From an uncultured virus (IMG/VR IMGVR_UViG_3300020197_002285) (taxonomy: Duplodnaviria; Heunggongvirae; Uroviricota; Caudoviricetes), in the IMG/VR virus record IMGVR_UViG_3300020197_002285: a stretch of 20,000 bases of DNA. One strand, given 5' to 3'. The notes under the pieces were generated by a model. The model saw nothing but the letters and a program-made list of their open reading frames with translations. It was not told the DNA's origin and ran no database searches. The translations under genes and the position numbers were made by a program. This document shows positions 1-20,000 of the stretch, piece after piece (the stretch's first letter is position 1; every line of letters begins with the position of its first letter).

Positions 1-310
1 AATCACTCGGCTCAACCCAAAGCACAGTTTCTCGACACGTCTCGCTAAAATGTGATAAAGACAAACTTTTAAGTTCTGCGCCGACAATTTCCTCAAACTT
101 CAAAACAAATCCGGCGACATTAACGCCTTGCTCTGCTTTGTGAGAGAAATAGAAACCGGCGATACCTTCTTTGAACTTACCCAAAAATTGTTCTCGGCAA
201 TGGTCCCAATACAGCGATTTTTCGCCTTCCGCTTCTAATGCGAATTGTCCTTCTGCGGGAGCCGAATAACACTGACTAAAAGGCTTCTTATCGCCAAAGG
301 TAACTTTCAT
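1..310 (-). CDS. Hypothetical protein, partial (runs off the window start)
   Basis: Not in the ORF track. I translated it from ATG 310-308: MKVTFGDKKPFSQCYSAPAEGQFALEAEGEKSLYWDHCREQFLGKF...TVLWVEPSD, open to position 2. It overlaps the stop of the upstream ORF by 23 nt. Confidence 0.75.
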   Translation of the reverse strand, partial: MKVTFGDKKPFSQCYSAPAEGQFALEAEGEKSLYWDHCREQFLGKFKEGIAGFYFSHKAEQGVNVAGFVLKFEEIVGAELKSLSLSHFSETCRETVLWVEPSD

Positions 311-1079
311 AATTTAAATCACCTATTAAGACAACCCTACATCCTGCATCAATATCACCATCCAATTTTTTGAAAGAAATGTTGCTGCACGACAAAGATT
401 TCTTCCTTTTAATATTTATAGTTGGAGGTTGAATACTTCTAGGAACAACCTTTTTTTCTTTCCAGTTTAACATCAAATTTAGTTTATACTCGGTATTATC
501 TTTACTTTTGAAAATAATGTTTCCAGAATCATACCGTCCACGAGGTAATTCATGGAGATGCTTTATTGTATCTGCGTCTAACGTAAATAAAAAACTTTGG
601 GAACTAAAAGTGTTATGAGAAGCCCGTTCGCAGAGTTTGATATAGTTGCCGTGAGATATGACGTAACTTTCGATATTTTTGTGAAAAAACATTACGTTAA
701 TATTCTGAAAGTGTTCAAACCTACAAGTGTGCCCATTCGGGTTAACAACTGACAAAAGACTGTTATTCTCGGCGTATTCCGACTCTCTCAGAATGCAAAG
801 CGATGCATCGAGCGGGCCAGATGCAATATACAATTCACCCAAAAACAAATCGAGATGGGCCAGAACTTCTGGAATGTGCGTGCGATAAGCCAAAGAAATG
901 GCTTTGGAAGATTCTTCTCTTTTTTCCAAGACAAGAAAATCACTCAGCACATTTATTTCAGCTTCATCGTATTCTGGCAGAGATAGCGATATATTTAACT
1001 TCTGATTGCCAGAAAGTCTAACTAAATTGTTCTTGGTTATGGGATTAACAATTTTGATTGCAGCGTATTCTCTAAGCAT
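288..1079 (-). CDS. Hypothetical protein (263 aa)
   Basis: Long ORF in a co-directional cluster; no recognisable motif. Confidence 0.7.
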   Translation of the reverse strand: MLREYAAIKIVNPITKNNLVRLSGNQKLNISLSLPEYDEAEINVLSDFLVLEKREESSKAISLAYRTHIPEVLAHLDLFLGELYIASGPLDASLCILRESEYAENNSLLSVVNPNGHTCRFEHFQNINVMFFHKNIESYVISHGNYIKLCERASHNTFSSQSFLFTLDADTIKHLHELPRGRYDSGNIIFKSKDNTEYKLNLMLNWKEKKVVPRSIQPPTINIKRKKSLSCSNISFKKLDGDIDAGCRVVLIGDLNYESYLWR

Positions 1080-1654
1080 TTTTCCTCAATCAATTTGGAC
1101 AACCACCCTGAGTAGCAGCCGACCCAAATTAAAATTTCCTCTCTCCAAATTTTCAATATTGCTGGTGTATTAACAGACATATAATTACAGATTTCTTTGT
1201 AGTTCTGCATTCTAAAACTATGAGAGTTGTCTTCGTCTAAAGTATCAAAAAGAACAGCCTTTATTGATTGAGGTTGGTTTTTGAACCAAGAGTCAAAAAT
1301 ATAAACAAACATCTCCCATGCAGCAAACAGGCACCTTTCTGATGGCACTGGTCGCTGGTCAGAAGTAGCTATCCAATCAAGAAGATAATCTTCGTACTGA
1401 TCCCAATAAACGCTAACGGACGAAATTCGGCCAAATATGTGGCCTTGTTCGTAAAATCCGTCACGAATTGGGGAAAGATGTGTTATGACATAATTGCCCG
1501 GCCCACGGGGGTTTTCAACCCAAAATATTTTCAGAAAACTATAATGGTAAACCATTGCACCGTAAGTCTGCAAAAATACAGAACCGTTGGTGCAATGGTT
1601 TATTATAGGGATTTTCAGCCCGTGACGAGCAAGATATTCTTCATACAGCTTCAT
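1037..1654 (-). CDS. Hypothetical protein (205 aa)
   Basis: Long ORF whose start overlaps the upstream stop (TAATG); no recognisable motif. Confidence 0.75.
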   Translation of the reverse strand: MKLYEEYLARHGLKIPIINHCTNGSVFLQTYGAMVYHYSFLKIFWVENPRGPGNYVITHLSPIRDGFYEQGHIFGRISSVSVYWDQYEDYLLDWIATSDQRPVPSERCLFAAWEMFVYIFDSWFKNQPQSIKAVLFDTLDEDNSHSFRMQNYKEICNYMSVNTPAILKIWREEILIWVGCYSGWLSKLIEEKCLENTLQSKLLIP

Positions 1655-2259
1655 TAAGAACCTTTGGGAGTAATCTCCGAAGGCTTTTTCATCCCCGGCG
1701 AAGTTCGCATTGGTGCTTCCTCAAGTTTTGGCGGGGCAACCGCAGGTGGAGTCTTCTCCATCTTTTGGATCATTTCTTTAGTTCCCGTTACTCTTGGAGG
1801 CTGTTTCTTTTCGGAAGTATAACTGATAGGATTTTTGCCATTCCATCTCTCACCGAAATCATAGTCCAAACCATAAGTCACAAAACCGCCAGAATAAGAT
1901 TGGTCAATCAGTGGGGCAATTCCATTGATGATAGGGATCGTCGTTCTTTTGCCGTCCGGCAAACAAGCAACAACATATTCTTTTGTTCGCACCGTGCCCC
2001 TATAATGAATATTTTGATATTCAGATTTTACCAGAACAGTACAAGGGGCAGGAGCGGTGTAAATCGAAGCATAAATCGGATCAGAATAGTACGGATCAGA
2101 ATAGTACGGATCAGAATAGTACGGAGCAGAATAGTACGGAGCAGAATAGTACGGAGCAGAATAGTACGGAGACACATAACACTGGCCATGAGCGAACGTG
2201 GCTACTGAAAAAAAGAAAATTGCGGCAATAATGACTTTTGTCGGGGAAAAAAGTTTCAT
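1654..2259 (-). CDS. Secreted protein with (PYYSA/D)x6 repeat and Pro/Lys-rich tail
   Basis: Signal-peptide-like N-terminus MKLFSPTKVIIAAIFFFSVATFAHG followed by the repeat; ATGA overlap with the upstream ORF. Confidence 0.8.
   Translation of the reverse strand: MKLFSPTKVIIAAIFFFSVATFAHGQCYVSPYYSAPYYSAPYYSAPYYSDPYYSDPYYSDPIYASIYTAPAPCTVLVKSEYQNIHYRGTVRTKEYVVACLPDGKRTTIPIINGIAPLIDQSYSGGFVTYGLDYDFGERWNGKNPISYTSEKKQPPRVTGTKEMIQKMEKTPPAVAPPKLEEAPMRTSPGMKKPSEITPKGS
2082..2171. repeat. 15-bp tandem repeat CAGAATAGTACGGA(T/G) x6
   Basis: Six consecutive units read directly; encodes PYYS(A/D) on the minus strand. Confidence 0.97.
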
Positions 2260-2486
2260 TTTTTCAATTCCTCAAAAAATTCTCGTGATTGATATATGTC
2301 GGTACAAATCGACCAACACCCACCGTTGGCGTCAGACCAAACCAATGGGAAACCTTCTGGAACGGTTTCCAGAATATCAAACAAGTGACCCAGACTTTTA
2401 GCTCGCTCTACCGAGCGATGAAAGATCATCGGGTGCAGGCTTGGATACCGTTCTTTTAATTTCGTCACAACATTGGTGTCTAACAT
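2256..2486 (-). CDS. Hypothetical protein (76 aa)
   Basis: Co-directional ORF coupled to the downstream gene. Confidence 0.75.
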   Translation of the reverse strand: MLDTNVVTKLKERYPSLHPMIFHRSVERAKSLGHLFDILETVPEGFPLVWSDANGGCWSICTDIYQSREFFEELKK

Positions 2487-2548
2487 TGTCCAACCAAGGT
2501 TAGAATAATATCAAATCAACGCTTGAATTTCAAGAGAAAGAAACTTAA

Positions 2549-2848
2549 TTATCTAAGTTTCTTTCCGCTAAAGAAACTTCTTGGGCCTTGGGATGAGTTC
2601 TTGAGATTCCACCATCTCCAAGCAGCACAAGCGATTACGCCGCCAATGATACCCATTAAAAGGCCGGAAGGCTCAAATGAGGAGGCTCCCATGTCGAGCA
2701 ACCAGTTGATGCCGCCCCCAATGTAGGAACCAGCAACGCCGATTCCAATGGTTGGGAAAAGCCCCACAGGGTCTTCACCCGGATGAATAGCCTTAGCTAT
2801 AAGGCCAACTATAAGGCCAAAAATTCCCCAAATCATTAAAGTAAGCAT
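2549..2848 (-). CDS. GlsB/YeaQ/YmgE family (transglycosylase-associated) membrane protein
   Basis: WGIFGLIVGLIAKAIHPG...TIGIGVAGSYIGG...LMGIIGGVI three-helix pattern; AGGAG RBS upstream. Confidence 0.88.
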   Translation of the reverse strand: MLTLMIWGIFGLIVGLIAKAIHPGEDPVGLFPTIGIGVAGSYIGGGINWLLDMGASSFEPSGLLMGIIGGVIACAAWRWWNLKNSSQGPRSFFSGKKLR

Positions 2849-2878
2849 ATTAGACTCCTTTTGTATGTCTTGCCCTAT

Positions 2879-3778
2879 TTATCGTTTTACAGGTCTAATT
2901 TCCAAATAAGTATCAGGCGTTTTGGAAGCAAAAACTTCACGATACAAATCCTTCATATATCTCAAATATGATTGATCGAACTGCGAATAACTGTTAAAGC
3001 CATAAATTATGAGCAAAACATCCTTGGGGCTATTTCTGGCCGACATACGCAAAAAGCCTTGCATTTTTGCTTCCCCGAATTCTTTACGCAAAAATAAGCA
3101 TAAAGCCGCAGACTGACAGTCAAATATTCGTTTATTTTCAGCAGAGGAATTTTCATATTCATCCTCTGTCATAGAGAACATCTTTTCCGAAATAAAAATA
3201 GGCTGATCCTTCTGAATGTGTCCGCCCAAATAAACAATATCTGTGCGAATATCTGAAATTGTGCCATTCAATAAGGTCATACCATTCTTTGCAAAAAATG
3301 GCAAAGCTACATTGTATTTTTGTTCAAATTCAGCAAAACATATTTTGCTTAATTGCTTGGGAACCACACGGGCAGGCTTGTCATCCAATACAAGCCACAT
3401 GGCCGTAACTTCAATTGTACCGTCCTTACGGCGAACTTCAACCTTAGATTCATCAAGGTTGAATAGCTTCTTAAATAAAGCCTTATTGGGTACGCAAAAG
3501 ACACGACATTCCTTGGTGAATTGAAAGTCGGGAAAACCCCATCTTTCGATACACCAAGTCTTGATGTTATCAAGATTCTCGCTCATCCATTTGCCCTGAG
3601 CATTGTCAATACTCATAATAACAAAATTCTTCGACGTATATCTGTTCCACACCAAATCTTTAAGTGCAGGATCAGTTGGGTTTTCTTGGGCAACTGCCTT
3701 TGACACAGCAAAATTGCTGATTGACACAACCAGTGCTACCAAAACAAGCCAAGAAATAAATCGACGTGCAAATTTCAT
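2879..3778 (-). CDS. Secreted peptidase-MA/DUF1570-like protein lacking HExxH
   Basis: Signal peptide; motif order SKNFVI ... LPFFAKNGM ... FDCQSAALCLFL ... YGFNSYSQFDQSY resembles planctomycete zincin-like proteins; AGGAG RBS. Confidence 0.55.
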   Translation of the reverse strand: MKFARRFISWLVLVALVVSISNFAVSKAVAQENPTDPALKDLVWNRYTSKNFVIMSIDNAQGKWMSENLDNIKTWCIERWGFPDFQFTKECRVFCVPNKALFKKLFNLDESKVEVRRKDGTIEVTAMWLVLDDKPARVVPKQLSKICFAEFEQKYNVALPFFAKNGMTLLNGTISDIRTDIVYLGGHIQKDQPIFISEKMFSMTEDEYENSSAENKRIFDCQSAALCLFLRKEFGEAKMQGFLRMSARNSPKDVLLIIYGFNSYSQFDQSYLRYMKDLYREVFASKTPDTYLEIRPVKR

Positions 3779-3793
3779 AAAATCTCCTTGCGT

Positions 3794-4336
3794 TTACGCA
3801 ACTTCGGCCCACAATTCTGATTTTGCTTCCTCCCAATATTGACGAAGATTGTTGCGGGAGGCAGACAATATTTGAGACACCCTAGATTCATGGACGCCCA
3901 TGCCATCAGCTATGTCTTTAATTTTGACTTCTTCAACGTAATGAAGTCGCAAAATCTTCTTGTTAATAGAGGGAAGCGGATCAGTAATTTTCTCAAAAAC
4001 ATCGACCTTTTCTTCTACCTTATCATTATAAGTAAGTTCTTCCTGAGACTCAAAAGATTCTGCTTTTACGGGGTTATTTCTCGAACCCCAAGAAAGCTCA
4101 CGCATATAATCTTTGATAGCACCAAAAACACGATAAGAAGCGAATATTTCAAAAGAAATGCCTAAATTACAATCAAATTTCAAAGCAGCTTCAGAAAGGC
4201 CCAAATAAGCAGCAGATTTCAACTCGTCATAATTTAAGAAAGAAGCCTTTTTTTTGGCGAAACGAGCGAGTTTGTGGGCAAGAGACAGATGAGAAACAAC
4301 GAGATTCTGTTGTTCAATAGATAATTTACCAGTCAT
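3794..4336 (-). CDS. Compact sigma-70 family RNA polymerase sigma factor, FliA/WhiG-like
   Basis: Region 2 DELKSAAYLGLSEAALKFD...FASYRVFGAIKDYMRELSW; region 4 HTH IKDIADGMGVHESRVSQI. Confidence 0.9.
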   Translation of the reverse strand: MTGKLSIEQQNLVVSHLSLAHKLARFAKKKASFLNYDELKSAAYLGLSEAALKFDCNLGISFEIFASYRVFGAIKDYMRELSWGSRNNPVKAESFESQEELTYNDKVEEKVDVFEKITDPLPSINKKILRLHYVEEVKIKDIADGMGVHESRVSQILSASRNNLRQYWEEAKSELWAEVA

Positions 4337-4411
4337 TTTATAGTCCTTCAGTCAAAAAGTTAAAGTTAAAAAGTTGAAGTTAAGCTATACAGTAAACTTA
4401 AAGTCAAAAGT

Positions 4412-4439
4412 ATTATAGTTAATTTATCTATTCGTTCAA
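4412..4439 (-). promoter_or_regulatory. Sigma70-type promoter for the sigma factor gene
   Basis: Minus strand TTGAAC (4439-4434), 16-nt spacer, TATAAT (4417-4412). Confidence 0.6.
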
Positions 4440-5497
4440 GAGTATTTTTTGACTGGATCGGAGATAAAATTTAGGTGTTCAGCAAAGTCTTTTTTGGTGG
4501 GAATAAAAATGACAGGCGCTGCTCCCCGGAGAAGGGCGGAAACGAAAGGTAGCTTAACAGGGTGACCTGCGTATCTCCAGCTTTTTAGATGGCACATAGA
4601 ATATTCAAAATCTGGATTGTTTACAATTCGTTCAAGTAGCCAAATTTTGGTCTTCAAAAGACCTTCACTCAATATCGTAAATTTATTTGAATGCCCCAAT
4701 CCCAAAAAATTCATGGCCTCAGAAACTGTAGGGCAAACGCTACAATCTGGTACAGGAGCGTCTTTGGCGTATTCGATAAAATTCAAAAATAAACGAACCC
4801 AATTTTTAATTTCATCGGAATCGAGAGTGCCTTCCGGCCAACGAAGTTCGATTGTTCTTCGATTAAAAGTTTTTTGTTTTACAGCACGACAATAATTTAC
4901 CAAATTCAAAGTCACTCGTCTATCATTGTTCTCGTAGTATGACATATTCGTGGGCTTTAAAGCATCATAAATCATCAAAGGTTCCAATTTAAGATCGAGG
5001 GGCGAATAACCAAAAACCAATGTTTTGGGGCAGAGCATTTCGCAATAAGGATTGTCAATTCTTCTTTTCGGCAATGCCAAAGCAAGGAAAGGTTCGAGTT
5101 TTAACCAAAACAACAAAATGCGACCAACCTGTTCTTCGCACAAATCAGAAGCATCTGCGTGAATGTGTAAGCCACAATTATTGTTGACCTTGACGCCTTT
5201 TTCCATCAAATGGTCGGCAATATCACAAATGTGATTAAGGTCTTGAATGCCGCTGGCAATAAAACTGGCAACTTCGATCCCTTTTGGACCACCTCTGCCT
5301 TCGACACCACAAGTGGAATCGTCCTTGACATGCCAATAAGTGTTGTTTGTGCTGAGATTATATCTCGACGTGTACACGCTTTTGTGTGACACACCAAGTA
5401 TGTGGCGGCGAATCGTTGGCTTTTTTATTTCGTTACCGACTTCAAGTTCGACACCGAACCGCCGCTCTGTATCGAACTTGCGAAAAAGACACTCCAT
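4436..5497 (-). CDS. Putative amidoligase (COOH-NH2 ligase, Amidoligase_2-like)
   Basis: Motifs RFGVELE, WHVKDDST, GIEVAS, CGLHIH, TIELR. Confidence 0.88.
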   Translation of the reverse strand: MECLFRKFDTERRFGVELEVGNEIKKPTIRRHILGVSHKSVYTSRYNLSTNNTYWHVKDDSTCGVEGRGGPKGIEVASFIASGIQDLNHICDIADHLMEKGVKVNNNCGLHIHADASDLCEEQVGRILLFWLKLEPFLALALPKRRIDNPYCEMLCPKTLVFGYSPLDLKLEPLMIYDALKPTNMSYYENNDRRVTLNLVNYCRAVKQKTFNRRTIELRWPEGTLDSDEIKNWVRLFLNFIEYAKDAPVPDCSVCPTVSEAMNFLGLGHSNKFTILSEGLLKTKIWLLERIVNNPDFEYSMCHLKSWRYAGHPVKLPFVSALLRGAAPVIFIPTKKDFAEHLNFISDPVKKYS

Positions 5498-5545
5498 AAA
5501 ACTTCCTCTTCAATAAACACAAGCATTATCCGAAGAGAATGAATG

Positions 5546-5851
5546 TCATTCAAGGTCCGTTAGCCCAGGCTGACCTCTTTCTTTTCTAATTTGCCGCTGG
5601 ATTAAATCTAGTTCTTCTTCGTATTTTTGATCCCACGTTTTCGGCTTTACAGGCAATACTTCTCCCTCTTCTCCCTCTTCTCCCTCTTCTTCCTCTTCTT
5701 CCTCTTCTTCCTCTTCCATTATAACCGACAACACATCGTCAACAAAACCACGAAGACGAACGAGAAATGCGGCCAAATAAATCAAAATAAACAAGTTCAA
5801 AAGGCTGAGTGCGGACAAAACACAAATTGCGATCAATAACATAAGTTCCAT
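5546..5851 (-). CDS. Single-pass membrane protein with poly-Glu tract
   Basis: Hydrophobic N-terminal helix, then an EEEEEEEEEEGEEGEEGE tract; GAGG RBS. Confidence 0.8.
   Translation of the reverse strand: MELMLLIAICVLSALSLLNLFILIYLAAFLVRLRGFVDDVLSVIMEEEEEEEEEEEGEEGEEGEVLPVKPKTWDQKYEEELDLIQRQIRKERGQPGLTDLE
5659..5717. repeat. ~9-bp pyrimidine tandem repeat TTCT(C/T)CCTC, about 6 copies
   Basis: Read directly; encodes the E/EEG tract. Confidence 0.85.
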
Positions 5852-5858
5852 AATTACC

Positions 5859-7919
5859 TCAAATTGAAAATTGTGGTTGCTTCTCAGGTATTATGAAAGT
5901 AATGTCTGTTTTATTCAAGTTGTCTTTGACATAATCTTCGCTTATTCTGATATTCAATTTATTTGAAAACCAGTAATTATTTTTGAATAAACCAATATTG
6001 TCATAGAGATTAACCACATTAACAAAGATATTTTCTCTTGTAGAAACAGTTTGCCGCCTCGTATCAAATTGGAACGAGAAATCGAGGCCATCTCGGTCTG
6101 CGGTCAAGCAAATTTCTTCGGATGGGAAAAGAATCAACAAACGTGTGTCAAAATCCAAATTTGTAGTTGTATTTCTTCTCGTAAACAACAAAGAGAATTT
6201 CCACACGGAAGAAAAGAAATCATCATTTGCATATTTCGACGTACACGACCAATCCACATTGATTCGCCAAGATTCCAAATTATTCAAGTTGTCGGCAGCA
6301 ATTCCACTATAATGGAGAGTTCCCTGCCAAGAATTTAATCTTTTATTGTAAAACAACGGGAACGATTGCGGAACTGTGTAACCGTTTCTTTTCAAAAACT
6401 CTCTGAATTTGGCTCCGAATTCCAAATTGTGTTTGAAATTTAGTTTCAAATCAACCTGATTGCACTCGCCACAAGATGTATTTACTGTCTGAGTTAGGGG
6501 AGCAATAGGTGGCGCTTTTAAACCATCAATGGAATAATTAACTTCTAATGTCTCAATATGAGCGCCTATACCCATATTTATATCATCAGTTGGGCGATAA
6601 CTAGAAATAATGCCCGCTCCACCACCCAAAACAATATTTGGATTATAATAAGGCTTGTACTTCAACTGAGCTAATCTATAATCAGCGATTCCACCCAAAG
6701 TAATTGGTGTGTCAGTCAAAGCTGTATACCAGAAATCCCCACTTATTGAATTTCTATTTGGAGCAACACCACCTAAAGTAATAGGAACAGAATCGTCAAC
6801 AACATAAAAAATATTCAAATTGTGGGCTACGGCTGACCCGCCCATGATAATTCCGCCAGAGCCATCGTAGTGCCAATCTGGGGATGCAACACTTGATTCT
6901 CCACCGATAGAAATACCACCGGAGCTACGATAAAGATAATCAATTATGTTCGCACGAGCAGTTCCAGAGATTGTAATTCCGCCCGAAACTTTGGCCAAAA
7001 TTGGGTAGCCAGCAAAACCACTCATCCTAATGCCAGCGTATGTGGGATATACGTCACTCTTTCCATTAGAAACATAAACTGGACGAGGATAAGTTTTTGC
7101 GACATCAGACATTGTGATGCCACCCGTAGCCTTGTAGTGCCACTTTGAAGATTTAACATTGGCGTTGCCGCTCAAAACTATGCCGCCCGCCGCCGTTGTA
7201 TTCCAATTAGAAGAGGTAACACCTATTTCACCAGAAACTTGTATTATGCCATTTCCGGTGTGAGAGCAAACAGAAAGTTTTGGATAACAAAACGCTTCGC
7301 CTGATATTTCAATTTCACCGGAGCCTGTAACGTGTCTAACCGGATCATGTCCACCGGATATTTTTATACCACCTGTGCCAGCATACGATGACCTCAGAGT
7401 CAACATTTTTCCCGCAGACATGCCCATGTGGGTGGTTGCATTTGTATGCAGGCAAAATTCAAAACATTCCGGTATCTGGCAATATTCAACCTCATCCAAA
7501 GTATTACACTCTGGTGGTTTAGAATCACCTGTGACAACTAAATCAAGAGCTTCTGTTGAGAATTTCTTAATGCTACATATTGGCCACTTCCAGTTGGTTT
7601 TGGCAAGAAAATCACAGACTTCACCCAGATTGCGAGCAAATATAGTTTGCAAAAATCTTTGCCCGCAATTAACTGGATCATTGGTATCGAGAGGCAAGAT
7701 TTCGCAACCGCTATAAAGCCCGTCATTCGGCTTGCAGCATCCTTCAACTTGATAAACTTTTAGCGGTGGTTCTCCAACATCCCATACAAAATCTTGGACC
7801 ATATCGAAATAACTGTGAATATCCCATTCAACATCCATAGAATAGGCGGCTATAAATGAGGATTTTGCCTCACCACCAATTACAATTTCTCCAGAGCCAT
7901 CGTAGTAGTAATCTGCCAT
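5859..7919 (-). CDS. Probable virion structural/fibre-like protein with Gly-rich beta repeats (686 aa)
   Basis: Roughly a dozen degenerate (Y/H)xG(S/T)GGIx(I/L)(S/G)G units, a Cys-rich N-terminal region and a distinct C-terminal domain. The function is inferred. Confidence 0.55.
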   Translation of the reverse strand: MADYYYDGSGEIVIGGEAKSSFIAAYSMDVEWDIHSYFDMVQDFVWDVGEPPLKVYQVEGCCKPNDGLYSGCEILPLDTNDPVNCGQRFLQTIFARNLGEVCDFLAKTNWKWPICSIKKFSTEALDLVVTGDSKPPECNTLDEVEYCQIPECFEFCLHTNATTHMGMSAGKMLTLRSSYAGTGGIKISGGHDPVRHVTGSGEIEISGEAFCYPKLSVCSHTGNGIIQVSGEIGVTSSNWNTTAAGGIVLSGNANVKSSKWHYKATGGITMSDVAKTYPRPVYVSNGKSDVYPTYAGIRMSGFAGYPILAKVSGGITISGTARANIIDYLYRSSGGISIGGESSVASPDWHYDGSGGIIMGGSAVAHNLNIFYVVDDSVPITLGGVAPNRNSISGDFWYTALTDTPITLGGIADYRLAQLKYKPYYNPNIVLGGGAGIISSYRPTDDINMGIGAHIETLEVNYSIDGLKAPPIAPLTQTVNTSCGECNQVDLKLNFKHNLEFGAKFREFLKRNGYTVPQSFPLFYNKRLNSWQGTLHYSGIAADNLNNLESWRINVDWSCTSKYANDDFFSSVWKFSLLFTRRNTTTNLDFDTRLLILFPSEEICLTADRDGLDFSFQFDTRRQTVSTRENIFVNVVNLYDNIGLFKNNYWFSNKLNIRISEDYVKDNLNKTDITFIIPEKQPQFSI

Positions 7920-7926
7920 TTAACCT

Positions 7927-9615
7927 TTATTCTTCTTCAAACTTCTCAATAATTGATGCAATCAGAGGGTGTCTAACAATAGAACTTGCTTTGAAGTGAA
8001 TAACTCCAATGCCACTAACATCCTCTAATTTCTTGACGATATTGACCAAAGCTGTGTGACCGCCACCAATATCGCTTTGCATTGGATCGCCAGTTACAAT
8101 AATCTTACTATTTTCACCAAAACGAGTCATAAACAACTTGAGTTGCGACTTTGTTGCATTCTGAGCTTCGTCAAAAATACACACAGCATCGTCAAAGGTG
8201 CGGCCTCTCATATACGCTATGGGAGCTACTTCAATTGAGCGATTGATTATATCTCTTTGTGGGCCTTCTAAACCCACACATTTATTGATACAATCATACA
8301 TAGGAAGCATGTACGGATTCACCTTTTCATCAAAGGTGCCGGGCAAGTAACCCAAACTTTCTCCCGCCTCAACAATCGGTCTTGTGAGGATAATTCTCTT
8401 CTTCTTTTTGGCTAGAATTTCACTAATAGCGAAGGCGCAAGCCAAGTGGGTATTATGAGTAACTGTATAATTGTCTGTCAAATACAACGAATCTTTATGG
8501 TCAACAGATATGCACTGCATATCTTGTTGTTTATCAAGTTTTTCAACTCTATCAATATATCTTTTAGGGGTATATTTACTGCGTGCCTTTCTCAAACGAT
8601 TTTTTCTTGTGAGCAAGAAAACGCTTACATCATTAGATAAATTAAGATAACAACGGTAAGAAACCCTATGTTGTTTGCCATTTTTATCAACAGAACCCTC
8701 TTTCCTTTTTATTCTAGTTGAACCTCCTAAAGAATAAATTAAATGGCAGAAATTTTTAGCCATCTCCCAAGAAGTAGTACAATATGAAATAGAACCTGTT
8801 TTTTCAACAGTACCATCACCATCCATCATTCCTTGCAAAAGAGAGATTCTTTGGTCTACTGAACCGTATAAATAACACTCTGGGATGAACTTTTCGTAAG
8901 ATAACAGCCCCCAAAGGCCCAACTCTTTCAACAATTCTTTGTAAATATTTGATTTATTTGATCGTTTTGTTTTAACAATACGATGATCTATGCCTTTAGA
9001 TTTGCAAACATATCCTGTCAGCAGCAATTCATTGACATTTTGAATGATTTCTTGTTCACAAGAAGTAAAAACAACATTTGAATTTGTTATATTACCTTCA
9101 GACAACAAAATACCCATTAAATATGGAGGAATTACATAATCTTTTCTATCAAACCCCACTGGCTTTGTTGTTTTTATAGATAATACCCTTTTACCATCAA
9201 ATCGGCGGCAATTTTCCTGTAAATAAGAAGTGTCAACAACACGATTTTTCCAGCCATTATCAGCATGAGAGACTGACCAAAGATGTTCTGAGCAACAATC
9301 CACATAAGTTTCATCACTAAAATGCACTCTGAATACATCTTTCTTTCCTTGAGGGAAAACGCCAGTGACTTTTGAAAAACCTCCATCTGGATTTGCTATT
9401 TCATCTCCAATTTCAACATCTTTCATCAAAATATACCCATTACGAGTATAAAGTTTTGAATTCATAGTTAACGCTTTGCCGGTACCGGCTGGCCCCAGCA
9501 AAAATAGAACGTCGTGTTGGTCGAACGCTCCCCAAGCCATTTTTTGAGCTTGATTTTTGAATTCTAGGTGAAAGGGTGAACCTGATCTTCTACCGGACGA
9601 TTTTTCTTTTGCCAT
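7927..9615 (-). CDS. phoH: PhoH family ATPase, intein-containing (221 aa after splicing)
   Basis: GPAGTGK/T Walker A, ILTRPIVE, LGYLPG, YMRGRTF, FDEAQN, TRFGENSK, GDPMQSD, RHPL. Confidence 0.96.
   Translation of the reverse strand: MAKEKSSGRRSGSPFHLEFKNQAQKMAWGAFDQHDVLFLLGPAGTGKALTMNSKLYTRNGYILMKDVEIGDEIANPDGGFSKVTGVFPQGKKDVFRVHFSDETYVDCCSEHLWSVSHADNGWKNRVVDTSYLQENCRRFDGKRVLSIKTTKPVGFDRKDYVIPPYLMGILLSEGNITNSNVVFTSCEQEIIQNVNELLLTGYVCKSKGIDHRIVKTKRSNKSNIYKELLKELGLWGLLSYEKFIPECYLYGSVDQRISLLQGMMDGDGTVEKTGSISYCTTSWEMAKNFCHLIYSLGGSTRIKRKEGSVDKNGKQHRVSYRCYLNLSNDVSVFLLTRKNRLRKARSKYTPKRYIDRVEKLDKQQDMQCISVDHKDSLYLTDNYTVTHNTHLACAFAISEILAKKKKRIILTRPIVEAGESLGYLPGTFDEKVNPYMLPMYDCINKCVGLEGPQRDIINRSIEVAPIAYMRGRTFDDAVCIFDEAQNATKSQLKLFMTRFGENSKIIVTGDPMQSDIGGGHTALVNIVKKLEDVSGIGVIHFKASSIVRHPLIASIIEKFEEE
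8452..9474 (-). mobile_element. Class 3-type intein with LAGLIDADG homing endonuclease (341 aa)
   Basis: Begins ALTMNSK after GPAGTGK; block B CCSEHLW; LAGLIDADG-like YLMGILLSEG and LLQGMMDGDG; block F MQCISVD; ends VTHN before +1 Thr. Confidence 0.93.
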
Positions 9616-9653
9616 TTACATAATTCCTTTGTTGTATTTAGATTTTGCCAAAC

Positions 9654-9693
9654 AAAAAAGGGGATGCTTTCCAGTGATAGAAAGTCCCCTTTT
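9654..9693 (-). terminator. Rho-independent terminator, possibly bidirectional
   Basis: Minus strand AAAAGGGGACUUUC-loop-GAAAGCAUCCCC-UUUUUU; the plus strand also ends in a T run. Confidence 0.8.
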
Positions 9694-10070
9694 CTGCTTT
9701 AGACATTCGCACATTACTCATATGGCTCATTTTCCTAGAATGAACTTATTCATCAGTTAGGTGGTCCAATGCAGGTGATTGACTTCCAATCAGTCTGACT
9801 TGTGTTTCTGTAGACCATAAGAAACAACTTGGCTTACAATATTTATCCTACATTCCCATCTTCTGAATAACGAATAATCCAAATGGTTGTCATAGACAAA
9901 AGATTGCTGCTCTTTGTGGGCTTTCCGTCATTTAAGGCTGACTCGTCACCTTGTTGGCAGCTTGAGGATCGCCAACTACCCCCTTTAGGAAAGGGTCAGA
10001 ACCACTTTTAACGATAAGCGACCGCCGTGTTGAGGCAAACGGCTCCTCCTTCGCAAGAAGACTATGACAA
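9654..10070 (-). ncRNA. Candidate large structured non-coding RNA (~420 nt), family unassigned
   Basis: No ORF in the track; TATAAT at 10079-10074; 9-bp closing helix 10070-10062/9895-9887; about 12 hairpins or helices whose G-U wobbles consistently favour the minus strand; terminator at the 3' end. Confidence 0.7.
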
Positions 10071-10079
10071 AGTATTATA
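10069..10079 (-). promoter_or_regulatory. -10 element TATAATACTTT for the ncRNA candidate
   Basis: Same 11-mer as at 4417-4407; no convincing -35. Confidence 0.55.
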
Positions 10080-10111
10080 TACTTCGCCAAATAAAAACGA
10101 GAACATAAAAC

Positions 10112-10118
10112 CTAAATA
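10112..10118 (+). promoter_or_regulatory. CTAAATA late-promoter-like motif
   Basis: 5 nt before the ATG at 10124; also found at 14579-14585 (+) and 9641-9635 (-); resembles T4 late TATAAATA. Confidence 0.5.
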
Positions 10119-10123
10119 TTGAC

Positions 10124-10564
10124 ATGATGGAAGGCTTTAAGTTATTTCTAGAACAATCCGAAGAAGAGAAAAACGTCAAACAACTTCTCAAAAAGTTGCC
10201 AGCGGGACACCGCAAACTCCTTGACGGATATAAGTTTAAATATCAAGGTGGAAATACGCTCAAGGGCGATGATGGACACATAGGAGTAATTTACAAAGAT
10301 AAGATAACTGTAGCCGCTCCTTGGAATTACGGACGTGAATTCACAACTCTACACGAAATTGCTCATCTTGTTTGGGAATACAAAATGACTCCCGAACTCA
10401 AAAAGGAATGGGGCAAAATCGCAAAAAAGAATCCAAAACAAAACCAAGATAATAGTGAAGAGAATTTTGCTATGGCTTACGCATGTCATTATGCTAAACA
10501 CAAAATCAAAGTTCACGACTGTCCAGAATGGCATGACTTTATCAAAAACAAGGTGCCCAAATGA
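10124..10564 (+). CDS. Small zincin-like metallopeptidase
   Basis: TLHEIAHLVWE (HExxH) plus downstream EENFA. Confidence 0.8.
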   Translation: MMEGFKLFLEQSEEEKNVKQLLKKLPAGHRKLLDGYKFKYQGGNTLKGDDGHIGVIYKDKITVAAPWNYGREFTTLHEIAHLVWEYKMTPELKKEWGKIAKKNPKQNQDNSEENFAMAYACHYAKHKIKVHDCPEWHDFIKNKVPK

Positions 10565-10574
10565 CATTTAATGA

Positions 10575-10724
10575 ATGGATGGGGCAATGGGCGGAGCTTT
10601 CTTAGGCGGTATAACGGCTGGACCAGTTGGCGTGTTACCCGGCTGGTTGGGTGGCAAAGCATCTGAGAAACTATTTCCAAAAGAAGTACTTAACATGAGC
10701 AAAAAGAAAATGAAAGCTCATTAA
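10575..10724 (+). CDS. Small glycine-zipper peptide (49 aa), possibly the frameshifted remainder of a gene starting at 10561
   Basis: Not in the ORF track; translated MDGAMGGAFLGGITAGPVGVLPGWLGGKASEKLFPKEVLNMSKKKMKAH. Confidence 0.55.
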   Translation: MDGAMGGAFLGGITAGPVGVLPGWLGGKASEKLFPKEVLNMSKKKMKAH

Positions 10725-10735
10725 GTGCCGAAAGT

Positions 10736-10930
10736 ATGGCTATGGAAGAGGAAAAAATTGAAAAAGAGGATGAACAAGTTCAAGCACAATTTGTTGATCC
10801 TGTTTCAACAACTTTTAGCATCTGGTTAATCAAAGTCATTGTTGGCGGTATTATTGGGTCTATCGCCGGATTTTTCACCAAATTAGGTTTAAACAGGATA
10901 TTCAATAAGAAAAATTCTCAACAAGATTAG
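10736..10930 (+). CDS. Small membrane protein (64 aa)
   Basis: Acidic N-terminus, hydrophobic segment IWLIKVIVGGIIGSIAGFF, basic tail. Confidence 0.65.
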   Translation: MAMEEEKIEKEDEQVQAQFVDPVSTTFSIWLIKVIVGGIIGSIAGFFTKLGLNRIFNKKNSQQD

Positions 10931-11642
10931 CTTGCCCCCAATCTTTCCCTACGTTGGCAACATATCTTTTTTGTTCATCGATCAACTTTAAGTTGGCAAC
11001 ACTCATGTCTTCAGTTTCTATAATGTTTTTATTTCTATAATTGGCCACTCGCTCATCATTTGAATGAGATATGACCTTATTGAAACAAATCGAGCATGGC
11101 ACTATACGCAAATTGTTATGCATTCTGGCACGAAACTGAAAATTTGTATCATCCCAACCCCAGCCCTGATCTTGACTCTCATCATAGCCATTAACGCTAT
11201 AAAAACTTTCCTTGGTCACAGCTATTTTCCCGCAAGTGCCATTATTCCCATCTGGGTCTTTTGGTGATGAGGGAACAATGATTTTTCGATCTTCGGAGAA
11301 TGAATTATAAAGAAACTCTGGATAACCGGGAACAAGATAATTATCTGCATCTAGGTTACACAAAATATCCCCTGTAGCGGCCCGATGAGTCACATTCTTG
11401 GCATGAGCCGCCCAGAAATATTTTGGTTCATCTGTGCGAATAAATCTAAATCTACCCGACTGAACAAAACTTTGGAGTTGCCCCCAACTATTCCAAACCC
11501 ATTCAGCAAGCCCGTCTGTGCTGCCGTAATCTAAAAGAACAATTTCTGAGTTTATTGAGGAAGCAACTTGCAGATTAGAAGGCAAAGTGTTCACAAGATG
11601 ATGAAGACGGTTCATGCATGTTGTACAAAATGATATTTTCAT
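10902..11642 (-). CDS. GT-A fold glycosyltransferase (GT2 with GT7C-like C-terminal motif)
   Basis: Likely start MKISFCTTCMNR at 11642; LLDYGSTDG, NLDADN (DxD), NGYDE...GWGWDD. Confidence 0.88.
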   Translation of the reverse strand: MKISFCTTCMNRLHHLVNTLPSNLQVASSINSEIVLLDYGSTDGLAEWVWNSWGQLQSFVQSGRFRFIRTDEPKYFWAAHAKNVTHRAATGDILCNLDADNYLVPGYPEFLYNSFSEDRKIIVPSSPKDPDGNNGTCGKIAVTKESFYSVNGYDESQDQGWGWDDTNFQFRARMHNNLRIVPCSICFNKVISHSNDERVANYRNKNIIETEDMSVANLKLIDEQKRYVANVGKDWGQANLVENFSY

Positions 11643-11817
11643 ACTGACCCTGCAATTTTTTCCATCCGGGGGAATTTGGATTAAACCCTTGAACTTTGTG
11701 GACATAATCAAAGGTTGCTGGCTCGTCCCAAAACACTTCACAAGCAGTGCAACCCGCCCTTTTCCCGTACAACCTAGTTGTGGCACAGGAAAGGCATTTG
11801 GGACAAACAATAATCAT
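11575..11817 (-). CDS. Small zinc-ribbon protein (80 aa)
   Basis: ATG 11817 overlaps the oxygenase stop (ATGA); MIIVCPKC...GCTAC. Confidence 0.6.
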   Translation of the reverse strand: MIIVCPKCLSCATTRLYGKRAGCTACEVFWDEPATFDYVHKVQGFNPNSPGWKKLQGQYENIILYNMHEPSSSSCEHFAF

Positions 11818-12473
11818 AACATATCTCTTTTTATAAAAAAGCCAACCACCGAACACCTGACATGATCGCCCGCAGTAATATCCACTCTATTGATGCAATG
11901 CCAACAGCTACCTTTTGTAAAAACCAAACGATTGGGCTTAGGAACAATATAACTCCCAAAGCCATAGGAATTCAATAACAAACTATGATCTTGTCTGCTA
12001 AATGAATCAGAAGCCGTCTGCTGATCTTCATTTGTTTTGGCAACCTGCAATTCACCACCCCAATGAGCGCTCCATTCGGGATGAACATAAAAAATACAAG
12101 CACCAGTATATCCGATGTCATTATGCCAAGATATTTTGGTGCCAGCAGGGTATAAGTAAGGAGTAAACTGTATATCGTCCCAATCTTTTCCTTGTTCGCC
12201 AACTAGATGTTTGAAATTTGGAGCAAGCCAAGCAACTCGTTGTTGAACCAAATCCATTAAATTGCCAAATGGAGCTTTGGAGTTATAAAAGGTTGGCGAT
12301 CTGTAAACAGTGCCATCACTTAATTTCCACACTTTAAGCCACTGGTCATGGGCACAATTTTGAAAAGGCAACTGATTGAAAAATTGCCAAAATGACCAAA
12401 ACACACCATTGGGCAATAAATCATCGACTATGACAAAATTAGGATCATTGAGGACTAATTTTGGGTCGTCCAT
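11814..12473 (-). CDS. 2OG-Fe(II) oxygenase (prolyl-hydroxylase-like)
   Basis: WHND (HxD), HPEWSAHWGGEL, PKPNRLV, distal WHCI, RCS. Confidence 0.9.
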   Translation of the reverse strand: MDDPKLVLNDPNFVIVDDLLPNGVFWSFWQFFNQLPFQNCAHDQWLKVWKLSDGTVYRSPTFYNSKAPFGNLMDLVQQRVAWLAPNFKHLVGEQGKDWDDIQFTPYLYPAGTKISWHNDIGYTGACIFYVHPEWSAHWGGELQVAKTNEDQQTASDSFSRQDHSLLLNSYGFGSYIVPKPNRLVFTKGSCWHCINRVDITAGDHVRCSVVGFFIKRDML

Positions 12474-13201
12474 TACACCGGCCTCGATTGTGCCTGACTT
12501 ACAAGTTTCGGAAGAACAGCAATCGCCTCTTCTTGCAACTTCTCATAATCACTAATGCTTAAGCTGAATATTTTGTAGTGATGTAAAATAGGAGTTTGCA
12601 TAATTTGCGGCTTAAACCCTCTGGAATTAGCCTTCAAAGTCAACACAAAACTAGGACCGATTTGCGGCAATTCTTCAGGCCAACCACCAAGATCATCGTA
12701 GCACTCCTTGCTCATCATAATTAAATGATCGGTCAAGAAGGCAACGTCTTGGTTGCCAACCGTATAAGACTGCGTAGACAACCCAATAAAGCCACTTCCA
12801 GAAGACTCGGCCACATTGAGCAAAAGATCAAGCCATGCGGGATTTGTGATAACAATATCACAGTGCATGAAAATAATGTACTTGGAGTTCTTATCGGCTG
12901 CTCTAGCCCCCTTGTTACAGGCCGCAGACCAATAAAGATTTTTTTCATTCTTAATGACTTTAACCTGCCCATCAATGTCATCTAAGAACTTTTGAGATTC
13001 TGCATCACTGCCATTATCCACAACAATGATTTCATAATTGCTATTGAAGGATGCGATGCAAATGCTTTGCAAACACAGATTTAGATATTCTGGTCTGTTA
13101 CGATGAACAATAACAATCGTAATTTGTTCGTTACTATGGTCGGTAAGCGGGACTTTTAGATCGGAACGATTTCCTTCTAGCGTATTTGTCGGTATTGCCA
13201 T
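12473..13201 (-). CDS. Glycosyltransferase family 2
   Basis: ITIVIVHRNR, EIIVVDNGS, NLYWSAACNKG, IFMHCD; start probably 13201 (MAIPTN) rather than 13216. Confidence 0.85.
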   Translation of the reverse strand: MAIPTNTLEGNRSDLKVPLTDHSNEQITIVIVHRNRPEYLNLCLQSICIASFNSNYEIIVVDNGSDAESQKFLDDIDGQVKVIKNEKNLYWSAACNKGARAADKNSKYIIFMHCDIVITNPAWLDLLLNVAESSGSGFIGLSTQSYTVGNQDVAFLTDHLIMMSKECYDDLGGWPEELPQIGPSFVLTLKANSRGFKPQIMQTPILHHYKIFSLSISDYEKLQEEAIAVLPKLVSQAQSRPV

Positions 13202-13205
13202 ATTT

Positions 13206-13415
13206 TTATTCCTCAACGTCTAATTCTATTACGCCACGTTCGCATACACACTGTATTACACCTACAGGGGTGGTTACGCTTTCGGCGTATTTCTTAGATA
13301 AACTCTTTGAATATTCATCAGCTTTGGAAGCCTTCAAAAAGGCTTTCTCTGGTTTTACTGCGACATATTCTCCGTCAACTTGCCGGGCAACTGATACAAC
13401 TGCGAAAACTTTCAT
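13206..13415 (-). CDS. Hypothetical protein (69 aa)
   Basis: Fills the gap between dut and GT2; AGGA upstream. Confidence 0.7.
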   Translation of the reverse strand: MKVFAVVSVARQVDGEYVAVKPEKAFLKASKADEYSKSLSKKYAESVTTPVGVIQCVCERGVIELDVEE

Positions 13416-13438
13416 GGTATCCTAGTAGAGTAAGATGG

Positions 13439-13942
13439 TTAATTTTCTGTTGAACCAAATCCAGATTCACCACGATCTGTTTGATCAAGCACTTCAACGA
13501 CTTGCCAATCGAATTTCCAGACCGGCTTGAGTAGCATTTGTGCGAATCTTTGCTTATGTGAAATAACGATAGGCTCTTCGCCACCATTTTTGAGAAGGAC
13601 TTTGATTCGTCCTCGATAATCCTCATCAATAGTTGCCGGGCTATTTACAATCTGCAAACCTTTGGTCGCCAAGCCGCTTCTGGGTCGCAGTTGGGCTTCC
13701 CAGCCCACGGGGAGGGCCATACAAAACCCACAATCAACAACTGCACGTTCACCGGCACCAAGAGATATAGGCCCGTCTGGGAGATTCGCATATAAGTCTG
13801 CCCCTGCCGCACCATCTGTTTGATATTGCGGCAAAAAATCTGGTTCATCCAAAATTATCTTCGTAGGGACTTTCTGAGATTTCTTGAGGAATTCCTGTTC
13901 CATCAGATAAAGCGGTATGTGGATTACTTTCTGGCTCATCAT
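13439..13942 (-). CDS. dut: dUTPase (trimeric type)
   Basis: GAAGADL, RPRSGLA, TIDEDYRG, RFAQM, RGESGFGST; AGGAG RBS before 13942. Confidence 0.95.
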   Translation of the reverse strand: MMSQKVIHIPLYLMEQEFLKKSQKVPTKIILDEPDFLPQYQTDGAAGADLYANLPDGPISLGAGERAVVDCGFCMALPVGWEAQLRPRSGLATKGLQIVNSPATIDEDYRGRIKVLLKNGGEEPIVISHKQRFAQMLLKPVWKFDWQVVEVLDQTDRGESGFGSTEN

Positions 13943-14225
13943 CGTCTCCTAATTCCTTAACATAAAGATAAGTTCTATCTCGCACAATTTTTTGTGCTTT
14001 GGATAAGTGTTTTGAAAAATTCTTCCTAAATGATAATAGCGAACTGTTGGGATACGTTCCAGCCTTTTTAATCAATTCTTCCTTGACTTCCTGATCTAAA
14101 TCTTGGTTGTTTATCCACTCAACCAATTTGTCGAGAGTCAAGACTTTGAAATTACAAGGTTTTCTTTCATTGCCGGGTATAACCACCTTGAAGTTGAGGT
14201 TTTCGGCACTATTCATTGATGACAT
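13845..14225 (-). CDS. Hypothetical protein (~126 aa)
   Basis: Likely start MSSMNS at 14225 (AAGGA upstream); the ORF-track extension to 14366 overlaps the next gene. Confidence 0.65.
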   Translation of the reverse strand: MSSMNSAENLNFKVVIPGNERKPCNFKVLTLDKLVEWINNQDLDQEVKEELIKKAGTYPNSSLLSFRKNFSKHLSKAQKIVRDRTYLYVKELGDDDEPESNPHTALSDGTGIPQEISESPYEDNFG

Positions 14226-14562
14226 TATCTTCTTCCTTATTGCTAAAATTATGTATTCCAGAAATCCGCTCATCAAACGCCACCGCATCACCACGCCGAG
14301 CGGACTCAATTTGGCCCTGTAAATCTGGCGTGACGTAATCATCAAATCGAGGCAAGTTCTCGACATTGGGCTTTAGAGGACCAAACATTTCAATAATTTT
14401 GCTCTCAAAACCAGACTTGAATTCGGGCGGAATTTCTACGTTGTGTATCAACTTACCTTCTTCTAAGTTGAAAAATACCAGCGCCTCATAAGTTTCATTA
14501 TCCTGTGAATATCTAACACACAAGGGGATTACATTGAAAACGCTTTTGATTTGTATTTCCAT
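14209..14562 (-). CDS. Hypothetical protein (117 aa)
   Basis: AGGAG RBS; divergent from the gene at 14594. Confidence 0.75.
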   Translation of the reverse strand: MEIQIKSVFNVIPLCVRYSQDNETYEALVFFNLEEGKLIHNVEIPPEFKSGFESKIIEMFGPLKPNVENLPRFDDYVTPDLQGQIESARRGDAVAFDERISGIHNFSNKEEDNVINE

Positions 14563-14593
14563 TTATGACTCTCCTGTACTAAATAAATAAGTA

Positions 14594-14947
14594 ATGGACA
14601 CGAATTTCGACAAATTTATTGTTTTCCGAGACTACCTTGAGAGCCAAGGATCGGTCTATATTCCAGAAGCCTTCGATTGGGCCAAGGACATAGCAAAGAT
14701 ATTGCCTAATATAAGTGTTGATTTGCCTATTGTCAAAAAACAAGCGAAAATAGAAGTGGTATTAGATAAAAAAAATCCCATCTATATACAACTACAAGAT
14801 GGGTCAAAGCTGTTTTTTACACACGATGAATACAGAAGAATCAAAGGCAAACCGGAACGTGGCAGAATGATGATCTTTTCTTTGCAAAGATTACCTACCG
14901 ACTCAACGAATCTGCCTTCGCAAATTTCTCAATGTGAAGTAGTTTAA
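14594..14947 (+). CDS. Hypothetical protein (117 aa), possibly late/virion-internal
   Basis: Preceded by CTAAATAAATA; N-terminal FRDYLE motif. Confidence 0.75.
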   Translation: MDTNFDKFIVFRDYLESQGSVYIPEAFDWAKDIAKILPNISVDLPIVKKQAKIEVVLDKKNPIYIQLQDGSKLFFTHDEYRRIKGKPERGRMMIFSLQRLPTDSTNLPSQISQCEVV

Positions 14948-15106
14948 TTAATTTTCTTTTATTTCAACAACCAAATTCGGATAACGCAATTTGGCAATTT
15001 TCGCAGCTTCTTCTTTGGACATAGCTTCGATTTCTGCAACCACTCGTTCTTTTGGGTGGTCTACATATTCATTAAGAATGAATTCTACAACTTGATACTT
15101 TTTCAT
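14948..15106 (-). CDS. Hypothetical protein (52 aa)
   Basis: Start MKKYQVVE at 15106 overlaps the upstream TGA (ATGA). Confidence 0.6.
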   Translation of the reverse strand: MKKYQVVEFILNEYVDHPKERVVAEIEAMSKEEAAKIAKLRYPNLVVEIKEN

Positions 15107-15363
15107 TTTCTTTCTCCTTCCCAACCATTTTCCCAACCTTCTGAAATAGACACCTTCTTATAAGCCCCCATTCTCTGTACATCTAGCTTATCTGGATCAA
15201 TGCCGGGACCATAGGGAGACGGAGAATAATCCTTTTGCAACTTTTCGACAACTCGGTCTGCAATTACATCCACAATGGCCTTTTTGCCAACCCCCACGGC
15301 CAGCAAAACACCACCCAAAACCAATGCTATCCAAAATAATTTGTTCTTAAACAAGTCGTTCAT
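15103..15363 (-). CDS. Small protein with N-terminal membrane anchor (86 aa)
   Basis: LFWIALVLGGVLLAVGVG helix; AAGGAG RBS. Confidence 0.78.
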   Translation of the reverse strand: MNDLFKNKLFWIALVLGGVLLAVGVGKKAIVDVIADRVVEKLQKDYSPSPYGPGIDPDKLDVQRMGAYKKVSISEGWENGWEGERK

Positions 15364-15398
15364 GTTAAACTCCTTCTGAGACGGAATCCTTTCTTATA

Positions 15399-16511
15399 TT
15401 ATTTATAGGAAGAGGATGTTTTTTTTGCCCACTCTTCCCTCCTAAGAGAAACATATTTCTTCTCCATATCGGACAGTTGGGCCATGAGTTTATTATAGTC
15501 TTCGTCGTTAATATCTTTGGGAGTTTCCACTTTTAAAGTCACAATCAAATCTCCCATCCCCGTTATTCCACCAGGAAATCCCCTGCTTTTTATGCGGAAT
15601 TTCGTATTTGTCTGACAACCTTTTGGTATCTCAATTTTATACTTTTCACTGGTCATCGTGGGAATAAAAATTGAATCGCCAAGGACCAATTGGGTATAAG
15701 AGACAGGAACATCCAACAAAAGATTATTTGCTTCTCGCTTGAAAATTGGATGATCTTTGACAATTACGACCACAAATAGATCGCCTGCCTTACCCGTCAA
15801 TCTCAAAGAATCCTCACCCTCATTGATGATTCTCAACTGAGTGCCACTAGAAATGCCTGCCGGGATTTTGACCTCTACATCTCTTTCAATAAACTCTGGA
15901 AGAAATCCATTTTTGCAATATTTACAAGCAACTGATGCGGCTTTCCCTGAACCAAGACAAACAGGACATTCAGCATTAAGCACAAATGGAGCATCTATTG
16001 CTGCCTTGATAAATCCACTTCCTGCACAATTAGAACAAGGAGAAAAAGCGGTGAACCCATTACCATTACATGAGTCACACCGCTTTTTCTTTTTGAGTTT
16101 GATAGATCTGGTACAGCCCGTATAAGCTTGATGAAAATCTATTTCAAGACGAACTTGAATATTACGACCTCGAAACGTGCTGGACACTCCAAAGAATTCG
16201 CCTACTACTTCTTCGAAGGTTTGAGAACCTGTAGTGCCTGTCTTGGGGTCTTTCCAAGTTTTTGTGCGACTACGAGTACGGAAATGCATAGACTTCCTAT
16301 TGCGACCCAAATCGTATAATGATTTCTTCGCCGGGTCACTTAAAGTCTCGTAAGCAATCGCAACTTCTTTGAACTTTTCAGGAGCTTCTGAATCACCGGG
16401 ATTAACATCTGGATGATATTCCCTAGCTAATTTTCTGTAGGCTTTCTTTATTTGTTCTTTGGAAGCCGAGTCGCTTATCCCCAATACTTCATAGTAGTCC
16501 CTATCGTACAT
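15399..16511 (-). CDS. dnaJ: Chaperone DnaJ (class A)
   Basis: J domain with HPD; CxxCxGxG zinc-finger repeats (fourth degenerate, CKYCKNG); C-terminal GDL motifs. Confidence 0.95.
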
Positions 16512-16864
16512 TATTCAAGCAACACAGCCTTAACAGCATGAGGCTCCATCAAGAAACTATCTCTATGATTTTCATCCCAATTAGGAGCCATTACGCCAGT
16601 GCCAGATAGCAATACACGATCACCAATTTTAAAACCCCAATCTGAAGCCTTAAACAATGGACCTGTCGCACGCACATAAGCCTGCAAGGGCACCTTGGGA
16701 TCAGCATTAACGCCAACCGACAGTCTTGTGTTCATAAGCTCTTGAGCAGTTAAAATCTCAAGCAGAACTTGTGAGCCACAGGGAGCCACGCCCTTTACAG
16801 TTGGCATAGGAGCATGAATTTCTTCCCCATTCGTACTAACCAATTTCAATTTATCTTTAGCCAT
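16511..16864 (-). CDS. GroES/Cpn10-like co-chaperonin
   Basis: [11 protein letters not shown] ... VRATGP ... FKIGDRVL ... VKAVL parallels the GroES PLxDRVxV/VxAVGPG/VKVGDxV/ILAV pattern. Confidence 0.7.
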
Positions 16865-16891
16865 TTTTACATCCTCTCTAATTCATTCATG

Positions 16892-17275
16892 TTATAGCCC
16901 ATTAAGCATATCCTGATCTGTGTTTCTTAAAGAGACTTCCGTGTCAAATGTAGTGCTGGTTATAACAATGCCAGCAACATCCGAAGCAGGATCATTTGCT
17001 CGAATATCAAGTGACCCCGTACTAGAGCTAACCACCCCAGAAGGAGGAACACCTATTCCACCATCCCAATTACCCGCCTGACTAACGGTCCAATTTAGTC
17101 CAGATAAATTAGTAACCTCGTCAGCTTTTTTCAAATTCTTATCTTTAAGAAATTCTTCAACCAAATTCTCACAAACAGATTCCTTAAGGTCCATGTACCC
17201 AAGACACGCCTCTTCATATATTTTTTTAGATAACTCTACCAAAGATTCTCTATCTATTTCGTAAAAATCTTTCAT
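16892..17275 (-). CDS. Hypothetical protein (127 aa)
   Basis: ATGA-coupled to the dehydrogenase; low-complexity C-terminal half. Confidence 0.7.
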   Translation of the reverse strand: MKDFYEIDRESLVELSKKIYEEACLGYMDLKESVCENLVEEFLKDKNLKKADEVTNLSGLNWTVSQAGNWDGGIGVPPSGVVSSSTGSLDIRANDPASDVAGIVITSTTFDTEVSLRNTDQDMLNGL

Positions 17276-18180
17276 ATCACAACCCTTCCCTTAAGTTGTT
17301 CCCAATCCTTTTCAGGACGAACCTCAAGGTTTTTCTGCCACGCCGCTTTAAGCATTACGGAGTCAACACCCACTTCTGTAGCCAAAGCAATCAAGGCATT
17401 TATATCCTTTGGGAAACAAGTCAAACCGAACCCAAAATGTCCATCTGGTCCGGGCACTTTCCAATGAGATGTGCCGAGTCTTGGATCGAGGGACGCCAAT
17501 TCCGCCACTTTATCGTAGTTAGCATTTATTTTGTTACAAATTTGATAAATTTCATTGGCAAATGAAACTTTAGTTGCCAAGAAACAATTGCCTACATATT
17601 TAACCATTTCGGCACACACCGAACTGCACTCATGTACCGGCACACAAGGAAATGCAACCTTATACACCTTGGCAACTTCTGTTGTCGCTTCCGGTCGCCC
17701 ACCAAGAATAATCCGGTTCTGATTCTTGAAATCTTCAATTGCGTTCGCTTCTGTCAAAAACTCAGGATTAAAAACTATATTCAAACACTTAAACATAGAC
17801 CCCAATCTCTCGGTTGTGCCTGGAGAGACTGTTGAGCGAATTACTACAATTTGTTTAAAATGTTCACAATTATGGACAATATTAGAAGCATTGTTTATTT
17901 TAGAACAAACAGACTCAACAATTTCTGTATTACACTTTCCATCTGAAAACATAGGGGTTGGGACAGATACAAAAATAGGTCTTCCAGAAACAGCAGCCAC
18001 CATAGAGATAATCGCATCCTCAACATTTTTAAATGGCGGCAATTGCCCTACGTCACAATCACGCAAAATATTCGACGCTTCTGGCTTGTATCTATCGTAT
18101 GTGAGAACATCAAAAGCATGCTTCATGCCTTCATAGAATGCCGTGCCTATAACACCCATCCCTATTACGCCAATACTCAT
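17272..18180 (-). CDS. UDP-glucose/GDP-mannose dehydrogenase family, lacking the C-terminal UDP-binding domain
   Basis: GxGxxG (IGMGVIG), VPTP, RSTVSPGTT, NPEFLTE, AEMVKY, GFGLTCFPKD; likely start 18180. Confidence 0.9.
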   Translation of the reverse strand: MSIGVIGMGVIGTAFYEGMKHAFDVLTYDRYKPEASNILRDCDVGQLPPFKNVEDAIISMVAAVSGRPIFVSVPTPMFSDGKCNTEIVESVCSKINNASNIVHNCEHFKQIVVIRSTVSPGTTERLGSMFKCLNIVFNPEFLTEANAIEDFKNQNRIILGGRPEATTEVAKVYKVAFPCVPVHECSSVCAEMVKYVGNCFLATKVSFANEIYQICNKINANYDKVAELASLDPRLGTSHWKVPGPDGHFGFGLTCFPKDINALIALATEVGVDSVMLKAAWQKNLEVRPEKDWEQLKGRVVI

Positions 18181-18181
18181 T

Positions 18182-19660
18182 TTATTTAAGCCCTTGTGGG
18201 AATGTAACAGACTCAGCATGATTATAAGTTACTGACACATGATGAACTACCGCATCAAACGTGGCGGCTGCAGAGCCATAGCCATACCCAGATTGTTTCA
18301 CCCCAGAAAAGGGCAGATGGCTTTCGGCCCCAATACTGCCAAGATTAAAATAAATCATCCCTGCATCACATTCATCTCTCATTCGACGCATTACACGGTA
18401 GTTGTTCGTACAAACGCCAACTGCCAGACCATAATCAGTATCATTATAAATTCTAATCGCATCATCGACCGTATCAAATGGAATAAGACCTACGACCGGC
18501 CCAAATATTTCCTCTTTCAAATACGGAACATCAGCCCACTCTCGTTCAAAAACAAATGGATAATGGTAATGACCTTTTTGTTCTTCGTATTTTTCGCCAA
18601 CAAACAAAATTTTGGCCGTATTATCATCACGAATCATATTCTCGTAACGTGTAACTCGAACATTTTGTTCCTCACTAATAAGCGGACCAATAGCTACCGA
18701 ACAAGCACCCGGAATAGAATGGAAAGGATTGCCGACATGAACATACCTTACTTCGGTCAAAAACTTTTCCTTGAATGCATCTAATACCGATCTTTGGACA
18801 AGCAATCTTCCTGCCGATACGCACCGCTGACCAGATAATTTAAAAGCGCTATTTACACAGGCTTGAACGGCCAGATCCAAGTCACAATCTTCAAATACAA
18901 TGACAGCCGATTTGGAACCCATCTCGCAAGAACAAGTTTTATCTCTACTTTCAGCACACACCTTGCGGATTTCTCTGCCAACTTCTACTGATCCAGTAAA
19001 ACAAATGTGATTTACATCTGCATTAACCAAATTACGGCCAGTTTGACCACAACCATGCAAGAGATTAAATGTGCCTTCTGGGAATCCTGCTTCATCATAA
19101 AGTTTGGCAATTAACTGCCCCGTCATTGGCGTTAACTCACTTGGCTTAAATACGACAGTATTGCCTTCCATTAAAGCTGGTGCGGCACACCAGAATCCGC
19201 CAATGGCAAATGGGAAATTCCACGGTGAAATAACGGCCACAACACCCTTTGGTTTACGAATAATATAAGAGTCTCTTTCGGGAAGCTCCGATGTTACAAC
19301 GTCCCCGGATGGCATTCTGGCACGGCCAAATGTGTACTGTGCCATATGTAAAGCCTCAACAACTTCGGCATTACTTTCATTAAGATTCTTGCCTGTTTCT
19401 TGAGATATAACGAGTGCGATTTCATCTTTGTGATTAGCGATTGCTTTACATAGCCTATCAAAATATTCGGCACGTTGAACTCTGCCAATTGCCTGCCATT
19501 TTTTTTGAGCTTTGCGAGCGACGACCACTGCTTCTTTGACTTCTGTAAAAGTAGAATTTGGGAAGCACCCCAAATCACGAAGTGTAGCAGGATTTGTTTT
19601 TGTAAAATCCGGGCGGGTAGGACAAAAAGACCCGTCAACATAATTCATCCCAATGTACAT
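18182..19660 (-). CDS. NAD(P)-dependent aldehyde dehydrogenase
   Basis: ISPWNFP, FKPSE, FTGS, EMGSK (catalytic Glu), SGQRC (catalytic Cys), EEIFGP, PFSG. Confidence 0.95.
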   Translation of the reverse strand: MYIGMNYVDGSFCPTRPDFTKTNPATLRDLGCFPNSTFTEVKEAVVVARKAQKKWQAIGRVQRAEYFDRLCKAIANHKDEIALVISQETGKNLNESNAEVVEALHMAQYTFGRARMPSGDVVTSELPERDSYIIRKPKGVVAVISPWNFPFAIGGFWCAAPALMEGNTVVFKPSELTPMTGQLIAKLYDEAGFPEGTFNLLHGCGQTGRNLVNADVNHICFTGSVEVGREIRKVCAESRDKTCSCEMGSKSAVIVFEDCDLDLAVQACVNSAFKLSGQRCVSAGRLLVQRSVLDAFKEKFLTEVRYVHVGNPFHSIPGACSVAIGPLISEEQNVRVTRYENMIRDDNTAKILFVGEKYEEQKGHYHYPFVFEREWADVPYLKEEIFGPVVGLIPFDTVDDAIRIYNDTDYGLAVGVCTNNYRVMRRMRDECDAGMIYFNLGSIGAESHLPFSGVKQSGYGYGSAAATFDAVVHHVSVTYNHAESVTFPQGLK

Positions 19661-19697
19661 TCTTTTTCTCCTAAATTCACTTCAACAAATACGATCA

Positions 19698-20000
19698 TTA
19701 TCCGCTACAACTGCCGCCGCTACAACTGCCGCCGCTACAACTGCCGCCGCTACAACTGCCGCCGCTACAACCAGAAGCGGGCTGTTCGGTTTCGCCAACA
19801 CTAAAACTTTTATTGCATCCACAGCTACGGGCTGCATTTGGATTTTTGAAAGAAAACCCACGACGATTCAAATCTTCGACCCAGTCTACCGTGGTGCCTT
19901 CCAAATATAAACCAGATCTTTTATCAACAACAATCTTCAATCCATCTTGTTCAAGCAACGTGTCCTTTTCTTCATCATATGTTTCATCAAGATTAAAGGC
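19698..20000 (-). CDS. A-type Fe-S carrier (IscA/HesB/ErpA family), 5'-partial, with Cys/Gly/Ser repeat tail
   Basis: Frame stays open to the window end (AFNLDETYDEEKDTLLEQ...); VVDKRSGLYLEGTTVDW, GFSFKNPNA, SCGCNKSF. Confidence 0.92.
   Translation of the reverse strand, partial: AFNLDETYDEEKDTLLEQDGLKIVVDKRSGLYLEGTTVDWVEDLNRRGFSFKNPNAARSCGCNKSFSVGETEQPASGCSGGSCSGGSCSGGSCSGGSCSG
19702..19771. repeat. Perfect 15-bp tandem repeat CCGCTACAACTGCCG x4.7
   Basis: Read directly; encodes (CSGGS)n on the minus strand. Confidence 0.97.

What the first reader, a model, noticed from the sequence alone, without database searches (positions are those of the whole stretch)
9654..10070. Unassigned ~420-nt ornate ncRNA candidate with its own promoter and terminator
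Seen in the sequence (minus strand): this is the only long ORF-free stretch in the window. It starts just after TATAAT (10079-10074) and ends in a hairpin plus U6. Domain 1: the 5' UUGUCAUAG (10070-10062) pairs perfectly with CUAUGACAA (9895-9887) and encloses about 7 hairpins, including CUUCUU-GCGA-AGGAGG (GNRA loop), GCCGU..ACGGC, GGUCGCUU..AAGUGGUU, CCCUUU..AAAGGG, GUUGGC..GCCAAC, GUCA..UGAC and ACAAAGA..UCUUUUGU. Domain 2: AAUGUAGG (9854-9847) pairs with CCUGCAUU (9775-9768) and encloses UGUUUCU..AGAAACA and UGAUUG..CAAUCA, followed by GUUCAUU..AAUGAGC and CAUAU..AUGUG. At least six helices contain G-U pairs that would be A-C mismatches on the plus strand, which argues for selection on an RNA structure. 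Established: phages carry large structured RNAs (GOLLD, ROOL, tmRNA, RNase P RNA). Inference: it lacks the tmRNA and RNase P hallmarks and I cannot match it to another family, so it may be a new class.
Basis: partly seen in the sequence, partly recalled or inferred. Interest (0 to 1): 0.85.

Follow-up and report, generated by a model that had tools for sequence, protein, structure and literature searches.

The report
New large folded RNA in giant phages
The gene-free stretch upstream of the phoH gene of this roughly half-megabase lake-water phage encodes a roughly 420-base, intricately folded RNA of an uncatalogued family that related giant phages share and that turns up in wastewater RNA libraries, but its job is still unknown.

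Summary
Window 9654-10070 (minus strand) is an RNA gene. It has a TATAAT box 4 nt upstream of a 9-bp closing helix, a strand-specific fold (z -2.68 against -0.09) and a strong hairpin followed by U6. Rfam 15 gives no match in the window or in 27 related loci. I found homologues in 8 further contigs of giant phages, always between a divergent HExxH-protein gene and phoH, or one gene before phoH. Six helices of the 5' domain (P1, P2, P3, P4b, P5, P6) recur in 7 distinct sequences with different letters. In each of the 7, 0 of 200 shuffles reach the real total. A tool test on P5+P6 gives 7 of 9 pairs changed on both sides (0 of 500 shuffles). Wastewater metatranscriptome contigs of 399 and 425 nt cover almost exactly the predicted RNA and carry compensatory changes. 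The 3' domain varies and is nearly lost in two members. Best reading (about 0.55): a stand-alone, abundant ncRNA that acts in trans, because phoH has its own late-type promoter motif behind the terminator. Main rival: a cis-acting leader of phoH. Resemblance to RNase P was tested and not supported. Function is unknown. It is a new family among the large ornate phage RNAs.

The parts
10074..10079 (-). -10 box TATAAT, 4 nt upstream of P1. A -10-like hexamer (TATAAT, TACAAT or TAGAAT) sits at the same place in the homologues. There is no -35 match.
9654..10070 (-). whole predicted RNA, about 417 nt: domain 1 (10070-9887), domain 2 (9886-9691) and the terminator
10062..10070 (-). P1 5' strand UUGUCAUAG
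   Evidence: pairs with 9887-9895; 6 different P1 sequences among the members
9887..9895 (-). P1 3' strand CUAUGACAA, which closes domain 1
10044..10061 (-). P2 hairpin UCUUCUU-GCGA-AGGAGGA
   Evidence: A hot-spring relative changes U10061 to C, which would break the outermost pair.
10024..10043 (-). P3 hairpin GCCGU/ACGGC with the conserved loop UUGCCUCAAC (10038-10029)
9977..10023 (-). variable region. It includes CUUAUCG (10018-10012) and the hairpin CCCUUU/AAAGGG. Relatives carry 34-35 other letters between 9985 and 9988.
9953..9976 (-). P4b hairpin GUUGGCG/UGCCAAC
   Evidence: a hairpin at this place in every member, with unrelated letters
9934..9952 (-). P5 hairpin AAGGU/GCCUU with the loop GACGAGUCA (conserved RCGA)
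   Evidence: Relatives change A9951 and A9952 to G, which still pair with U9935 and U9934.
9919..9928 (-). most conserved unpaired block, ACGGAAAGCC, in the P5-P6 junction
9896..9917 (-). P6 hairpin with the conserved 7-nt loop GCAGCAA (9910-9904)
   Evidence: In one search the relatives turn A9917-U9896 into U-A and insert an A opposite the bulged U9898.
9691..9886 (-). domain 2, variable. It holds helix 9854-9847 with 9775-9768 and hairpin 9826-9803, whose loop GGUCUA (9816-9811) can pair with UGGACC (9768-9763) as a pseudoknot.
9701..9712 (-). semi-conserved motif GUGCGAAUGUCU just 5' of the terminator (UUUGYGGAARUCU in the relatives)
   Evidence: by eye
9654..9690 (-). intrinsic terminator: an interrupted hairpin followed by U6
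   Evidence: Forbidding it costs 11.8 kcal/mol.
9635..9641 (-). CTAAATA, a T4-late-like promoter motif between the terminator and the phoH ribosome-binding site (AAAGGAA, 9630-9624)
   Evidence: TCTAAATAC or CATAAATAA sits at the same place in the relatives.
7927..9615 (-). downstream gene: phoH interrupted by an intein with a LAGLIDADG endonuclease
10124..10564 (+). divergent upstream gene: a 146-aa HExxH protein that marks this locus

Best explanation
Window 10070 to 9654 (minus strand) is a stand-alone gene for a stable, abundant RNA of about 420 nt. The RNA belongs to an uncatalogued family carried by a subset of related phages with genomes of roughly 0.5 Mb. Transcription starts a few bases after a -10 box, right at the foot of helix P1, and stops at the RNA's own strong terminator. 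phoH behind it is served by its own late-type promoter motif. The RNA has two parts. Domain 1 is conserved (163-243 nt). It is a junction closed by P1 that carries hairpins P2, P3, P4b, P5 and P6, with invariant unpaired blocks: the P3 loop UUGCC(U/C)YAA, the P5 loop RCGA, the junction ACGGAAAGCC and the P6 loop GCAGCAA. Domain 2 is variable and holds a hairpin-loop pseudoknot. Shown: the family exists, six helices covary, folding is strand-specific, synteny is conserved, and assembled RNA-library contigs cover the unit. Inferred: the conserved loops are the working surface. The RNA probably acts in trans as a compact scaffold that binds a protein, another RNA or copies of itself, in the way of the orphan ornate phage RNAs GOLLD and ROOL, rather than switching phoH in cis. 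Its target is unknown.
For: Homologues: nhmmer E 6e-6 to 5e-9 and in the single-sequence searches, and model R1 gives 41-78 bits in 9 loci. Every one lies between the HExxH gene and phoH. Six helices recur in 8 members, 7 of them distinct, and 35 of 37 aligned pair positions show changes on both sides. In each of the 7, 0 of 200 dinucleotide shuffles reach the real base-pair total. On a MAFFT alignment not fitted to the structure, P5+P6 are 88.8% paired, 7 of 9 pairs change on both sides, 0 of 500 shuffles reach this, and slid controls score lower. Fold z is -2.68 for the window and -2.59 for L002, against -0.09 for the opposite strand. Two wastewater metatranscriptome runs of one study hold contigs of 425 and 399 nt. 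These cover 9695-10045 and 9695-10049 plus 40 and 10 unlike letters at the terminator side. They do not reach either flanking gene, whereas a DNA contig runs on past 10070. Those relatives carry compensatory changes in P6 and pair-preserving changes in P5 and the domain-2 helix. For independence from phoH: the next gene is phoH in 7 members, but a 189-aa gene in L002 and a 291-aa gene in L204. A conserved TAAATA motif sits between the terminator and the next gene. No alternative fold comes close to the terminator; the cost is 7.9-19.8 kcal/mol in 9 of 9 members.
Against: No experiment or raw-read evidence fixes the ends, the strand or the abundance. The RNA-library contigs come from one study, and such libraries can hold DNA. 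The RNA always lies upstream of, and in the same direction as, the next gene. Its terminator ends 35-60 nt before that gene's start, as in a leader. The short forms (L169, L204) look like an aptamer followed by a terminator. The helix table is circular, because I chose the helices to pair; only searches are controls. Some changes in relatives break proposed pairs: U10061 to C (P2), A9888 to C (P1, partner not covered), G10019 to A, and U9812 to A plus U9768 to G (pseudoknot). The promoter has no -35 match, and one search did not list it. No partner molecule is known.
Confidence: 0.55

Rival explanations
1. It is a cis-acting leader of phoH, such as a riboswitch or a protein-, RNA- or tRNA-sensing attenuator. 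Domain 1 would be the sensor and the terminator at 9690-9654 the expression platform, so read-through would set phoH expression.
For: The RNA is upstream of, and co-oriented with, the next gene in 9 of 9 members, and that gene is phoH in 7. The terminator ends about 38 nt before the phoH start. Domain 1 looks like an aptamer: a closed junction with invariant unpaired bases. In the short forms L169 and L204, domain 1 is followed almost directly by a conserved motif and the terminator. Terminated riboswitch leaders are also abundant in RNA libraries.
Against: No antiterminator was found. Forbidding the terminator costs 7.9-19.8 kcal/mol in 9 of 9 members, and the alternative folds share no element. 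The next gene differs in L002 and L204. A conserved late-type promoter motif lies between the terminator and the gene. A length of 420 nt with a second, variable domain is unusual for a leader. Related phages keep the same gene pair with a gap of only 9-140 nt and no RNA.
Confidence: 0.22
2. It is a divergent or rearranged catalytic RNA of a known type, above all an RNase P-like RNA that would process the many tRNAs of a giant phage.
For: By eye only. L150 reads GGAAAGUCCGG and L002 reads CUUAUCGGU. These resemble the two most conserved blocks of bacterial RNase P RNA as I recall them, and in the window CUU can pair with AAG of the ACGGAAAGCC block. Its length is in the recalled size range of bacterial RNase P RNA.
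Against: No RNase P model of Rfam matches, even at E up to 10 in 9500-10250 and in L147, or at E up to 1 in 27 loci. The two blocks stand in the reverse order of RNase P. In the close relatives, G10019 to A removes one pair of the window's GCUU/AAGC pairing. No tRNA gene is in the window. The motifs are recalled from memory, not tested against a reference.
Confidence: 0.04
3. It is not a functional RNA but a decaying or fast-evolving spacer, such as a remnant gene or the scar of a mobile insertion, that happens to keep a promoter and a terminator.
For: The locus is plastic. Of 44 HExxH-gene loci, only 6 carry domain 1. Others carry unrelated long gaps (338-744 nt) or extra genes. phoH itself holds a homing-endonuclease intein.
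Against: Helices are kept through double changes across sequences that share little else. Unpaired blocks of 7-10 nt are conserved among sequences with about 45% mean column identity. The fold is strand-specific. No frame is open under any stop reassignment.
Confidence: 0.04

Closest known systems
GOLLD and ROOL, large ornate RNAs of phages and prophages
   Same: Phage-encoded, hundreds of nucleotides long and multi-domain, with pseudoknots and conserved loops. One region is conserved and another varies. No protein partner or function is known. Passages of bioRxiv 10.1101/2024.12.08.627333 report that GOLLD and ROOL assemble into multimeric RNA-only nanocages held by intermolecular kissing loops, some of which had first been read as tertiary covariation. 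Here the P3 loop (UUGC) and the P6 loop (GCAA) are complementary. L160 has AUCU and AGAU instead. L204 has a palindromic P3 loop.
   Different: No sequence or structure match to the Rfam models of either family. This RNA is shorter, about 270-480 nt. It lies next to phoH, not next to tRNA islands; no tRNA is in the window. Multimerisation was not tested.
Riboswitch or attenuator leaders that end in an intrinsic terminator
   Same: A closed multi-helix junction with invariant unpaired nucleotides, followed by a terminator shortly before a gene.
   Different: No alternative antiterminator. The downstream gene varies. A promoter motif sits between the terminator and the gene. A large second domain is present. 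No Rfam riboswitch or leader model matches.
Short non-coding RNAs from intergenic regions and 5' UTRs of jumbo phages such as 201phi2-1 and phiKZ
   Same: Promoter-to-terminator units between genes of very large phages. Source: the search listing and the start of the abstract of PMC11512511 only, plus unchecked earlier notes of this scan.
   Different: Those are short and belong to unrelated phages. I compared no sequence with them. This RNA is about 420 nt and has a conserved, covarying architecture.
Bacterial RNase P RNA
   Same: Similar length, and two short blocks that look like its most conserved motifs (recalled from memory).
   Different: No model match. The block order is reversed. No recognisable specificity or catalytic domain.

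Membership tests
Any Rfam 15 family (4227 models) | score at or above the family's gathering threshold | tested here: not met
   0 matches in the window. The best sub-threshold match in 9500-10250 is 22.5 bits against a threshold of 50, on the opposite strand. Only noise in 27 related loci and in L147.
RNase P RNA (bacterial types A and B, archaeal) | match to the covariance models | tested here: not met
   No RNase P model was listed at E up to 10 or up to 1.
RNase P RNA (bacterial types A and B, archaeal) | P4 pseudoknot: the 5' conserved block pairs with the 3' conserved block, in that order, and encloses the rest (feature recalled from memory) | tested here: not met
   In domain 1 the CUUAUCG-like block comes before the GGAAAG block, which is the reverse order. 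The pairing is short, and a close relative loses one pair.
RNase P RNA (bacterial types A and B, archaeal) | cleaves pre-tRNA 5' leaders | not testable with these tools
   needs an in vitro assay
tmRNA | tRNA-like domain plus a tag reading frame | tested here: not met
   ARAGORN finds no tRNA or tmRNA gene in the window.
GOLLD / ROOL | match to the family covariance model | tested here: not met
GOLLD / ROOL | assembly into homo-oligomeric RNA cages | not testable with these tools
   Only complementary and palindromic loops were seen. This needs native gels or cryo-EM.
Riboswitch or transcription attenuator | mutually exclusive terminator and antiterminator folds | tested here: not met
   Blocking the terminator costs 7.9-19.8 kcal/mol in 9 of 9 members, and no shared alternative helix appears.
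Riboswitch or transcription attenuator | functionally coherent downstream genes | tested here: inconclusive
   The next gene is phoH in 7 of 9 members, a 189-aa gene in L002 and a 291-aa gene in L204, with phoH following in both.
Riboswitch or transcription attenuator | ligand-dependent change of structure | not testable with these tools
   needs in-line probing
Group I intron | lies inside a host gene and matches the intron model | tested here: not met
   It lies between genes with its own promoter and terminator, and no Intron_gpI match was listed.

The most novel reading that the evidence does not exclude
This is a new class of self-assembling or catalytic ornate RNA specific to phages of about 0.5 Mb. 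In this reading, the conserved P3 and P6 loops (UUGC with GCAA; AUCU with AGAU in L160; the palindrome AAGGCCUU in L204) are contacts between molecules. They would build an RNA-only multimer made early in infection, a third kind of phage RNA assembly beside GOLLD and ROOL.
Probability: 0.1. Interest if true: 0.85.

Novelty: new member of a known kind. Interest (0 to 1): 0.62.

Why it matters
Very few classes of large, multi-domain bacterial or phage RNAs are known. GOLLD and ROOL were recently found to form RNA-only cages (bioRxiv 10.1101/2024.12.08.627333, passages read). This report adds a well-delimited new family. It gives exact boundaries, a six-helix core supported by covariation, candidate tertiary contacts, natural short and long forms, and a first hint of high expression in nature. 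The RNA can be transcribed in vitro from the coordinates given. It can then be tested directly for folding, self-association, ligand binding and partners such as PhoH, the neighbouring HExxH protein or the ribosome. It also marks a plastic locus in giant phages where different long non-coding inserts replace one another.

Tried and rejected
- **Phage records:** blastn of 9600-10130 against 50,697 phage records gave no match. tblastn with the 686-aa neighbour gave none.
- **Exact-pattern scans of IMG/VR:** searches returned only the L002 contig plus chance hits. After nhmmer, 1 of 11 stretches and 1 of 105 stretches were real.
- **GTDB genomes:** the pattern scan gave 5 stretches and none was real. 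The best was a 35-nt match at E 0.006.
- **Whole-domain alignments:** MAFFT and RNAalifold (A3, A4, A5) misaligned the variable middle and P1, so I used helix coordinates instead.
- **Weak R1 hits:** L172, L174, L175 and L152:2382 (11-16 bits, E 0.05-0.8) were treated as noise.
- **L147:** I first took it for a member with domain 2 only. It shares blocks by eye in MAFFT, but nhmmer with L160 or with a profile built without L147 does not find it at E up to 10. It is left as unconfirmed.
- **Other gaps at the same locus:** L198, L203, L205, L208, L209, L211, L213 and L188 show no nhmmer or R1 similarity and no Rfam hit.
- **RNase P and tmRNA:** not supported.
- **Partners of the P3 loop:** two candidates remain unresolved. 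One is the P6 loop, which fits 5 of 7 types, is ambiguous in L148/L150 and fails in L204. The other is the upstream GAGG as an H-type pseudoknot, which fits 5 types but clashes with P2 in the window (by eye).
- **Published candidates:** I looked for this motif among the 8,495 IMG/VR candidate RNAs of PMC10690425. The main text says these are 29-151 nt long. Six supplement files held no match, but the alignment files could not be searched, so a fragment of this RNA may be listed there.
- **Earlier notes of this scan:** nothing at this place or with this sequence.

Full report
**What is there**

The window is a fragment of a very large phage. Most genes lie on the minus strand. They include phoH with an intein, glycosyltransferases, a 2OG-Fe(II) oxygenase, dUTPase, DnaJ and a sigma-like factor. 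No whole genome is held for the window. Between the start of phoH (9615) and a divergent 146-aa gene (10124-10564, plus strand) lie 508 nt with no ORF of 60 aa or more.

Read on the minus strand, TATAAT (10079-10074) is followed 4 nt later by UUGUCAUAG. This pairs perfectly with CUAUGACAA 166 nt downstream. The stretch ends in a long interrupted hairpin plus U6 at 9690-9654, 38 nt before the phoH start.

The minus strand folds to -121.9 kcal/mol (z -2.68; 0 of 100 shuffles as good). The plus strand has z -0.09 (44 of 100 as good). The simple consensus scan listed neither this promoter nor this terminator. The promoter has no -35 match, and the terminator stem is interrupted by a 2-nt bulge.

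**Not a known family, not coding**

- Rfam 15 gives 0 matches at gathering score in the window.
- A permissive scan of 9500-10250 gives only ten matches at E 0.11-8.9, all far below threshold.
- ARAGORN finds no tRNA or tmRNA.
- No stop-codon reassignment opens the region. The longest stop-free run is 50-118 codons in 7 members under four codes.

**Homologues**

- The neighbouring 146-aa protein led to one IMG/VR contig (L002, 63% identity). There nhmmer finds the RNA at the same place (E 6e-6). It has its own terminator and folds with z -2.59.
- A 595-kb phage record (LR756511) has the protein but no gap beside it. It also has no copy of the RNA signature elsewhere.
- One metagenome pattern scan gave 13 stretches. 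Three are the window's own phage (100%, 100% and 99% identical). One is a new partial homologue lying directly upstream of an intein-free phoH (L134).
- Searching IMG/VR with that PhoH gave 14 loci. nhmmer found the RNA upstream in L153, L160, L148, L150, L152 and the L002 contig.
- A degenerate pattern added L169, a short form of about 270 nt in front of a phoH that carries the same intein as the window.
- A profile of the HExxH protein gave 44 loci. A covariance model of P5-junction-P6 (R1) scores 41-78 bits on all nine true members. It finds only 2 further loci among the 38 searched, and both lie on contigs already known.
- Counting the four positives I left out of that search, 6 of 44 HExxH loci carry domain 1.
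- The rest have gaps of 9-140 nt, other genes, or unrelated long gaps of 338-744 nt, some ending in terminator-like hairpins. These have no Rfam match and no similarity to this RNA.
- CheckV estimates returned with the handles put these contigs (68-239 kb) at 14-46% of a genome, so the genomes are about 0.5 Mb.

**Structure**

Domain 1 has the same order of elements in all 8 full members, 7 of them distinct:

| Element | Examples |
|---|---|
| P1 | UUGUCAUAG/CUAUGACAA; UCACGG/CCGUGA; AUCAUGG/CUGUGAU; GUACAAAC/GUUUGUAU; UACAAG/CUUGUA |
| P2 | a hairpin in every member |
| P3 | carries the conserved loop UUGCC(U/C)YAA |
| Variable insert | length and content differ |
| P4b | a hairpin in every member, with unrelated letters |
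| P5 | loop RCGA |
| Junction | ACGGAAAGCC |
| P6 | loop GCAGCAA; stems AAAGA/UCUUU, UGGGA/UCCCA, GGAGA/UCUCC, UGCAAGG/CCUUGUA |

- Aligned from the loop outward, 35 of 37 pair positions show a change on both sides. This count is circular, because I chose the helices to pair and corrected 12 of the 48 automatic picks by homology.
- Control 1: the same automatic helix finder on 200 dinucleotide shuffles of each of 7 members never reaches the real total. Real totals are 32-43 bp, shuffle means 18.5-22.6, and 0 of 200 reach the real value in each.
- Control 2: on a plain MAFFT alignment of 9 sequences, P5+P6 are 88.8% paired. Seven of 9 pairs change on both sides. At most 1 of 500 shuffles reaches any of the five measures, and all slid registers score lower.
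- Domain 2 is much less conserved. It is cut down to about 60-100 nt in L169 and L204.
- Where domain 2 is present it keeps a hairpin whose loop can pair downstream: GUCAC/GUGGC in L134 and L160, AGUU/AACU in L148, and GGUCUA 9816-9811 with UGGACC 9768-9763 in the window (and by eye).
- A semi-conserved motif (UUUGYGGAARUCU) precedes every terminator.

**Relatives in nature and expression**

- The window's sequence is held by 16 lake-water runs at shares of 0.32-1.00. Ten of them may be its source.
- I laid four runs that held a small share. Activated-sludge and hot-spring DNA contigs hold relatives about 93-97% alike.
- Two wastewater metatranscriptome runs of one study hold contigs of 425 nt (depth 4.1) and 399 nt (depth 12.9). 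These cover 9695-10045 and 9695-10049, plus 40 and 10 unlike letters on the terminator side. Together that is nearly the whole predicted RNA and nothing of either flanking gene. The hot-spring DNA contig runs on to 10130.
- Changes in these relatives that fit the fold:
  - A9917-U9896 becomes U-A, and an inserted A pairs the bulged U9898. This gives 8 unbroken pairs in P6.
  - A9951 and A9952 become G and still pair with U9935 and U9934.
  - U9850 becomes C opposite G9772.
  - C9771 becomes U opposite G9851.
- Changes that do not fit:
  - U10061 to C (outer pair of P2).
  - A9888 to C (P1; the partner is not covered).
  - G10019 to A.
  - In a second, about 87%-alike variant, U9812 to A and U9768 to G remove two of the six pseudoknot pairs.

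**How it most likely works**

- The next gene is phoH in 7 of 9 members. L002 has a 189-aa gene in between and L204 a 291-aa gene.
- Between the terminator and the next gene lies a conserved TAAATA motif: TCTAAATAC in the window, L148 and L150, and CATAAATAA in L134, L160 and L147. A matching CTATAAATAA precedes another gene of the window. It looks like the late promoter of T4-type phages; that consensus is recalled from memory.
- Forbidding the terminator costs 7.9-19.8 kcal/mol in 9 of 9 members (8 confirmed members and the unconfirmed L147), and no common antiterminator appears.
- I therefore favour a stand-alone RNA made from its own -10-type promoter, with phoH transcribed separately (confidence about 0.55). 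A cis-acting leader remains the main rival (about 0.22).
- The invariant loops are probably the working surface.
- The P3 loop can pair with the P6 loop (UUGC/GCAA; UUGCC/GGCAA in L153; AUCU/AGAU in L160). L204 does not fit this and instead has the palindrome AAGGCCUU in its P3 loop.
- The P3 loop can alternatively pair with the upstream GAGG.
- Whether these contacts are within one molecule or between molecules is open. In GOLLD and ROOL, contacts first read as tertiary turned out to be intermolecular (passages of bioRxiv 10.1101/2024.12.08.627333).

**Comparison and novelty**

- The RNA works like, but is not a member of, the orphan ornate phage RNAs. It fails the membership test (the Rfam model) for GOLLD, ROOL, RNase P, tmRNA, group I introns and all riboswitch families.
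- The RNase P resemblance (GGAAAGUCCGG in L150, CUUAUCGGU in L002) rests on recalled motifs, the block order is reversed, and no model supports it.
- I searched the paper library with 'phoH' + 'structured RNA' + 'phage' (4 papers, none on this RNA). I also searched 'huge phages' / 'structured RNA' / 'covariation', GOLLD/ROOL and jumbo-phage ncRNA terms.
- None of these searches describes this RNA. A catalogue of 8,495 short IMG/VR candidates (PMC10690425) could not be fully checked.
- I rate it a new family within a known kind of thing.

Noticed in passing
window 7927-9615 (-): phoH is split in its Walker A loop (GPAGTGK | ... HN | T) by an intein of about 340 aa with a LAGLIDADG homing endonuclease. 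The intein appears to begin with Ala. L169 has the same insertion, while L134, L147-L160 and others have an uninterrupted phoH of about 225 aa.
   Followed up: partly
window 10124-10564 (+); L176-L219: A 146-aa protein with the invariant motif NYGREFTxLHExxH has no Pfam or PHROG family. It is conserved in 44 giant-phage contigs and mostly sits back to back with phoH. It shows only weak, sub-threshold similarity to the M34/ATLF-like zincin fold (Pro-Pro endopeptidase; E 0.6 in PDB, 0.007-0.035 in Pfam).
   Followed up: partly
L198:747-1500, L208:938-1500, L213:989-1500, L209:1153-1500, L205:1088-1500 (minus strands): The same slot between the HExxH gene and phoH holds unrelated ORF-poor stretches of 338-744 nt in other giant phages. 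Several have a TATAAT-like box, and each ends in a terminator-like hairpin (L205 without a U tract in the stretch read). None has an Rfam match. These may be further unknown RNA genes at a plastic locus.
   Followed up: partly
window 9635-9641 (-), 15400-15407 (-); L134:380-392, L160 and L147 equivalents: A TAAATA / CATAAATAA motif lies 12-25 nt upstream of ribosome-binding sites. It resembles the T4 late promoter as I recall it, and the window also encodes a 180-aa sigma-like protein (3794-4336).
   Followed up: partly
window 10626-10670: One of three metagenome copies of the same phage (L137) carries 15 extra bases at about window 10646 (within 10626-10670), a multiple of three. It lies outside the RNA, in a stretch with only short ORFs.
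   Followed up: no
window 14563-15102 and 10565-10901: Two more stretches lack a long minus-strand gene. The first holds a 117-aa plus-strand ORF (14594-14947). Neither was examined for RNA structure beyond the window-wide Rfam scan, which found nothing.
   Followed up: no
L147:800-1200 (+): A 400-nt gap before phoH shares by eye several blocks with domain 2 of L134 and L160 (for example GGGAGGUCGCU and UUAUUAAG) but lacks domain 1. nhmmer does not confirm homology. It may be a truncated relative.
   Followed up: partly
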